DNA from: a phage
Sequence record: NC_103192.1
Length of the DNA stretch: 64,000 bases
Direction: 5' to 3' (one strand)
In this document: piece after piece, positions 1 to 64,000 of the stretch
How the letters are laid out: every line of letters starts with the position of its first letter
Position numbering within the stretch: the stretch's first letter is position 1
Made by a program: the position numbers and the translations under genes
The notes under the pieces: model-generated
Seen by the model: the letters and a program-made list of their open reading frames with translations, nothing else
Told to the model about the DNA's origin: nothing
The model's database searches: none

Positions 1-951
1 TATTTAAAAGTTTTGATGGACGAGATTTTTGGTCGTGCAAATCAGTTAAATACCATATCGATGACCACAAATTCCCCTTCGGGATTTAAGGCAACAGGAG
101 CCACAGTTTTCTCCACAGCAAACTTTTTGCTAGTATATGCAAAAGATCGCACCCAGAAACCGCTTAACAAAATCTATATACCTAAAGGGTATGATACAGG
201 ATATAACAAATACCTATTAAACCCGGATGACCATTATAAAAATTGGACGTGGTGCGGTATTGCCGATGCGTTTGCAAAGGCCAATGGCTATAAAGATGCA
301 AAAGAAGCCAAGAAAAAACTGCCTGATACATTCGATGATGAATTAGCACAATTCGCAATTGATAATGCAGAACGTGTATTTCAATCTGTTGCAATTGGCG
401 GTGGTGCTAAAATAAAGAGAAAAGAAACTATCGAGAAGTCAAAGAAAGACAGGGATAAGGTTTATGTACATCCAAATGAAGATGTTGAAGGATTTTATAT
501 CGCAAATGGTAGGCAAATGGTCTTTTACTCCAACAGGCTTTTGGAAATTGACGGTGAGATGCAACCTGCGGAACTAATAACTGATGTTTGGACAGACATT
601 AGTTGGAATGGGATAGCAAATGAAGGTGGCGTTAGTTTCAAAAATGGGAAAAAACCAGAAGCGCTTTTGAAGCGAATTTTCGAAATGTGTACGCGAGAAG
701 GTGATTTGGTATTGGATTCATTCGGTGGTTCGGGAACTACTGCTGCTGTAGCTCACAAGATGAAAAGACGTTGGATCTCAATCGAGCTAGGTGATCATTG
801 TCATACCCATATTATTCCGCGCTTGGAAAAAGTGATCGATGGTGAAGATCAAGGTGGTATTTCTAAGTCTGTAAACTGGCAAGGTGGTGGTGGCTTCCGT
901 TATTACAAACTTGCCCCGACCTTAATTGCGAAAGATAAGTCTGACCAATAA
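1..951 (+). CDS. DNA methyltransferase (N6-adenine/N4-cytosine, beta-class-like), C-terminal part; 5' end probably outside window
   Basis: Reading frame open to window edge; SAM-binding motif I-like DSFGGSGTT near C-terminus; no DPPY-type motif IV inside window, so catalytic N-terminal part presumably upstream. Confidence 0.6.
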   Translation, partial: YLKVLMDEIFGRANQLNTISMTTNSPSGFKATGATVFSTANFLLVYAKDRTQKPLNKIYIPKGYDTGYNKYLLNPDDHYKNWTWCGIADAFAKANGYKDAKEAKKKLPDTFDDELAQFAIDNAERVFQSVAIGGGAKIKRKETIEKSKKDRDKVYVHPNEDVEGFYIANGRQMVFYSNRLLEIDGEMQPAELITDVWTDISWNGIANEGGVSFKNGKKPEALLKRIFEMCTREGDLVLDSFGGSGTTAAVAHKMKRRWISIELGDHCHTHIIPRLEKVIDGEDQGGISKSVNWQGGGGFRYYKLAPTLIAKDKSDQ

Positions 952-964
952 AGAGTACAATCAA

Positions 965-1270
965 ATGATGAAACGTTATAAACCATACACTTTTGAAATC
1001 GATTTCGAACTTGACGATATGTTCACTGTGGAAGCTCAGGCAGTTGTCCAGTTGCCAGACCCAGAGTGCCGTGATTCTGATGTTGACTATTACGGATTTA
1101 GACAAATTACCGATGTGCATGTTTACCACAACGGTGAAGAGGTTGACTTTCACCAACTGCCAAACGATATGCGCCACTCAATTTACAAACGTGCAGCCCG
1201 TGAACTAGAGTCCTATCTGGATGCAGCGACGACAGCAGCTGCATTTGCTGAAGAAGTGGGAGGTTTCTGA
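965..1270 (+). CDS. hypothetical protein
   Basis: ORF in track (926..1270); start moved to first ATG past upstream gene stop. Confidence 0.45.
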   Translation: MMKRYKPYTFEIDFELDDMFTVEAQAVVQLPDPECRDSDVDYYGFRQITDVHVYHNGEEVDFHQLPNDMRHSIYKRAARELESYLDAATTAAAFAEEVGGF

Positions 1271-1668
1271 TGATTACAGGTGTGAAGATTATCCAATACC
1301 ACTTAACCAAATTGGAAGATGCTGAAAAAGAGCTTGCAGAAGTTCTGAATAGTGGATATACTTTACTATCATGCGCCTGCTCAGACACCTACGTTGTGTG
1401 GACACTTATCCGGAAGGAAGAGCCTGCAGGGATCTTGGTGCCAAACCCTAAGATTATTAGTGAGGTGGATGACTATTCCCAGGACGGCCTGCCAGAAGGC
1501 TGGGAAGTATGGGAAGGTGGTGAAAACCCTGCACCAGGTAAGTGGGTAAAATATAAACTACGTAGTGGTGCACAGTACGCTGACTACTCTGATGACCTAG
1601 ACTGGAGTCATTCTTCACCAGGATCGTCTGCAAGTTCATATGATATCGTTGCTTTTCAGGAAGAATAA
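1270..1668 (+). CDS. hypothetical protein
   Basis: 132-aa ORF, ATG overlaps upstream stop (coupled). Confidence 0.5.
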   Translation: MITGVKIIQYHLTKLEDAEKELAEVLNSGYTLLSCACSDTYVVWTLIRKEEPAGILVPNPKIISEVDDYSQDGLPEGWEVWEGGENPAPGKWVKYKLRSGAQYADYSDDLDWSHSSPGSSASSYDIVAFQEE

Positions 1669-1680
1669 GGAGATAGTGTT

Positions 1681-2163
1681 ATGTCAGATTTTATGTGGAA
1701 AGTAGGTTACGCAGCTCCTGAAATGTGTGAGGCTTGCTTTGTGAAAATAGGCCGCGAGGATATCGACAAAGTGATCCTTAAGTTTCGTGATGTGGCTGTG
1801 ATCGGCAACCGAGTGCTTAAGCACTTAAAGAATCTGAAGCTCACCAAAAAGAAGTTCTTCGGACTTTTCGAAGAGAAAGTCGATGCTTGGACCCATTGCA
1901 TTCAGGAAGCTAAATCTCACTACAGTGCTATCGTTACCCCAGAACGGGTAGCCAAGATGGAAGGATTTATCAACAGCACAGAGTTTGAGTGCTTAAAGGC
2001 GGCTCTTGATAGTTATCCAAAGTGCCTCAAACACCTTGACAAGTATGTGGAAAAGGATGGGGAAATGTATCTCACCCTGGACGCATACTATGAGATGCAA
2101 GAAATTTTAAATTTAGATTTGACATTGGTATCCACCGAGTATACAATAGGTATCCGGGTTTAA
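1681..2163 (+). CDS. hypothetical protein
   Basis: 160-aa ORF preceded by AAGGAGA RBS. Confidence 0.6.
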   Translation: MSDFMWKVGYAAPEMCEACFVKIGREDIDKVILKFRDVAVIGNRVLKHLKNLKLTKKKFFGLFEEKVDAWTHCIQEAKSHYSAIVTPERVAKMEGFINSTEFECLKAALDSYPKCLKHLDKYVEKDGEMYLTLDAYYEMQEILNLDLTLVSTEYTIGIRV

Positions 2164-2171
2164 CACTAGGC

Positions 2172-2196
2172 CCTGCCCGAAAGGGTGGGGCTTTTT
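2172..2196 (+). terminator. rho-independent terminator (GNRA-loop hairpin ccctgccc-gaaa-gggtgggg + T-run)
   Basis: 8-bp stem with GAAA tetraloop followed by CTTTTT; identical copy at 14251. Confidence 0.6.
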
Positions 2197-2214
2197 GCAT
2201 TAGGAGACAGCAAA

Positions 2215-2979
2215 TTGAAATTTATCTACAAAGAACACCACCACAAAGGTGTTGTGTGGAGTCTATTTGACGGGTCTGGTGGTGCAGTCATTGACTGGGC
2301 TAAAGCTGGGTATCTGTGCCTGTGCTTTAACGCAGAAGGTGCTGACCATGGTAGTTATGCAGAGGTGATAACCGATCATCCTAACATTCACTACGTTGAT
2401 TATTGGATTGACCCGTGGTTCCCTCAAGAAACTTTTTGCATGTACCCAGCTCCAGACTTTATTCTTGCATTTCCTCCGTGCACGCATTTAGCAGTATCAG
2501 GTGCTGCACATTTTAAGAAAAAGCTGGCTAAGGACCCTCTGATTCAAATTAATGCTGTAAAAGATGCTCGGGTTGCAGAAGAGTTGGGAGAGATTTACGA
2601 TTGCCCGTGGCATGTAGAGAACCCTGTAGGGGTTATGTCCACACTGTGGCGAAAACCTGATTACCGTTTTCATCCTTCTGATTATGGCGGGTATTTACCA
2701 GAAGATGATGTAAACCCGTGGTTTCCTGAATTTATAGCTCCACGTGATGCCTACCCAAAAATAACTTGCGGTTGGATAGGCAATGGATTTATAATCCCAG
2801 CCACAAAACCTGTCCCGCAAATAGTGGATGCGGTTAGTGGTTATTCTATGCAACACGCTAAGCTAGGTGGAAAGAGTGCAAGGACGAAGATGATTCGAAG
2901 CCTTACACCACGTGGCTGGGCAAGAGCTGTATTCTTAGCAAACGAGACTGTAGTAAGGAGCAGAATTAATGGGCAGTAA
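2215..2979 (+). CDS. putative DNA (cytosine-5)-methyltransferase-like protein
   Basis: Motif I-like LFDGSGG, motif IV-like FPPCT (Pro-Cys), motif VI-like HVENP; TTG start 7 nt after TAGGAGA RBS; short for a canonical C5-MTase. Confidence 0.5.
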   Translation: MKFIYKEHHHKGVVWSLFDGSGGAVIDWAKAGYLCLCFNAEGADHGSYAEVITDHPNIHYVDYWIDPWFPQETFCMYPAPDFILAFPPCTHLAVSGAAHFKKKLAKDPLIQINAVKDARVAEELGEIYDCPWHVENPVGVMSTLWRKPDYRFHPSDYGGYLPEDDVNPWFPEFIAPRDAYPKITCGWIGNGFIIPATKPVPQIVDAVSGYSMQHAKLGGKSARTKMIRSLTPRGWARAVFLANETVVRSRINGQ

Positions 2980-5047
2980 ATTCATGGCATCTGCATATAA
3001 CCGCTATGGAGAGCCTAACCCAGTTGCAACAAGATACAAAAGCGGAGGCAGTATGAAACGAGACTATCGTGATGAAAAAGAGGTCGAAACTGTAGAAGCT
3101 GTTTTAGAAAATACTAAAATTGTCCCTGTTCCACAACAAAATATCGGACTGATGGCTGCACAATATTTTGGGGTGCGATCAGCATTGTCTCAAGAAGACG
3201 GGGTAACGGTCACTGCAACATATTTCCCATATTACGACCGCTACGGTAATCTATCCGGTTTCAAAAAGCGCGATTGGTCTAAGCCGAAAGAGCAGAAAGG
3301 GCACTGGTCTGTAGTAGGGATCGTGAAGGCCAGCTCCCAGATGTTCGGTCAAAAGCTGTGTGCATCCTCCAACAACCGTAAACAGATTAACGTTTGCGAG
3401 GGGGAGGGTGATGTTATTGCAGCATGGCAGGCTGCATATCAGATACAAGTAAAAGGGATTCTCACCAATGCTAAAGCCCCAGCGAAGGTGAAGCAGTGGG
3501 CTAAAGAAGTCCAGGATGGGATCGATGCAGTTATCAACGGCGGCGATCTGGCAGGAAAACCCTGCCTGCCTTTTGTTGGAATTAACTGCGGGTGTGCAAA
3601 CGCCGTAGACACTTTTGCGAACAATGAGAAATTTATCCGTAGCTACGGAACAGTGGTCCTTGCAATGGACAACGATGCAGCTAACGAGGTAGAGAAGCAA
3701 AAACACGTTATCAAAGGTGTTGAAGCCACACATAATATCGCAGCATTTTTGATGGCTGATAACGTTTACCACGTGGAATACCCAGGTGAGGTAAACGACC
3801 CTGATGGTGTAAAAGATATCCGTGACATGCTGAAGGCTAAAAAGCTGGAAGATATTGTCAACATGTTCCGTCACCCAGTCAAATATGTGCCTGATGCTGT
3901 ATCTGATTTAGAAGACTTCTCCATTGAATCTCTTCGTAAGAAGACTTCTAATGGCGTAGATATCAGTGCGGAGTTCCCTAAATTGCAGAAGATGCTGAAA
4001 GGACTCCACAAAGGCACCTTGATGATGCTGACAGGACCATCTGGTGGCGGTAAAACAACTGTAGCCAAGAAGCTGGAACACTGTATTGCAAGATACTTGA
4101 TGGATCCAACATGCCCTAAAGCTGATGATTATGAAGAGGATGATCGCCTGTGCCTGATTCACCTTGAAGAGGATCCAGAGGAAGCAATCAACTCTCTATA
4201 TGCTAACCAGTTAGGGTTTGATGTTAAAGAGTTTGTTGAAGACCCCAGTCAGTTCCTGACCGATCAGGAGCATGCTGAGATTCATCAATCTTGGGCCAAG
4301 GCCGGAAAAATCAAAGTGTTCAAACATTTCGGTTCTATCCCTGTAGATGAACTGATTACCAAGCTTAAACAAATGGTATGTCTGTATCATTGCCGTTACA
4401 TTGTGCTGGATCACCTGTCCATGGTGATTTCAGGGCTTAATGTTAAGGATGAGCGCAAAGAACTTGACATGGCTATGACTCAACTAGCCGCGTTCTGTAA
4501 GCAGTTTAATGTGTTTATCCTGGTGATTGCTCACCTGAAGCGCACAGAGATTGTACCTCCGAAGGATAAGGATGGAAATCCGTTACCTTTCTGGTACCCT
4601 GTACGAAAAGAGAACCTTCGCGGTAGTGCCGGATTGGAGCAACTTAGCTGGGTGGTTGTCGGGGTAGAGGCAGAGGAGATGGTGGATCGTTCCCGTGGAC
4701 GTGTCCGACTGGTAGGTCTTAAAAACCGCCCAGCAAAAACCTTAGGTATTGCAGACACTCTAGTTATGGATCCCCACACAGGCAAGTTCCATGATGCCAG
4801 CAACTGGTACTGGGACAAAGAAATGCAGATGTTTACAGACGGGGAAGGTGGGGAGGTTGTTTGGAGACCTCAGGCTATGTTTGAGGATCAGGAGCATGCA
4901 GTTGTAGAAACACCTGTGGGCAAGGTTGTGGCTGATAAGGTTATAACTCCTGCTGTTAACCCTGTTGACACACAGGAAGATCTTCAGTACGATGATCCAT
5001 CCTCTGACCCGGTCCCTGGTTTTGAGGATGATGAAACGCCTTTTTAA
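2969..5047 (+). CDS. DNA primase-helicase (T7 gp4-like: TOPRIM primase + DnaB-family helicase)
   Basis: TOPRIM motifs VCEGEGD and VLAMDNDAANE; Walker A GPSGGGKTT; Walker B-like IVLDHL; 692 aa. Confidence 0.85.
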   Translation: MGSKFMASAYNRYGEPNPVATRYKSGGSMKRDYRDEKEVETVEAVLENTKIVPVPQQNIGLMAAQYFGVRSALSQEDGVTVTATYFPYYDRYGNLSGFKKRDWSKPKEQKGHWSVVGIVKASSQMFGQKLCASSNNRKQINVCEGEGDVIAAWQAAYQIQVKGILTNAKAPAKVKQWAKEVQDGIDAVINGGDLAGKPCLPFVGINCGCANAVDTFANNEKFIRSYGTVVLAMDNDAANEVEKQKHVIKGVEATHNIAAFLMADNVYHVEYPGEVNDPDGVKDIRDMLKAKKLEDIVNMFRHPVKYVPDAVSDLEDFSIESLRKKTSNGVDISAEFPKLQKMLKGLHKGTLMMLTGPSGGGKTTVAKKLEHCIARYLMDPTCPKADDYEEDDRLCLIHLEEDPEEAINSLYANQLGFDVKEFVEDPSQFLTDQEHAEIHQSWAKAGKIKVFKHFGSIPVDELITKLKQMVCLYHCRYIVLDHLSMVISGLNVKDERKELDMAMTQLAAFCKQFNVFILVIAHLKRTEIVPPKDKDGNPLPFWYPVRKENLRGSAGLEQLSWVVVGVEAEEMVDRSRGRVRLVGLKNRPAKTLGIADTLVMDPHTGKFHDASNWYWDKEMQMFTDGEGGEVVWRPQAMFEDQEHAVVETPVGKVVADKVITPAVNPVDTQEDLQYDDPSSDPVPGFEDDETPF

Positions 5048-5061
5048 TGTTTAACAAAGAG

Positions 5062-5090
5062 TGGGAGGGGTAGTACAACCGCCTCCCCTT
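5062..5090 (+). terminator. possible weak terminator/hairpin (gggagg...cctccc)
   Basis: 6-bp GC stem, short T-run; overlaps RBS of polymerase gene. Confidence 0.3.
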
Positions 5091-5105
5091 TAAGGAGAAC
5101 TGTAT

Positions 5106-8100
5106 ATGAGCATGTATAGCTTCGATTTTGAGGCCTCCGGGCTTTTGGAAGATCCAGATCTTTATTATCACTGCGGCCTGTTTAAAGAGCTGAATAAGAA
5201 CCGTTTTATGCTGTTCCTCCCTCTAAATGACCGCACACACTACTCCGAGGAGGATATAGAGAAGGCTAAGAACTTTATTCTGGCAAAGAAAACTCTTTAT
5301 AAAGATTTTGAAGTTCGCATAGCAGATTTTTCAGAGTTGGAAGGTTGGCTTACAGGCAATTCTGACTGGTCACCAACAGCTTTGAACTGCCATAACTGCT
5401 ACAGTTATGACTTTATGCTGATGGAGAGATTATCCGGTATTCATTTTGATATGTTCCGTGATCCTAAATGCATGGGTACTATCAACGATCACCAGGTTAA
5501 CCTGTTTGATACGTTGGCGATGAGCCGAATCTTGTGGCCTGATCGCCCTTTACCAAAAGGTTGCCCGGACGCTGTATTCAACCCGGTTACTAAGAAAATG
5601 CAGCCTGTTGGTCCTCACGGCCTTATGGCATGGGGCTACGCTCTTGGTAACCAGAAAGTTCAAATTGATGACTGGCGCGATCTTCCGCTGTGGAAGTATG
5701 TGGATCGTGTATTTGAGGACGTTATCATCCAGGAGCTGCTCTGGAAAGAGCTAGTAGCGGAATCAAAAGGTGTATTCTACGGCAAATCTGACATGCAGAA
5801 CTTCATGTATGACCCTGCCAAAGAGAAGCCTAAAGGATTCAAGAAGATTACCTGGAAGAATGCATTACGCCGAGGCATGCTGCAGCACTTCCTGATGGAG
5901 CTGCAGGCCCGTCAGGGTGTGTATTTCGACATAGATGGGGCTATTGCTTTACGTGACCGTTGCGATGCGTGGATGAAAGAGATCGCTGATCGTGTTGAAC
6001 CTCAACTCCCTTTAAAAGAGTTGTCAATATCTCAGCGGCCCAAGTTCCCTGAAAAGCCGTTTAACCAAGATGGGACAATCTCCAATAATGGTTGGAAATG
6101 GTTAAAAGATAAGCTTGGCTACCCTGTGGACATGAGCGCTTTAGATTTCAAAGCCCCACCTAAGCGAGCATTTACCTCCACAGGAGATGTCAGTAAGATG
6201 GGGATAAAATGGTGTGAAGAGATGGGCTGCAAAGACCCCGATAAGATGGCTGCTTTCTTGAGAGGCTATATTAAGGGCACTTCCACACCACAACCTTTAC
6301 CTAAAGAGCTGATGGATCAGGCAATAAGTGATCTACAGCAGAAGCGAATGCCTGACTGCAAGATACCTATGAAAATCAGCAATCAGGACGACATTAAGCG
6401 ATACCTGATCAGTGCTGGTTGGCTTCCGACAATGTGGAGAACTAAGGATGTAACTAAAGACAGCAAGAAGAAAGCTCTACCTGATGCAGATGTTGATGCA
6501 CGAGTATATGCATATATGGACGAGCTTTTAGAGTCAGAGTATTGTGACCTAATTATCAACTTCTGGAACAAAACTGATGCTAAGTTTCAGACAACAGTGC
6601 ACAAGTTCCGAAGCTTTCCTAACTCCGAAAGGATTAAAAAGGAAGTATTCGGGAAAATACGCAGAAAAGCTAGGGCACTTATTACTTCCCCGCAACTGAA
6701 AGATACGTTTGGACACCTATGCCCGAATCTTGAAAGATTGAACGGAGAGATGGCTAAAGATATCGTCTTGTGGTTATCATTGCGAAACCGCAGATCGGTA
6801 CTTGATCCAATCAAGGAGGATAAGGTTGATACTGGTCTTCTTAATCACCCACGTTTGAAGATTGACCATAAGCTTCCTGCTAAAAGCTCTGGATTAACAA
6901 ACACTTCCCGACAGAAACACAGTATTTGTGCAAACATGCCTAAACCATCTCCTAAAGTGGTTATGGGTAAAGAGATGCGTAGTCTGTGGGGTGTTCCTCC
7001 AGGATACTTTGAGATCGGTATTGACGGGTCTAACTTGGAGCAGCTTATCGGGGCTTGGGGTGCCTTTGAGTTCGACAACGGCCTGTATTACGATGTTGTA
7101 AGTAACGGCGATGCACACTGTTATTCAGGAGATACACAAATTCTCACGGAGAAAGGGTGGGTGAGGTTTGAAGATCTTGATCCGGGAACACAAGTGTTCC
7201 AGTACGATCACAACACCTCGTCGATGAACCTTGTTACTCCATTAAATTACGTTAAGCGTAGTTATTGTGGGGATATGTATCATTTCCACAACAGCGGTGT
7301 GGATTTTATGGTTACAGATCAACACAGGATGCTGACCGTGGATCACAGAAGCAATAAATTGTTTGAAGATTTGGCAAAAGACCTGAAAGCAGGTAAAGGG
7401 TCTAATTCAGGAAGAAGGTTTATCCATGCGGCAGAGTTTTATGGGAATACAACCTTATCTCCTGCCCAGGTTAATTTGCTTATTGCTATTCACGATGATG
7501 GGCACTTGCATACAAATAAGGACGGCAGCATCGTGTGCAGGATTCAGGTCGGGAAGGGCAGAAAAGTTGCAACGCTTTTAGATACTTTTTCTGCTCTAAG
7601 CCTTAGTTATGTAGAGCAGAGCGGGAAAACCACAAAAGGGGGCTTACTGGCGAGAAGGTTCCAATTCCACGTTCCGTCCTGGGTATTTGAGTTTTTGGAC
7701 AGCAATAAGGATTTCACCTACAACCTGATGGACCTTGATAAAGAATCTAAAAACCTGTTTATAGCTTCTTTATCTAACTGGGACGGGTGGGTATCTTCCG
7801 AAGGTGGAAAAGTTGCCTACTACTCTCAGGCCGAGTGCAGGAAGAAATCTGTAGAGGTTGTGTCTGCGCTGGCTACTCAGTGTGGTTTACGGAATAATAC
7901 GGTAGCGATTCACAAAAAAGGTCGTTCCGTACAGCACAGAATCACGATTGGTAGCAAACAGAGAGCAGGGTTGCTGACACTATCTAAAGAGTCTGTCGAG
8001 GTGAGCGGTTCTTTGGTTTATTGCGTTACCGTCCCTTCTGGAGCAATCATTGTGAGAAGGAATGGTAAAGTGGCAGTGTGCGGTAACTGTAATAACGCCA

Positions 8101-8498
8101 AAGCTTACTCTTCTGTAGCAGGCAAGGAGATTTCCCGTAACGATGGTAAGCCTGTCACGTACGGTGTTATGTACGGGGCACAAAAAGATAAAGTTGCAGA
8201 TATGCTGGACATCTCTCCAGAGTTGGGACAAAGGGTAATCGATGCGCTTTGGGATGCCAACCCCGGTCTTAAGGGGCGTAAAGAGGATCTGGAGAAATTC
8301 TGGGAAGCAACTGGTAAGAAGTTTATCTACTCTTTTGATGGTCATGCCATCTGGACCCGATCTAAACACTCTTTACTTAATGCATACCAACAAAATGGTG
8401 GTGCATCGTTGTGTGACTTAGTTGGGATACTCATGCACCACCAAATGGTGAAGCGTGGGTGGTACGATGAAGGTGTTCGCCGTATTATCTATTACCAT
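5106..8498 (+). CDS. family A DNA polymerase, exon 1 (contains intein 7119..8087)
   Basis: 3'-5' exo motif FDFEASGL; Pol A motif A IGIDGSNLEQ and motif B RNDGKPVTYGVMYGAQ flanking intein; ORF stop 8502..8504 lies in intron. Confidence 0.85.
7119..8087 (+). mobile_element. intein (about 323 aa) with LAGLIDADG-type homing endonuclease-like insert, in DNA polymerase between motifs A and B
   Basis: N-terminal block CYSGDTQILTEKGW, C-terminal ...VYCVTVP...VCGN followed by +1 Cys; internal LLIAIHDDGH and LFIASLSNWDGW dodecapeptide-like motifs; exteins rejoin to ...SNGDAH|CNNAKAY... matching T7-like spacing. Confidence 0.75.
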
Positions 8499-8826
8499 AA
8501 ATAACATTGTGGCTTCGTGCAGTGATGCACGTCGAAAACCTCTTTAATTGACGGGAAGGCTAAGTTGACTTTTACACCTAAACATGGTAAAAGCTCGATA
8601 TGCTAATCCGCAGCGAAGCATCCGAGAGGATGAACGTTCAGAGACTATCGAAAGCATAGCTCCAGCATAGTTTGGTGTGAAGAAGCGAGTAGAGTAGGCC
8701 AGCAAGTGCGGTCGAAATGAGAGGTGCCTTGGTAACAAGGCAGTGAGATAGTCCGATCCATACGGGAAACTGTATGGCTATGCACGTAATGGTGCGGGGT
8801 AGCTTAACGACCTACCTGAACTATTG
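8499..8826 (+). ncRNA. group I self-splicing intron (no ORF) in DNA polymerase motif C
   Basis: Exon ends on U (..YYH, cat) with IGS-like GUGG at intron nt 10-13; core elements P-like ttgacgggaagg, Q-like aatccgcagcg, R gttcagagactatcgaaagc, S gagatagtcc; terminal G at 8826; splicing restores YYHDEYQLQV (Pol A motif C HDE). Confidence 0.75.
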
Positions 8827-9180
8827 GATGAGTACCAACTTCAAGTACCTGACACACCGAAGTATAAGACTGTGTACACCTTCGACACAATCGAAGAACT
8901 GGAAGCATTTAAGGCAGAGCAGGAGGCCAAACTTCATGTGTTCGACGGTCATAAGTACAAAAAGGCACGCAAGGATGAGGACGGAAACGAAGTGGTTGAC
9001 AGAGACGGAAACACGGTGTACGATCCTATCCTGAACGATGACGGAAAGCTTGAACTTATCTGGAGCCCTGTGGGTGAAATGGTGGTGCATTGCTTCTGGC
9101 AAGCTTCTAAAATGATGGGCGTCCCATTCCAGATCACAGGTGAATACTTGTGTGGGGCTAATTGGGGTAGTTGTCACTAA
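8827..9180 (+). CDS. family A DNA polymerase, exon 2 (C-terminal 117 aa)
   Basis: Begins DEYQLQV completing motif C; ends ...GANWGSCH, which I recall as resembling the T7 DNA polymerase C-terminus. Confidence 0.8.
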   Translation, partial: DEYQLQVPDTPKYKTVYTFDTIEELEAFKAEQEAKLHVFDGHKYKKARKDEDGNEVVDRDGNTVYDPILNDDGKLELIWSPVGEMVVHCFWQASKMMGVPFQITGEYLCGANWGSCH

Positions 9181-9229
9181 TGTAAACTATCAACACATGG
9201 AAGTGTTGTTGAGCAAAGAGGAGACTTTT

Positions 9230-9514
9230 ATGGTAGTAGAACCAACAAAAACATTTACATCCATGACTATCCCTGTTATTATGCAGGTGGAGTGTGTTCA
9301 GGTATCTCAAGTGTGGCCTGGCACTAAAATCCCAACAGGGCCTGATTTCTTTCAGGTTGGGAAAGTGTATAATGTCTGGAAGGCACCAGATTGTTACCCT
9401 TTCATTAAAGATGACCGTGGGATGCTGTGGTATCTTGGAAATGATTTGACACTGCACCTTGGGAATGCTATTATTGCAGTATTCAGACTTAACAAGAAGG
9501 AGACCGATCAATGA
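9230..9514 (+). CDS. hypothetical protein (paralog family KDdxGxxWfl)
   Basis: ATG after AAAGAGGAG RBS; shares IKDDRGMLWYLG motif with next two genes. Confidence 0.55.
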   Translation: MVVEPTKTFTSMTIPVIMQVECVQVSQVWPGTKIPTGPDFFQVGKVYNVWKAPDCYPFIKDDRGMLWYLGNDLTLHLGNAIIAVFRLNKKETDQ

Positions 9515-9738
9515 CAACTTTGGTTAAAGCTACTTTTGTAGAAGAAAAGATGACAGACCTGTCCTTCTTTAAAGAAGGAAAGACCTACGAGGTTTATTAC
9601 GATAAAAATCGTGCAAACAAGATGATTAAAGACGAGGAAGGGATTGCCTGGTTTATCTCCCATCTGGCAAACGGTGAGTATCATATCTACGGAACCACCC
9701 TGCTTGCCAAGTTTGTAGCTGTTGAAGAGGATCTATGA
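9511..9738 (+). CDS. hypothetical protein (paralog family KDdxGxxWfl)
   Basis: 75-aa ORF, RBS AAGAAGGAG; IKDEEGIAWFIS motif. Confidence 0.55.
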   Translation: MTTLVKATFVEEKMTDLSFFKEGKTYEVYYDKNRANKMIKDEEGIAWFISHLANGEYHIYGTTLLAKFVAVEEDL

Positions 9739-9929
9739 AAGTAAAGTATCTGGCTGAAGGTATGAGTAGGTATTTTACCCTCGGAGAGGAGTATTGGCCC
9801 TTTACGGAAAATGGAGATGTATACGTGAAGGATGACCAAGGTGTGCCGTGGTTTCTGCACCATAATGGGTTGGGGTATTCCATCTACTGTGGTGCAGTGA
9901 ACAATACAACCCTTGCAGAGTTTGTCTAG
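9735..9929 (+). CDS. hypothetical protein (paralog family KDdxGxxWfl)
   Basis: 64-aa ORF, coupled start; VKDDQGVPWFLH motif. Confidence 0.55.
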   Translation: MKVKYLAEGMSRYFTLGEEYWPFTENGDVYVKDDQGVPWFLHHNGLGYSIYCGAVNNTTLAEFV

Positions 9930-9939
9930 AGGAGGCAGA

Positions 9940-10311
9940 ATGTTAGTAAAAGGTACCCACACAGTCAAGCAACGTATTGAAGTTGAGATCGATGATTGTG
10001 AGCTGAAGCATATTTTGCGGTCATGCTCCAACGTTTTGCTCCTTAGTGTTCTCCAGGAGCGAGCGGAGAACGAGTTCTTAAATGCACTGGCAGGCCGTCC
10101 TGGTGACTTCTGTGTACGTAAACGTGGAAATAACAAACCGTGGCTATGGGAAATCGATGCCAGCTGGGATTACCACAAAAATGAGGGTATAGATGAGCCT
10201 ATTCGCGAACTGACTGAAAACGAAGTTCAGATGTACGAAGATGTTTGCCAGTGGGCAAAAAGTCAACAAACCTACCTTGATCCTTGGTGGATGATTGAAA
10301 ATAGTCGTTGA
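9940..10311 (+). CDS. hypothetical protein
   Basis: ATG after GAGGAGG RBS. Confidence 0.55.
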   Translation: MLVKGTHTVKQRIEVEIDDCELKHILRSCSNVLLLSVLQERAENEFLNALAGRPGDFCVRKRGNNKPWLWEIDASWDYHKNEGIDEPIRELTENEVQMYEDVCQWAKSQQTYLDPWWMIENSR

Positions 10312-10336
10312 CAACAGGTCGGGGTAGATGTAAGAT
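10308..10336 (+). promoter_or_regulatory. sigma70-like promoter (TTGACA-17-TAAGAT)
   Basis: Consensus -35 and 17-bp spacer; 26-bp upstream context nearly identical to promoter at 18908. Confidence 0.5.
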
Positions 10337-10387
10337 ACCCCACACAAACAGAGCGTTGATTTTTAAATAACTAAGGAGACTGCCAAG

Positions 10388-10642
10388 ATGAAAATTACTT
10401 TGAAGCCAGAATGCGTTGCAAATGACCTAGCTTTTAAGGATTGCACAGTCGGTGCAATTTATGAAGCAGAGTTTTGTGAGAACCCTCTGGTAAAAGCCCT
10501 TCTGGAAGAAGGGGCCCCTTTATCACAAGAAGAGATTGATGAGCTGGAAAACTCAGCCCAGTGCCTTACCTTTAAAGATGATGAAGGAGACTCTGTCTGG
10601 TGCACTGTTAATGAAGTAGTTTTTGTAAAACCTGAGCATTAA
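10388..10642 (+). CDS. hypothetical protein (tandem paralog pair, AFxDCT...GDxVxCT)
   Basis: RBS AAGGAGA; paralogous to 10706..10966. Confidence 0.6.
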   Translation: MKITLKPECVANDLAFKDCTVGAIYEAEFCENPLVKALLEEGAPLSQEEIDELENSAQCLTFKDDEGDSVWCTVNEVVFVKPEH

Positions 10643-10645
10643 TAC

Positions 10646-10674
10646 TTGACAACATCGATAGGGCCTAATACAAT
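10646..10674 (+). promoter_or_regulatory. sigma70-like promoter (TTGACA-17-TACAAT)
   Basis: Consensus hexamers, 17-bp spacer. Confidence 0.5.
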
Positions 10675-10705
10675 GGCTCTATCAAAACGGAAGGGGACCA
10701 CAGCA

Positions 10706-10966
10706 ATGACCAAACAATATCAACGAATTAAAGCCAAGGTTAAGCCAGACTACTTGGAGAAGGACTCTGCTTTTCGGGACTGCACCGCAGACAAAGTTTA
10801 CACAGGTGCTGTTCTGTTAAACGATGAATTTGAAGTGGATGTTCTTGGCAAAGAGGCCGTTATCGAAGATGACAACGGGGACTGTGTTTTCTGCACCACC
10901 CGTGAGCTGGAAGTCTTAGAATACTTCGGTGAAATCTTCAACTCATTAGATGACGAGGAAGTGTGA
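10706..10966 (+). CDS. hypothetical protein (tandem paralog pair)
   Basis: Start at internal ATG with GGAAGGGG RBS (track ORF begins 10646 inside promoter). Confidence 0.55.
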   Translation: MTKQYQRIKAKVKPDYLEKDSAFRDCTADKVYTGAVLLNDEFEVDVLGKEAVIEDDNGDCVFCTTRELEVLEYFGEIFNSLDDEEV

Positions 10967-11367
10967 TGAAAAACATTTGGGATATTAGTATCTTTGAAGC
11001 CTCTGAGCTTGACGGTGCCGATGGGGTTATTATAGTTTCTGATGGAAAGGCAACATTGACCTCTGGACTGACCTATGAGGACACTACCTACGCATTGGGC
11101 GATCTTGCCTTGTTGAAATCAACAGGTGACTCTCTGGAAGAACGTCTGCAAGGATTTGCCTTTAAAGAAGGCACAAGCACCACACTGATGTGCACTACAC
11201 GCACTGTTCAGTTGGGCAACGGGGTCTATATGGTCATTGCTGTGTGCCCCAAATTCAGCAACATTAATAAAGATGATGCTGACGCTGTCAACGACGTGGT
11301 TGTCCTCTTCGTTGGTGACGCTATGGCAGATCTGATGAATGCAGGAGAAGCAGCAAATGAAGACTGA
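10963..11367 (+). CDS. hypothetical protein
   Basis: 134-aa ORF, coupled start. Confidence 0.5.
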   Translation: MMKNIWDISIFEASELDGADGVIIVSDGKATLTSGLTYEDTTYALGDLALLKSTGDSLEERLQGFAFKEGTSTTLMCTTRTVQLGNGVYMVIAVCPKFSNINKDDADAVNDVVVLFVGDAMADLMNAGEAANED

Positions 11368-11659
11368 AAACATCAACCCAACAGGATTCTTGAAAGTATA
11401 CCGTGAACTGCTATATACTACAGAGGACAGTGTTCTAGAGTACCCAGAATACCTTTTGCTGTATAAGTATCTACAGGAAGCTGGTGAAAATCTACCAGTT
11501 AGTGCAGAAGGCGGTCCAAACTGGGTCTACAGCGCATGGAGAAAGGTTGACATTCTCCCAGATCCAGGAAAAGATATGGTAGTTTGGCAGCTTATCAACA
11601 ACATCGGGATTCCAATCTTCGACGAAGCTGTTAAAATCTATTTTGAACTTGACGATTAA
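11357..11659 (+). CDS. hypothetical protein
   Basis: ATG after AGGAGA RBS. Confidence 0.5.
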   Translation: MKTENINPTGFLKVYRELLYTTEDSVLEYPEYLLLYKYLQEAGENLPVSAEGGPNWVYSAWRKVDILPDPGKDMVVWQLINNIGIPIFDEAVKIYFELDD

Positions 11660-11676
11660 TATCAGGAGACCTTAAG

Positions 11677-11922
11677 ATGACTGAAGTAGTTGCTCGCGCA
11701 GGACAGAAAGTACGTTGTGTTGAAGTGGGTTTTGGTGGCAAAGGGTGTCAAAACTTGACTCAAGGTAAGGAATACACTGTTGTTTCTGGCGGTGGTGACA
11801 AAAGTATTGTGTTCGATGACCATATTCTGGATGTTGAAAACTTTGAAATAATTGATGATGATGGTGATCCGATCACCTGCCTGCTGGACGGGAATTGGGG
11901 AACTTTTGAAGTGATTGGCTAA
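11677..11922 (+). CDS. hypothetical protein
   Basis: RBS CAGGAGA. Confidence 0.55.
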   Translation: MTEVVARAGQKVRCVEVGFGGKGCQNLTQGKEYTVVSGGGDKSIVFDDHILDVENFEIIDDDGDPITCLLDGNWGTFEVIG

Positions 11923-12005
11923 CAAATACCTATTGTAATTTGCAGAAGGGGATGCTAAAATAGTGTCTCCTTCTATGTTGTTCAAATAAAATCGGAGATT
12001 CCATA

Positions 12006-12371
12006 ATGGAACAAATGAACGATCAAACGTCGGTTGCGATGAACGAGCAAGAACAACCTCAAGAATTTTTCTTAGGGTTAAGTAAAGATCAAGTGTCTCT
12101 TCTGCTAGTGCTTTCTTCTTTCATGGGAAGACTTCAGGAGCTTACACAACAGCCAGAGGCTGAACAATTATTCCAGGCGCTGCGTGAAGAAGAAAAATAT
12201 CGTCGTTTGGACTATGCCTTAGGTTGGGTAGCTCAACAACGAGATATGCTGATGGCCCTCTCTGGGACCACAAGTTTTGCAATGGGCCTGTTGGCTCAAG
12301 TTCAGGACAAATTAATTCAAGCAGGGTTTGCACACACAGCAAACACCAACGAAGAACAAGGAGACAAATAA
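12006..12371 (+). CDS. hypothetical protein
   Basis: RBS GGAGA. Confidence 0.55.
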   Translation: MEQMNDQTSVAMNEQEQPQEFFLGLSKDQVSLLLVLSSFMGRLQELTQQPEAEQLFQALREEEKYRRLDYALGWVAQQRDMLMALSGTTSFAMGLLAQVQDKLIQAGFAHTANTNEEQGDK

Positions 12372-13639
12372 TGAGTGTTATTCAACAATTTGCCAACCCG
12401 ATGAATCCGCGTGAGACTGTTTTACTGGCTCACGGCATGATTAAACGTGTTAGCATCAAGCCTATCAAAGGTGCTGATCCTACAACAGGTATTAAAACCA
12501 CTGTGTGGCAAGGTAAGAAAATTGAATCCAGCCACACCATTTCTTTACTGATTTCTGAACTGGATTCCTCTGATAACCTGCTTCAAGGTGGTGAAGAAGT
12601 CTGGATCAGCATGGGTGATAAGCTGCTTAAGCCTGGTCATCAAGACTCCGTCTCTGTTAAAATTGATGACAAGTGGGAAACAGTAACGCCAGGATGGATC
12701 GTAAATATCCCTTTAAAGGCAAATGAGCATAACGGTAAGACCTACTACAAAGGCTCACTGGCTAAAATGGTTAAGTTGGGGGCAGGAGAGGCTCCAGCAG
12801 CGACTCAGCAGCAAAAACAGCAACAAGGTGCACAATCACAAGGTCAGAAGCAGAAACCTCAGCAGAATGCCAATCAGGACGTTTTACGCATCTATGGCGA
12901 TGTGACTCAGATTGTTGGCAACGTGGTTACTGTTAATGACCACAAGATTGGCGAAGGTGCCATGGTTGTCACTGATGAGCAGCTTAAAGATCTGGTGGTA
13001 GGTGGTCGTGTTGCAGCCATTGTTGACAAAGACACCGGAAACATTATCAGTGGTTTCAAAGCCTATCCACCTAAGGCAGAGAACGGCACTCAAGGCTCTG
13101 GTGGCAAGCGTAAATCCTCTTACGACCCTATTGGTGTAGAGACGGGGCACAGCATTAATGCGTTGCAGATCATCTTGGATCGCGGGTTTAAGGTAGACAA
13201 TCCTTTAGACGTAGCTAAAACACTACACGTGGTCACCATTGAGCTTAAGAAAGAGTACGCTCAAGCCACCAACCGAACCGAAGATGAAGTGGGTGCCAGT
13301 GTCGGTAATGCGGTGTTGAACGCTTGTCGCCGTATTGACAAGAAAACGAAAGTTGATGATTTTGCAGCGGCAATTACTGCAGAAGCAAAAGATGTCTTGA
13401 CTAATCTGGCTGAGCCGTTGTACGATTGGATCAAGAACGGTGCTGGAGCCACTGACCATCAAGAGCCTCAAGCTGCCAAACAGGAAGCCACCCCACAGCA
13501 AAACACTGTAGACGCTCCTCCTGTAGATGATGCGGAAGACGACCCGATGGATCAGAATCCGGCACAGTATGAGTTCGATGACATACCTTTCGCTCCGGTG
13601 GGTTTGCAATATGGCAAAAGTAGAATCCACGCATTGTAA
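12371..13639 (+). CDS. single-stranded DNA-binding protein-like (Gln-rich linker and acidic DDIPF tip)
   Basis: Q-rich low-complexity linker followed by acidic tail ...[22 protein letters not shown] resembling bacterial SSB C-terminus; ORF continues 15 codons past IPF. Confidence 0.6.
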
Positions 13640-14234
13640 GAGGTGCATCAAGTGTGGAGAGGTGAAAAACCTCTCCGAGTTCTACAAACATCCAAAGATG
13701 TCTGACGGTCATCTTAATAAGTGCAAAGAGTGTTGCAAGAAGGCCAGCAGGGAGGCTGACCAATTTTCCCACGACTCTTCAGAAAAAGGTGTGATCCGCG
13801 TGTTGTACAAGACTCAAAAGTGCAACAGTAAGAAGAGAGGTCACCCACCTCCGACTTACACCAAAAAAGAGTTTAAGGAGTGGCTATACCTAAACGGTTA
13901 CAAAGAGTTGTATGACCAATGGGTAGCCAGCGGATACGACAAAAGGAAAAAGCCTTCTTGTGACAGGATAGATGATTTCAAAGGGTACTCTTTTGATAAT
14001 ATCCGTTTAACGACTTGGGGAGAAAATAAAGACAAGCAGACAGAGGATATTCTGTTACATAGAAGCACCAGCGGTAGACGGTGTAAAAATGTAAGGAGGC
14101 TGGACATGAATGGCAACGTTCTTAAAGAATGGGTATCCCACAATTCTTGTAGAAGAGAAACCGGAATATGTGTTGATTACTACATTCATGAAAAAATTCC
14201 AGCCCCAGATGGATACCTCTACGAATACTTTTAG
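13611..14234 (+). CDS. putative HNH homing endonuclease with N-terminal zinc finger
   Basis: [18 protein letters not shown]...CKECCK N-terminal Cys cluster; [25 protein letters not shown] resembles HNH IDRID..GY..N motif. Confidence 0.55.
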
Positions 14235-14250
14235 CACCTAACTAACATAG

Positions 14251-14278
14251 CCCTGCCCGAAAGGGTGGGGCATTTTTG
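14251..14278 (+). terminator. rho-independent terminator (identical hairpin to 2172)
   Basis: ccctgcccgaaagggtgggg + CATTTTTG. Confidence 0.6.
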
Positions 14279-14296
14279 TATAAGGAGATCTGAAAA

Positions 14297-14713
14297 ATGA
14301 CATTAGAAGATATCATTGTTAAACCTGAGAACTATGACCAATACAACCTGTCAACTCAATCTGTAGACCTCGGATGCGCCACAGTCAGTGCATGGCTGGT
14401 TAACGGAAAAGAGCTTGACGAGTGCCTGGAAGCTCACATGTCTATTAACAAGTTTCTGGATGAAAATACTCACTGGCTTGAGGGTGCAGGAGTATATGCT
14501 TCATGGTTGGAAAGTATGGGATTCGACTACCAATCTGAAGAAGGGTGGTGGAGCTATTTAGCTATCTGCCCAGAGACGCTGCAATGCTTCATGAAATATT
14601 CTGAAGATTTGGAGTACCGGGCGGTGGTTGATAGTGCTATTGCCCGTTATAGCCGTAAACCTTTTTCCCACGACATTAAAACTGTGGAAGAATTTGTTGA
14701 AGTTTTCTGTTGA
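14297..14713 (+). CDS. hypothetical protein
   Basis: RBS AAGGAGA. Confidence 0.6.
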   Translation: MTLEDIIVKPENYDQYNLSTQSVDLGCATVSAWLVNGKELDECLEAHMSINKFLDENTHWLEGAGVYASWLESMGFDYQSEEGWWSYLAICPETLQCFMKYSEDLEYRAVVDSAIARYSRKPFSHDIKTVEEFVEVFC

Positions 14714-14809
14714 CACAGGTTGGAAGGTGTGTAATTATAACCTTGTAGAGCTGGAGGACGTGATGAACGAAGAAAACTGGGATGTATAACTAACAGGAGG
14801 CCACTGCCC

Positions 14810-15007
14810 ATGATTTATCGAATCCGTGTAAGAGAAGATGCACCAGGCTGTTACTTTGACTGGCGTGGGTGGTGGTTTCTCCACCCAATGGATGGACTCA
14901 CAGATAGAATGCTAGATGCTGCCCTTTACACAGATACTGACATAGAGTATAATCTTTACTTGAAGGATGGTATCGATAACGGCCTGTTTGAAGCAATTCC
15001 TGCGTAA
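14810..15007 (+). CDS. hypothetical protein
   Basis: RBS CAGGAGG. Confidence 0.5.
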   Translation: MIYRIRVREDAPGCYFDWRGWWFLHPMDGLTDRMLDAALYTDTDIEYNLYLKDGIDNGLFEAIPA

Positions 15008-15075
15008 GAGAATGTGATCGCCATGTTTTATGATCTCCCTGTAGCACCACCACCTGTTGAACCTGGAGAACCAAG

Positions 15076-15501
15076 ATGATTTATGAAATGCCAAAACTGA
15101 TTCGTGACGATGCACGAAACGCCCACACCTTTATTATGGGCAAGCGCATGGATATTATTTGCCACAAAGATTTCTGGGAAGGGAGCTACTTCACAGAATA
15201 TTTTGGAAAAATGGATGATGGCCTACTGATCCAGTTCTACACCGATGCGGAAAACAACATTAATTGGGAGTTCGAGACCGAAGATATCCATAAACTTTTC
15301 ACCTTCCTCAATATTAAGGTTAAGGCCAAGTTTGAAGAGGGTGAGTGCGACGATTGTGGATTTTATGAGGTAACAGATTTCTATCTTCCTAGTGGTAAAA
15401 ACCTTTACTATGAAAGCCACTTCGGTAACTCCAATATGCCACAGTGCTGGACTGAGTTTTTTGAAGTTGTGGAAGAGGAGCTGGAATATCGTGATTATTG
15501 A
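15076..15501 (+). CDS. hypothetical protein
   Basis: 141-aa ORF. Confidence 0.55.
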   Translation: MIYEMPKLIRDDARNAHTFIMGKRMDIICHKDFWEGSYFTEYFGKMDDGLLIQFYTDAENNINWEFETEDIHKLFTFLNIKVKAKFEEGECDDCGFYEVTDFYLPSGKNLYYESHFGNSNMPQCWTEFFEVVEEELEYRDY

Positions 15502-15949
15502 TACTGTAGAGGGAGATTTAATCTCCCTTTTTAAGAGCGGTGCTGGTCACCTGATCCACGGTTGTAACTGCTTCCACACAATGGGTAAGGGGATAGCAAA
15601 ACAGATTGCCCGTGAGTTCCCTCAAGCATTGGCAGCTGACAAAGAGACCAGATATGGTTGCCTAAGTAAACTGGGTGCGTTCTCCCGCTGGGAGCACTTA
15701 TCTCCGAGAGGTATTGTCTACGGAATCAATCTGTATACTCAGTTCTACCCAGGACCTAATGCTGAATATTTCTCAATCCTGAAAGGCTTTGAGCTAGTCA
15801 ATAAGGTATTCAGTGGATCGACTTTACCATTCTACATCCCTAAGATCGGGTGCGGCATAGGCGGTTTGAAGTGGGAGCACGTAGAGGACGTTATTAACCT
15901 TGCCACTTTTGATATAGATATTATCGTGGTGGAGTACAAAGAGTGTTGA
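15491..15949 (+). CDS. macro-domain protein (ADP-ribose binding/processing-like)
   Basis: Pattern IIDTVEGDL...AGHLIHGCNCFHTMGKGIAKQIAREFP resembles the macro-domain N-terminal core (V.GDI...AIVNAAN...GGGV); GTG start overlapping upstream stop after GAGGAG. Confidence 0.6.
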   Translation: MIIDTVEGDLISLFKSGAGHLIHGCNCFHTMGKGIAKQIAREFPQALAADKETRYGCLSKLGAFSRWEHLSPRGIVYGINLYTQFYPGPNAEYFSILKGFELVNKVFSGSTLPFYIPKIGCGIGGLKWEHVEDVINLATFDIDIIVVEYKEC

Positions 15950-15974
15950 CAGATATATTTTAAGGTGGTATAGT
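15946..15974 (+). promoter_or_regulatory. sigma70-like promoter (TTGACA-17-TATAGT)
   Basis: Consensus -35, 17-bp spacer. Confidence 0.5.
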
Positions 15975-16003
15975 CACCACAACGATTAAGACAGAGGAGC
16001 ACT

Positions 16004-16198
16004 ATGGAGACTAAAATCTTAATTCTAGCTGTGATAGATACAACAGAAGGAGCCATGTTTGAATCTGCAGGAGGGTATTTCTACCTGCCCTACGGAAAAA
16101 GAACTTCCGAGCCGAGTAAAGATTCAATCCTCAAAGTGTTCCCGTGTGCTTTCTGGCTGGAGATTCTGGTAGAAGATTGCAGAGGACTAGGGAGATAA
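16004..16198 (+). CDS. hypothetical protein
   Basis: RBS AGAGGAG. Confidence 0.5.
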   Translation: METKILILAVIDTTEGAMFESAGGYFYLPYGKRTSEPSKDSILKVFPCAFWLEILVEDCRGLGR

Positions 16199-16200
16199 TT

Positions 16201-16395
16201 ATGAGAAACAAGAAAGAGCTTTACTCTGGTGAGTGGATAAACGATCAACAGGTAGGAGAGGTAACCTGCTTCCGGTGCTTTACTCGGTACAATCTTAAAA
16301 CTGCACCAAAAAGTGTTCCAAAGACTGATGGTTATTACATAAAAGAACCTCATTGCCCAAAATGTAAATGCCGATTGTACTGGAGCAATCTGTAA
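16201..16395 (+). CDS. hypothetical zinc-ribbon protein
   Basis: CFRC...CPKCKC Cys pairs; RBS GGGAGA. Confidence 0.5.
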   Translation: MRNKKELYSGEWINDQQVGEVTCFRCFTRYNLKTAPKSVPKTDGYYIKEPHCPKCKCRLYWSNL

Positions 16396-16399
16396 GAGG

Positions 16400-16427
16400 T
16401 TGACATCTGAAAACTGTAGTGTATAAT
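16400..16427 (+). promoter_or_regulatory. sigma70-like promoter (TTGACA-16-TATAAT)
   Basis: Perfect hexamers. Confidence 0.55.
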
Positions 16428-16458
16428 ATACGCATAAACTAACAGAGAGTGATGTATT

Positions 16459-16650
16459 ATGGTAATTTTTAACCGAGATGGTATCATAGTTAGACAGCAC
16501 CCGTTCCTTGAATACTATCAAATTGAGCAATGGTGTTATGGTGATTGCAGCCATTCTTATGGGCAAAGTTGGGGATATCGTACAGTTTTTGAATCAACAG
16601 ACATTGATAAGGTAAGACAGAAAGTTTTAGAACTTATTAACAACAAGTGA
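16459..16650 (+). CDS. hypothetical protein
   Basis: 63-aa ORF. Confidence 0.5.
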   Translation: MVIFNRDGIIVRQHPFLEYYQIEQWCYGDCSHSYGQSWGYRTVFESTDIDKVRQKVLELINNK

Positions 16651-16657
16651 GTATGAT

Positions 16658-16990
16658 ATGGTAACATTAGAAAGACGTAAAGCTATCGCCGCCACACTGG
16701 CAGACATCTTTTGGGATTGCAACTTAAAAGATACCCGAAATTGTGGCGCATCTGTAGATGTATTATTCCCACGGCCCACCATTGTTGCAATGGGAAACCT
16801 GTTAAACGTGGTGTACGGAGCATGGGACAAAGAAGGTGGATTCTATATCTGGCAACCTGACTACGGGGCCTGGAAAGAGGTAAGGGGTGCGGATGACTTT
16901 GGGCCTACAGTTGCTAAGATGGATGGCTGGGAAATTTATGTTGGAAATGACATGAAGCTGAAAGGCGAGATTGTTTACTGGCTACCTTAA
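16658..16990 (+). CDS. hypothetical protein
   Basis: 110-aa ORF. Confidence 0.55.
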   Translation: MVTLERRKAIAATLADIFWDCNLKDTRNCGASVDVLFPRPTIVAMGNLLNVVYGAWDKEGGFYIWQPDYGAWKEVRGADDFGPTVAKMDGWEIYVGNDMKLKGEIVYWLP

Positions 16991-16999
16991 GGGTAAAGT

Positions 17000-17245
17000 A
17001 TGAACACAGAGTGGACATTTGTAGACGGCGTTAAAAACATGCCTCTTGGAAAGTATATCGTAGCCATGGCTGATAAGGATGGCAATGTGGATTTCGGAGC
17101 TTGCGAGGTTGTTCTTGCAGGATCTGGTAACTATGTGGACAAAACCGGGATAATTAACGGTCAGTTCTACTTTGATCACAACCCTGTTGTAGCGTATATG
17201 GCTATGCCAGAGTTTAAGTTCCCAAAGGAGGGTGCTGATGTTTAA
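17000..17245 (+). CDS. hypothetical protein
   Basis: 81-aa ORF. Confidence 0.55.
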   Translation: MNTEWTFVDGVKNMPLGKYIVAMADKDGNVDFGACEVVLAGSGNYVDKTGIINGQFYFDHNPVVAYMAMPEFKFPKEGADV

Positions 17246-17435
17246 GCTTAAATCCGCATGGAACATTGCTGTGGGTGATGAGATCCGTATCCCAGGGGGA
17301 AAGACCATTATGAAGATATCTCGTATCGAGTACGAAGGTGATCGTGTATTTCATATCTTTGCAGAAGATGGTCGAGAAATTTATATACAGGCAGGCTCTC
17401 ACATCTATATTCGTAAGAAAGGGGACGACAAATGA
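17238..17435 (+). CDS. hypothetical protein
   Basis: ATG after AAGGAGG RBS. Confidence 0.5.
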   Translation: MFKLKSAWNIAVGDEIRIPGGKTIMKISRIEYEGDRVFHIFAEDGREIYIQAGSHIYIRKKGDDK

Positions 17436-17761
17436 CAGAGATCATCGTTTCAACTGCAGGGTATGTATTCCTGACAATCATTGCACTGACTATTTTGGTG
17501 ACAGTGTATGGGTTTGTTATCCTTCCTATCCTTGAGACATTTAGTTTGTGTCGGTGTTGGAGAAAAGCTTACGGTCCACAACCATGGAAGGACTGGCCCC
17601 ACCTGGTGCGCTTAGCGTTCTCTTATGCTTACGATCACTCCAGCAGTGCATGCATAACCGGATACCACGCCCACAACTGGAGCTGGGAAGGGTTGAGGAA
17701 ATGGAATGTTACAAAGACCATACCTCTGCGCATGTACAAACCTAAAAACAAAGACAGCTGA
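17432..17761 (+). CDS. hypothetical membrane protein
   Basis: Hydrophobic N-terminal segment VFLTIIALTILVTVYGFVILPIL. Confidence 0.55.
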   Translation: MTEIIVSTAGYVFLTIIALTILVTVYGFVILPILETFSLCRCWRKAYGPQPWKDWPHLVRLAFSYAYDHSSSACITGYHAHNWSWEGLRKWNVTKTIPLRMYKPKNKDS

Positions 17762-18061
17762 TACTTGAAAATTCCTGGCATATCAAGTATAAGGGGGATT
17801 TCTAAAATGGATTTCCTCCTTTTGATATTTCACCAGGCTGGATATTTTAAAATCCTTAGAAAATCAGAAAATGGATCGAAAACTAAAATGGATTTTTTCA
17901 AGACAGGCACGATAAGCTGCGCTGCTCATTCTATCATTCGCACCGTACTTCAAATCACAGTTCCAGATTTTCCACACACACTCTCGCCCATCTAACAGGA
18001 CTTTCCCAACTTACCTTCGACCTTTTATGACAATAAGTTAATTATTATCAGTAAGTTTTGA

Positions 18062-18250
18062 TACATCTCTCTCAGTACTCGATCTGTTTTTCATTTCAAA
18101 GATTGGATTTTCTGAAAATTTTTCTCGATAAATTTCTCAGTACTCGATCTGTTTTTCGTTTTCTGAATTGGATTTTCTGGAAATCGTTCCAGCTCTCGAC
18201 CTGAAATTTTTGGGGACGAAATCGATTTTTCGTTTTCAGAAATGGATTTT
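18062..18250. repeat. tandem iteron-like repeats (about 65-bp unit with TTGGATTTTCTG and CTCAGTACTCGATCTGTTTTTC cores)
   Basis: tctcagtactcgatctgtttttc at 18070 and 18137; (a)ttggattttctg(a/g)aaa at 18101 and 18167; further aaatggatt copies at 17806-17890 and 18241. Confidence 0.5.
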
Positions 18251-18363
18251 TAAAATTTCTATATGGGAATATTTTAGTGGATACTATTTTATAGGAAATT
18301 GTTACGGAGGGTAATTAGCATGCTAACTAAATTTATTAAATGCGAAAAGTTCTCATTTAGAAT

Positions 18364-18557
18364 TTTGAATGATAATCATTCTCGTTTGCAGAATAACGGG
18401 CACCCCCGGTGATTGTCTCCCGGCCCCTGTTGCCCCGGCTTGTTATTATAGTATCACACAGGACAAAGAAAGCAAAGACTTTTTGCATAAATTTTTAAAT
18501 GATAATGATAACCGTTCTCATTTTATGCAGCGCCCATCCCCGGTGGTTGTCTCCCCC
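18364..18557. repeat. two direct copies of about 62-bp element ending CCCCGGTG(A/G)TTGTCTCCC
   Basis: 18364..18425 and 18494..18557 align (tt.aatgataat.at...ctc.tt..gcag...cccc.ccggtg.ttgtctccc); inverted third copy at 27746. Confidence 0.5.
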
Positions 18558-18907
18558 GTCACCGGTGCCTGCCGTCCTTTCGATAGGTATATTGTGCCAC
18601 CTGGCGGGGCCGCTGTCAACACTTTTCAAAAAAAAAAAATTCTAACCTGATGCGCTAACCGTTGCAACCTGGCGGGGCCAGCCTGGCAGGTCCGCGCTAT
18701 AAAGTAAGCAGCTACAGAAGAGGTACAAAAATGAAAAGTAATATAATCCCCTGGAAAATGTAGCGATCAATGCCGCTGAAGTTATCGCCCTGGTTGAAAA
18801 GGCTATGGCGGGAGCGTTGGAACATAAAGAAGAGTACGAAAAAATGGTGGTTAACCTGGCGGGGGGCGGCAGGTGGATTCTATCATAAAAATAATTTAAA
18901 ATAGTCG

Positions 18908-18935
18908 TTGACAACAAGGTTAATCATGGTATTAT
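18908..18935 (+). promoter_or_regulatory. sigma70-like promoter (TTGACA-16-TATTAT)
   Basis: atagtcgttgacaaca context identical to 10301..10316. Confidence 0.55.
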
Positions 18936-18986
18936 TACCCTACAAGGTGAACAACACCACACTAATTAACAGAGAGGATAAAAATC

Positions 18987-19184
18987 ATGAACGCCTACGG
19001 AATTAAAGTACGTCGCAACACTCGCCAGGTGGTCACCGATCAAATGGTTTGCCGGGTGGATGTAACCATCAACAACGGGCAAGGCCTTTATAAATTCTGT
19101 CGCGGTCAGAGCTATACCCTGCAACAGCTTAATCGTTGCGCCCTGACAAAAGGTCAGATCAACCACTGGTTTAATAAAAAATAA
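18987..19184 (+). CDS. hypothetical protein
   Basis: RBS AGAGAGGA. Confidence 0.55.
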   Translation: MNAYGIKVRRNTRQVVTDQMVCRVDVTINNGQGLYKFCRGQSYTLQQLNRCALTKGQINHWFNKK

Positions 19185-19187
19185 ATA

Positions 19188-19216
19188 TTGACATGTAGTC
19201 TGAAACAAAACATACT
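19188..19216 (+). promoter_or_regulatory. sigma70-like promoter (TTGACA-17-CATACT)
   Basis: A-rich upstream tract. Confidence 0.5.
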
Positions 19217-19248
19217 GAAAGCACAAAAGGCACTAAGAGGATAAAATC

Positions 19249-19647
19249 ATGAAAACCACAACCTTTAATTTTGACAATGCTGACTTCTCTTTTTCTGATG
19301 TTAAAAGCTGCCGCCGTGATCGCGGATTCTACAAGGCCTATAATCTGGTTGGCCTGGACGATGATAATAATTTGCACGAAGTAGCGGAGATCCGGTACTA
19401 TGCCGCCGCCAGCGGTAACACTCACTACTGCGTTTTTTGGATACACGACAACAAGAACAATAAGTACGGTTATACTGGCGGCAAGGCGAGCGGTCACGGT
19501 TATGATAAAGCTAACGCAGCACTTGAGAGCGCATTAAATGCTATGGGGATCACTGCCGACGGCTGGATCTACGAAGAAGGGTTTTTGTCGGCACTTGCTG
19601 ACCACCTAGGCTATAAAAAGCACATTGTAACATGTGCCCACGAATAA
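19249..19647 (+). CDS. hypothetical protein
   Basis: RBS AAGAGGA. Confidence 0.6.
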   Translation: MKTTTFNFDNADFSFSDVKSCRRDRGFYKAYNLVGLDDDNNLHEVAEIRYYAAASGNTHYCVFWIHDNKNNKYGYTGGKASGHGYDKANAALESALNAMGITADGWIYEEGFLSALADHLGYKKHIVTCAHE

Positions 19648-19659
19648 AAAAAAAAATTA

Positions 19660-19687
19660 TTGACACGCTGCAAAATTCAAGTAAACT
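19660..19687 (+). promoter_or_regulatory. sigma70-like promoter (TTGACA-16-TAAACT)
   Basis: Preceded by A11 tract. Confidence 0.45.
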
Positions 19688-19735
19688 ATGCACAAAAGGC
19701 GGGAATGTTTCCCGCCAACACAAAGGAAAAAGATC

Positions 19736-20131
19736 ATGAATAAGAACGTACGCCGCATCATGAACGAACTGGCAAACGATGAAAAAATTATTGACATGCA
19801 TTTAGTCAACATTTGCCGCCGTTGTGTAACATATAACAACCGCGCCGCAAAAGCGCGTGAGATGAACGCAAAAGGCACCTTAAAGCCCTTTCAGGTGGTT
19901 GTAAAATCTATAACTAATGCAGCAGGCCAGGCGCATGACCACAACAACGAGAGCGCTAATATTGATCCGTCTTACGTAATGAAACGGATCCGGACTTGCA
20001 AGAATAAAGAGCAGGTGTATAACGTCATAGATTGGCTGGACTCCCTGGGCGATGTGGTTTACAATAGGTTTTCTGCAGCTATCGAGATCCAGCTTGACAG
20101 ATTGGACGGGAAAGTACTAAAAACTTATTGA
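19736..20131 (+). CDS. hypothetical protein
   Basis: Internal ATG with AAGGAAAAAGA RBS. Confidence 0.55.
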   Translation: MNKNVRRIMNELANDEKIIDMHLVNICRRCVTYNNRAAKAREMNAKGTLKPFQVVVKSITNAAGQAHDHNNESANIDPSYVMKRIRTCKNKEQVYNVIDWLDSLGDVVYNRFSAAIEIQLDRLDGKVLKTY

Positions 20132-20132
20132 G

Positions 20133-20178
20133 TTTATTTTTAGATGGCCTTGACACCAGGGCCATCAATAAAGTAAAC
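20133..20178. repeat. conserved 45-bp intergenic module, copy 1 (T-tract + palindrome GATGGCC-N10-GGCCATC enclosing TTGACA)
   Basis: tttatttttagatggccttgacaccagggccatcaataaagtaaac; near-identical at 20763 and 24499. Confidence 0.6.
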
Positions 20179-20210
20179 TAATCTCAGTTAGGCTAAAAGG
20201 AGGCTTGAAG

Positions 20211-20330
20211 ATGAGCACTACACGCCAGCACACAAAGGTAACCATCATCGTTTGCATCATTGGTTACATCCTGGCGCAAATGTTGATGGGTAGCGCCAAT
20301 GATTTCGCAAAATTTTTCTTAAACTTCTAA
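20211..20330 (+). CDS. small hydrophobic peptide (39 aa), not in ORF track
   Basis: AAAGGAGG 7 nt upstream of ATG; MSTTRQHTKVTIIVCIIGYILAQMLMGSANDFAKFFLNF. Confidence 0.45.
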   Translation: MSTTRQHTKVTIIVCIIGYILAQMLMGSANDFAKFFLNF

Positions 20331-20358
20331 TTGACAAGCTAACTTAAATCAGTATAAT
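20331..20358 (+). promoter_or_regulatory. sigma70-like promoter (TTGACA-16-TATAAT)
   Basis: Perfect hexamers. Confidence 0.6.
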
Positions 20359-20410
20359 ACTAAGCACATAAACGGGAAAACTTCCCAGAACACCAAAAGG
20401 AGAAAACATT

Positions 20411-20761
20411 ATGAATACTTCCATCACTATGACCGCCGAAGAAAAAGCCCTGCAGATCGCCGCTCTGAAAAAACAGATTGCAGAACTTGAAGACAAGATC
20501 GACAATTTTGAAATCGACGAAGACAAACACGACGATAAATATGATGAATGGTTAGACGAGATCTACGGCGAAATCATGATCGGAAACATTTCTTTTCTTC
20601 CGTCGCGTATCCTCAAGGAGCTAGATCCTATCGCTTACCGCTGCGGATTTAGCGACTACATCGACAGCCTAGATATTGAGGACGATGAAGAATACCAGGA
20701 ATTGCAGACAGAGCTCGAAGAAGTGAAAGAGGAGCTTTCAGAGCTGGAAGAAAACGAGTAA
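20411..20761 (+). CDS. hypothetical acidic coiled-coil protein
   Basis: RBS AAAGGAGA. Confidence 0.6.
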   Translation: MNTSITMTAEEKALQIAALKKQIAELEDKIDNFEIDEDKHDDKYDEWLDEIYGEIMIGNISFLPSRILKELDPIAYRCGFSDYIDSLDIEDDEEYQELQTELEEVKEELSELEENE

Positions 20762-20762
20762 A

Positions 20763-20808
20763 TTTATTTTTAGATGGCCTTGACACCAGGGCCATCAATA
20801 AAGTAAAC
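20763..20808. repeat. conserved 45-bp intergenic module, copy 2
   Basis: Identical core to 20133. Confidence 0.6.
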
Positions 20809-20850
20809 TTTATACTGTTAACACTTAACCAATACAGAGGAGTTAAAACC

Positions 20851-21096
20851 ATGGCCGCACTAATTACCAAATATTATGCCCCTACCAACACCAAAAGCGC
20901 CCGTATCATGGTAAAAGGCTTCGGACGTAAAAAGGTGTACACCTGGGATTATTCCCTAGACATGGAAGACAACTACACCAACGCGATGACAGATTTTATT
21001 AATGAGCTGAACACGCGGATCTTGACAAATTATAAAATTACCGATATTGCCTATGTAGGGGAAGGCGGGATCTGTTTTGTCGGTATCGTCAAATAA
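20851..21096 (+). CDS. hypothetical protein
   Basis: RBS CAGAGGAG. Confidence 0.6.
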   Translation: MAALITKYYAPTNTKSARIMVKGFGRKKVYTWDYSLDMEDNYTNAMTDFINELNTRILTNYKITDIAYVGEGGICFVGIVK

Positions 21097-21099
21097 ACT

Positions 21100-21145
21100 G
21101 TTTTTTCGGTGGTCCTGGTAGCAGGGCCATCTATAAAGATAGTTT
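21100..21145. repeat. degenerate variant of 45-bp module (hairpin retained, no TTGACA)
   Basis: ttttttcggtggtcctggtagcagggccatctataaag. Confidence 0.35.
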
Positions 21146-21172
21146 ATCAACACAATGAAAGGAGAAAGTAAC

Positions 21173-21520
21173 ATGATCAGCGGGGCAAGTTTTATTATTG
21201 GCGCTATTGCTACGGCTTTAATTGTAAACAAGATCCAGGATAAAAAGGAAAGTACCGCCCTTGCAGAATATCCATTTTGGACATTCAACGATAATGAAGA
21301 TTATATTGTAAAGTATAAAAATAAAGAAGGTGACCAAGTAACACCGCGACCGATCCCGGCTTACAAAATGCAGGAAACACTGTACCGCCTGGAAGCGGGG
21401 GGCGCAAAAATTGTAGACTTTTGGGGATACGATCACACAGATCAGGAAGTTATAAAGCGCCGTATCCGGGCTATTCAGGCCAATATCGAAGTTAGTAAGG
21501 GGGGAATATATGAAGATTAA
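21173..21520 (+). CDS. hypothetical protein with N-terminal hydrophobic segment
   Basis: RBS GAAAGGAGA. Confidence 0.55.
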   Translation: MISGASFIIGAIATALIVNKIQDKKESTALAEYPFWTFNDNEDYIVKYKNKEGDQVTPRPIPAYKMQETLYRLEAGGAKIVDFWGYDHTDQEVIKRRIRAIQANIEVSKGGIYED

Positions 21521-21707
21521 TTTTGAAAAGATTGTAAAGCGATCTCATGATTCCGAAGAGCTGCCGGAACGCCGCCAGCGTAACAATAAACTGAATAAGC
21601 CAAAAAGATTTGGGAAGATCTGGCGGAATCATTATGATCGCAAATTACCGGGCCTGCTTTTGGAACGTGAACGACAGGCGGAACGATACCGCCACAAAGG
21701 CAAATAA
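21510..21707 (+). CDS. hypothetical basic protein
   Basis: 65-aa ORF. Confidence 0.45.
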   Translation: MKINFEKIVKRSHDSEELPERRQRNNKLNKPKRFGKIWRNHYDRKLPGLLLERERQAERYRHKGK

Positions 21708-21715
21708 CAACCAAC

Positions 21716-21741
21716 GCCCCGCCATTGTGCGGGGCTTTTTA
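21716..21741 (+). terminator. rho-independent terminator
   Basis: gccccgc-cattgt-gcggggc + TTTTTATTT. Confidence 0.6.
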
Positions 21742-21888
21742 TTTCTATCCTACGAATAGCGCCCCTGGTTGGCCCCACAAACGCCACAAAAGCCCCTACC
21801 TATGCAATCCCCTTTCTTAATCTGAAAACATCACCCAGGGCCGTTTTATGGCGTTAAAAATATTATTGACAGTTATTTTATTTAAAGC

Positions 21889-21917
21889 TTGACACCTTGG
21901 AATAGTCCGGATATACT
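21889..21917 (+). promoter_or_regulatory. sigma70-like promoter (TTGACA-17-TATACT)
   Basis: AT-rich UP-like region with second TTGACA 23 bp upstream. Confidence 0.6.
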
Positions 21918-21952
21918 AGCCACATCAAAGCAAGAAGGAAGGAGTAAACGCC

Positions 21953-22213
21953 ATGCGTAAATTGAAAAATTTTGATAAGGTCGATGCAGTACTAAATAAT
22001 TTTTACTACTGCAATAATAAAGCCGTTTGGTGGCGTGATAGTTCCACCGATAAAGTTAAAGCGCGCTTTCTCCAGGGGCACTGGCAAGGCCGCCCAGTGA
22101 TTAAAATCTTGGGGCAATTGGTAGCGTTTAAAAATTGCCGCCGTGTTGATGACGTTGAAGAGATTTTAAACATTTTGCGCCACAATAATTTAAAAAATAG
22201 TGTTGACAAGTAA
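21953..22213 (+). CDS. hypothetical protein
   Basis: RBS AAGGAAGGAG. Confidence 0.6.
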   Translation: MRKLKNFDKVDAVLNNFYYCNNKAVWWRDSSTDKVKARFLQGHWQGRPVIKILGQLVAFKNCRRVDDVEEILNILRHNNLKNSVDK

Positions 22214-22230
22214 GTATCAATAAGTATACT
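22203..22230 (+). promoter_or_regulatory. sigma70-like promoter (TTGACA-16-TATACT)
   Basis: Overlaps 3' end of upstream gene. Confidence 0.55.
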
Positions 22231-22285
22231 TAAACACAGGCGGGAAAACTTCCCGCCACTAACAAAGAAAATAGGAGAAAATATC

Positions 22286-22909
22286 ATGACCACCGTTAAC
22301 ATTACCACAGGTTACAATTTAGCTTTCGACGTGCTGACCGACGAACAAAAAGAAAAAGCCGTTGAAATGGTCCGAGAAAGAGAAGAACACAGCGGGGATA
22401 ACTTTTTTGCAGAAAGTGTAATTGAAGACTATAAAGAATATGTCTTTCCAGAGTATGGCCTTGAAGATACCAAGGTACATTGGTCCGGCTTTTGGTGTCA
22501 GGGTGACGGCGCGTCAATCAGTGCGGAAAACGTGGATTTAGAAAAATTCTTGCGTAAAGTCAAGTCTCTGACTAAATTTCGCTCAATTCGTCACTTGTTC
22601 GGCACAATGCACGATGGCGAACTATCCGCAAGTGTTGAGCGTGATCCATATAGCCGCTATAGCCACGAAAACACTGTAAACGGGTACATCGATACTACAT
22701 GGCTAGACCTGACCGCCAAACAAGAAGATAAAGTGGAAGATTTGGAAGAACTGATCACCGAGACGGTACGGGAGCTATCCCGCAAGGTTTACGTAGACTT
22801 GGAAGCGGCCTATTTGGAGCAATTCACATCTGAAAACCTGATCAACCTTATTAAGGACAATGATTGGCGGTTTGATGTAGATGAACATGGCGAGATGACT
22901 TTTTCATAA
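22286..22909 (+). CDS. hypothetical acidic protein (207 aa)
   Basis: RBS ATAGGAGA. Confidence 0.65.
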   Translation: MTTVNITTGYNLAFDVLTDEQKEKAVEMVREREEHSGDNFFAESVIEDYKEYVFPEYGLEDTKVHWSGFWCQGDGASISAENVDLEKFLRKVKSLTKFRSIRHLFGTMHDGELSASVERDPYSRYSHENTVNGYIDTTWLDLTAKQEDKVEDLEELITETVRELSRKVYVDLEAAYLEQFTSENLINLIKDNDWRFDVDEHGEMTFS

Positions 22910-22917
22910 ATAAAGTG

Positions 22918-22946
22918 TTGCAATAACCTAAAAACCTGCTATATTA
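22918..22946 (+). promoter_or_regulatory. sigma70-like promoter (TTGCAA-16/17-TATATT)
   Basis: Near-consensus hexamers. Confidence 0.45.
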
Positions 22947-22998
22947 AAACTCAAGGGGGCAAGACGTTTGCCCCACACAAAACAAAGAGGAAAACATT

Positions 22999-23379
22999 AT
23001 GAAAAACACTACTAAAGCTATTGACACCGTTATGTTTAACCTGGTTACCTTTCGCGAGGATATGAAAGATCTTCCACGTGAAACAGTGTGCGATCACATT
23101 GAAAACTATCGCAAACTAATCAAAGAGTTGCCTTTAAAACGTGACCAGTATGCGGCTAACGCTATGCTCAACGCCATGATCAAAAAGATGATTCAGTGTG
23201 ATTTAACCCTGGCCTATGATTATGCAGGTGGTCGTTTTGCAGTATATAATCAGCCCGTGCCTGGTATGGGCACCACCGAAGAATTGCACGCGCTCAATCT
23301 AAAACAAGACGTGTGGGATAGTATGCCTCGCGTGGTGGTGTGGGCAGAAAGCGGAAAGATTTACGGCGATAATTTTTAA
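22999..23379 (+). CDS. hypothetical protein
   Basis: RBS AAAGAGGAA. Confidence 0.6.
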   Translation: MKNTTKAIDTVMFNLVTFREDMKDLPRETVCDHIENYRKLIKELPLKRDQYAANAMLNAMIKKMIQCDLTLAYDYAGGRFAVYNQPVPGMGTTEELHALNLKQDVWDSMPRVVVWAESGKIYGDNF

Positions 23380-23391
23380 TCAAGAACAGAC

Positions 23392-23417
23392 GGCGGCATA
23401 TTTGCCGCCTTATTGTT
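23392..23417 (+). terminator. possible terminator (ggcggc-atattt-gccgcc + T-rich)
   Basis: 6-bp GC stem. Confidence 0.4.
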
Positions 23418-23445
23418 AAACAGAACTGCAAAAGAGGTACATAGA

Positions 23446-23817
23446 ATGGAATTTATTATTTTGGCTGTATTAGTTGCCTTGTTTAACGCCTGGATCGCTG
23501 GCAAGATGGGTAGATCCGCCTTTTTATGGTTTATTATATCTATTTTCCTGGGGGTGGTTGCAACTATTGTATTAGTTATCCTTGCAATTGTTGACAAGGG
23601 CGATAATAGAAAGGGTAAAGTATTTTCAGACCTGTACGACGCTCAAACGTTTGTCAACGCATATTATAGTGATCTTCCAGTCTCCCTACGCTGCAGCCTG
23701 GCACAACAAGTTTTCGATGAGGCTAAAACCAGAGATCAAGCCCATGAGATATGTTTAACTGAGGCGGATCGCCTATTTGAGAGGAATAGAAAATATGTGG
23801 GCCAACCGTTTAAATAA
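23446..23817 (+). CDS. hypothetical membrane protein
   Basis: Two hydrophobic helices; RBS AAAGAGG. Confidence 0.55.
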   Translation: MEFIILAVLVALFNAWIAGKMGRSAFLWFIISIFLGVVATIVLVILAIVDKGDNRKGKVFSDLYDAQTFVNAYYSDLPVSLRCSLAQQVFDEAKTRDQAHEICLTEADRLFERNRKYVGQPFK

Positions 23818-24040
23818 TGCCACGTTAATTAATCCCTTTAGTGAAGATTTGAAGCCAGCCGCCTGGCGTGATGGATTCAATACCGAACGCTTTATTTTCA
23901 GGCCTGATCTTGAGGAATTTTATAACAATGGATCGAACAACGACAGAGATAATTTTTCTTGTGATGTGCGTAGTGATGGTACTCCTGGGGGCCATTGTAA
24001 ACCACGTCACTACTACCAGGAGGAAAGGGGGAGACGATGA
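23795..24040 (+). CDS. hypothetical protein
   Basis: ORF with GAGGAA RBS, overlaps upstream gene. Confidence 0.35.
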   Translation: MWANRLNNATLINPFSEDLKPAAWRDGFNTERFIFRPDLEEFYNNGSNNDRDNFSCDVRSDGTPGGHCKPRHYYQEERGRR

Positions 24041-24161
24041 CACCCAAGGATAAGCCACGCACCGATAAGGCGCGCCGTGTTATGGTGTGGCTGGAGATCA
24101 TCGCCCTTGAAATATTGTTAGGCGTAGGGATGTACTTTATCGCTATAAGTAACTAAGAACG

Positions 24162-24187
24162 GCCCCCGATCATGGGGCTTATCTTTT
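24162..24187 (+). terminator. possible terminator (gcccc-cgatcat-ggggc + TTATCTTTTT)
   Basis: Short GC stem with T-rich tail. Confidence 0.45.
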
Positions 24188-24295
24188 TAAAAAATTTTTC
24201 TTCTAGGGTGTTGCAATCCGGTCCGAGATGTGGATAATGACAATCAACGGGGAGCCAATCCCCACCAACACAAAAAACCAGAAAGGAGAAACAAA

Positions 24296-24496
24296 ATGAG
24301 CAACAATATCCGCGTTATTAACTTCAAAAAAGAAGAAAAAATTGCCGTGCTGATTGACGGTCAAGAAATCTTCAAGGGCGATTATGAAGATCATCAAACG
24401 GCGATTAGTATCACTCGCGTGATCGGTTACCATAATTTCTACCCCCAAGGCGCTGAGGCAGCAGTTAAACGAATCAAAGAGATTGTAGGCCTGTAA
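24296..24496 (+). CDS. hypothetical protein
   Basis: RBS AAAGGAGA. Confidence 0.55.
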   Translation: MSNNIRVINFKKEEKIAVLIDGQEIFKGDYEDHQTAISITRVIGYHNFYPQGAEAAVKRIKEIVGL

Positions 24497-24498
24497 AA

Positions 24499-24544
24499 TT
24501 TATTTTTAGATGGCCTTGACATCAGGGCCATCAATAAAGTAAAT
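24499..24544. repeat. conserved 45-bp intergenic module, copy 3
   Basis: tttatttttagatggccttgacatcagggccatcaataaagtaaat. Confidence 0.6.
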
Positions 24545-24587
24545 TTAAACCCTGTTAAAATAATCAGTGCAAAAAGGAGTAATGATC

Positions 24588-24887
24588 ATGTTTATACCCG
24601 CCAATAATCTTTATTTCTTTGATGGTCAGATCGTAGACGGTGTGGAAGTCGAGATCACTGGATGTCAAGGCGGTCAGGCAATGATCTTTCGCAATAGTGC
24701 CTTTAACGATCAATTCATTACAATGACCATGGAAGTTAAAAAGCTGGACGATAAGAAAACGCTCATTGACTATTCCGTGAAAGATCATCCAGACTACCAC
24801 ATGATCTATGGTGATTTGTGCATTGTTGACCGTGACAAGGTGGGCGGCATTGTGATCGCTATTGTGAACGATGTTTTCTCAAACTAA
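24588..24887 (+). CDS. hypothetical protein
   Basis: RBS AAAAGGAG. Confidence 0.6.
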   Translation: MFIPANNLYFFDGQIVDGVEVEITGCQGGQAMIFRNSAFNDQFITMTMEVKKLDDKKTLIDYSVKDHPDYHMIYGDLCIVDRDKVGGIVIAIVNDVFSN

Positions 24888-24904
24888 TTTCAGCAGGTGA
24901 TTTT

Positions 24905-25255
24905 ATGAAAGTAAAACTATATTACCTTAATGAGCTTAACCCCCTTGCCCAGGTCCGCGCCCTGGCTAATACCTTGATTTGTGAGAAATCTGCATATTGT
25001 GTTGAGCTTAACGCCATGCGTGAACGTCTTAAAGGGGGTTACTTTGACATCCATGCTGCAATCAACGGCCTGAATATGGGATTTATACGCTTACGTAACA
25101 GCCGCCGGAATCTGGCAAGAATGGAACAAGATCCGGCCCACCTTCGTAAGCTGGTTATTGAAAACCATCTGATGTTTAATGCCGAGGGTGATTATTACCA
25201 TTTTCACCGCAAACGCTGGTACCGTGGCGGCAATACAGGCAAGAGTGCAAAATAA
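24905..25255 (+). CDS. hypothetical protein
   Basis: 116-aa ORF. Confidence 0.55.
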   Translation: MKVKLYYLNELNPLAQVRALANTLICEKSAYCVELNAMRERLKGGYFDIHAAINGLNMGFIRLRNSRRNLARMEQDPAHLRKLVIENHLMFNAEGDYYHFHRKRWYRGGNTGKSAK

Positions 25256-25292
25256 GGCCCCAGGCAGGGCCTGCAGCGATATAATCACATAA

Positions 25293-25325
25293 AGGCTATG
25301 CGGTTGCATGGCCTTTATTATTTTA
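25293..25325 (+). terminator. rho-independent terminator
   Basis: 9-bp stem aggctatgc/gcatggcct, loop GGTT, then TTATTATTTT. Confidence 0.55.
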
Positions 25326-25456
25326 GCGTTACAGCGGCCTCCAAGGCGCTTAAAAATTTTTAAAGAAGTACTTGCATCAAGCCCTACAATATGGATAATA
25401 GGACGTGTCAGGGGGGCGGCCCCCAATCATTAACCAGATAGATAGGAGTTAAAACC

Positions 25457-25741
25457 ATGGCTATTGTTACCGCTGGCGATGTAGTAGAAATGGAAGCAAA
25501 ATACTTAAAAGCTGGTATGCATATCATCCGCAATGATCTTGATCTGGTCCTCACTATGGTTGATTATAACCCTGGTCAAGATTATCCAAGCGTTGACTAC
25601 TTTTTCCAGTATGTTGATGAAGAATTAAAAGAGGATGAGGCTTATCGGGGTGAATTTTGTAATTTCTTTTGCCCTGATGAGGTTGTAAAAGTTATTTATC
25701 AACCTGGCGTACCTTTCCCGTTGCACGCTATCAATAAATAA
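25457..25741 (+). CDS. hypothetical protein
   Basis: RBS GATAGGAG. Confidence 0.6.
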   Translation: MAIVTAGDVVEMEAKYLKAGMHIIRNDLDLVLTMVDYNPGQDYPSVDYFFQYVDEELKEDEAYRGEFCNFFCPDEVVKVIYQPGVPFPLHAINK

Positions 25742-25807
25742 ACCTGGAGGGGCCGATAAGGCCCCCACCCAACCTGAGATTATGAAAATAAAGAGAGACA
25801 AATCATC

Positions 25808-26041
25808 ATGATGGAACAAATTAAACGCGCTGAGGCTATTAATGGCAATGTGATCTATTTTGTCAGCAAAAACGAAAAAGGCGTACCATATGCGGCGGTA
25901 ATAGTACAGCCTGACGGCAATTATTGGTTTACTGTATACGGATCTTATTCTTTCGGGCGTCCGGTGCATGATAGAATTTTGAAAGTAGCGAACCCCACCG
26001 GGAAGAATATCACGGCAGAAAAATTTTTTGAAAATAATTGA
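25808..26041 (+). CDS. hypothetical protein
   Basis: 77-aa ORF. Confidence 0.55.
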   Translation: MMEQIKRAEAINGNVIYFVSKNEKGVPYAAVIVQPDGNYWFTVYGSYSFGRPVHDRILKVANPTGKNITAEKFFENN

Positions 26042-26066
26042 CAACGTTTTAAATTAGTTTAAGATG
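26039..26066 (+). promoter_or_regulatory. sigma70-like promoter (TTGACA-16-TAAGAT)
   Basis: Shares taagatgtatcacgtagggc downstream context with promoter at 27394. Confidence 0.5.
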
Positions 26067-26119
26067 TATCACGTAGGGGCAAGCGCCCTATTAAACGCAA
26101 CAAGAAGAGGATAAACACC

Positions 26120-26359
26120 ATGAAAAGCAGTAAAGGTTATAACGGTTGGAAAAACTTTAATCAGTGGAACGTTGTTCTGTGGATCAATAATGACGAAAGT
26201 ATGTACTTTTTCGCCCTGGGCCTGATTAATGAGTGTGGTAATAAAGGTGCGGCGGCTGATTTGATGTGCTACCGTTTGAAACAGGAAGGGATCACCCATA
26301 CCCCTGACGGTGTGCCTTATACTAAAACCAATATCCGCGCCGCTATGGTTGGAATGTGA
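26120..26359 (+). CDS. hypothetical protein
   Basis: RBS AAGAGGA. Confidence 0.6.
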   Translation: MKSSKGYNGWKNFNQWNVVLWINNDESMYFFALGLINECGNKGAAADLMCYRLKQEGITHTPDGVPYTKTNIRAAMVGM

Positions 26360-26368
26360 TAAAATAGC

Positions 26369-26396
26369 TTGACACTGTTTTTTATTCTGGTATAGT
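26369..26396 (+). promoter_or_regulatory. sigma70-like promoter (TTGACA-16-TATAGT)
   Basis: Consensus -35. Confidence 0.55.
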
Positions 26397-26448
26397 TTAT
26401 CACATAGGGCGGCAATAGTGCCGCTCACAACTAAAAAGGGAAATCATC

Positions 26449-26643
26449 ATGGCGCTTAAAAAACTAACAAGCAATACTCGTTGGGATGAAATCGACGGGG
26501 AAGTTTACATTTTTGCCCGTAAACCAGGGGATCAAAAATGGTCAAAGGCTTTTACTTGCCACCCTGCAACAATAGATCTAATAAAAAGTAAAGGTTTACG
26601 TGAAGCAGTAGCGAGAAGTTTACTGATCCCTTATAAAAAATAG
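26449..26643 (+). CDS. hypothetical protein
   Basis: RBS AAAAGGGAAA. Confidence 0.55.
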   Translation: MALKKLTSNTRWDEIDGEVYIFARKPGDQKWSKAFTCHPATIDLIKSKGLREAVARSLLIPYKK

Positions 26644-26644
26644 T

Positions 26645-26672
26645 TTGACAATATCGCACTAACCTTTAAAAT
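26645..26672 (+). promoter_or_regulatory. sigma70-like promoter (TTGACA-16-TAAAAT)
   Basis: Consensus -35. Confidence 0.45.
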
Positions 26673-26703
26673 GTTCTCTGTTACGTATCTTTAAAGGTGT
26701 AAC

Positions 26704-26883
26704 ATGTTCCAATCAATCATTGATGTTCTATCAGTCGCTAACAACGTGATGAACGTCATTACAATGATTAAACTTGTTGCGTGGTTTGTTTCTGGGGATT
26801 ATCGCTATACTAAGTGGCGCAAGCCAACCATAAAAGACGTAGCAAAGATCTTGTTTGAAGCAATGACAGAATATTATCTATAA
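26704..26883 (+). CDS. small hypothetical protein (59 aa), not in ORF track
   Basis: ATG after AAAGGTG; occupies otherwise empty gap between two promoters. Confidence 0.4.
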   Translation: MFQSIIDVLSVANNVMNVITMIKLVAWFVSGDYRYTKWRKPTIKDVAKILFEAMTEYYL

Positions 26884-26896
26884 CGATTATTTTTTG

Positions 26897-26925
26897 TTGA
26901 CATCTTGGGATTGCTCTTTTACTAT
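26897..26925 (+). promoter_or_regulatory. sigma70-like promoter (TTGACA-17-TACTAT)
   Basis: Consensus -35. Confidence 0.5.
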
Positions 26926-26979
26926 TAACGTGACTCGAAGGCCGTAACTGGTACGGCCTGATTCGAAAGGTGAATTAAT

Positions 26980-27180
26980 ATGAAACGTTTTACTTATGGC
27001 GTTGTTGGTGGGTATGTATCTAACCGTTTTTACAATACCGAGCGTGGTGCTAAAAATGCCGCTACCCGTGAACATGGCAATAGTGTGAATTTACAAATTG
27101 GTTATATTAGCAACATTAGTGGTATGTTTATTCCGGTTGCTCAACGCGGCATGTATTGCATAAACTGGATGCCAATGTAA
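26980..27180 (+). CDS. hypothetical protein
   Basis: RBS GAAAGGTG. Confidence 0.55.
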   Translation: MKRFTYGVVGGYVSNRFYNTERGAKNAATREHGNSVNLQIGYISNISGMFIPVAQRGMYCINWMPM

Positions 27181-27195
27181 AAAGGAGTAATAAAA

Positions 27196-27387
27196 ATGAA
27201 TGCCGAACAAGTTAGAAAGGTATTGGCGGTACTGCGTTATCATAATCATAGAAAGGTCATAGACGATCCTGATTATGTTGATTCAAGCCTGGAAGAAGGC
27301 ACATTGCAAGCTATAAGCCATATGCAAGAATTGCTTAAGCGTATGACAGAGAAAAACAGATCTGATTATATAGGTGACGAGATCTAA
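27196..27387 (+). CDS. hypothetical protein
   Basis: RBS AAAAGGAG. Confidence 0.55.
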   Translation: MNAEQVRKVLAVLRYHNHRKVIDDPDYVDSSLEEGTLQAISHMQELLKRMTEKNRSDYIGDEI

Positions 27388-27393
27388 AATAGC

Positions 27394-27421
27394 TTGCACA
27401 ATGTATCTGATAGTGTAAGAT
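27394..27421 (+). promoter_or_regulatory. sigma70-like promoter (TTGCAC-16-TAAGAT)
   Basis: Downstream context gtatcacgtagggcggcaatggtgccgctcacaact repeated at 26396. Confidence 0.45.
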
Positions 27422-27471
27422 GTATCACGTAGGGCGGCAATGGTGCCGCTCACAACTGGAAGGAAAACACC

Positions 27472-27675
27472 ATGACTACAGCTAACCGCCTGATCGCCGT
27501 CCTGAACAAAGCAAAGGCTAACCGCCTGGATGTTCAAATCAAAGATCAAGCAAATGGCGAGATCCTTGCTACGGTGTCCGATGGCGGTTATGTATCGGAA
27601 TCATTTTTATCAGGGAGCTTAGATCATCTTGTTTGGAAATTAGAAATTATCGTGGAGGATATGCAGATCATCTAA
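27472..27675 (+). CDS. hypothetical protein
   Basis: RBS GGAAGGAAA. Confidence 0.55.
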   Translation: MTTANRLIAVLNKAKANRLDVQIKDQANGEILATVSDGGYVSESFLSGSLDHLVWKLEIIVEDMQII

Positions 27676-27682
27676 TCTTTAC

Positions 27683-27713
27683 AAAACAGGGCTTGCAATG
27701 GTCCTGTTTTTTG
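27683..27713 (+). terminator. rho-independent terminator
   Basis: aaaacagg-gcttgcaatggt-cctgtttt + TTTG. Confidence 0.55.
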
Positions 27714-27745
27714 TTATACTTATTCTACGGCAGGCACCTGGCGAC

Positions 27746-27765
27746 GGGGGGAGACAATCACCGGG
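27746..27765. repeat. inverted copy of CCCGGTGATTGTCTCCC element
   Basis: gggggagacaatcaccggg is reverse complement of motif at 18404 and 18538. Confidence 0.4.
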
Positions 27766-27796
27766 CCTGCCTGTCATATAAGAACTATAAAAACCG

Positions 27797-27825
27797 TTGA
27801 CATCTGCCATGGGGTGGGGTAACAT
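27797..27825 (+). promoter_or_regulatory. sigma70-like promoter (TTGACA-17-TAACAT)
   Basis: Consensus -35. Confidence 0.45.
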
Positions 27826-27879
27826 TTATCTTGAAGGGGCAAAAGTGCCCACACAACAACCAGGAGAGAGGAAAACATT

Positions 27880-28152
27880 ATGTCAAGCTGGATTAATCAA
27901 GAAGTCGAATCACGTTTTAACGCTATTTGGGATCTCATCGAAAAAGAAGACGGAACATCAAGCCCCTACCTCAACAATTTGGAATTCCATTTTGTGGAAG
28001 CGATGAACGCAGAACATGATCACGAAGGTGGTGCGGATGAGTTCGCTAAAGGTTATGGCTTCAACAGCGCCAACGAAATGATCGAGGCGGTTGTACTCCA
28101 GGCTGAGGAAGATTATCAATTAAAAACGCTTGAATTTTGCCGCCGTAAGTAA
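27880..28152 (+). CDS. hypothetical protein
   Basis: RBS GGAGAGAGGAAAA. Confidence 0.6.
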   Translation: MSSWINQEVESRFNAIWDLIEKEDGTSSPYLNNLEFHFVEAMNAEHDHEGGADEFAKGYGFNSANEMIEAVVLQAEEDYQLKTLEFCRRK

Positions 28153-28211
28153 TAAGATAATGACACGGGCCAAAAGGCCCACCAAACCAGAACCGCATAG
28201 AGGTAAACATC

Positions 28212-28475
28212 ATGAAACGTCTTGACCAGCTCAAACTAGTTCAATATATGGCTTATCGTGTTCTTGAAGTACAGAAAGGTAGCAAAAAAGAGGTTTGCGA
28301 AAAAGCGTACAAGATCTTTACTCGTAAAAAAGATGATTGGATGTTACGCCAGACCAAAAAAGCCGATATCCTGGGGTACCTGGAAGAAGAGATCCGACTT
28401 GAAGAGCAAGAAGAGATCCGCCGTAGTGAGGCAGATTATCAGGCAGCTTGGGAAAACTGGATGAGCAACAAATAA
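28212..28475 (+). CDS. hypothetical protein
   Basis: RBS AGAGGTAA. Confidence 0.6.
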   Translation: MKRLDQLKLVQYMAYRVLEVQKGSKKEVCEKAYKIFTRKKDDWMLRQTKKADILGYLEEEIRLEEQEEIRRSEADYQAAWENWMSNK

Positions 28476-28540
28476 TACAACAAGTTACGGTCAGGGGGTA
28501 ATAAAGCCCCTTGATCACATAAAAATTATGCTATCCCTGG

Positions 28541-28569
28541 TTGACAGGGATCGGCAGTTTTGCTATATT
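28541..28569 (+). promoter_or_regulatory. sigma70-like promoter (TTGACA-17-TATATT)
   Basis: Consensus hexamers. Confidence 0.55.
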
Positions 28570-28618
28570 CTTTTTTGAAGGGAAGTTGTAAGAAAATTAA
28601 CTAAGAGGTAAAAACACC

Positions 28619-29038
28619 ATGAACATTAAATCTAATAATCCGGCATATAGCTTTGATAACGCTTTTTGTCACGGTCCGGCGGCGAAAGGATTCGAAATCG
28701 ATGGTAAACTAATTATTGTCAATGTTGACGGGGAAGAGGTTGCAGTATATCCGGTGGCAGACGTTAAAAGCCGTTTGCAATGCCGCATGGATGTTACCGC
28801 CTACCAGCTTGATCCGGTCCGCATAGTTGCCCTGGTCCTGGAGGAAGAGATCAAAGCAATGCACCACAGCAACAAGTTTATTGGTGACGCTCAAGATAAT
28901 ATGAAGGTGTGCCGCCATAAAGTTAATGAAGTGCTTAAAGAATATGGCTTTAAAGATCTGATGATCAAACGTGAGGAAAAATTCCGCTACCGTAACGACC
29001 TGGCAAATCGGATTTTTGAAATATACGAATCATTATAA
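28619..29038 (+). CDS. hypothetical protein
   Basis: RBS TAAGAGGTAAAAA. Confidence 0.6.
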   Translation: MNIKSNNPAYSFDNAFCHGPAAKGFEIDGKLIIVNVDGEEVAVYPVADVKSRLQCRMDVTAYQLDPVRIVALVLEEEIKAMHHSNKFIGDAQDNMKVCRHKVNEVLKEYGFKDLMIKREEKFRYRNDLANRIFEIYESL

Positions 29039-29057
29039 TTTCTTAACTGAATTATCA

Positions 29058-29086
29058 AGGGGCTTAAAGGCCCCTTTCTTTTTGTC
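29058..29086 (+). terminator. rho-independent terminator closing plus-strand block
   Basis: aggggc-ttaaag-gcccct + TTCTTTTTG. Confidence 0.65.
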
Positions 29087-29639
29087 TGCTCTTCTCCTAC
29101 CATAAACGGCCCCACCCGGCAAGTGGAATAATTGACTAGCCAGCAATTGCCTGCACTGTACAAACATACAGGTAAAATAGTTATTGCATAACCTTTCATT
29201 GTGTGGTAGCAGTGCCATTTTTACACGTTTTTCCTTCCAAAATTGCACGTAATGCCGCTATTGCATAAATTTTAACCTGATGCATATCTTCAATATCTTG
29301 TCAACAACTAAAAATCTTTATAAGTCATACACTTACACCACCACAAAAGCGTGTTCTACGTGAAAAATCGGGTGTAACTATAGCCGCCAGATCTCAGAAT
29401 TTACGTACGCTCACCAGTCTATAGCCTGCTAAGTATTTATTCCAACCATAGAATAACGGAATAGTCAATACCTGCATAAAATAATTATTCGTGTAAACTG
29501 CATAACATAAATCAGCCAGGGTGTCAACATTTTTCGTAAACATCTCGAAATTATCACGATGAGTTATCATAAACAGAGAAATCTTTAGTCGTCTAATGTT
29601 TACTGTACATTACTATACTGGCTGGAATCATTAGATGAC

Positions 29640-30140
29640 TAAGAGAAAGATAAGAAATAGTTAACAATGTAATTGTTTTACCTGTAACAATAAGGCAACT
29701 ATGCAAACGAATGGCATGGCGCGACGGAGTCGCGACATAATATAAAAGCAGTAACCATCACCCCCGTGATAGTTTGTCTGCAAACTATTAATCAGATCAT
29801 AGTTGCCTTGTAGTTAGTTAATCATGACACAATAAGCAAGGCAACTATAGATCTGCTAATAGTTGCCCTGCTTTTATATTATGTCATAGAAACACCCGAA
29901 GGGGTGACCGAAGGTCACCTGGCCTAGCCAGTGAAAGATTATTAACTTGTTAATTGTTAACTTGCTAATTGTTTTCATGCAAACGAATGTCATGGCTTAT
30001 CATATCTGCGTGAACAGTGAAACATGGAAATGATAAATATGTGAACAGTTATCCATGTAAACTATTAGACATGCAAACAATCAGGTGTGCAAAAGTGACA
30101 TAGTATGTCACCAGTATGTCATAGTATGTCAGACAAGTTT
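29640..30140. repeat. repeat-dense non-coding region (alternating GGCAACTAT/ATAGTTGCC sites, palindromes, short direct repeats)
   Basis: GGCAACTAT at 29695 and 29840, inverted at 29792 and 29862; palindrome GGTGACCgaaGGTCACC about 29905; gcaaacgaatg(g/t)catggc x2; ttaacttg(t/c)taattgtt x2; agtatgtca x3. Confidence 0.5.
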
Positions 30141-31616
30141 TTCTCCTCTTTGTCAAGTGCTGCATGGAAAATTTACAAACTGGTATGGTAGCATTTTTGC
30201 GGCCCTGTTTACATTCAGGAGTGTATGTATAATCCTTGTTGTGTGGGCGTTTAGACGTCTGGACGGTCAGAAGTCCGCAGGTTAATATCTAATCTATTGG
30301 TTGCTAACTATATCCCACACAAATAGTAAGAAATATAATTGTTATATGCGTAAACAGTAACTCATGTTATCAATCCATGTATGGATCGCCAGTGGTGCGC
30401 ATAATGGGTATTATGTTAAATTGCCCGTAATGATAACCATTCCCACAATGATAGGTATTCTCATTCACCCCCACAAGATAGGTTGCAAATGTTGTGCCAC
30501 TGTGTGAACGGCCTCACCTATTAATTTGCCCCACTGCCTCGATATTTGAGAATTGTTATAAGAATGAGAAGTATTCCCATTCCGTCCGCCTGGCAGCACT
30601 CCAGTCGCTAACGCTCTCGGGCTGAGAGCTATGCTCGATGCTACCGGCTCCTGACAGGGAGGCACTCCTGTAGGACAGGTCAAAATCGGGGCATAACTGG
30701 ACCCCCCTTCAGATATTTCTGGCTGACTCTTCAGGTCTGTGTGGGAAAAGCCAACCTCTCCGGCAGAGGGGAGGGGGTCAATTAAAAAATTTACGTGGTG
30801 TATGAAGCGCTCTTCAGGCAAGGTGTGTATTATGGGAGGAATCACTCTTCAGGTGATGATATTTGTGGGTGTGATATTTGCTGGAAAGCCAGATATGACG
30901 GGACTCCCGGCGGGGCAGGGGTAGTACAGACAGGGAAAATGTGGAGAATGTGGTGGGTAAATTGATCAGGCAGGTAGAGTATGAAATATGTTACAGGTAT
31001 GTTAAATATGGAGGGTGAATATCTGTAAGATTTGTGTGTAAAATCAAAGACTTAAGTGGTGTTGTGGTATTTTCTATAAATAATTCAAGTTTAATAGGTA
31101 ATATTTGTCTCTATCCACTTTGTGTGGTAACCAGATTCAGATGAAATTGGTTTACAAGTGTATACATAATATACAAATTAAAGATACAAGAAACCCCCCT
31201 CCCCCTTCGGCTACCATTCACCTTTTCCTCTGACTGGTACTTAAACACTTATTCAGACTCTTCAGGTTATCACCCATATATCATATGGCAGTGACTGGTG
31301 TCCTCCGGCCCCTCTTTCGTCACCCGTCCGCTTCGCCATGCTAATGCCATAGCCAAAGGTTCGGTTGTTCACCCTGTTCACTCAGGTGTATCTCCATACC
31401 CCTTCAAACCGAAGAGAACAGAAAACCCGAATTACTCGGTAAAAGAAAAGAGAAGAACTTAATTTTATCAGGATAGGCAAGAATGTCAAGGCATGACTGC
31501 TCACTAAACAAGCAAACAGTCATGTGTGGGAGGTAAGTGATTGTGGTGGTAGGAAATTTAGTTGAAAGATGTGTTATAGGTGCTTCCAGCACTTTAGCCG
31601 GGCAGCTAATTGTGTG

Positions 31617-31832
31617 TCAGTCCAGCGGTTCATCTACTACTTCACTGAAATCAATGTTCAGAGTCTCTTCCCAACCATCGATCTCAGCACAAGAGTGGAG
31701 TTCTTTAGGGTTTACTCCCAAAGCCTCAGCAACAGAGTCTATATTTAACACCTCTGGCAGGTATGATTCATCGAATTCAAGGTAAATCAGGCCACGAGTG
31801 TTGTCAGCTCCACCAAATATTTCTATCTTCAT
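31617..31832 (-). CDS. hypothetical small acidic protein (EIVEE-tail paralog family)
   Basis: RBS AGGAG; MKIEIFGG start and acidic C-terminus like array members. Confidence 0.55.
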   Translation of the reverse strand: MKIEIFGGADNTRGLIYLEFDESYLPEVLNIDSVAEALGVNPKELHSCAEIDGWEETLNIDFSEVVDEPLD

Positions 31833-31952
31833 AAAATCTCCTCTGGAAATGAGAGTGTGAACAGGGTTATACGTTCCAATGCACTGGAATTTATATACGT
31901 TTGCCTCTTCAGGCCATGCTTTAGCATGATAAACTTGTGTGGGCTCGGTACT

Positions 31953-32366
31953 TCATAGTCTGCCACCTCTGAACTCTTCGTTCTCAGGCATGATAGAGAA
32001 CCAGATGGCTATGATGTCCTCCCACGTCAGGTCATCAGCCTCAGGATCTACCTGGAGCGAAGATGGAGAATCTTCAGAATTGAAGTTTTTCTCTTTCACT
32101 GTCTCAGCCAAGGGACATATAGTCACTCCTTTGGATGCCTCTTCAGATGCATGTGTGTTTATCATGTTCCACCCGTGAGTATTCCGGCAACAACTGCTAT
32201 GGACGTAATGATCATCAGGATCACCACCAAAACCTCTGACAATGTTTTCATTGTGCGCTCCATATTCTCCAAATGATGTGTGGATACTATCACAGGAGCG
32301 GTAATGTGTCAACAGAAACGCCGCGAGGGTTTGGTTAAAATCCGAGCGTATGGTGATTTGGGTCAA
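31953..32366 (-). CDS. hypothetical His/Cys-rich protein (start uncertain)
   Basis: ORF from track; no convincing RBS. Confidence 0.3.
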   Translation of the reverse strand: MTQITIRSDFNQTLAAFLLTHYRSCDSIHTSFGEYGAHNENIVRGFGGDPDDHYVHSSCCRNTHGWNMINTHASEEASKGVTICPLAETVKEKNFNSEDSPSSLQVDPEADDLTWEDIIAIWFSIMPENEEFRGGRL

Positions 32367-32471
32367 AACGGACGTGCGTTCTCGCTACGCTCGAAAGAGA
32401 GATTTGTTCGTAGGAAGCTCTTAAACGCTCTGTAATGAGATTAACTGCCCAAGGTATGCAATCGTGCACCA

Positions 32472-32500
32472 GATAAAGAAAAGGACGCCACAGAGCGTCC
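32472..32500 (-). terminator. rho-independent terminator (minus strand)
   Basis: ggacgc-tctgt-ggcgtcc followed by TTTTCTTTAT on minus strand. Confidence 0.5.
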
Positions 32501-32525
32501 TAGGTGTCTTAAATTTGATATTTTG

Positions 32526-32825
32526 CTATACCCATGAGGGCTTATCAAGGTTGGAGTAGCTGAAAGGTGTCAAAAGGTGACTGTCAAAATCCCTCAAACT
32601 ATCCAAATCTTTTTCCTCGTCCTGACACCATCTGTGCCTACATTTATTGTTGTAGTGCATGGAATGCATAGCGTTCTGCAACTTAACAGGCACAAGTGAT
32701 TCAGGAGTAGATAGTATTGTAGGGTATGCCAGAACCACCTCAAACAGTGGAAATACATCGAAACTAAAGTCTACCTCTGCAGAGGTTGATGGCATATAGG
32801 AGTATTTAGCCGCCTTTGTAGACAT
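32526..32825 (-). CDS. hypothetical protein
   Basis: ATG with AGGTGG 4 nt upstream. Confidence 0.5.
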   Translation of the reverse strand: MSTKAAKYSYMPSTSAEVDFSFDVFPLFEVVLAYPTILSTPESLVPVKLQNAMHSMHYNNKCRHRWCQDEEKDLDSLRDFDSHLLTPFSYSNLDKPSWV

Positions 32826-32833
32826 AATCCACC

Positions 32834-33160
32834 TCACACAGGTTTGATAATACCTTCACCGAATAACTCTTCATATTTAATCTTATCAGGATCCCACTCC
32901 TGGATAATTTCGAAGACAATGTCCAGCCCAGGAATAATCACTTCTCCAGTATCCAGTCTGGCAAGAACAAAACCGGAAGGTTGAATGGTTTCCCAGTTGC
33001 GACGATTAGAATAGAGAACTTCGAAAATATCACCAACCGCAATCTGTTGATCAAGGTGCTCAAGATTCTCTTTCATATAAACGCAGCGTATTTTCCGTGC
33101 AGGCCACAGGCCCCCTGCATCACGTTCATTTAGCTCTTTTACAGTAATCGGCATTAGCAT
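32834..33160 (-). CDS. hypothetical protein
   Basis: ATG after GGAGGAG RBS. Confidence 0.5.
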   Translation of the reverse strand: MLMPITVKELNERDAGGLWPARKIRCVYMKENLEHLDQQIAVGDIFEVLYSNRRNWETIQPSGFVLARLDTGEVIIPGLDIVFEIIQEWDPDKIKYEELFGEGIIKPV

Positions 33161-33182
33161 TTCTGATCTCCTCCATAGATAG

Positions 33183-33209
33183 TAAAAAAGAGGGGCCAAG
33201 ACCCCTCTT
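33183..33209 (-). terminator. rho-independent terminator (minus strand)
   Basis: agagggg-tcttggc-ccctct + TTTTTTAC on minus strand. Confidence 0.55.
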
Positions 33210-33214
33210 CGTTG

Positions 33215-33520
33215 TTATTCTGCAGAGCGTTTGAACAGAATGTCTGCTTCAGACATGTGCTCAACCTCTTCTTCGATTTTAGCTCGACGTTTTTCAGCTT
33301 CGTAGCGGATATCGAATTCAGTAGCCACCAATGACTTGATAAACTTAGGAGAATACAGGTGATCCTGTTTCTCGACAATAATAATATCCTTGATAGCGTC
33401 TTTCAGATCTTTAATCTGAAGCTGAAGTTCCACCAGCTCTTCAATTGTTTTACGGAGGCGATCACGCTCTGCAGTGTCAGAAGGAAGAGAGGTGAACAGT
33501 TCAACTTTAGATTTAGCCAT
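33215..33520 (-). CDS. hypothetical coiled-coil protein
   Basis: RBS AAGGAGA. Confidence 0.6.
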   Translation of the reverse strand: MAKSKVELFTSLPSDTAERDRLRKTIEELVELQLQIKDLKDAIKDIIIVEKQDHLYSPKFIKSLVATEFDIRYEAEKRRAKIEEEVEHMSEADILFKRSAE

Positions 33521-33548
33521 AGTAAGAGTCTCCTTATGTTGTTTTAAA

Positions 33549-33800
33549 TTAACGTTCTACAAAAATACCGTTCAGTTCAATAACCAGGAATTTCTGGTCT
33601 TCACTATCGTCACGTGCCAGCACCTCACAGACGTAACGGTCATCTCCGTCATCATCACAGTCAAATACAAGGCTGAGGACTTTATCATGATAAACCTTCG
33701 CCACCACTGCCTCGTAAGTATTGCCGATTGTGAATCCAAGATAATCCCCGATGCATTTGACAACAACATGGTCGCCAGCATTTAAGTCAATCTTCGTCAT
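33549..33800 (-). CDS. hypothetical protein
   Basis: Internal ATG with AAGGGG RBS. Confidence 0.5.
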   Translation of the reverse strand: MTKIDLNAGDHVVVKCIGDYLGFTIGNTYEAVVAKVYHDKVLSLVFDCDDDGDDRYVCEVLARDDSEDQKFLVIELNGIFVER

Positions 33801-33955
33801 TACTGTGCCCCTTGGGTGAGAATATGGTATGTAAAACTTTAACCAGAGATGTGAATAACGCCCCAAAACACACCGATAGCGCTAAAACGGATAAGGCCAT
33901 CATTAAAGCTTCAGTAAAATCAGTCATTCCTCACCTCTTGTTAGTCACTATACTA

Positions 33956-34219
33956 TCATTTATCCTTGTCGTCAAGAACTTTTTTAAATCTTTCAGGGAT
34001 ATCTCCCGTTCTTAGATAGTTCATGACCTCGCAAGGTTCCCACTTGAATTTCTTACAGAGCAGGGCGGCTGAGATTGTTTCATTGCGAAAAGAAAGGATA
34101 TTAATATCCCACTCTGAGAACCCCAACTTCCGAAGGGTAGCTACAGAAATCCTCACCGCAACCCAGCAGCAAAAACATGCAACAAACGCCACTGCTATAA
34201 CCCACATCAGGATGTTCAT
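33956..34219 (-). CDS. hypothetical membrane protein
   Basis: N-terminal hydrophobic helix; RBS GAGGTG. Confidence 0.55.
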   Translation of the reverse strand: MNILMWVIAVAFVACFCCWVAVRISVATLRKLGFSEWDINILSFRNETISAALLCKKFKWEPCEVMNYLRTGDIPERFKKVLDDKDK

Positions 34220-34308
34220 ACAAGCACCTCACTGAAATACAAGGCATAGTGTCAAGGTTACTGACCAGCAAATAATTAACAGTGCCGTTGCAACCTTGGC
34301 AAGATTTA

Positions 34309-34596
34309 TCATAGTGCCTCTAAGATTTCATATCCTTCGGGTCGGAATACAAGCCACTCTGTGGCTCCGTTTGGTCGATACGCTTTATACAGAACAACCT
34401 GGTCTCGGCACATGCACATGGCTACATAGTTTTCATCCACACCTGCAGCCTGCATTGCATCTTCTTCTCCGGCAACTGCTTTGCTTACAACTTCCTTGGT
34501 AGGCAGGTGTGCGATCAGCTCGTCACCATCATTAATTCCAAAATGGCTGAGTTCGCCGTTGGTATCTTTAATCTTAATCTTAACCAAATCTTTCAT
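34309..34596 (-). CDS. small acidic protein (EIVEE-tail paralog family)
   Basis: C-terminus PEGYEILEAL; coupled to upstream gene (ATGA overlap). Confidence 0.55.
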   Translation of the reverse strand: MKDLVKIKIKDTNGELSHFGINDGDELIAHLPTKEVVSKAVAGEEDAMQAAGVDENYVAMCMCRDQVVLYKAYRPNGATEWLVFRPEGYEILEAL

Positions 34597-34925
34597 TAGT
34601 CTTCCCCCAGGTTCAAAGGTCCTAAGATTTCATATGCCAGATTAGAAGTTACAAGAGGGTCTTCTGCGTCTTTAGTATTATACCACCCGTGAATAACCAG
34701 AGTCCCACTTTGTTTCATGTCCAACTGGAACTCTTCTGCCGTTTCCTCATCCAGCTCCAAGATTTCCATAAGGTATTTGATGTTAGGGAGGTATGCAGCT
34801 GTTACAGTCCCCTCTACCAGACCTTCAGGCCAACCTACATCCGGATGACAAGTAGGAACCAAGTTGGTCAACTTAATGGTGTACGCTTTTTCTGCACGAG
34901 CCTTCAGTAACGGGTCAATCTTCAT
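34596..34925 (-). CDS. small acidic protein (paralog family)
   Basis: 109 aa; coupled starts. Confidence 0.55.
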   Translation of the reverse strand: MKIDPLLKARAEKAYTIKLTNLVPTCHPDVGWPEGLVEGTVTAAYLPNIKYLMEILELDEETAEEFQLDMKQSGTLVIHGWYNTKDAEDPLVTSNLAYEILGPLNLGED

Positions 34926-35275
34926 TATTCGTCCTCCTCTTCGGTGCCTGCTTCCAGTAATAAGTTAAGAATATCTTCTGCACAAGGCTCATAGAACTCT
35001 TGGCCTTCATTATCGATGATTTTGTAGTCATCTCCACGAATAATCAGGGGATCACTCTCAAAATTATCGAGACCTTTAACAACGACAACACGATCGATTG
35101 CCATCATTGTAAGAACTTTATCGACATCTTCCTCTGCTACACCATACTGCAGCAGAATGTCTTTGGTAGGAGGAACAGCATCCACCACAACGCCGTTACC
35201 AAAACCTTCTGGAAGTTTAGCTAAAATATCTTCCGGAACCACATTCACATCAAAACCGGTAATTTCTACTTTCAT
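34925..35275 (-). CDS. small acidic protein (paralog family)
   Basis: MKVEITGF start, acidic C-terminus EEEDE. Confidence 0.55.
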   Translation of the reverse strand: MKVEITGFDVNVVPEDILAKLPEGFGNGVVVDAVPPTKDILLQYGVAEEDVDKVLTMMAIDRVVVVKGLDNFESDPLIIRGDDYKIIDNEGQEFYEPCAEDILNLLLEAGTEEEDE

Positions 35276-35536
35276 TTACAGCACCTCTTCGTCAACTACT
35301 TCATAAAAATGGCCTGGGATTGCAATAGCGTTCTCACCTTCACCTACAAACACAGTTCCGTCAAGAATCAACATCATAAGAATTTCTGTAATATCCTCTT
35401 CCGGAACGTTGCCAAAACCTTTAATCAACTTATAGGTCGGGATATCCGCCTCTAGGATGTCTCCATCTTTAGAACGGAAATCAACACCTTCCTGAATCTC
35501 TGCCGTTTCAAGGTTTTTCAATTTAATCTTCATCAA
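35276..35536 (-). CDS. small acidic protein (paralog family)
   Basis: MKIKLKNL start; C-terminus FYEVVDEEVL; RBS TAGGAGA. Confidence 0.55.
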   Translation of the reverse strand: MMKIKLKNLETAEIQEGVDFRSKDGDILEADIPTYKLIKGFGNVPEEDITEILMMLILDGTVFVGEGENAIAIPGHFYEVVDEEVL

Positions 35537-35563
35537 TCGGTCTCCTATCTTGTTAAGATGAAG

Positions 35564-35592
35564 GTATTATTGCACACAGGGTTGGTGTTGTC
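35564..35592 (-). promoter_or_regulatory. sigma70-like promoter on minus strand (TTGACA-17-AATAAT) within near-palindrome GGTGTTGTCAACACC
   Basis: Read on minus strand: gttgacaacaccaaccctgtgtgcaataat. Confidence 0.5.
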
Positions 35593-35612
35593 AACACCTG
35601 TGTGGCATAAAA

Positions 35613-36008
35613 TTACTGAAACAGTGCAGATAAATTACCTTCTGGTGGAAACTTATCTGCCAAGAACGGAGTCAGAACAGTGGCCTTCTGGAGATCTGGA
35701 GTCCACTCGTTGTTCAGAACATCCCAGTAGTACGCAATGTTACTGTGTGGGTGCCGCATTACGAACTTTTTCCCTTCGTAGTCATCTGAAACCTCTACAG
35801 AAGAAATAACAACAGAATCTTCAAGGGTTTCTTCATAGAAAGATCCGCCTTCAAATTTCCAACGAGATGCAAGAGCCCCTGCCTTGAACGCTGCAGATAA
35901 CGGACTGTCGGCAAGAACATACATTTCTTGCATTCTGTCGCTGCGATCTTTGCTTCTTACGTTGTATACAGTATCTGAGCTATACTCAACACGGTATAGG
36001 CTTACCAT
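35613..36008 (-). CDS. hypothetical protein (paralog of 37815..38213)
   Basis: Shared ...HP.S...YYW......WTP... signature. Confidence 0.55.
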   Translation of the reverse strand: MVSLYRVEYSSDTVYNVRSKDRSDRMQEMYVLADSPLSAAFKAGALASRWKFEGGSFYEETLEDSVVISSVEVSDDYEGKKFVMRHPHSNIAYYWDVLNNEWTPDLQKATVLTPFLADKFPPEGNLSALFQ

Positions 36009-36340
36009 TACCGCACCTCCTCAATAACTTCCACATCTGAACCCACCACAAATGCAAAAGGACAGGTTTCATGAAAGACATCCGGATCTCCACCAAGCTT
36101 GCTAACTATCTCTCCACCACTGATAAACACAAGCTCACCAATATTCATCAGATTGCTAAAATAGTAGCCATAATGATTGAAGAATGCAGCTGGGTCAGGT
36201 AGACTGGTGGCCTCAAGCTCTACATTGCTTGAGATCACTTTCTTATCATACCCTCTCGCCTTTTGAGATGCAAGATCTGCAGAATCCTCAGGCGACCGAA
36301 GATGCACAGGAATTGTTTCACCAATAAAGCGTACTTTCAT
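36008..36340 (-). CDS. small acidic protein (paralog family)
   Basis: Start at MKVRFIGE ATG after GGTGA; C-terminus VGSDVEVIEEVR. Confidence 0.55.
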   Translation of the reverse strand: MKVRFIGETIPVHLRSPEDSADLASQKARGYDKKVISSNVELEATSLPDPAAFFNHYGYYFSNLMNIGELVFISGGEIVSKLGGDPDVFHETCPFAFVVGSDVEVIEEVR

Positions 36341-36344
36341 ATTA

Positions 36345-36608
36345 TCACCCAACAACCATAGCTTCAAAAGGAGTCATAAACGAATAAACAGCATCATCAT
36401 CTGCTTCAGGAAATGCCCCCAAAGCCTTCATGTCTGAGCCTTTAACAAATACAAGGTTTTGATCAAAAGCTTCTTGTGGATCAATCCGGTACATATTTCG
36501 TAGGGTATCACTTACCTCATCATCGAGAGGCGAGTATGCTGTGCACGTTTTTCCAATCAAGCTTTGAGAATCAGGGTATCCACCTGAAGTTTTAAAATAA
36601 ACAATCAT
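36345..36608 (-). CDS. small acidic protein (paralog family)
   Basis: LVFVKGSDMKALGA resembles VVLVKGKDLLAAGA of paralogs; RBS AAAGGTGAG. Confidence 0.55.
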   Translation of the reverse strand: MIVYFKTSGGYPDSQSLIGKTCTAYSPLDDEVSDTLRNMYRIDPQEAFDQNLVFVKGSDMKALGAFPEADDDAVYSFMTPFEAMVVG

Positions 36609-36700
36609 ATAGTCTCACCTTTGGTAAGAGATGGGGATTCCTTTCCCACAAATAATTACAAACCTTTCTTGTAGAGGAAAGTATGCTAACCCAAGCAGGA

Positions 36701-36970
36701 TTACTCTTCTACAATCTCATACACATCCGGAGTTACAATCAACTCTTCCCCGTTACCTGGTGCAACAAACACTACCAAACCTTCAGGTGTGTGCTTTTTA
36801 GCCATCTCGATGACATCTTCTCGCAGAGCTGGCTCCATCAGATCAAAACCTTCACCCAGGGCATCACGAACCACCTTCATGTAGTCAACTGGTTGTGCTT
36901 CAACGATCATGCCTTCAACCAGTCCACAGTTTTTGTCTGCCAGTTCAGTTTGGAATAATTTAATTTTCAT
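36701..36970 (-). CDS. small acidic protein (paralog family)
   Basis: MKIKLFQT start, C-terminus VYEIVEE; RBS GAGGAG. Confidence 0.6.
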   Translation of the reverse strand: MKIKLFQTELADKNCGLVEGMIVEAQPVDYMKVVRDALGEGFDLMEPALREDVIEMAKKHTPEGLVVFVAPGNGEELIVTPDVYEIVEE

Positions 36971-37002
36971 TTAGAGGTCTCCTCAATTATTTGATATTAA
37001 TA

Positions 37003-37104
37003 GCCGTAACCTAACACATTAACTACAACTGCGATTGCAAACATAATTCCAAAGCATGCAATCTCTACATTTGGGATTAATTTCTTAATCGTGCCCATTG
37101 TAGC
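37003..37104 (-). CDS. possible small membrane peptide (33 aa), not in ORF track
   Basis: GAGGTG upstream of ATG; hydrophobic MGTIKKLIPNVEIACFGIMFAIAVVVNVLGYGY. Confidence 0.3.
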
Positions 37105-37113
37105 ACCTCAATC

Positions 37114-37425
37114 TCAAAAGTCAATCTTTACTTTACCTTTTCCCTTACCTTTCTTTCCACCGCATTTAGCCAACTGGCGTGCTGCAACATCCACCATACG
37201 GTCAGTTGCCTCGTAAGCATCACTACCTTTAGCTTTGGCGATAACTTCTTTTCCAGAAGTGTCAAAAATGAAAGCCATAACTTCCTGGTGATCATTTTCA
37301 ACTTTTACACTCACACGTGCATAGTTGGCAGAGGGGTGCAAACGCTCCAGCTTGGACATTTTGTTGGAAATGAAAGACACCATACCTTCAGTGATCTCTA
37401 CGTTGCCAGTGATTTCAATTTGCAT
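37114..37425 (-). CDS. hpf: ribosome hibernation promoting factor / RaiA (YfiA) family homolog
   Basis: MQIEITGNVEIT...KLERLH...V.V..E......A.I...G.EVIAKAKGSDAYEATDRMVDVAARQLAK + Lys/Gly tail: spacing and residues match HPF/RaiA pattern as I recall it. Confidence 0.7.
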   Translation of the reverse strand: MQIEITGNVEITEGMVSFISNKMSKLERLHPSANYARVSVKVENDHQEVMAFIFDTSGKEVIAKAKGSDAYEATDRMVDVAARQLAKCGGKKGKGKGKVKIDF

Positions 37426-37444
37426 AATGTGTTCCTTTTAAAGA

Positions 37445-37462
37445 AGAGGGACCAACCCCTCT
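37445..37462 (-). promoter_or_regulatory. stem-loop in hpf 5' leader (agagggg-ttggt-ccctct), possible attenuator or upstream-gene terminator
   Basis: Lies between predicted promoter -10 (37472) and hpf RBS; only short U-run follows. Confidence 0.4.
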
Positions 37463-37471
37463 TTGAAAACA

Positions 37472-37500
37472 ATGATACTAAATCTGAAGCGTTGTGTCAA
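37472..37500 (-). promoter_or_regulatory. sigma70-like promoter on minus strand (TTGACA-17-TATCAT) upstream of hpf
   Basis: Read on minus strand: ttgacacaacgcttcagatttagtatcat; second TTGACA 23 bp upstream. Confidence 0.45.
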
Positions 37501-37506
37501 CAGTTT

Positions 37507-37797
37507 TTACAGCTTGTTGTCAATAGTATCTAAAATATCTACAGCAAGATCTGCCATTTTTCGAACATACTCTGCAAACTCAACAGGATCCTTGATCAAA
37601 GAATTCACAGGGTCGTACCCTAGAGCGTTCAAAATGGCTGCAGCATCTACAACCTTCTCATCATTTGCGAAGATCTCTCCGTCAAACTTGTAGGTCCATT
37701 TTGAGTCAACCTTAGCAGAGCAGGGTTTGTCCATGCTTGTTACACCATCATCTTTAAACTCTCTTGAGTTATCAGTATCCAAAACTAAATCCATCAT
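37507..37797 (-). CDS. hypothetical protein
   Basis: 96-aa ORF. Confidence 0.5.
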   Translation of the reverse strand: MMDLVLDTDNSREFKDDGVTSMDKPCSAKVDSKWTYKFDGEIFANDEKVVDAAAILNALGYDPVNSLIKDPVEFAEYVRKMADLAVDILDTIDNKL

Positions 37798-37814
37798 GTA
37801 AGTACCCCACTATT

Positions 37815-38213
37815 TCAGCTTATCTTTTCTTCAACAACCCCATAGCTTGGGGCAGAGTCAAGAGCTTTCTGGTTCAAAAGTGGTGTAGCAGAATCTGCAA
37901 ACGGTGTCCAGGTTTTTGTTCTGGCATTCCAGTAATGCTTCACTCTGGAATCAGGATGCACTATAACAAAAACTTTTTCACTTGTCAACACATTAATTTC
38001 TTCCACACCCTTACTGACAATTTCTCCGTCATAGCCCCCAGTCTGGTATCCTTCGTACCAGGTTCTTGCATAGGCATAGCCAGCCTGCCAGCATGCAGCC
38101 TCCTCCGAGGTGGAGACTACGTAGAAGTCTTTCTCAAATTCTGGGATACGCCCTTGCTTTACGCTCCAAGCTCCGCGAATTTTCATTGTAACTTTGAACA
38201 GTTTATTTTTCAC
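37815..38213 (-). CDS. hypothetical protein (paralog of 35613..36008)
   Basis: Shared VHPDSRVKHYWNARTKTWTP signature. Confidence 0.5.
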   Translation of the reverse strand: MKNKLFKVTMKIRGAWSVKQGRIPEFEKDFYVVSTSEEAACWQAGYAYARTWYEGYQTGGYDGEIVSKGVEEINVLTSEKVFVIVHPDSRVKHYWNARTKTWTPFADSATPLLNQKALDSAPSYGVVEEKIS

Positions 38214-38225
38214 AACGGTTACCCA

Positions 38226-38480
38226 TCACAGCTCTACAATATCTGCATCTGACCCTACCCCAAAGGCATAATAGGACTCTTCCCCGAAATAATATTCAGG
38301 TGCACCAGCGGTGATCAGGTCTGATCCTAAAATAAACACCACGTTGTGGCCTACATAACTGTGATGTTGCCGCACAGGATCATCCCACGGCAACCCTTCA
38401 AAGTATACCGCAGGGACGACCTTTCCTTTCAGGAAGGATTGCCCCAAGTAGACGTTAGAATCAAGAATTTTAACCTTCAT
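38226..38480 (-). CDS. small acidic protein (MKVK...DL.AAGA paralog family)
   Basis: MKVKILDSN...DLITAGA...SDADIVEL; RBS GGAGGA. Confidence 0.55.
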   Translation of the reverse strand: MKVKILDSNVYLGQSFLKGKVVPAVYFEGLPWDDPVRQHHSYVGHNVVFILGSDLITAGAPEYYFGEESYYAFGVGSDADIVEL

Positions 38481-38694
38481 GATCGTCCTCCACTATCTCT
38501 ACATCCTCACCTAGGGCAAAGTTGTAGTCCCACTGGCTGTCAAAGCAGTCCTGAGATGCACCAGCGGCAATAAGATCTGCCCCTTTTATTTTTAAAAGGT
38601 CAGGGTAATCTTCGTTAGGGACAGCAGTAAACACTTTTCCTACTAAAGGCTCCTGACCAATATAGAAGCTTGAATCTAAAACTTTAACTTTCAT
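38470..38694 (-). CDS. small acidic protein (MKVK...DL.AAGA paralog family)
   Basis: MKVKVLDSS...DLIAAGA...EDVEIVEDD; RBS GGAGA. Confidence 0.55.
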   Translation of the reverse strand: MKVKVLDSSFYIGQEPLVGKVFTAVPNEDYPDLLKIKGADLIAAGASQDCFDSQWDYNFALGEDVEIVEDDHEG

Positions 38695-38975
38695 CAACGG
38701 TCTCCATCAGGTGGTTGTGGGACGTAAACACTGTTACGAATATCGTCAGCAGTGTAGTAATAAGTGGTTCCAACCCTGTCTCGGGCTGCAATGTACTCTG
38801 CTATACCAATAAGTGCCATTGATTTGGTGGCATATCTTCCCAACTCGTTAGCTCCCCAGTAGAATTTAGACCAATATGGGATAAGTCCAAACAAATATAC
38901 CTTTTGTCTCACTTCCCAATAGGTCTCCTTACTACACACCTTGAACTCCACATCTGTATCGCAAATCTTTTTCAT
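38694..38975 (-). CDS. hypothetical protein
   Basis: Internal ATG after GAAGAGGA. Confidence 0.45.
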   Translation of the reverse strand: MKKICDTDVEFKVCSKETYWEVRQKVYLFGLIPYWSKFYWGANELGRYATKSMALIGIAEYIAARDRVGTTYYYTADDIRNSVYVPQPPDGDR

Positions 38976-38977
38976 TA

Positions 38978-39271
38978 CTAGTCCTCTTCTGTGGTTGGAT
39001 TGGTAGTAAGATATTGTGCATTGGCCGGAGGTACACCAGACATCTTCCACACAATCATACATTTATACCCAGGAATTCTCCTAAAAGATGCTCCTGAGGT
39101 ATCCGTGCAGGAATATTTCCGTTTACCGAACCCGTTCTCAAGCATGATCCAGTATCCCGTGTCTTTATCACCTGGAATTGGTGATCCATCATCGTCCACC
39201 CACTGAATGGACCACGGCACGATGGCTACAGCTTTATATTTAAACTTTTTAAACCACTCAAAAAGTTTCAT
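38978..39271 (-). CDS. hypothetical protein
   Basis: 97-aa ORF. Confidence 0.5.
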   Translation of the reverse strand: MKLFEWFKKFKYKAVAIVPWSIQWVDDDGSPIPGDKDTGYWIMLENGFGKRKYSCTDTSGASFRRIPGYKCMIVWKMSGVPPANAQYLTTNPTTEED

Positions 39272-39456
39272 AATTCAGCCTCGCTTGGCAACTCTTCTAC
39301 CTTAACATGCCGAAAAGTGTTACCGTAATGGTTGATCCATGACATCAGCTCGCTTTCTTGCTCTTCCTCTGGGATGAACTCTCGAATGCTGACAAGTTTT
39401 AAGAAAACCCAATCACAATCTGCACCCATTCTACCAGACAGACAATAGTGCTTCAT
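39268..39456 (-). CDS. hypothetical protein
   Basis: RBS GGGAGGG. Confidence 0.45.
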   Translation of the reverse strand: MKHYCLSGRMGADCDWVFLKLVSIREFIPEEEQESELMSWINHYGNTFRHVKVEELPSEAEL

Positions 39457-39474
39457 AAAACCCTCCCGCCTGGT

Positions 39475-39669
39475 TTAGAATATTGCTTCTTCCATTGCAC
39501 CTGAGAGCAACAAAGAGGTAATCTGGCTAACATTCATCTCAGACTCCACTTCCTCTCCTTTGAAAGGTTCGCGGCAGAATAGGACTGTTTCAGGACTTTT
39601 ACTTCGAACAATATAATACAAATCATTCAATGTGTTGTAGTAATAAGTGTTAAAACGTAAGTTTTTCAT
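39475..39669 (-). CDS. hypothetical protein
   Basis: RBS GAAGAGGA. Confidence 0.5.
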   Translation of the reverse strand: MKNLRFNTYYYNTLNDLYYIVRSKSPETVLFCREPFKGEEVESEMNVSQITSLLLSGAMEEAIF

Positions 39670-39953
39670 TTTCTAGTCCTCTTCTTAGATTTTTGGGGAG
39701 AAACGCTTTCTGCAATACGAGACAGACGTTCTTCTGAAGCCTTACCTACTCCAGGTTTTTTGAGTGGATTATCTTTATGACCACAATCCAACTGGATATT
39801 GGATACCTCTCCAACTTTGTAAGTCAATTCTAGCAAAAGGTTGTCGTCCTTGTCAAATGTTTTTACGATAAATTTTTTATCGTTCTCCTGAACTTCATAT
39901 CTGGTACCTGCAGTATACAGCATGGTGCCATCAGCATAGGATATCCAGATCAT
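39666..39953 (-). CDS. hypothetical protein
   Basis: RBS AAAGGAGG. Confidence 0.55.
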   Translation of the reverse strand: MIWISYADGTMLYTAGTRYEVQENDKKFIVKTFDKDDNLLLELTYKVGEVSNIQLDCGHKDNPLKKPGVGKASEERLSRIAESVSPQKSKKRTRK

Positions 39954-40297
39954 TGAGCCTCCTTTTGCTGCAACAGCATTAACTCTTTGTTAGAGATCTT
40001 TACTGCTGTTTTTATTGTTCCATCTTCACGAAACCACGACCAGAACTCTACAGTGTCACCACTATCAAGTAAAGCATGCCCATGGTAAAAATCTTTGTCC
40101 TTAGACAGTTTCTCATCTATATCTGCATCAACACATTCGTGATCCATAGCATTTTGCCTGAACGCATCGGTTATGCCAATGCACGCCTTGCTCTCAAGAC
40201 TGGTATATCCGATATCTTTTAATTCAGTTTCCCAAGTCCAGTACCCTATAAAAGCTAAAACAGCTACCCACAGTAATAACGTTTTAATCTTTGGCAT
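39950..40297 (-). CDS. hypothetical exported protein (signal-peptide-like N-terminus)
   Basis: MPKIKTLLLWVAVLAFIGYW hydrophobic leader; RBS AAGAGGTA. Confidence 0.55.
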   Translation of the reverse strand: MPKIKTLLLWVAVLAFIGYWTWETELKDIGYTSLESKACIGITDAFRQNAMDHECVDADIDEKLSKDKDFYHGHALLDSGDTVEFWSWFREDGTIKTAVKISNKELMLLQQKEAQ

Positions 40298-40359
40298 TCT
40301 CTCTACCTCTTTCTTAGTTTATTTCACTATGGCACATCCTTTGTGCCATATCTCAACTA

Positions 40360-40830
40360 CTACTTAAATAGTAGTTCAAAATAGTGCAAAATTAACAGAA
40401 GTTGAACTACACCTAGTGCAACGGCGAGTATGTTAATCTTAGAATCGAAAAACTTCTTAACTTTTACTCTAAAAGGTTCCTTAATGTCCTTTACGATCCT
40501 ATCTATAGATGACCTCATATCTCTGATTACCATCCTGAACATTAAAGACGGATGCTCCCCCATCTCTGTAACGGAATCGAAAACATACTCTCTTCGGTCA
40601 TAAGGGCCGCCAGCTCTGCGTATTAACCTCTCCACAGAGACCTCGAACGTCACACCTGTAACGTAATCATCTATAACAAGTCGTGACGGGTCTTTACCTT
40701 TACTATCAAGAGGTATCAAAGTTATCTTTCCAGATTTTGTTAAAATTTCCCCTTTTTCAAGCAAGGTGTACCAATGCTCTCTGCCAAGACTGTTGAGGCA
40801 CGTTTTTACATATTTAACAAACATCGTCAC
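40360..40830 (-). CDS. hypothetical protein with C-terminal hydrophobic segment
   Basis: RBS GAGGGG. Confidence 0.55.
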   Translation of the reverse strand: MTMFVKYVKTCLNSLGREHWYTLLEKGEILTKSGKITLIPLDSKGKDPSRLVIDDYVTGVTFEVSVERLIRRAGGPYDRREYVFDSVTEMGEHPSLMFRMVIRDMRSSIDRIVKDIKEPFRVKVKKFFDSKINILAVALGVVQLLLILHYFELLFK

Positions 40831-41012
40831 CCCTCATCGCACGTCTGATATAACCACTCTATAAAATCTTGATACCATTCGCCCTCTGAGCGCTCCGTAG
40901 GCCAATAATCTTCACCCTCTCGTGCATTAAAATCTGAGTATTCAACTTTCCACTCCTTTACCAGCTCGTGGAGAAGGTTTTCAGCCTGCTCTAAAGATTT
41001 ATTTTTTACCAT
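40827..41012 (-). CDS. hypothetical protein
   Basis: ATG after AAAAAGGAGA. Confidence 0.5.
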   Translation of the reverse strand: MVKNKSLEQAENLLHELVKEWKVEYSDFNAREGEDYWPTERSEGEWYQDFIEWLYQTCDEG

Positions 41013-41095
41013 TGCTGTCTCCTTTTTCAAGATAGTTATACATCAGAACTGCACCACCTAAGATGGCTACCAGTAACAATATCCCAGATAGCATC

Positions 41096-41248
41096 TCAAT
41101 AAACATGGCTTGAAACACTGGAAGGTCTCCCTAAATTAACGCACCATTTTAAATACATGCTCTTTTCCCATAAAGGTGCCTGGCTAAGATCTGCGTAGAA
41201 CGCAATCTCTTTAAGAACAGTATAGATAGTTTTAGGTGCGGTCTCCAT
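41096..41248 (-). CDS. hypothetical small protein
   Basis: Internal ATG after GGAAGGAGAG. Confidence 0.4.
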   Translation of the reverse strand: METAPKTIYTVLKEIAFYADLSQAPLWEKSMYLKWCVNLGRPSSVSSHVY

Positions 41249-41459
41249 CCCTACTCTCCTTCCTGATATTCTTGTAGTAATCAACTAGGCACATTATTAC
41301 GATGAAGATAACAACAGGCCAAAAAGGTGCAGCAGTGATGATGGTGATAAAATCATCAAACTTCACCCTTCGTCTGGACACGATGCATACACCTGTCAAG
41401 AATACCGCTGTTATAACGGACATTACCAGGTAACCTATTAGCACAACATTTATACTCAT
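41232..41459 (-). CDS. hypothetical membrane protein
   Basis: Two hydrophobic segments; RBS AGGGAGGA. Confidence 0.55.
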   Translation of the reverse strand: MSINVVLIGYLVMSVITAVFLTGVCIVSRRRVKFDDFITIITAAPFWPVVIFIVIMCLVDYYKNIRKESRDGDRT

Positions 41460-41489
41460 TGGTCCTCCCTTTGTAGGTTAAATTGTATA

Positions 41490-42023
41490 CTACAAATGGT
41501 CGCTGAGGGTGTCAAGAAAATTATCCCGTTCTTTCTCAGAGTTTTCATGTGTGTAGCTGAAAAACATATCGAGAATAACCTTATTGATATATTCCAGCTC
41601 CTCTGTGTTCAGATGCTTAGCAGGATCTACAATGACATCCCAAATATCATACAGACCACACTCATGATACCCATAACGCCACTCAATTGTCAAGCTGAGC
41701 GGCAAATCTTTACCTTCACAAACAACCTTCCATCTACATATGTTGGTATCTGGTCGTACCTGTGCACGGTACACCTGCACAAAATCCAATTTGAATTTGA
41801 GGTACTCGTCATACAATTTAAGCACAAAGCTCTCGATTTGTGGAGACACTTTTGCAGCAAACTGTGCGTATTTGTACTTGCACTGGATGATCTTTCTGCG
41901 TTTTGCAGTTAAATTTTTTGCCGCCAGTTGTTCTTCAGTGTATCTCCACCTACGATCAACAAACGCAACAGGGTCTTTGTCCCCATAGAGGTCTTCCCAG
42001 TTAATCAGAAGCATACCTGTCAC
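41490..42023 (-). CDS. hypothetical protein
   Basis: RBS GGAGGAG. Confidence 0.6.
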   Translation of the reverse strand: MTGMLLINWEDLYGDKDPVAFVDRRWRYTEEQLAAKNLTAKRRKIIQCKYKYAQFAAKVSPQIESFVLKLYDEYLKFKLDFVQVYRAQVRPDTNICRWKVVCEGKDLPLSLTIEWRYGYHECGLYDIWDVIVDPAKHLNTEELEYINKVILDMFFSYTHENSEKERDNFLDTLSDHL

Positions 42024-42253
42024 TCCTCCACAACTTCAAGGCCTTTACCGCCTCGCTCTGGCAGATTACTTAAAGATAGGTAATACATATAATCAGGAGA
42101 GATCCTGCCAGACTCTGCACCTGCAGCTAGTAAATCCTTCCCTTTAACCAGGACAACATTCTCGTTTGCAGATAGCCGTTTTGCTTCCACAATTTTACCA
42201 ACACAGTCAACCAAGGAAGGGTACCCTAAATCTGTAAGAAATTTAACTTTCAT
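42020..42253 (-). CDS. small acidic protein (MKVK...DL.AAGA paralog family)
   Basis: MKVKFLTDL...DLLAAGA...GLEVVEE; RBS AGGAGG. Confidence 0.55.
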   Translation of the reverse strand: MKVKFLTDLGYPSLVDCVGKIVEAKRLSANENVVLVKGKDLLAAGAESGRISPDYMYYLSLSNLPERGGKGLEVVEE

Positions 42254-42290
42254 GCTACCTCCTACCTACCGTCCCTGGTAAGATAAATTA

Positions 42291-42689
42291 TTACTGAACA
42301 GAGCGCGGTGCTGGGAAGGATAACTCTTCTAAAGAGAAGATTTCATTTCCTACCACCCAAGTTGCTGGGTCATCTGGATCAACAGGTTGGACAATCATTA
42401 CCTCATCCGCCTCGCACACACGTTTCCCACCCATAGTAGCGTCAGCCACTAACATACGCGGCTCTTCAGAAATGCACAGGTAGCCACCTCGGCCCACTGT
42501 TCCTTCCACGGGATCCTGCCCTTTGACCACAATGAATACCTTCTCTCCTGTGGAGATATTACTTTTCACACTAACAGTTTGACCAACTTTAGATGTACCG
42601 ATCTTGGTGGCTTCAAACATTAAATCCCGAATTACTGTTGCATAGTTGCCGGACACTTTCTTACCTTCTTTAGTAATCTCAATCTTCAT
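42291..42689 (-). CDS. hypothetical protein
   Basis: RBS AAGGAG. Confidence 0.6.
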   Translation of the reverse strand: MKIEITKEGKKVSGNYATVIRDLMFEATKIGTSKVGQTVSVKSNISTGEKVFIVVKGQDPVEGTVGRGGYLCISEEPRMLVADATMGGKRVCEADEVMIVQPVDPDDPATWVVGNEIFSLEELSFPAPRSVQ

Positions 42690-42925
42690 AATCTAGGCTC
42701 CTTAAATGAATCTATGTAATCAATTAAATCCCAAGCATCGCGATGGGCTGTCAGAGGGTATACTTCTCCGAGAGGGATCATAGCAATAAGTCTATCAAAA
42801 ACCCAGTCTGGACGCAACATTTTATGGTGATATTCCCACTCACCTTCTACAGATTTTTTCTGAGTGATCAGGATCTCTGTGTAGTGTTTCGCCTGTCTTG
42901 AGTAGATTGAAAATGACTTGTACAT
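42686..42925 (-). CDS. hypothetical protein
   Basis: ATG after AGAGGGGG. Confidence 0.5.
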   Translation of the reverse strand: MYKSFSIYSRQAKHYTEILITQKKSVEGEWEYHHKMLRPDWVFDRLIAMIPLGEVYPLTAHRDAWDLIDYIDSFKEPRL

Positions 42926-42961
42926 AAATGACCCCCTCTTGTTGAAAACAACAATACACAA

Positions 42962-43246
42962 CTACCAGGTTACTGTCAAGTAGGCAACCGTATTATTTTT
43001 CTCTGGGGAGATGCCAACAACATCTACCTGCAGACCTCCTGCCCTTAAATCTCCAACAATGTGCGGGAAGTAATCTGAGAAATGCGAGGGTAGATTTATC
43101 GAAAATCCGCACCCCAGAAAGCCTGCTAACGCTTTATTTTGTATCTCCCCTACAATCGCATCATAAATGGAGTTAAGCTCGTCAGGGAGCGTTACAGGGC
43201 GTTTTAGCGCCAGCTGGTGTAATTTGTCCTTAGCACTCATTTTCAT
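42962..43246 (-). CDS. hypothetical protein
   Basis: Start adjusted to ATG past upstream stop. Confidence 0.5.
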   Translation of the reverse strand: MKMSAKDKLHQLALKRPVTLPDELNSIYDAIVGEIQNKALAGFLGCGFSINLPSHFSDYFPHIVGDLRAGGLQVDVVGISPEKNNTVAYLTVTW

Positions 43247-43776
43247 TTCAGGTCTACCTCTGGGGGTGCCAACCACATAAACGGCGGCAAGTCTAAACGG
43301 TTTTTCTTATCCCACACAAAATATGCATATGCTTGCCCGTCAGTTCTGCCGTTTGATTGAAATGATGGACGCTTAGATATTGTGATCACAGTAGTAGGTG
43401 CATTATCAAGCCACCATTCAAATCTGGCTTTGCTTTCCAGAAAATTAAGACGTAAAAGCATAATAACTACGTCAGCATCTTTCAACGCCTTGTCTACAAA
43501 CTCACGAGCCAGGCTGTATGGTGGGTTGGTGATAATACAGTCAACATGGTTGTATTCTGTATTCAGATAGTCAACACCTTCTTGTATTTCTCCCCATGCA
43601 GATCCTAACGGCATACGGGAGTAGAACACACCTGAGGCACTATTCCTGCAAGGCTCTAAGTAGGTCCAGTCTTCTGGGAACGGAATAAGGTCATACAGCC
43701 CTTCTGCACACCACTCCGGTGTCACATACTCATCGTAGGCGTTACGTTGTTCATCAGGTTTTCTAGCACAAGTCAT
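43243..43776 (-). CDS. small DNA N6-adenine methyltransferase (phage Dam-like)
   Basis: Motif IV IITNPPY; about 177 aa, as in short phage Dam-type MTases. Confidence 0.7.
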   Translation of the reverse strand: MTCARKPDEQRNAYDEYVTPEWCAEGLYDLIPFPEDWTYLEPCRNSASGVFYSRMPLGSAWGEIQEGVDYLNTEYNHVDCIITNPPYSLAREFVDKALKDADVVIMLLRLNFLESKARFEWWLDNAPTTVITISKRPSFQSNGRTDGQAYAYFVWDKKNRLDLPPFMWLAPPEVDLK

Positions 43777-43788
43777 GCAAATCTCCAG

Positions 43789-43816
43789 ATCGTAAAAGCC
43801 CTCCGAAGAGGGCTTT
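43789..43816 (-). terminator. terminator-like hairpin (agccctc-ttcg-gagggct)
   Basis: 7-bp stem, U4 tail on minus strand; downstream of ClpP-like gene. Confidence 0.5.
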
Positions 43817-43827
43817 AGAATTAATGT

Positions 43828-44877
43828 TTAAGCTTCTTCGACAATTCCTGCACCCAGGATTTTTTCATTGAGCTCTTTTGCTGTTTTAATAATATTGTCC
43901 ACCAGACGCTTGCGCGTCTTATCTTTCACCTTAACCTCTTCACCGCCGTTCAGAGTAGTCTTCAATTGAGACAGAATATCCTGAAGTTCAACGACAGAGA
44001 ATCTCTGCAGATCTTCTGAAGTAATCTCACCCAGGGCAATTCTGACGGTCTCGCCACTCTCCATCTGCAGATTCAGGAACACAGTGTGAACATCACCTTT
44101 CGAACCACCCGCTTTTGCAGATTCAACAGCATGAACTAACTCATCTAAAGATGTGCACTGGTGAATCTCCGGAAGACCTGCTTCACCTAACACGCCTTCT
44201 TCATCACCTTTTGCCAGAAGCTTTTTCGGTTTTTGTCCGTTCTGGATGCGTTGTATGTTGCCTTCATCCAGAATAATAGCTCCAGTGCGTGCTGCCAGCT
44301 CTTCTCCGTCCAACCACACTTCGCCACCAGCTGTGATGGATGCGATCTCATCTTCTGTTAGCACCCCACCGTAGTATTTTTCGATCAGGCGTTCAAAACG
44401 TTTTTTCCAGTAGCTGACCTGAGTATTCATGTTCACACCGTTACCATAAGTGCCACCTTGATAGTAGTGGAACATAAACTCTGTGTCCGGAGCCACAGTA
44501 CGTTCTTTACAACCAAGCCATAAGATTGTTCCAGCAGAGCAGCACATCCCTTCAGCATGTGCAACAACGCTTGCCTGAGACTCGCGGAATGCCTGCAGAT
44601 AGGCCATTGCAATGTGCACGCAACCCCCAGGGCTATTGATGATCACCCGAATGCTTTCTTCCGGCTGAGCCATACGGATCGTCTGCAGACGAGACATATG
44701 ATCTTGTAAGTCTTCCAAATCGTCGATATAAAGAACGTGGTCAACAACAGGTGTTGGGTAGCTGTATGTTTCCATAATACCACCCGGCATACCAAACATT
44801 TTATTACTCATAGGTTCGAAACCGTTCTGTTTTTCTTTCATGCCGTGTACCATGGTGCTGCGAGGTGTTAAATTCAT
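43828..44877 (-). CDS. ClpP-like serine protease (peptidase S14 family)
   Basis: INSPGG motif, Ser-containing GMCCSAG, His in FMFHYYQGG; C-terminal extension. Confidence 0.65.
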   Translation of the reverse strand: MNLTPRSTMVHGMKEKQNGFEPMSNKMFGMPGGIMETYSYPTPVVDHVLYIDDLEDLQDHMSRLQTIRMAQPEESIRVIINSPGGCVHIAMAYLQAFRESQASVVAHAEGMCCSAGTILWLGCKERTVAPDTEFMFHYYQGGTYGNGVNMNTQVSYWKKRFERLIEKYYGGVLTEDEIASITAGGEVWLDGEELAARTGAIILDEGNIQRIQNGQKPKKLLAKGDEEGVLGEAGLPEIHQCTSLDELVHAVESAKAGGSKGDVHTVFLNLQMESGETVRIALGEITSEDLQRFSVVELQDILSQLKTTLNGGEEVKVKDKTRKRLVDNIIKTAKELNEKILGAGIVEEA

Positions 44878-44937
44878 GAGAAATCCTTAATATTGGAAGT
44901 TGAAAGCTATTTATTTAAACCTGATTCACATTTACCT

Positions 44938-45249
44938 TTATTTAGCAATCACTAGGGAGTACTTACGATTGTCAGAAGCATCACAGCTCAATGATTGCCA
45001 GTCTACCACATACCAAGTATCATTGTCAACAATTACTTTATCGCCTGTTCTGTAGCAGGTGCTGCTTTCAATAATCCGAGACTCGATAAAGAATCTGTGT
45101 CGGCGCTCACGTAGCAACGCTAAGTTGATTATATTACCACCACTGTCCTTGATCCACACATTCTTGGATCCTTTATTTGCCAAAATTGTCTCGCCGTTAT
45201 AGACAAACAGGCAGTATATTTTATTCAGTCTCTCTTGTATTGTAGCCAT
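44938..45249 (-). CDS. hypothetical protein
   Basis: RBS AGGAGAAGGAG. Confidence 0.55.
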   Translation of the reverse strand: MATIQERLNKIYCLFVYNGETILANKGSKNVWIKDSGGNIINLALLRERRHRFFIESRIIESSTCYRTGDKVIVDNDTWYVVDWQSLSCDASDNRKYSLVIAK

Positions 45250-45279
45250 ACTATCTCCTTCTCCTTGTCTTGTCCGGTA

Positions 45280-45308
45280 ATAATATCTAAATCTTACCTG
45301 TTTGTCAA
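45280..45308 (-). promoter_or_regulatory. sigma70-like promoter on minus strand (TTGACA-17-TATTAT)
   Basis: Read on minus strand: ttgacaaacaggtaagatttagatattat. Confidence 0.5.
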
Positions 45309-45352
45309 CAACTGTTTTAGATATCTAAGGGTGGAATAACCACCCTTCTGTA

Positions 45353-46141
45353 TTACTCGGAAACAGGGGTCCAAATATGATTTGCACGATCCTCAATAAG
45401 ATTGAGTGCAATCTGACGACCCAACCCGGAACGAACAACATCGTCTGGACTATCAAAGCTGATCATTCCAACCTCAGGATCTGGATGACGAGTAAAGAAA
45501 TCCGTCACCCATGCAAGGCCAGATTTACCAGGGATGTCACGTTGGCTATTATCGCCCATAATTACAAGGGTGGCCTGATCAGAGATCCTTGTGATAATTG
45601 ACAACATTTCTTCAGGGTTAGTTTGCTGTGCCTCGTCAATCAGGACAAAGCATCGCTCATCGAAACTACGACCACGAATGCTTTCAACCTCACAAATCTC
45701 GATACGGCTGTTCTGACCGTCTCCCAGCATTGCGGCAAAAGCACCTTTGCCAACACGACGACAAATCGTGTCCATCATGCTTCGAAGATAGGGCCACAGT
45801 TTCTGCATTGCATTTCCAGGTTTAAATCCTGAAGTCTTTCCTGTCTGAACGTAAGGACGTGCAACAATGATCTTATCAATCTCGTTCTTACGCAGAAGAT
45901 CACCTGCATATGCAGATGCCATAAACGTCTTACCGGATCCAAACACACCGTTTACAATAATAATCTTACGTGACCCTAGATAATCAAGATACTTTTGCTG
46001 CTTTTTATTCATTGGTCGGAGAGCTGGAGCGGTGTGCTCTCGTTCGTCAGCAAATTTCTCAGCAGCCTTACGCAGGCGATCAGATTTGCGAGCCTCTCTA
46101 GCTTCATCCCGCATGCGTTTTGTTTCTTTAGCTCGACCCAT
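45353..46141 (-). CDS. phoH: PhoH-like ATPase
   Basis: Walker A GVFGSGKT; IMGDNSQ (PhoH-type ILTGDPTQ-like); LIDEAQ Walker B. Confidence 0.8.
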   Translation of the reverse strand: MGRAKETKRMRDEAREARKSDRLRKAAEKFADEREHTAPALRPMNKKQQKYLDYLGSRKIIIVNGVFGSGKTFMASAYAGDLLRKNEIDKIIVARPYVQTGKTSGFKPGNAMQKLWPYLRSMMDTICRRVGKGAFAAMLGDGQNSRIEICEVESIRGRSFDERCFVLIDEAQQTNPEEMLSIITRISDQATLVIMGDNSQRDIPGKSGLAWVTDFFTRHPDPEVGMISFDSPDDVVRSGLGRQIALNLIEDRANHIWTPVSE

Positions 46142-46179
46142 GTTGGGACTCCTTTCAGATTGAGATGTGCCAAGTACTT

Positions 46180-46530
46180 TTACTGCAACAGTTTTTCAAT
46201 AGCCGCTTCCATGCTGCTTGCAACAGCCTGAACTCGGATATTCATCTCTTCTTGGTGGATCAGCTCCTTAAGCTCTTTAATGGTAAATTCTTTAGAGAAA
46301 CCCTCCACCATAATCTTGTGCAAGGCTTCTTGCGTGTCTACTTGCAAGAACTTTTCCAGTTTGTTGGCAGAGGCTTCTAAATCAGCCCGAATACGAGGGT
46401 CATCTGTGCGATTAAGCATTAGGCGTAAGCCATCAAGATTAGTAGAAATAGCGTCTGCATGTTGAGTAACTAACCGTGGCAAAATGAGATCTACAAACTT
46501 ATTAGCTAAATCGATACGTTCTTGTGTCAC
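46180..46530 (-). CDS. hypothetical protein
   Basis: GTG start overlapping upstream stop, GAGGGGG upstream. Confidence 0.5.
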   Translation of the reverse strand: MTQERIDLANKFVDLILPRLVTQHADAISTNLDGLRLMLNRTDDPRIRADLEASANKLEKFLQVDTQEALHKIMVEGFSKEFTIKELKELIHQEEMNIRVQAVASSMEAAIEKLLQ

Positions 46531-46640
46531 TGTTGCACCCCCTCTTCATCCTCATGATGTTTCTTTTCACGCTTGTGTTTTTTCTTAAGCTCAAGCGCAA
46601 TCTCTTTTTTGTACGCCTTCTTCAAGGCCTTTTTAGCCAT
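46527..46640 (-). CDS. small basic protein (37 aa), not in ORF track
   Basis: AGGAGG 7 nt upstream of ATG; MAKKALKKAYKKEIALELKKKHKREKKHHEDEEGVQQ. Confidence 0.35.
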   Translation of the reverse strand: MAKKALKKAYKKEIALELKKKHKREKKHHEDEEGVQQ

Positions 46641-46669
46641 TTGGCACCTCCTCTGCTTTCATTACGCTA

Positions 46670-46699
46670 ATTATAACCAACTTAACAAGACTTTGTCAA
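46670..46699 (-). promoter_or_regulatory. sigma70-like promoter on minus strand (TTGACA-18-TATAAT)
   Basis: Read on minus strand: ttgacaaagtcttgttaagttggttataat. Confidence 0.45.
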
Positions 46700-46702
46700 C
46701 AA

Positions 46703-47194
46703 TTAGTCAACCTGAACCCAACCGCCTGCTACCTTTTTAAACATTCTTTGGTTATCACTGCCTCGGAATGGTTTCTTGGTTGGTAAATCTTTTACATACT
46801 TTCCATCAATGACGATATCAGCCAGTTTAAGAACATCACTAGAGATATGCTCAAATGTGAACCCAGTATACACAAGAATAGTTTTCTTGTCACCAAACTT
46901 TTCCTTAATTCTCCTCATAAGGTTGATAATATCTGGCTCATTATAAGTAGCCAAAGGCTCTCCACCAAGTAAAGAAATACCGCATACAGATTCATTGTCT
47001 AAATCCAACAAAATTTTCTGCAAATCTTCTTCGGTGAACTCTCTTCCTTTATCTTTTGACCAAAATGCTTGATTAAAGCAACCAGGACAAGCGTGTGGGC
47101 ACCCAGATACCCACAAAGCTGTCCTAATACCTGGCCCCTCGGTGTAAGATATCTCTGTATACCCGACAATATTCATACATACTCCGCATCGCAT
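46703..47194 (-). CDS. nrdG: anaerobic ribonucleotide reductase activating protein (radical SAM)
   Basis: Cys cluster CPHACPGC near N-terminus; 163 aa. Confidence 0.8.
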   Translation of the reverse strand: MRCGVCMNIVGYTEISYTEGPGIRTALWVSGCPHACPGCFNQAFWSKDKGREFTEEDLQKILLDLDNESVCGISLLGGEPLATYNEPDIINLMRRIKEKFGDKKTILVYTGFTFEHISSDVLKLADIVIDGKYVKDLPTKKPFRGSDNQRMFKKVAGGWVQVD

Positions 47195-47289
47195 TTAGGA
47201 CAATGCCAAATAAAATCGTCCAGTGCCTTACACCAACGAAGATTGCAATGACAACCACACTTGCAGATTTTATAGATACCCGATGACAT
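47174..47289 (-). CDS. possible small Cys-rich zinc-ribbon peptide (38 aa), not in ORF track
   Basis: AAGGAGG upstream of ATG; CKCGCHC...HCPKC; overlaps nrdG start. Confidence 0.3.
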
Positions 47290-47341
47290 ACTGCACCTCC
47301 TTAGTTAATAGCATATTTAAAATATGCATATCTTTCTACGA

Positions 47342-48277
47342 TCATTTACCGCAGATCTCTTTATACGCTGCTTCCACTATGCTGAACACCTCAGGCCTGT
47401 AGTAGAAGAATTCGGTGCTACCATTAAATTTTACAGGAAAGTTTATTTTACACTTGTTGAAAATCTCGTGCACAGATTTTTCTACACTTAGCATGTTTTT
47501 AGTCGATCCGCTCCATGTTTTCAATATATGTAAATCATGTAGACCCGCGCCAGATGTATGTGCGCTTTTTAATATCTCATCCTTTCTATTATCAACACGG
47601 ACGCTCACACCTATCTTCATGAGTGTAGGCAATTCTAGATCATCAACCATGATGTAAAGTTTACCACAATCGTGGGATAAAAATCCACTTTTGGTGCATT
47701 TAGGACATCCTCTCCCTCCTAAATGCTTGGTAGGGGATTGACAGAAATCTCCATGGTCTGTGCAAACAATTGTAACCTTGATGTGTGAATTCACATACCT
47801 AACTTTAGAGTAATCATACTTGTTCCCGTGGACAGCCACAGCGTCCTGGATAAACTCTTCAGTGGTCTTTTTCATAGATCCGCCACATCCTGGACAGCCG
47901 TGACCACGCTTAAGGCTACCAGGAGTAGCTGACCATTCGTGGTTGCAAACTTTGCAACGACATAATACTTTATTACACCCTGTAGTGATCTCTTCTAATA
48001 TTTCAATATAAGTATTTTTCTTCCCTATGTCCTCAACCCACTTTTCATGAGGTTTGGTTTTACTTTGTGCTATTTTTAGCTTCCTGCATTCAGGACACCC
48101 GCATTTTTGATTTAGATGTATATCAGGTGTTTGGGCAAAGTGGGTGCCGCAGTGCTTACATATTATCTCCACTTTATCTTTACAGGTTTTATAGTCCACA
48201 AGAGAGTAGTCGTATTTATCACCATGTTTCTCTCTAGCCCTCCCTATAAATTCCTCCGTTGTCAGTCGTCTGGTCAC
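47342..48277 (-). CDS. putative free-standing homing endonuclease (repeated Zn-finger modules + GIY-YIG/T5orf172-like C-terminal domain)
   Basis: Two copies of module TEEFI..A...HG.KYDYS.V.Y...C..HG.F...P..HL.G.GCP.C; located between nrdG and nrdD; GTG start with AAGAGGA RBS. Confidence 0.5.
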   Translation of the reverse strand: MTRRLTTEEFIGRAREKHGDKYDYSLVDYKTCKDKVEIICKHCGTHFAQTPDIHLNQKCGCPECRKLKIAQSKTKPHEKWVEDIGKKNTYIEILEEITTGCNKVLCRCKVCNHEWSATPGSLKRGHGCPGCGGSMKKTTEEFIQDAVAVHGNKYDYSKVRYVNSHIKVTIVCTDHGDFCQSPTKHLGGRGCPKCTKSGFLSHDCGKLYIMVDDLELPTLMKIGVSVRVDNRKDEILKSAHTSGAGLHDLHILKTWSGSTKNMLSVEKSVHEIFNKCKINFPVKFNGSTEFFYYRPEVFSIVEAAYKEICGK

Positions 48278-48344
48278 CGCTAAATCCTCTTGGTTGCTAA
48301 TCTATGTACTAAGTGTGCCACATCCTTGTGGCTTTTGTCAAGTA

Positions 48345-49307
48345 TCAGCAACTACAACTTCCATAGTGCTTCACTCGCTCGATAACTTCCGCTTGCTTAC
48401 CTGTGTTATACGGCCTACTGTTCGGGCTGGAGAGATAGCCAGACACTCTTCGGATCACTGAGATATATTGTTCATCGTGGCATCCGCACGCAGGGCAGCA
48501 GAACCCTTTAGCTGTTGCACTGAACTCACCAGAGAAACCACACTTGAGACATTTATCCACAGGTTGGTTAATACCAAAATACATAATATGTTTATACCCG
48601 AAGTCAACAAGAGCCTCTAAAGCATCTAAGTTGTTTTTCAGATTTGGTGTCTCTATGTACCCAATGTTGCCACCAGAGGAGATCATAGCAAAACCTTCCT
48701 CATACTTCCACTTATCAAAAGGTGAGCTATTGATCCATACTGGCTGGTGGAAACTGTTGGTGAGGTATTCATGCTCGTGCTTCAACACTTCAGGATATTC
48801 ACGATCCAGGCAGGTTGCAGCCTTATAGCATAAACTCTCAGAAGGGGTGCCGTACAAGCTAAATGCTAGTCCACTTTCCTTCTTATATCGCTCACAAGCA
48901 TCCTTCATGTGCTGAAGGATTCCAAGAGCTAAAGCCTTGTCACCCTCTCTGCCCAAAATCTGACAGGTTTCATACACACCAATATACCCAATACTGATGG
49001 AAGCGTACCCGTCATAGAAGAGTTTATCGATACTCTCTTCAGGATCCAGGCGAGCAAGAGCTCCTTCACACCACATGATAGGATTCTGCCCGGCCTTGGT
49101 GCCTTTCAGACGGTTAACCCTTACAAGGTGAGATTCATATGCCAAATCCAGATACTCGTCAAGAACGGCAAAGAAATCAACACCTTCCGTCTTAGCTTTT
49201 GCCGCAATCATTGGTAGGTTAAGGCTAACAACACCCAAGTTGAATCTGCCAAGGTATTTCTCCTCGCCTGTTACAGGGTCGCTATATTTCGATAAGAAAC
49301 TTCTACA
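48345..49307 (-). CDS. nrdD: anaerobic ribonucleoside-triphosphate reductase, exon 3
   Basis: Glycyl-radical motif RRVSGYL and C-terminal Zn ribbon CLKCG...CPACG; junction inferred ...SMG|CRSF..., intron ends on G at 49308. Confidence 0.75.
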   Translation of the reverse strand, partial: CRSFLSKYSDPVTGEEKYLGRFNLGVVSLNLPMIAAKAKTEGVDFFAVLDEYLDLAYESHLVRVNRLKGTKAGQNPIMWCEGALARLDPEESIDKLFYDGYASISIGYIGVYETCQILGREGDKALALGILQHMKDACERYKKESGLAFSLYGTPSESLCYKAATCLDREYPEVLKHEHEYLTNSFHQPVWINSSPFDKWKYEEGFAMISSGGNIGYIETPNLKNNLDALEALVDFGYKHIMYFGINQPVDKCLKCGFSGEFSATAKGFCCPACGCHDEQYISVIRRVSGYLSSPNSRPYNTGKQAEVIERVKHYGSCSC

Positions 49308-50069
49308 CATTATGTTCAAGGTGGTTCGCAAGGCCACCCCCGCACCTTTACGTGCTGCTGCATGTCCCCATGCAGATCAGACTATATCTTCACACTTAGT
49401 GTGTCTACCATTTCGAGTGTCATCAGCTTACACCCTACACCGCTACATTCATCACGGTTAGTCGTTAGGCATTTCGTAACAGAACTCGTAATCATAGTTA
49501 TTAGGTGCACCACGTTTCAGGATAGCAGATATTCTTTTTCTATCTATTCCTAAAACATCAGCACAACATCTCAGACTCTTAAAGTGAATAACCACACCAG
49601 TTAATTTGTGGGTGGCTTTCACCCCGTGACATCTTGTGTAAAAAGCATAACAGTTGTTGTCGTATCCTTCTTGAGTATTGTCTGGGCAAGCTCCCCACTC
49701 AAGGTTGTATACGCTGTTATCTTTCCTGTTGTCACCTTTGTGCTTAACATATGGTAAATTGTCTGGATTTGGTAAAAACGCTTCAGCAACAAGTCTGTGA
49801 ACCCTTAGGCAAACAGTCTTTTTGTTCTTGCGTATCCTGACAAGACGGTAACCTGTGTTTATCTCTTCCCACGAATGAATAATTCTTTCATTTTCGTATC
49901 GGGTGCAATAAACATTGCCCATCTCGTCAATTTCATAACCTTCAAAATCACGAATTTGTTTTCTCATTTCAGGACTCCTCTTAGTCAGGAGTTCTGTTAC
50001 GTTTAGCACGGGATTGTCCGTTCTGGAGTTTCCCCGTTTAGATAGATTTTACATGAGCAGTTATAGTTT
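49308..50069 (-). ncRNA. group I intron 2 of nrdD, with HNH ORF between Q-like and R-like elements
   Basis: Exon 2 ends on U (..atg ggt); P-like aaacggggaaac and Q-like caatcccgtgc in 5' part; R-like aacgactaacc and S gaagatatagtc in 3' part; last nt G. Confidence 0.6.
49458..49967 (-). CDS. intron-encoded HNH homing endonuclease
   Basis: VHRLVAEAFLPNP...VKHKGDNRKDNSVYNLEW HNH motif; ATG after AAGAGGAG. Confidence 0.75.
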   Translation of the reverse strand: MRKQIRDFEGYEIDEMGNVYCTRYENERIIHSWEEINTGYRLVRIRKNKKTVCLRVHRLVAEAFLPNPDNLPYVKHKGDNRKDNSVYNLEWGACPDNTQEGYDNNCYAFYTRCHGVKATHKLTGVVIHFKSLRCCADVLGIDRKRISAILKRGAPNNYDYEFCYEMPND

Positions 50070-50378
50070 ACCCATGCTTGTTACTTTGCCGTCTGTTGAA
50101 CCTGTCACTTTTCTATTTAGCGGTACAGATACGAAGTCGGGATAAATCCGCTCTGCAGAGCATTCCAGAGCCAACCGTTTCAAATCATAGTTAGGATCCC
50201 CAGGATTCATGTTGACACCCTCTTCTAGGAAGAACAGCACTTTAGGGAACACAGGTGTGATACGTTCTTCACCAAGACCCATTTTGTGGACTTTCAAGTA
50301 ATTTTTGGTAATCATTCTACCAAAGACCGAGGTATCCAGTCCTAAACTTAATGTGATGAATGGAGTCTGCTGTCTCCT
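50070..50378 (-). CDS. nrdD: anaerobic ribonucleoside-triphosphate reductase, exon 2 (5' boundary approximate)
   Basis: In-frame region with no start codon; ...SLGLDTSVFGRMITKNYL..GLGEERITPVFP...EEGVNMNPGDPNYDL matches what I recall of NrdD internal conserved region. Confidence 0.55.
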
Positions 50379-51175
50379 CCCTGTGTTTCCACAGGGCCAG
50401 ACTATCTCTTACTCTACTTCAATAAGATAATAACCCTTTATTGTGAGATGCTTACCTTCGGCATTTCCTTCGATAGCCCTATGAACGTTACCTACGTTCA
50501 AATTTAAGGCTTTTGCACAGGCATAGAGTGAAGGATATTCACCAACCAAGGTTTTCCCTTTGTATGCCTGCACTTTCCTATAGCACTTACCTGGACAAAG
50601 TCCTGTTCGGAAAGCATGTCTCTTATTATCTTCCGGCAAAACCCACTCTAGGTTAGACGGATGATCATTCAATGTATTGCCATCTTTATGATTCACTTCC
50701 CAGTTTTCAGGGTCTTCTGGGACATCTGGCAAACAATACAAGGCAACAACCCTTGAGGTTTGGATTCGAATCTTTTTACCTTTGTGGTTGAAAGAGTACA
50801 TATAACGGCGTTTAACATGCTTGTTACCTTTTCCATAACCTCCCCACAATATTGGGTGTAGCATTCCACGTTTTCCGTATACGTTTCCAACCTCATCAAT
50901 CACATAGTTTGACTCTTCACCATTAAGAATGATCTTTTTCATAGAGCCTCTCCATTTCGAAGTTAGTATTTCAACTAACCCCTACACTACTTGGTTCAGA
51001 AATGTTTGTCAAGCATCTCTGCCTTTCGTTAGTCGTTACAACCGTTCCAACTCCTGTAAGAACTAGTCACGGGATTGGCGTAGCTTTCGCCTTAGCGTTC
51101 CCCGTTAGCCGGATTTACCGACCCCTCTTATGAGGTTAGGAGAGTTTTACAACGGCCAGTTTGTTAACCGTTGAC
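50379..51175 (-). ncRNA. group I intron 1 of nrdD (core in 5' 220 nt, HNH ORF in 3' extension); boundaries +/- about 15 nt
   Basis: P-like ggctaacggggaacgc, Q-like caatcccgtgac, R-like gtaacgactaacgaaagg, S-like ggttagttg upstream of ORF; architecture as I recall for T4 nrdD (sunY) intron. Confidence 0.55.
50409..50942 (-). CDS. intron-encoded HNH homing endonuclease
   Basis: VNHKDGNTLNDHPSNLEWV HNH motif; RBS GGAGAGG. Confidence 0.75.
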   Translation of the reverse strand: MKKIILNGEESNYVIDEVGNVYGKRGMLHPILWGGYGKGNKHVKRRYMYSFNHKGKKIRIQTSRVVALYCLPDVPEDPENWEVNHKDGNTLNDHPSNLEWVLPEDNKRHAFRTGLCPGKCYRKVQAYKGKTLVGEYPSLYACAKALNLNVGNVHRAIEGNAEGKHLTIKGYYLIEVE

Positions 51176-52027
51176 AGAAGTTAACGTATTGATTTGATAG
51201 AGCAAAGTCTGCATGCTGTCAAATACGTCTTTATCTGTCATTTGCATTGCAACAGTCTCAGCATCTGGCAACCAATGTTCCTGGCAAAATTTAAGGTTCT
51301 TCTCATAGGTCGCTTCAGCATACTGTGCCAGATAATGATCAATATGACTCATGGTCTGACCGCCATATTGAGCACTAGCTACTGCACTAGAGATTTGGCT
51401 AAGGATTGTTGTTGCAACCCCTATTGACTTCGGCTTACTGACATGGGCGTTACCAATGTTGAATCCGTTTTCCAACATATCTGGATAATTTACCAAACAA
51501 CAGTTTGTTAACGGACTGATCAAATAGTCAAGATCATGCACATGGATGAAGCCTTTGTTGTGCTCTTCGGAGACACGGTCTGGCAGGATCTGTGTTGATG
51601 CAAGGTGTTTGCTAAGGATGCCTGCAAGCAGGTCACGATGAGTATGCACATGATTAGTAGGCTTATTTGCGTTTTCTTTTGTAAATTCATCACAAGTACG
51701 ATCCAAGAAGCCACTAATATCGGCAAGCAGTTTTCCACCTGCCTCTCTGTTATTATCTCTTGTCTGTCTATACTGGATGTATTCTCTGGCTGCACATTTT
51801 AAACCCATATCCATAAGAGCATCTTCAACAAGGATATGGATATTTTTTACAGAGATCGTGCACTGGTCAGTTGGCAGATTGTTGGCAACAACTTCATTAA
51901 CCGCACAGGCAATCCGGTAAGCTTCTTCTTCAGTATGTCCAGACTCAAGTAAGGCGGACTCTGCCGCCTTGATCACCTTAATTCCGTTATAGACCTCTTC
52001 TCTACCGTCCCGTTTTACAACTTTCAC
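51176..52027 (-). CDS. nrdD: anaerobic ribonucleoside-triphosphate reductase, exon 1 (3' boundary approximate)
   Basis: ATP-cone VVKRDGREE and IHVHDLD region; ORF stop at 51164 lies in intron; GTG start after GGAGAG. Confidence 0.75.
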
Positions 52028-52302
52028 TTTTTCTCTCCAAAACCATTCTTAACAAAAGAGATGAAATCATCGGCACCGCCTATATGGGCACTTTCAAGAT
52101 TACTTTCTAAGAAGATCTGCGGCAACGTTCTGGGTACGATTGGACTGCACTTCTCAATAAGCTCTTCTTTTGTGTAACCCTCGCCAAGTGTCTTATATAC
52201 AAAAGGCAGACCTTTACTGACTGCAAATTCTTTTGCTCTTACACAATGTGGGCAGTTATCTTTACCGTAAATAATAAAGAAAAAAGATTTTTCACAACTC
52301 AT
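52024..52302 (-). CDS. glutaredoxin-like protein
   Basis: CPHC active-site motif near N-terminus, 92 aa; adjacent to RNR genes. Confidence 0.7.
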   Translation of the reverse strand: MSCEKSFFFIIYGKDNCPHCVRAKEFAVSKGLPFVYKTLGEGYTKEELIEKCSPIVPRTLPQIFLESNLESAHIGGADDFISFVKNGFGEKK

Positions 52303-52305
52303 GTA

Positions 52306-53394
52306 TTAAAACTCCCAAATTTCTTCTTCAGCGTCGTTAACAGTTGTGTTGACTCGGTAGTCAGTGTTCGACATTTCTTGGTTCGCCGTCTGTTGCAATG
52401 AAGGTTTCATCCACACCTGCATAAACGGTAGCGGGTCCTTTGTTGGCGGCACAAAGTCTTTGTCGATGTTGTAGTAATCATAAATCGGTGAGCAGTTATA
52501 ATCAACCCATTCTTTAAGTAATGGTGAGTTAAGACCTATAATTGCTCTTCCTTCGCTGAAAATATAGTCACTCCAACCGTACTCCTTGGTCCGCACTTCA
52601 TCAAGAATTTCTTTTAACTCACTTTTAATCTCAAGAAAGCTTTGCTCCCATGCAGGATCATCAAGCAGGATATCGATGATAGCAAAATCACCTTTCGAAT
52701 GCAGCATTTCATCAAGCATAATTTTTTGAACAAGTTGTGCCACTTGAACAAAAATACCTTGCTCAGCTACTGCAAACGTACATGCAAAACTTGCAATAAA
52801 CTCAATGCTTTCTAGAGCTAAAAGTGCAAAAAGTGCTCTAAGGATACATTTCCGTACAACATCTTCTTCAACACTGGAAGGATCCAGTCGGTATTTTGCA
52901 CCAATAACCTCAAGCTCTTGCATATATTTGACAATAACTCCAGACCTGCTCAGCACGTTCTGGTTTTCCTGAATCTCTTCTATAATCTCACGAGCATTAG
53001 GAAGGCATTGTCTAACAATCTCTGAGTAAGTTAGTGCATGAAGAACCTCAATCTCAGACTGCTTCATCAACAAGGTGAAAAGCTCACTATTGGTGATAAA
53101 TGGTGAAAACAGACAAATGATAGATCTTGCTGCAACACTGTCTGCCTCCCATTGCCACATCAGTGTCTGCACCATTACATCGTAAGTTGACTTTGAGCAT
53201 GTTACGAAATCCGAAATAGACTGTGACAAATCTACTTCGTCCTCTGCCCAATCTTGTTCTTTTTGTTTTTTGTATAGTTCAAACAGCTGTGGGTACTTTT
53301 TGTTAATAGAGTCGTACATCCCCATCTGCTGTCCTAAAAACAGCGGATAATCACCAGTTTTATGAGCAGTGTTCTCAGTATTAAATACAGCCAT
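52306..53394 (-). CDS. nrdB: ribonucleoside-diphosphate reductase beta subunit (class Ia)
   Basis: 362 aa with di-iron ligand-like E/H spacing (EIEVLHALTYSE, ESIEFIASF); adjacent to nrdA. Confidence 0.85.
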   Translation of the reverse strand: MAVFNTENTAHKTGDYPLFLGQQMGMYDSINKKYPQLFELYKKQKEQDWAEDEVDLSQSISDFVTCSKSTYDVMVQTLMWQWEADSVAARSIICLFSPFITNSELFTLLMKQSEIEVLHALTYSEIVRQCLPNAREIIEEIQENQNVLSRSGVIVKYMQELEVIGAKYRLDPSSVEEDVVRKCILRALFALLALESIEFIASFACTFAVAEQGIFVQVAQLVQKIMLDEMLHSKGDFAIIDILLDDPAWEQSFLEIKSELKEILDEVRTKEYGWSDYIFSEGRAIIGLNSPLLKEWVDYNCSPIYDYYNIDKDFVPPTKDPLPFMQVWMKPSLQQTANQEMSNTDYRVNTTVNDAEEEIWEF

Positions 53395-53402
53395 TATTCT
53401 AC

Positions 53403-53425
53403 CTCTAAAATGGGGCCGAAGCCCC
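53403..53425 (-). terminator. hairpin between nrdA and nrdB (ggggc-ttcg-gcccc + AUUUUA)
   Basis: GC stem with UUCG loop on minus strand; may be partial terminator or processing site. Confidence 0.45.
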
Positions 53426-53433
53426 TTTTTAAA

Positions 53434-55749
53434 TTACAGTGCACAACTTTCGCAATATGGATCTTCAACTGAACTATCTGCAATCAAAGGATAGTTCTTT
53501 CTGGTTTCATCTTCAGCCTGTTTCTTCGCGTGAAGCTCCTCTGTCAAAGAGTCACCAGCACCAACCCGAGAGTTTAAGTAATACCATGTCTTCATCCCGA
53601 ATTTAGTAGCACGGATAAGATACCCAAGCTGCTCCTTCATTGAAATTTTACCATCTTTCAACTTGGTGTAATCAATATATAGGTCAGCACTGATTGCCTG
53701 TCCTGTGAATTTTTGAATCACAGCATACATATCAATCATGTCGTTAGTATCAACGTCCCAAGCCGAGGTATAATACTCTTTCAGTTCATCATATTCAGGA
53801 ACGATAAACAGCACCTGCCCTTGTGGTGACTTTTTAAAGATAATGTGTTCACGGACAGGATAAACCCCGTTAGTGGTGTTTGTTGCCAACGAAGAGCTTT
53901 CATTAGGCATGTATGCTTCAAGAACGCTATTACGTAGTCCACCGTTTTCAATAATTTCTTTACGTAACCCTTCCCAATCCTGCTTAAGAGAAGGATCTTT
54001 CACCACACTATCGACCTCTTTGTTATAAGTGTCGATTGGTAACCAACCATCTGGGTATTTTGTTTTATGCATCCACTCGCAGACACCACGCTCTTTTGCC
54101 AATCGTAAACTTGCCTTATGCAAGCTGTAGCTGTGGAGCTCTGCAAGATCGTGAACAAGCTGTTTACTTTCAGGAGATCCGTAAGCAACCTTGTGGCTGG
54201 CAATAAAATGTGCAACATTGGTAAGGCCAACCCCGATGGATCTGCGTTTTTTAACAGTGCTCTCCATATTTTCATACGGATATGTCATGATTTCCATAAC
54301 ATTGTCAATCATAAGCACAGTGTAGTATGCAACATCCTCATACTCCTCTGGGGTAACCCTTCCCGCTACAAGAGATGACAGGAAGCACAATGCAACTTCG
54401 CCATCATCAACATCGTACTTGAAGATATTACGCATATCTGAATAGCCTTTTGTCGGGAGGGCTATTTCTGCACACAGGTTACTTGAATAGATTACATCTT
54501 TAAAAGGTGTATGTCTATTCATCTCATCTGTCCAGTACACATACAGTCTGCCTACCTCGGTACGCTGCGTGATCAGTTCAACAGCAAGGTCTCTAGCACG
54601 GATCCATGTTTTAGGAATGCTGTCATCTTTAGCGATACGATCAACCTCTGCATCAAACTCCTCCATAGACATGGTGAAGATACCCTCGTGCAGTTGAGGT
54701 GCGTGCTTATAAGAAACAAGCATCCAATCTAAATTCTTAGCCACACGGTTGATAAATGATCTATTAATACCTATAGAGTAGTCCATGGTGTTGATTCTTT
54801 TTGAAGCAACAGTCATAGGGTTTCTCAAACGGATTAGCTCATCAATCTGCGGGTCTAGTGCAAGGAATGATACCGTTGCCGAACCTCCGCGTGATTGTTG
54901 TCTATTCTCCTTAACCCCGGCATCAATGCCTCGATAATATGGAATCTTACCCATGTGTTTAATAGTGTTACCACGAACACCATCGCCTGCAGATCTTGAG
55001 GATAAGTAGTAGCCGATACCTGCCTGGTTAACCGTCATTGTGTACGCAACTTCACGTGCCACACCAATGGATTTTGCTGTATCGTCAGCTTTTATTACAC
55101 AACAAGATGCATACCCTGTCTTACCTGTGCGCAGCCCGTTTAAGTACGGTGTCGGGGCATTGATCTTTAAGTCGGACAGATAAGTGTATAATTTTACAAC
55201 ATCGTTGATACGACGTTCTTTCGGCATATTCTTCATGACAGCCATTGCTATCCCCATAAACATCATCTGGGGAGATTCAAACAAGGTGTCTTTAAGAGTA
55301 TCCTTGATCCCGTATTTGTCGCGAAACTGTTTAAGGACTGCATAGCCATAACCGAGATCTTTACTGTGGTCAATAACAGCGTCTAAAGTGTTTAGCTCGG
55401 TAAAGCTATAACCCATATCCTCCCAATAACCTTTCTCAACCATGTCATTGTAAAATGATGGTAAGGAAGGGATCTTTGTAAACCCTCCAAAAGCCTCTTT
55501 ATAGATCTGACCAATAAGAACACGACCAGCCATACGGGAATGTGCTTCGTCTTTACGGCTAACACAAGAGTCTATAATAGCTTGGTTAACTTCTTTGGTT
55601 GTACATCCATCATACAACCGCTTGTAGGCATCCAGTGCAATATGTGACCAATTGCCGTTACCATCGTCACCGAAAATAGCTGCCTTATTTAAACGTTCTG
55701 GATCGAATGCCACTTCACATCCGTTGCTTTTAATTACCTTGGTGATCAA
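53434..55749 (-). CDS. nrdA: ribonucleoside-diphosphate reductase alpha subunit (class Ia)
   Basis: 771 aa; N-terminal ATP-cone; active-site region NLCAEIALPT. Confidence 0.9.
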   Translation of the reverse strand: MITKVIKSNGCEVAFDPERLNKAAIFGDDGNGNWSHIALDAYKRLYDGCTTKEVNQAIIDSCVSRKDEAHSRMAGRVLIGQIYKEAFGGFTKIPSLPSFYNDMVEKGYWEDMGYSFTELNTLDAVIDHSKDLGYGYAVLKQFRDKYGIKDTLKDTLFESPQMMFMGIAMAVMKNMPKERRINDVVKLYTYLSDLKINAPTPYLNGLRTGKTGYASCCVIKADDTAKSIGVAREVAYTMTVNQAGIGYYLSSRSAGDGVRGNTIKHMGKIPYYRGIDAGVKENRQQSRGGSATVSFLALDPQIDELIRLRNPMTVASKRINTMDYSIGINRSFINRVAKNLDWMLVSYKHAPQLHEGIFTMSMEEFDAEVDRIAKDDSIPKTWIRARDLAVELITQRTEVGRLYVYWTDEMNRHTPFKDVIYSSNLCAEIALPTKGYSDMRNIFKYDVDDGEVALCFLSSLVAGRVTPEEYEDVAYYTVLMIDNVMEIMTYPYENMESTVKKRRSIGVGLTNVAHFIASHKVAYGSPESKQLVHDLAELHSYSLHKASLRLAKERGVCEWMHKTKYPDGWLPIDTYNKEVDSVVKDPSLKQDWEGLRKEIIENGGLRNSVLEAYMPNESSSLATNTTNGVYPVREHIIFKKSPQGQVLFIVPEYDELKEYYTSAWDVDTNDMIDMYAVIQKFTGQAISADLYIDYTKLKDGKISMKEQLGYLIRATKFGMKTWYYLNSRVGAGDSLTEELHAKKQAEDETRKNYPLIADSSVEDPYCESCAL

Positions 55750-55997
55750 TTTGCTTCCTCCACTTCACTAACGTATTTATCAAGGCAGGTATCAGTATCT
55801 TGCTGGATAAAAGTATCCTCTTCTACAGAGATATTTATAATTTTACCTGTATACTCGTCATAATAAACATCATCATACATTTTAATATCGTTTGTCAGGC
55901 CGTTGAACCAAAGCCAACCAACATATTCTGCCCGACTTGCAAAACCAAGATCCTTCCACTTGGAGTTATGGCTCATCTTCACCACCTTAGCTTTCAA
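55746..55997 (-). CDS. hypothetical protein
   Basis: 83-aa ORF coupled to nrdA. Confidence 0.5.
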   Translation of the reverse strand: MKAKVVKMSHNSKWKDLGFASRAEYVGWLWFNGLTNDIKMYDDVYYDEYTGKIINISVEEDTFIQQDTDTCLDKYVSEVEEAN

Positions 55998-56487
55998 TAC
56001 CGAATAATTTTTCTAGGCGATGCAGATCTTCAAAATTGAAAGGTTCATCAACAATATGAATATCTTCAGCCTTTTCAGATTGTTTTGTATACTTTCTTAC
56101 ATTAACACGATCTTCTACTGGGATATCATACGGAAGATCTTGCACAAGCATTGCCTCACCAGGTGCTTTATCTACATCTAAAATATCTACACCGTTATAC
56201 ATTTGTGGGTATCTAAAGTCTGCACGCATGACACCAGCAAATACATCTGCCTTTCGATAATGGGTTGGCTTATTTTTGCATCGAACGTTTTTTCCACGGA
56301 GAACATCAATATTTTTTAAATCAAACCCTACGGCAAAGAGTGCAGCTCGGAGACCGTTTCGTGTGCGAACGTTAAACCCAGGGACGGTAGCTAGGAAATC
56401 TAAAGTAACTGAAATAAATGTCTTTTTAGGAATCATAACATTACTCATATCTGTCTCCATTTCTGGCTCACCAACAAAGTGAGCCAT
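55987..56487 (-). CDS. hypothetical protein
   Basis: 166-aa ORF. Confidence 0.5.
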   Translation of the reverse strand: MAHFVGEPEMETDMSNVMIPKKTFISVTLDFLATVPGFNVRTRNGLRAALFAVGFDLKNIDVLRGKNVRCKNKPTHYRKADVFAGVMRADFRYPQMYNGVDILDVDKAPGEAMLVQDLPYDIPVEDRVNVRKYTKQSEKAEDIHIVDEPFNFEDLHRLEKLFGIES

Positions 56488-56546
56488 TATTATAGATTAT
56501 CTGATACTATTAGTCAACACAAAAGTTACCTATCGCTGTGATAGGA

Positions 56547-57530
56547 TTAACCTTTCACGAAGTGGTTATTAAGCAGTTGTCTGTGCTGAACCCACCCACA
56601 AAAGTTGGCAGACCAGAATTTACCATCACGGTCTTGATGGGTTACACCTTCCTGCCAAACACAGCTGTCTTGTGTGATTTCACATGAAGACAGGTAGTAG
56701 TTTAAACGTTCCATTGCGTTATCGTGATCCATAGGTGTTGCCTGGTGCTCGTAAGGGCTTGCATGGATACGATCCCCACCAATCAATTTTTTAGCCACAC
56801 TGTCTGCCTTTTCAAACGTGCTGTCAATATTTCGATAAGATACTTGTGCACAGCAACTAGCACTGATAGACAGAGCTTCTTTAGTATCGAGAATGCAGAG
56901 CTTTCCTTCTGTGTCACGTACAGCGTAGTTAAACTCTCCGTCCAAATAAACGTGCTCTACATATGGAGTGTGCCATTGCCCTGGTTTAAGGATTTCAGGA
57001 GTGCTATTCACAAGAGCTTCCCACATACAATTAGCCAACATCTGAATCGTAGGATCCGCATCGTGCCAGCAACGGAGATGGAAAAAATTATTCCACTCTG
57101 TGCTTGTTACAACTGTTTTCATGCGCTGAAACGGCTCCACTAAGCGGTTACATACTTGTTTATGGTAACCAGCAAGGGCGAACTTCTCTGCATGCCAAGC
57201 GGCGTTTTTTGCAGCTTCTTTCCAAAACTCTTCAGGGGTTAGCTCCATGTCAGTGTACTCTACACGGATCTTTTGATCGTGTTCTCCACCATCTTCCATA
57301 CCTCGCTTATTTACACCGAAGCGAACTGGCATTGCCGGATTCTCCACAATCTGCTGCAGCATCTTGCCGACAGGAACTGCACGGGAAGACATGGCGTTTC
57401 GGCTGAACACTCGGTGCGTCATAAGCTCTGAGTGAATAATTCGAGGATACTCTAGCTCAAAAGTGGTGATACGCTTACCTTTCTCGGAAATGCTGTCAGC
57501 AATGATCTTTGCAGTGCACAGTTTTAGCAT
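56547..57530 (-). CDS. thyX: flavin-dependent thymidylate synthase (ThyX family)
   Basis: ThyX signature-like THRVFSRNAMSSR (RHR..S....S.R pattern). Confidence 0.7.
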   Translation of the reverse strand: MLKLCTAKIIADSISEKGKRITTFELEYPRIIHSELMTHRVFSRNAMSSRAVPVGKMLQQIVENPAMPVRFGVNKRGMEDGGEHDQKIRVEYTDMELTPEEFWKEAAKNAAWHAEKFALAGYHKQVCNRLVEPFQRMKTVVTSTEWNNFFHLRCWHDADPTIQMLANCMWEALVNSTPEILKPGQWHTPYVEHVYLDGEFNYAVRDTEGKLCILDTKEALSISASCCAQVSYRNIDSTFEKADSVAKKLIGGDRIHASPYEHQATPMDHDNAMERLNYYLSSCEITQDSCVWQEGVTHQDRDGKFWSANFCGWVQHRQLLNNHFVKG

Positions 57531-57730
57531 TATTTAGCTCTCCTTGTTTTAATTTTGGAAATTTCGTCTGGGTTTATGTTGGCCTTAAATGCAAGGTATC
57601 TGTTAAACATATCAGAGCACATGTCTTGGGTGATCCTGGAGGCATACACCAGCTTACCGCCCAGATCATACACCTCTATCCAGTCACCGTATCTGACTAC
57701 AGGATCGCCACCTTTAGAACATCTGCCCAT
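57530..57730 (-). CDS. hypothetical protein
   Basis: 66-aa ORF. Confidence 0.45.
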   Translation of the reverse strand: MGRCSKGGDPVVRYGDWIEVYDLGGKLVYASRITQDMCSDMFNRYLAFKANINPDEISKIKTRRAK

Positions 57731-57731
57731 T

Positions 57732-58325
57732 TCAAATACCTTCTAAAAACTTCCCTATTTTGTACCAGCTGTTAGCGGTATAGTCAACACTAACCTTCAA
57801 CTCCTCGAATTGCTCGTAAGGAGTGTCTTTTAAGATTTTAATAACTTCAGGACGTGAAGCGAATTGATTCAGGTATTCATGCCTGTCGTCAATTATAACA
57901 TCTACAGCCACATTACCTTTGAAATGTGTGGCGTAGAAGCCGTGACCCTGGGTGTGATCGTCCAGATCCATAAAATCGCTGGTCCAACGCTTTAAGAACC
58001 TTGATTTAGATGCAAGGTGACCTTTCTTACATACAGAGATAAATGCAAGCTTGTGACCACGAGCCACCAAATCTTTCATAACCTCAATAGCCCCCTCTTC
58101 AGGCTTAAGAAAGTCGTAGAGGAACGGGTCACTCCAGAAATCAAAAGGCCCTATGATGTTTTCTTTGGGGCGATCAGGCCAATACTTTGACAGATCGTAA
58201 TACATCAGTCCGTTAGAAGGTTTAGCGACTGTCTTGCTGGCTGGACCATACAAACGCTCTAGCCATTCCCACCATGCTGTTCCTGAGTCTACCAGTGTTA
58301 AATCTACATCAATTCCGATCAGCAT
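57732..58325 (-). CDS. HAD-family 5'-deoxyribonucleotidase-like phosphatase
   Basis: DxDxT motif IGIDVDLTLVD; later VIIDDR. Confidence 0.65.
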   Translation of the reverse strand: MLIGIDVDLTLVDSGTAWWEWLERLYGPASKTVAKPSNGLMYYDLSKYWPDRPKENIIGPFDFWSDPFLYDFLKPEEGAIEVMKDLVARGHKLAFISVCKKGHLASKSRFLKRWTSDFMDLDDHTQGHGFYATHFKGNVAVDVIIDDRHEYLNQFASRPEVIKILKDTPYEQFEELKVSVDYTANSWYKIGKFLEGI

Positions 58326-58330
58326 TGTTC

Positions 58331-59890
58331 TCAGCCCTCTTTAGCATCAATATACTTGCACACAATCTCAGATGCGCACTCCCAAGGAGCTCCCTCGGGG
58401 TTAACAACATCAAACTCGATACCTTTTATCCCGTTCTTCTCTAAGCTAAGGTAAGTTCTGGAATCATTTCCCCAATCATATCCTGCACGGTGGATACGGA
58501 ACAGTAGAAGATCGCCACCTGTGCTGTATGCGTACTCGCCAAGGCATGCCAGCTCCTCTTTGAAGCCACCGTCGGAGTAAACAACAACCCCTTTACCTTC
58601 AGGGAAATCTTTCTTCAAGGATGCGACTGCGGCCTTACCGAAAGCATCTTCACCAAAGATAGGTTTAATCAGATTTTCACTACAATGGATCATCCATTCT
58701 CGCGGAGAAACATGCTTGCCGTCTATCATTAAGAACGGGCACGGTTCTTCTTTGTAGCGGCGATCATAAAGTGCATTCCACAACTGTGGTGAAATACCCG
58801 CTGCCTTAATTGCCACACTGAATAGCATTTCCTTTACCTCGCGGTGATGCGAGTTTGGAATGGCTTCCAACAAAAGATCTGCGATATGGTCTTTTCCACT
58901 GTTACCTGTTAAAAACACCATACCGTTTTGTCTTGCCACCCAAAATCCGGTTGTTGTGGTAAAGCAGTAACACTTACCCCCAGGTAACTCCTCTTTGTAA
59001 GGTTGAAAAGCTTTATCTGGATTATCATATCCGCCACTTTTACGCATCGAATAAGAGTCTGACTTTAGAATTTTTACCGCATAGCAAACGCTACGAGTTC
59101 TGCTCTCTTTATCACACTCCCTTTTGTAGTTATCTATTTCAATTTTGGCCTTTCTTCCACATTTTGCTGCTAAAAGCTGAAACAGATCTGCCTCCTCTTT
59201 AGAAGTGGTTGAGAAAGATTTGTATTTCTCGCACCCATCCCATTTCAGCATCTCGTTTAGTAGTTTTTCACTAGCATTAGAAGAGAGATTCCACCAATGG
59301 CTAGGTATACCATCTTTCTTCATGAAAGGGCTGTTGTAAATGAAAAAACGGGTGTAGCCAGGCATACTATCAAACTCTTTTTCGGAAAAGGTTACTCCAG
59401 TTCTTTTAAATAAGTATCGTAGCCTCTCCTTTTTACGGTCCTTTTTAATATTAAACATCAAAACACCCTCCCGATTTTTAACCTCAGAGGAGTCTGCTAA
59501 GATTGCAACTCTAAGCAGGTCAAAATCGTCAACATCCTCTCCAGATTCTTGATGGAAGGTGGCAGGTATATATCCATCGTAGCCAGTTTTGGATTCCAAA
59601 GTTATCTCTGACCACTCTCTAGCAATTCTTGATCCTCTTCTGTTTTCATACAGAACTTTGTGGTTAGGTGTTAAAACCATGGACCATGTGGCAAAAACGC
59701 CCTTTTCAAAAACTGGAGTATTGCCTTCAATAAATTCAGGTATCTCCCAATGCATTGCCCCAAATTTATCGCACACTGCCACGAAATCATTATCAAAATC
59801 TTCTATACTTTTCCACCCAGATTTGGTGAGGAACTCTGTACCACTCGGGACGCAGCACGGTGGAGCGTTAAGAACAATAATATCCATCAA
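58331..59890 (-). CDS. deoxynucleoside monophosphate kinase precursor (contains intein 58901..59854)
   Basis: Exteins MMDIIVLNAPPC + SGKDHIADLL... give P-loop LNAPPCSGKD, resembling T4-type dNMP kinase N-terminus (LSGVKRSGKD). Confidence 0.7.
   Translation of the reverse strand: MMDIIVLNAPPCCVPSGTEFLTKSGWKSIEDFDNDFVAVCDKFGAMHWEIPEFIEGNTPVFEKGVFATWSMVLTPNHKVLYENRRGSRIAREWSEITLESKTGYDGYIPATFHQESGEDVDDFDLLRVAILADSSEVKNREGVLMFNIKKDRKKERLRYLFKRTGVTFSEKEFDSMPGYTRFFIYNSPFMKKDGIPSHWWNLSSNASEKLLNEMLKWDGCEKYKSFSTTSKEEADLFQLLAAKCGRKAKIEIDNYKRECDKESRTRSVCYAVKILKSDSYSMRKSGGYDNPDKAFQPYKEELPGGKCYCFTTTTGFWVARQNGMVFLTGNSGKDHIADLLLEAIPNSHHREVKEMLFSVAIKAAGISPQLWNALYDRRYKEEPCPFLMIDGKHVSPREWMIHCSENLIKPIFGEDAFGKAAVASLKKDFPEGKGVVVYSDGGFKEELACLGEYAYSTGGDLLLFRIHRAGYDWGNDSRTYLSLEKNGIKGIEFDVVNPEGAPWECASEIVCKYIDAKEG
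58901..59854 (-). mobile_element. intein (about 318 aa) inserted in P-loop of dNMP kinase
   Basis: N-block CVPSGTEFLTKSGW (compare polymerase intein CYSGDTQILTEKGW); C-terminus ...GFWVARQNGMVFLTGN followed by +1 Ser; internal LLRVAILADSS LAGLIDADG-like motif. Confidence 0.7.
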
Positions 59891-60090
59891 AAACCTCCGT
59901 GGTATTCTTCAACTGCATCAATAATACTTTTACACTTATCTACCAGCTCGTTAGCCACTACAGCATCGTCTTCCCAAACAGCCTCCTCAATCTGATCAAG
60001 CAGTGATCGCATCTTACCCATCATTTCTGGGATAAAGTCTTCTGAAAAGCTGTCTGGAATTGTTAACTTTAGTGTCATTGTGGCCTCCAA
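59887..60090 (-). CDS. hypothetical acidic protein
   Basis: 67-aa ORF. Confidence 0.45.
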   Translation of the reverse strand: MEATMTLKLTIPDSFSEDFIPEMMGKMRSLLDQIEEAVWEDDAVVANELVDKCKSIIDAVEEYHGGF

Positions 60091-60105
60091 TCATACTATG
60101 CGTTA

Positions 60106-60564
60106 TTAGAAGTTTGTTTTTACACGTCCCTTTTCATCAACCTCGTTGTTAGCTAAAAGCGTTACAAAGTCTGTGAAACGGACATGAAGAACTTTTTTCT
60201 TATCAAGGTATCCTAAAGCCACCCCTGAGAAATTTAGCATCAAAGGGGCTAAAGAAGCTCTGGCACTGAAATGCCGTTGTTCTACCCTTCCAACACCCTT
60301 AGTGTAGGATGGGTTAAGATTGTAAGTTCTGAATCCTAGTTTTGTTGGAGCTTTAGAATTAAAAACAACTTTATAGCGTTTCTTACTCAACTTATGCTCC
60401 AGGATAAGCATTCCCTTATCACCTTTGATAAGTTGAAAATCTGTAAAGTGCTCTTTTAAGACGAAAGGTAGTGCCAGTCCCATCGCCTGTCCTCTTTGTA
60501 CCGCTGTCTCACCAAAAGCTTTTGCATCAGTAAGTTCTTTGGTCAAGTCTATGCTTTTGATCAT
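60106..60564 (-). CDS. hypothetical protein
   Basis: 152-aa ORF immediately downstream of MTase, overlapping its 3' end. Confidence 0.5.
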   Translation of the reverse strand: MIKSIDLTKELTDAKAFGETAVQRGQAMGLALPFVLKEHFTDFQLIKGDKGMLILEHKLSKKRYKVVFNSKAPTKLGFRTYNLNPSYTKGVGRVEQRHFSARASLAPLMLNFSGVALGYLDKKKVLHVRFTDFVTLLANNEVDEKGRVKTNF

Positions 60565-61375
60565 ACCTGGTCTCCAAAATGTATTGTAGTTCTTTCTTAC
60601 CTATACTCTTCATTCCAGCAGTCTTACCTGCTTCTTCTTGAAAAGAAGAATAGCATTCAGCAAACACTCTGTCAACACCGTCAACTAAAGATTTTATGAA
60701 ATATGTTGATTCTTCAGATTTTGGGTCATCATCCCCCAATACTTTTCCAGCATTATACCCAACACGTCTTACACAGAAGTCGTAGTCATCTGGTGTGCTA
60801 AAAGAAAATAACTTATTCTCTCCAATCTCTACAGGATCCCTATTGCACGCCTTTTTCTCCCAAATTTGGAAAACACATGGCACGTCATAAGGTTTACCAT
60901 TAAGTAAAAACGAGTTCTTAGGGCACCTTTCGCTGTAGACAAGGTGCATAGACATGTCCAGTTTGTTTGCAAAAAATATTTTTTCAAATGTCCGTGGCAA
61001 GATGAAGGCTATAGCCCCGCCAAGCTCTAGCAATGATGCACAATGGTTAAAGAATTTGCAAGCTAAAGATGAATTCTTGCCAAATGGTGGGTTACCTATG
61101 AAGACATCTGCCTTGGGATGCACCTCCAAGAAGTTTGCCTGAATGCACTGTGTTGGTCCTTCAAATTCAGGATCTGGTACTAGATCGTACGACAGTATCT
61201 TTGAAAATAGTTTTGAAAAAGAACCCCTTCCAGCAGAAGGCTCAACGTATGCACAATTCCCATACTTGTCTTTTACTTTACCAACAAGATATTCTGCATA
61301 CTCAGGGTTTGTGTAATATTTGTCGTTGGACTCTTTCTTGCTCAAAGTGCCTCCAAAAGGAAAAGGGAGGCGCAA
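60527..61375 (-). CDS. DNA N6-adenine methyltransferase
   Basis: Motif I-like VEPSAGRGSF and motif IV IGNPPF. Confidence 0.7.
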   Translation of the reverse strand: MRLPFPFGGTLSKKESNDKYYTNPEYAEYLVGKVKDKYGNCAYVEPSAGRGSFSKLFSKILSYDLVPDPEFEGPTQCIQANFLEVHPKADVFIGNPPFGKNSSLACKFFNHCASLLELGGAIAFILPRTFEKIFFANKLDMSMHLVYSERCPKNSFLLNGKPYDVPCVFQIWEKKACNRDPVEIGENKLFSFSTPDDYDFCVRRVGYNAGKVLGDDDPKSEESTYFIKSLVDGVDRVFAECYSSFQEEAGKTAGMKSIGKKELQYILETRYDQKHRLDQRTY

Positions 61376-61390
61376 GCCTCCCTATAATTG

Positions 61391-62374
61391 TTAGATTATC
61401 TGAATCAGGGTGTTTTTCATTTCTTCTCTGGTGCGGATGTTGTTACGGTCACGAACAACAGATCCACAACCTTCGCAGCGGTATGTTTTAAATGCACTCA
61501 GTTGAGTATACGCCAAAGCTTCTTCCTCGTGAAGGTGTTCTCCACCACAGCGTGGGCAACGAACTTTTGGCTCCTCGTCTTGATAGTACAATGACATGTT
61601 TGGGTGCTGCTTAGCAAACGGGCGAGCCAGCAAATACAGGCCTTCCAGAGACAAGATATCACCAACATTGTACTCCCGCATCTGTTTAAACGCCTCAAGG
61701 TCACCGTGAACACACTTGATCCACATTTCAAATGTGTGGTCAATCAGTTTCTGTCTGGCAAGTTGGAAGTATTTGCATGCATACTCCAAAGTGTTTGCAT
61801 TCAAACGGAATGCCTTCTTGATCATTTTAAGGGTGTCAACCTCTTTGTAGGGGCTTGTTGGAGGCAACCCGTGAAATGCAAATCGTTGGTTGGCCCACCC
61901 GCAGTCAAAACCTGAATTGTGGGCTACTGCTACATCGCATTTATCCAGATAATACCACAAATCCTGAATCAATTCGAGATCATTGTGAATATCCTCATCC
62001 CACATTTTGTAATCTGGAAGAGCGCAGTCAACCACACTAGGGTTGTCTAACCACTTACCTGCGAAAGTTAGCATATAGGGCATAACTTCAATACCACAGG
62101 TTTGAATGTTGGTCTTATAGTGCCCAAAGAACCAGCCGTTTGTTGGGGATGTCTCTGTATCATACACCCAAACTTTAGCACCTTTGTGCTCTTCAAGGAA
62201 GCGCTCCGTTGCTTCTCCTACAATCTCTGACATATTCTCTTGTGCACGTTTAAGCTGTAGTCGGATCCAGCTCTCGCGTGACTCACGGCCTAAAAATTCA
62301 CGAGCAATTTGTCTATTAGTGTATCCCTGTTGCTTTAGTGTTAAAATTTGCTCAAGAGTTAACTTTGTCATCAT
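61391..62374 (-). CDS. putative DnaQ-like (DEDD) 3'-5' exonuclease with C-terminal zinc ribbon
   Basis: Exo I-like VWVYDTETSP, Exo II-like AHNSGFD; CPRCGG...CEGCG. Confidence 0.55.
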   Translation of the reverse strand: MMTKLTLEQILTLKQQGYTNRQIAREFLGRESRESWIRLQLKRAQENMSEIVGEATERFLEEHKGAKVWVYDTETSPTNGWFFGHYKTNIQTCGIEVMPYMLTFAGKWLDNPSVVDCALPDYKMWDEDIHNDLELIQDLWYYLDKCDVAVAHNSGFDCGWANQRFAFHGLPPTSPYKEVDTLKMIKKAFRLNANTLEYACKYFQLARQKLIDHTFEMWIKCVHGDLEAFKQMREYNVGDILSLEGLYLLARPFAKQHPNMSLYYQDEEPKVRCPRCGGEHLHEEEALAYTQLSAFKTYRCEGCGSVVRDRNNIRTREEMKNTLIQII

Positions 62375-62386
62375 CGTTAAGATTCC

Positions 62387-62608
62387 TTAGTAAAACTGAA
62401 GAATGTCTTTTAAAGCGAAGTCACGATATTCGCCCTTGTCTACATCGAAGGCACGCATCAACCACTGCTCTTCTTTATGATACTCTGTAGAGCCAAACCA
62501 TAAATTAGGCTCAGTAACGCAGCGATCTGCAACAACACCTTTCCAGTTACGGTATTTCATCCTGATCAGGACTGAGTCGCAAGGATTGAATACCTTTTTC
62601 ATCCCCAT
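62387..62608 (-). CDS. hypothetical protein
   Basis: 73-aa ORF. Confidence 0.4.
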   Translation of the reverse strand: MGMKKVFNPCDSVLIRMKYRNWKGVVADRCVTEPNLWFGSTEYHKEEQWLMRAFDVDKGEYRDFALKDILQFY

Positions 62609-63152
62609 AGAAATCTCTCTCCTCAGTTTTCTTTATAAACTCCTGCATGTAGAACTCAATAGCCTCATGCTTGGTGCACTCCGGATTAATGACAAGATTG
62701 AGATCTGATTCTGCTCGTGCAATAATCGTAGCTTTAGAGCATCTCCTCAAGAACTTTGTCATATCATCTCTGTAGTTTTTGTGGAGCGGGAAGTCGCTGT
62801 AGTCTTTCTCCAAATAGTCAGCCATCCGGCGCAACGCCTCTGATAAACTGCAATCTGTATACTCGTTACAGTATTTCATCCAGTATTTAAGCACATACCC
62901 CTCAAAGGTATTAGTGCATTGAGACAAAACACCCCTGCAGCGACCAGTCAGATGATCATGATCTAAACAAGGCTTACGAAGTGGTTCACACAAGATCGGA
63001 TCAAGACCATCCTGCTCTTCTGACAATTCTTTCCGAAAGTTGGCTATGTCCTTAGAATCTTTTAGCCACCCGCTATGAACGGGGGCTTTGACAGCTTTCT
63101 TTCTTATTTTACGCTTTGCGATAATCCCTCCAGATGCGCCCTGCCTATCCAA
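62547..63152 (-). CDS. endonuclease VII-like Holliday junction resolvase
   Basis: CLDHDHLTGRCRGVLSQCTN matches Endo VII LDHDH...G..RG.LC..CN signature. Confidence 0.65.
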   Translation of the reverse strand: MDRQGASGGIIAKRKIRKKAVKAPVHSGWLKDSKDIANFRKELSEEQDGLDPILCEPLRKPCLDHDHLTGRCRGVLSQCTNTFEGYVLKYWMKYCNEYTDCSLSEALRRMADYLEKDYSDFPLHKNYRDDMTKFLRRCSKATIIARAESDLNLVINPECTKHEAIEFYMQEFIKKTEERDFYGDEKGIQSLRLSPDQDEIP

Positions 63153-63733
63153 TAAGCATCTGCAAGATCGGCCTTACCTTGTGCCAAATTGATCCCATCC
63201 AGGAACCCAGGTTCAGATACTTCGCAGGCCTTAACCATCAACTTTTTATCCATTGTAACAGGTTTCTTCACAGTATGCTCTTTACCTGTCTTTTTGTCAA
63301 GCTTTTTCTTCTCCTCAAAAGCAAGTTCTTCAGGAAGATGACTACGAGCAAACTTTTTGGCAGTTGTTGGTGTCACTGTGTGGACCTTAAACAGGCCGTC
63401 ATTTTCACAATCAGCTAAGGCATCCCAAAGCATAATTTCAAGACCGTAAAACAACCCAGCCAGTTCACGTGTGGCATCCCCGCGTGATCCAAAGGAAAGC
63501 CCTTCCATAACCACGGTGTCAACGTGATGCGTGTGGATATAATATCTGACCTGTTTGCAGATCCAGTCAATACGCTCAGCAGCTGTTGCAAAAGAAACCG
63601 TCCCTGGTTTCTTCTCTTTTGCAGATGAGCTTTGAGTTCGTAACACAACCTTATGAACAGGCTTTCCATCGTCCCATACAACGCAGGCTGTGTGGGTAAG
63701 AGACTGATCTATAGACAGCAGTCTTTCTCTCAT
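63104..63733 (-). CDS. RuvC-like resolvase/nuclease
   Basis: N-terminal LSIDQSLTHTACVVWDDG resembles RuvC/YqgF first catalytic Asp region. Confidence 0.55.
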   Translation of the reverse strand: MRERLLSIDQSLTHTACVVWDDGKPVHKVVLRTQSSSAKEKKPGTVSFATAAERIDWICKQVRYYIHTHHVDTVVMEGLSFGSRGDATRELAGLFYGLEIMLWDALADCENDGLFKVHTVTPTTAKKFARSHLPEELAFEEKKKLDKKTGKEHTVKKPVTMDKKLMVKACEVSEPGFLDGINLAQGKADLADAYWIGRAHLEGLSQSVK

Positions 63734-63948
63734 ACTGTTTCCTCTTCATGTGGGGAATAAGCTTTGTCTTTGAACAGCACAAGAGAGCAAAGCTTAACGT
63801 CTGTTTCCACGCTGGTAAACATGCATAGCCGCTCGCCCTCAATCAGCTCACAATCCTCTTTTAAAACAGCAGACCATACACGATCATCTGCGTAATCATC
63901 AGTATACAAGATGTATGCAATAGTGTCATCTTCATACAACCGCCACAT
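63730..63948 (-). CDS. hypothetical protein
   Basis: 72-aa ORF. Confidence 0.4.
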   Translation of the reverse strand: MWRLYEDDTIAYILYTDDYADDRVWSAVLKEDCELIEGERLCMFTSVETDVKLCSLVLFKDKAYSPHEEETV

Positions 63949-64000
63949 ACCTGTGGCAACAATAAATGTATTTTTTGTTTTAATGGTCCCTGTTGTATGA

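Follow-up and report, generated by a model that had tools for sequence, protein, structure and literature searches.

Comparison with Described Inteins

The classic P-loop inteins (TerL1-a, DnaB-b, MCM-a, and RFC-a; Novikova 2016, PMC4760082; Kelley 2016, PMC5050341) are inserted in the Walker A motif of helicases, terminases, and clamp loaders, at the site GK↓T between the invariant Lys and Ser/Thr (the arrow marks the insertion point). The predicted intein described here, encoded on the minus strand of the window (the whole stretch of phage DNA that was analysed, 64,000 nucleotides of sequence record NC_103192.1), resembles them in its Walker A insertion in a P-loop NTPase, in a precursor expected to be blind to nucleotide until splicing, and in the enrichment of such inteins in genes for phage replication and nucleotide metabolism. 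It differs in its host and in its position. A small nucleotide kinase joins the P-loop intein hosts, and the insertion point documented here (G↓SGK) precedes the classic GK↓T by two residues, the +1 position in this intein's family being the residue that precedes Gly-Lys.

Three further described systems were used for comparison. The first, the intein of the mycobacteriophage Bethlehem RDF protein (AY500153 gp52, "phosphoesterase"), matched the profile of the kinase-intein family over its full length (5.7e-21) and comprises 317 aa compared with 318 aa in the kinase intein. The two share Cys1, a Cys at F:4, the ...LTGN↓S terminus, and a penultimate Gly, and the nested endonuclease domain of the Bethlehem intein aligned with the LAGLIDADG core of the family. 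Nevertheless, their direct similarity is low (14 bits pairwise), and the Bethlehem host is a metallophosphoesterase-type recombination directionality factor of an actinobacteriophage, interrupted at a non-P-loop site. The protein AY500153 gp52 corresponds to the "gp51 RDF" of Kelley et al. 2016 (PMC5050341). Experimentally, this intein splices to completion and depends on its penultimate Gly, with G316H slowing the reaction, while its endonuclease is toxic to E. coli (PMC5050341). A His in this penultimate position is therefore not essential, splicing of the Bethlehem RDF intein being better when Gly is there (PMC5050341).

The second system, the AceL NrdHF intein (6ZGQ; Hoffmann et al. 2020, PMC7891396), resembles the kinase intein in having Ser/Thr at B:7, His at B:10, an aliphatic residue at B:12, Cys at F:4, and Thr at G:5, in lacking His at both F:13 and G:6, and in its probable phage origin. 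In contrast to the kinase intein, which has Cys1, it bears no N-terminal nucleophile; it is also naturally split, devoid of an endonuclease domain, and located in NrdHF, outside a P-loop. The class 3 set of Hoffmann et al. comprises 1701 inteins. The third group comprises the solved endonuclease-bearing inteins TliVMA (7QSS/7QSU), PhoVMA (7QST), PI-SceI (1VDE), and PI-PfuI (1DQ3), which share with the kinase intein a Hint fold with an inserted two-motif LAGLIDADG domain at only 10-16% sequence identity. The kinase intein is the smaller element, and the additional DNA-recognition region found in PI-SceI is missing from it. It also carries Cys at F:4 and ends in Gly-Asn, whereas these four belong to the canonical class 1 inteins, for which Asp at F:4 and a His-Asn terminus are described (PMC4031507).

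Kinase Gene and Its Interruption

Against this background, we consider it very probable that the segment 58901-59854 (minus strand) is a full-length, probably active mobile intein of the Hint plus LAGLIDADG type, situated in the Walker A motif of a kinase gene and recently acquired by horizontal transfer. In the ORF listing, the frame extends over 58331..59890 (minus strand) and yields 519 aa from a TTG codon. Translation almost certainly begins at the ATG at 59887, giving 518 aa, because this codon has a GGAGG Shine-Dalgarno sequence 7 nt upstream, overlaps the stop codon of the upstream ORF as TGATG, and agrees with the annotated start in phage HMD-6. The gene is organized as follows:

58331..59887, minus strand: whole precursor gene, 518 aa, 58.9 kDa; a single open frame through N-extein, intein, and C-extein
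59855..59887, minus strand: N-extein, 11 codons (MDIIVLNAPPC), covering strand beta-1 and the initial half of Walker A
58901..59854, minus strand: predicted intein, 318 aa, 36.7 kDa, C1...G317-N318; 954 bp in frame
58331..58900, minus strand: C-extein, 189 aa and stop codon; starts at the +1 Ser of SGKD, the second half of Walker A

The translation of the insert reads CVPSGTEFLTKSGW...GMVFLTGN and is followed by SGKDH, so the Cys1, C-terminal Asn, and +1 Ser named in the first-pass annotation are all present. The spliced exteins form a P-loop kinase of 200 aa and 22.2 kDa in which the Walker A motif A-P-P-C-S-G-K-D is whole only once the intein is removed, while the C-extein supplies the remainder of the NMP-kinase fold, with D121-x-G-F and D157-S-R conserved. 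The spliced sequence matched the dNMP kinase family PHROG_139 over residues 1-199 (1.4e-43), compared with residues 330-517 only when the insert was left in (5.4e-38), and the spliced exteins of six kinases aligned without gaps across the junction. An AF2 model of the spliced kinase, for which the homologue alignment was made against full-length precursors, reached a pLDDT of 84 and placed the junction in the beta1-alpha1 loop. Foldseek matched this model to NMP kinases including adenylate and shikimate kinases, the highest TM-score being that of the T4 dNMP kinase 1DEK (TM 0.55, E 6.9e-5). T4 gp1 resembles the spliced extein in its fold, its N-terminal xSGKD Walker A motif, and its PHROG_139 label, and differs in that it has no intein and is only 14% identical; the profile comparison with it gave a weak match limited to the first 64 positions (E 0.042). 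Searches of the spliced extein, and of the whole ORF, against Pfam and NCBIfam, and with phmmer against PDB sequences, returned only noise. The neighbouring genes include a 5'-nucleotidase and ThyX, which fits nucleotide metabolism. On the strength of the PHROG label, the modelled fold, and this neighbourhood, the extein appears to be dNMP-kinase-like, with a putative kinase activity and substrate range.

When the region 57500-61500 was compared by megablast with related Vequintavirus records, the alignment with each of the 121 records fell into two parts that together span 3047 of the 4001 bases, and exactly 954 bp (318 codons) were absent from all of them (121/121). The insertion is far beyond chance, because all 121 relatives miss exactly these 954 bp; the kinase intein was thus present in 1 of 122 related genomes. 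Together with the collinearity of the exteins, this bears out the earlier proposal that a 318-residue insert occupies the P-loop of a dNMP-kinase-like ORF. One Vequintavirus with the intein and 121 close relatives without it constitute a natural pair in a tractable E. coli phage, a setting in which homing, the length of co-converted tracts, and what an intein in a gene of nucleotide metabolism costs the phage in fitness are open to direct study.

The sequences at the junction differ between the two alleles. The intein-free allele encodes NAPPSSGKD (codons CCA CCA AGT↓TCT GGA) and, in HMD-6 and EI-SP-GF, reads ...AATGCTCCACCAAGT↓TCTGGAAAAGACCAT... across the insertion point, whereas the occupied allele encodes NAPPC-intein-SGKD (codons CCA CCG TGC↓...↓AGT GGA), with a predicted ligated-junction peptide of ...VLNAPPCSGKDHIADLL... 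in the spliced kinase. The P-loop NAPPC↓SGKD as reassembled in the first-pass annotation was therefore in the right register, although its sequence departs from that of the empty allele: the -1 residue is Cys in place of Ser, and the codon of the +1 Ser also differs. The last 15 nt of the N-extein contain 4 differences from the intein-free alleles and 5 from EI-SP-GF (AAC/AAT, CCG/CCA, TGC/AGT), and the 18 nt over the junction contain 6 (7 from EI-SP-GF), against an overall divergence of 2.7-4.4%. The Cys at -1 and the AGY codon for the +1 Ser are common to a second allele of the family, P0001, whose precursor is 77% identical and has the identical -1 Cys. These junction differences, together with the shared -1 Cys and AGY codon, count among the signs of horizontal origin and could reflect co-conversion; drift or selection on the flanking residues could also explain the differences.

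Domain Structure and Predicted Active Site

The insert can be divided into a Hint domain, in two lobes, and a nested endonuclease domain:

59552..59854, minus strand: Hint N-terminal lobe, intein residues ~1-101; block A CVPSGTEFLTKSGW, block B LTPNHKV
59090..59551, minus strand: LAGLIDADG homing endonuclease domain, intein residues ~102-255
58901..59089, minus strand: Hint C-terminal lobe, intein residues ~256-318; block F KCYCFTTTTGFWV, block G MVFLTGN

In block B, T62, H65, and V67 correspond to B:7, B:10, and B:12; in block F, C297 and V306 to F:4 and F:13; and in block G, T316, G317, and N318 to G:5, G:6, and G:7. The intein hallmarks C1, T62-P-N-H65, N318, and S+1 are present, being invariant or nearly so in 169 family copies, and the conserved catalytic positions comprise C1, H65, C297, T316, N318, D121, and D206. 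[quoted passage not shown] The kinase intein has neither; its G:6 residue is Gly317, and Gly occupies this position in 162 of the 169 copies. Within the endonuclease domain, motif 1 reads LRVAILADSS (D121) and motif 2 LNEMLKWDGC (D206), and K141 is conserved. Motif 1 contains ADS compared with ADG in the family, Ser being found in 8 of 169 copies, and endonuclease activity may be reduced owing to this substitution.

Foldseek matched an AF2 prediction for the insert (pLDDT 83.6, pTM 0.84) to the TliVMA, PhoVMA, PI-SceI, and PI-PfuI inteins (E 4.5e-12 to 2e-8, TM 0.53-0.67), and its central domain to I-DmoI and I-Tsp061I (E ~1e-4, TMt 0.5-0.58), in line with the alpha-beta-beta-alpha-beta-beta-alpha pseudo-dimer of LAGLIDADG endonucleases, whose two motif helices both end in an acidic residue. 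Fold, family, and comparative genomics thus agree with the initial identification of the insert as an intein with a LAGLIDADG-type endonuclease. At the sequence level, no significant match to the kinase intein was obtained in Pfam, in NCBIfam, or with phmmer against the PDB, and the C-terminal block F/G peptide matched no intein in the PDB. Weak matches to the Pfam entries Hint, Hint_2, Intein_splicing, and LAGLIDADG_3 were produced by some members of the family (LAGLIDADG_3 by 3 of 10 aligned members), not by the kinase intein itself. The silence of Pfam and NCBIfam therefore marks the family as divergent and was not read as evidence against an intein. The first-pass annotation had proposed a missing Hint-profile match as grounds for rejection; the profiles are indeed blank for the insert, but the Hint fold was recovered through the model, and such a rule would wrongly reject the intein. 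Inteins of this kind are invisible to Pfam and NCBIfam, and the gene would read as a 519-aa hypothetical protein.

The same blank profile searches are what could be said for regarding the 318 residues as a retained accessory domain of the kinase or as an element acting at the level of the nucleic acid, such as a group I intron or a free-standing gene for a homing endonuclease. We consider this scarcely credible: the insert splits Walker A, and a motif interrupted in this way cannot work; the segment is missing from 121/121 relatives, and the cassette recurs in unrelated proteins; the fold is that of a Hint plus LAGLIDADG intein; the stop codons or frame changes expected of an intron or a free-standing endonuclease gene are absent; and the homology is seen between proteins and ends precisely at the Cys...Asn↓Ser boundaries. 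All three of these readings are effectively refuted.

Intein Family and P-Loop Hosts

An exhaustive search of a library of representative sequences placed 1803 cluster representatives in the family of the kinase intein at E<=1e-3, and each of the best 150 of these 1803 clusters scored at least 88 bits. In the closest 160 proteins, we counted 161 full-length copies, all of which begin with Cys (161/161) and 154 of which end in Gly-Asn. Three quarters of the copies (121/161, 75%) lie at x↓[SCT]GK[STD], i.e., at the Walker A position G↓[S/C/T]GK, in many unrelated P-loop NTPases. Proteins that harbour the full-length cassette comprise RecD-like, PhoH-like, RtcB, helicase, terminase-like, DnaC-like, RNR, and other proteins. 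By homing to one generic Walker A position, the clade may be able to move between unrelated P-loop NTPases, small nucleotide kinases included. It is very large, derives mostly from uncultured phages, and may never have been delimited as a group.

The nearest relatives of the kinase intein sit in other dNMP kinases (35-82% identity), and five metagenomic dNMP kinases bear a family intein at the identical Walker A position. The dNMP-kinase copies are probably one another's closest relatives inside the family, judging from sequence comparison. No match to the insert was obtained by blastn against 50,697 deposited phage genomes, none of which carried a family intein in a dNMP kinase at this site, and when metagenome contigs from IMG/VR and JGI were scanned for near relatives, a single locus was recovered (L005, 23% identical). 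A word-indexed protein search proved insensitive (8, 4, and 5 matches) and missed even the intein-free kinases. The earlier statement that no intein was known at this site of dNMP kinase stood as far as the literature is concerned, as no published account of an intein in a dNMP kinase host gene was found; the site itself is not unique, given the five metagenomic kinases. The kinase intein is a genuine though rather ordinary member of a large phage intein family, in a host gene for which inteins appear to be undescribed.

Splicing Route

Besides Cys1, the predicted active site shows a pattern known from a proven class 3 intein (Cys at F:4, Thr at G:5, and no His at F:13 or G:6), which raises the question of the route by which the N-terminal junction would be attacked. 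In a class 3 or dual route, Cys297, and not (or not only) Cys1, would attack this junction and form a branched thioester at block F that is passed to Ser+1. Several features of the family point in this direction, including the Cys at F:4 in 167 of 169 copies, the Thr at G:5 in 151 of 169, and the lack of His at F:13 or G:6. The AceL NrdHF intein, assigned to class 3 by experiment, has the triplet MCT and likewise no His at F:13 or G:6 (PMC7891396), and it was the best sequence match of the family profile among inteins of solved structure (E 1.1e-10). Moreover, the copies P0027, P0044, and P0159 have Pro in place of Cys1 and retain Cys at F:4, and the +1 Ser of the kinase intein is shared with most class 3 inteins, the majority of which lie in P-loops (PMC2807308). 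Cys F:4 and the terminal Asn lie 21 residues apart, a distance also found in the MP-Be DnaB intein (C320 to N341; PMC2807308). A scan of Bethlehem 30-45 kb with the family profile for this class 3 MP-Be DnaB intein returned the RDF intein as the sole match.

On the other hand, class 3 inteins (Tori et al. 2010) lack an N-terminal Cys/Ser/Thr nucleophile, and the kinase intein has Cys1, which is found in 161/161 full-length copies and 163/169 aligned sequences and is therefore presumably functional. Its WCT triplet is present at two of three positions (Val67, Cys297, Thr316), B:12 being Val and not the Trp of class 3, although the proven class 3 intein AceL NrdHF deviates at the same position with MCT. 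Kelley et al. placed the Bethlehem RDF intein in class 1 on a sequence basis only (PMC5050341), and some class 1 inteins also show the change from Asp to Cys at F:4 (PMC4031507). On balance, the class 3 or dual route appears unlikely; the first attack would come from Cys1 or possibly from Cys297. A related idea, that the clade defined by Cys1, an aliphatic B:12, Cys F:4, Thr G:5, and Gly G:6 represents a dual-nucleophile intermediate from class 1 to class 3, is offered as a speculative proposal with a small though appreciable chance of being correct, because both nucleophiles are present, some members lack Cys1, and AceL NrdHF is the best solved match. A transition from class 1 to class 3 was judged implausible by Beyer et al. 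2020 (PMC7664689).

Relationship to the Polymerase Intein

A second intein is encoded in the window and was used as the object of comparison:

7119..8087, plus strand: polymerase intein, 323 aa, within gene 5106-8504 for a family-A DNA polymerase; DAH↓CYSGDTQ...AVCGN↓CNNA

The first-pass annotation had suggested that one intein lineage colonised both genes. Both inteins do belong to one broad family (E 3e-8), both match the A1 profile, although A1 was built with both sequences, and the block A motif and GN terminus are common to the two. However, the full-length pairwise alignment behind this E-value showed an identity of only 21%, and in a phmmer search with the kinase intein the polymerase intein obtained 15.6 bits and rank 168 of the 171 family sequences tested. 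The library contains 1803 clusters that match the kinase intein at E<=1e-3, some 1800 clusters resemble it more closely than the polymerase intein does, and the idea of one lineage in two genes was dropped. The close N-terminal likeness noted earlier reflects the family-wide block A motif, in which C1, T6, L9, T10, G13, and W14 are invariant or nearly so in A1, and denotes no specific relationship. The polymerase intein is common to six sister phages at 92-99.7%, and these phages lack the kinase intein; its next relatives are found in NAMPT and RNR genes of Staphylococcus phages (~31%), while the closest kin of the kinase intein are in other dNMP kinases. Spread of either intein from the other within this genome is accordingly rated as extremely improbable.

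Proposed Activity and Origin

Translation of the gene would give the 58.9-kDa precursor with a physically split P-loop, which could not bind ATP because the intein divides this loop. Self-excision would start when Cys1, or possibly the block-F Cys297, forms a thioester at the N-terminal junction, after which the N-extein would move to Ser+1; cyclisation of Asn318 and an O-N acyl shift would then release the 22.2-kDa kinase with an intact P-loop and the free 36.7-kDa intein. When intein-free and occupied phages infect the same cell, the excised intein would use its LAGLIDADG domain to cut intein-free kinase alleles across the insertion point, and repair from the occupied allele would copy the intein together with a few flanking bases (homing). 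Autocatalytic splicing is suggested by the conserved residues, by purifying selection, and by the splicing of a family member. The site-specific cleavage of the intein-free allele is putative and is suggested by the low dN/dS, the sporadic distribution, and the restriction of the differences to the junction.

The selection estimate comes from the P0001 copy (80% nucleotide identity), against which dN/dS was 0.09 overall and 0.083 in the endonuclease domain. This value bears on the possibility of a decayed or splicing-dead intein in a kinase gene that is effectively a pseudogene tolerated by the phage. Occurrence in 1 of 122 related genomes suggests a recent event with little long-term selection, and the non-canonical residues at G:6 and F:13, the change of the -1 Ser to Cys, and the ADS of motif 1 could be read as signs of decay. 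In opposition to this, the 518-codon frame is open, all catalytic residues conserved in the family are kept, the dN/dS of 0.09 is low, a Gly-Asn terminus is usual in the family and proved the best one in the tested Bethlehem RDF intein (PMC5050341), and the -1 Cys recurs in the 77%-identical P0001 precursor. Loss of splicing is therefore regarded as quite improbable, and an active intein remains the preferred reading. Regarding its origin, the intein probably arrived in this rV5-like E. coli phage lineage horizontally, recently, and independently of the polymerase intein. Its GC content is 0.401 compared with 0.467 in the C-extein, and relative to locus L003 the nucleotide identity is 80% in the intein, 67% in the C-extein, and 51-59% in the flanks.

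Insertion in the kinase gene relative to intein-free phages

The phage under study belongs to Vequintavirus (rV5-like E. coli myoviruses), with EI-SP-GF as its best match at 97.4% identity. The sole long ORF of the region and the insert within it are as follows:

58331-59890 (-), long ORF, 519 aa counted from TTG in the ORF listing
58901-59854 (-), kinase insert, translating to 318 residues, CVPSGTEFLTKSGW...GMVFLTGN

Translation of 58901-59854 reproduced the coordinates and sequence of the insert reported in the first-pass annotation, with the residues MDIIVLNAPPC before it and SGKDHIADLL after it. The 519-aa ORF described there is also present, but a protein of 518 aa starting at the next codon, the ATG at 59887, is more sensible; this start is preferred because of the GGAGG 7 nt upstream, the TGATG stop/start overlap with the preceding ORF, and the annotated start of the HMD-6 orthologue. 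Two plus-strand ORFs (111 and 81 aa) at 59589-59995 (+), opposite the 5' end of the gene, are unsupported by any evidence and likely spurious. A megablast search with 57500-61500 returned 121 related records, each aligned in two pieces covering 3047 of the 4001 bases, so that the insert is absent from every one of them as exactly 954 bp, or 318 codons, and is found in one of 122 closely related genomes (the window and the 121 records). Searched alone by blastn against 50,697 phage genomes, it gave zero matches. The intein-free allele encodes a protein of 200 aa, MDIIVLNAPPSSGKDH..., annotated in HMD-6 as 'deoxynucleoside monophosphate kinase', and GC content is lower in the insert than in its host gene (0.401 versus 0.467; GC3 0.377 versus 0.453). 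Around 20 records matching 57500-61500 at >90% nucleotide identity are named 'Campylobacter phage' (host C. jejuni), an odd label for such near relatives of an E. coli Vequintavirus.

Identification of the insert and of its host protein

Four independent lines of evidence, namely fold, a cassette shared with unrelated proteins, splicing motifs in register, and a characterised relative, identify the insert as an intein with a LAGLIDADG endonuclease; the core of the earlier proposal, that this intein interrupts a dNMP-kinase P-loop, holds. The AlphaFold model (pLDDT 83.6, pTM 0.84) matched the endonuclease-bearing inteins TliVMA, PhoVMA, PI-SceI, and PI-PfuI (E 4.5e-12 to 2e-8, TM 0.53-0.67), and its central domain resembles I-DmoI-type LAGLIDADG enzymes. 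By tblastn, the full-length cassette (residues 1-318, 28-31% identity) was located inside unrelated phage proteins in 157 records, including RecD-like and PhoH-like proteins, RtcB, and helicases; within PHROGs, the insert's matches fall in the interior of PhoH and RNR families that bear inteins. Exhaustive phmmer searching across 1.84 billion representatives returned 1803 clusters with E<=1e-3, 644 of them with E<=1e-10; among the best 150 of the 1803, nearly all matches were full-length, and the matched segment lay at differing points along proteins 202-1542 aa long. The motifs in register comprise C1, block B T62-P-N-H65, block F C297, block G T316-G317-N318, and S+1, together with two LAGLIDADG-type motifs (LRVAILAD121SS and LNEMLKWD206GC). 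The Hint/LAGLIDADG profile search suggested in the first-pass annotation succeeded only for some aligned relatives (Pfam Intein_splicing 1.9e-5, Hint_2 1e-4, LAGLIDADG_3 4.3e-4); the insert itself was recognised by none of the sequence profile libraries tried (Pfam, NCBIfam), nor by phmmer against the PDB, making it an instructive annotation blind spot.

The characterised relative is the RDF intein of mycobacteriophage Bethlehem (GenBank gp52; HD↓CSWT...HLTGN↓SRA, with arrows marking splice junctions), which matched the family profile, the alignment of the family to which the kinase intein belongs, over its full length (5.7e-21). The two share this profile, a Gly-Asn end, and a near-equal size (317 versus 318 aa). 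The Bethlehem intein splices completely in E. coli (Kelley et al. 2016, PMC5050341), precursor accumulates when its penultimate Gly316 is changed to His, and its endonuclease is toxic in E. coli unless inactivated (PMC5050341). Absence of the penultimate His is accordingly a feature of the family rather than a defect.

For the host protein, the PHROG_139 (deoxynucleoside monophosphate kinase) match covers residues 330-517 at 5.4e-38 with the insert in place and residues 1-199 at a stronger 1.4e-43 once it is removed. Searches of the host protein in Pfam and NCBIfam, and by phmmer in the PDB, returned nothing. Modelled by AlphaFold (pLDDT 84, pTM 0.79), the spliced 200-aa product has a strand at residues 2-7 and a helix at 14-24, which places the splice junction (residues 11↓12) in the beta1-alpha1 P-loop. 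Foldseek retrieved P-loop NMP kinases, with the T4 dNMP kinase third by E-value (6.9e-5) and first by TM-score (0.55). The spliced-homologue profile matched T4 gp1 (1DEK) weakly, at E 0.042. The adjoining genes encode a 5'-nucleotidase and ThyX. We accept the host as a predicted dNMP-kinase-like P-loop kinase, a label that stops short of substrate or close kinship to T4 gp1.

Intein family and its Walker A site

The kinase intein represents a new host gene for a known large family of phage LAGLIDADG inteins specialised on one Walker A position, and provides a tidy natural system in a coliphage. Among 161 full-length copies extracted from the 160 nearest proteins, Cys is first in all 161 and Gly-Asn last in 154; 121 (75%) occupy an x↓[S/C/T]GK[S/T/D] site, inside Walker A with the +1 nucleophile directly before Gly-Lys, and the -1 residue is Gly in 116. 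This insertion point falls two residues upstream of the 'classic' P-loop site between Lys and Thr, GK↓T (Kelley et al., PMC5050341). The host proteins include terminase-like, DnaC/IstB-like, and many helicase-sized proteins. The family is defined by Cys1, Cys at F:4, Thr at G:5, and a terminal Gly-Asn, and its Walker A copies are spread over many unrelated P-loop hosts. Eight large proteins (P0013, P0016, P0018, P0023, P0041, P0058, P0151, P0156) carry two family inteins, often one at Walker A and the other at ...DE↓C or ...GE↓C, the latter site possibly being Walker B.

Five metagenomic dNMP-kinase homologues bear a family intein at the identical position.

Metagenomic dNMP-kinase homologues with a family intein (junction; intein identity to the window)
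P0001; NAPPC↓C...GN↓SGKD; 82%
P0002; GPPG↓...↓SGKD; 36%
P0003; GPPG↓...↓SGKD; 35%
P0011; GPPN↓...↓SGKD; about 31%
P0014; NKPR↓...↓SGKG; about 38%

By score against the window intein they occupied ranks 1, 2, 3, and 5, with P0011 beyond the top eleven; being its nearest relatives, the kinase-site inteins appear to form an allelic group of long standing. They lie in dissimilar genomic contexts: L003, the contig of P0001, is distantly rV5-like, while L006 and L007 are T7-like contigs encoding PolA, ligase, endonuclease I, and a DnaB-like helicase. An intein in this gene was absent from all 50,697 deposited phage genomes, and full-text literature searches found no description of one; in the Vequintavirinae, Pectobacterium phage CB7 is reported to have inteins in a helicase, NrdA, and NrdB (PMC7344957). 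L006, the contig of P0002, also carries a family intein in ThyX at 7027-9006 (+) (PIH↓CFDSETEV...FISGN↓SSPFEHQ), and the window ThyX (56547-57530, -; RIH-ASPYEHQ) is intein-free at the equivalent site. A LAGLIDADG_3 match in the RNR large subunit of L006 probably marks another intein. In L003, the NrdD region (anaerobic ribonucleotide reductase; 9250-12261) consists of four ORFs of 176, 208, 176, and 116 aa close to HNH_3 and Endonuclease_7 genes, suggesting fragmentation by an intron or homing endonuclease.

Comparison with the polymerase intein

A second intein is present in the same genome:

7119-8087 (+), polymerase intein, 323 aa (DAH↓CYSGDTQ...AVCGN↓CNNA), in the 1132-aa family-A DNA polymerase ORF 5106-8504

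Of 120 related Vequintavirus records, six contain it (92-99.7% identical); the others listed aligned as two separate blocks spanning 70-71% of the query, consistent with precise absence of its 969 bp. Deposited records call the whole intein-bearing ORF DNA polymerase or hypothetical protein. The idea that one lineage had colonised both genes proved wrong: the two inteins fall in the same broad family by profile, yet are 21% identical, the polymerase intein ranked 168 of 171 by phmmer (15.6 bits), and at least four of the six phages carrying it (YP-6, EPFV3-03/2025, and others) are among the records lacking the kinase intein. The N-terminal likeness taken as special kinship is the family-wide block A motif of the alignment. 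Beyond Vequintavirus, the nearest relatives of the polymerase intein (~31% identical) lie in Staphylococcus-phage NAMPT and RNR genes, and those in the examined set are non-P-loop second inteins of multi-intein proteins. The kinase and polymerase inteins are independent acquisitions.

Indications of mobility and selection

At the junction (flanks 59855-59869 and 58898-58900), 6 of 18 nt differ from intein-free alleles (7 of 18 from EI-SP-GF), against an overall divergence of 2.7-4.4%. The changes are AAT>AAC, CCA>CCG, AGT>TGC, and TCT>AGT (+1 Ser), with zero further differences over ~100 nt downstream. The -1 residue is Cys (TGC) in the window and Ser (AGT) in all intein-free alleles examined; the 77%-identical P0001 allele shares the -1 Cys (TGT) and the +1 Ser (AGC). 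Co-conversion of a short tract from a donor resembling P0001 would fit these differences, with drift or selection on the flanking residues as a possible alternative origin. Between the window and L003, nucleotide identity is 80% in the intein, 67% in the C-extein, and 51-59% in flanking genes, and the proportion of synonymous differences is 0.60 in the intein and 0.81 in the C-extein; judged from these values, the intein is younger than the host-gene divergence. The dN/dS ratio is 0.09 across the full intein and 0.083 in its endonuclease domain; purifying selection has acted on both predicted activities.

Splicing route

Because Cys1 is present, the kinase intein is class 1 by definition. Its active site lacks His at F:13 and G:6 and has Val at B:12; across the family, Cys replaces Asp at F:4 in 167 of 169 copies, and Thr is at G:5 in 151 of 169. 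Among solved structures, the closest sequence match to the family profile (E 1.1e-10) was the AceL NrdHF intein (6ZGQ), a split intein of phage origin that has an 'MCT' triplet and lacks the F:13 and G:6 histidines (PMC7891396). This atypical pattern is common to the kinase intein and to an intein experimentally proven to follow the class 3 route, via a branched intermediate on the block-F Cys (PMC7891396). Class 3 inteins mostly occupy P-loops of helicase-like proteins, with Ser/Thr at +1 (Tori et al., PMC2807308). Taken with the family members described below, these traits raise Cys297 as a possible alternative or additional nucleophile in a class 3 or dual route, a lead and not a finding, and one that we consider improbable. 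Cys1 varies hardly at all across the family, and the Bethlehem relative was put in class 1 by Kelley et al. (PMC5050341). The question of a link between class 1 and class 3 at the family level is the only part that could exceed the routine. Three terminase-like proteins, P0027 (from residue 39), P0044 (from 122), and P0159 (from 35), have inteins opening with PLS... in place of the CLS or CVD of relatives; with Pro replacing Cys1 they lack the N-terminal nucleophile but retain Cys at F:4 and end in TGN↓SGK, and may be class 3-type derivatives that belong to this family.
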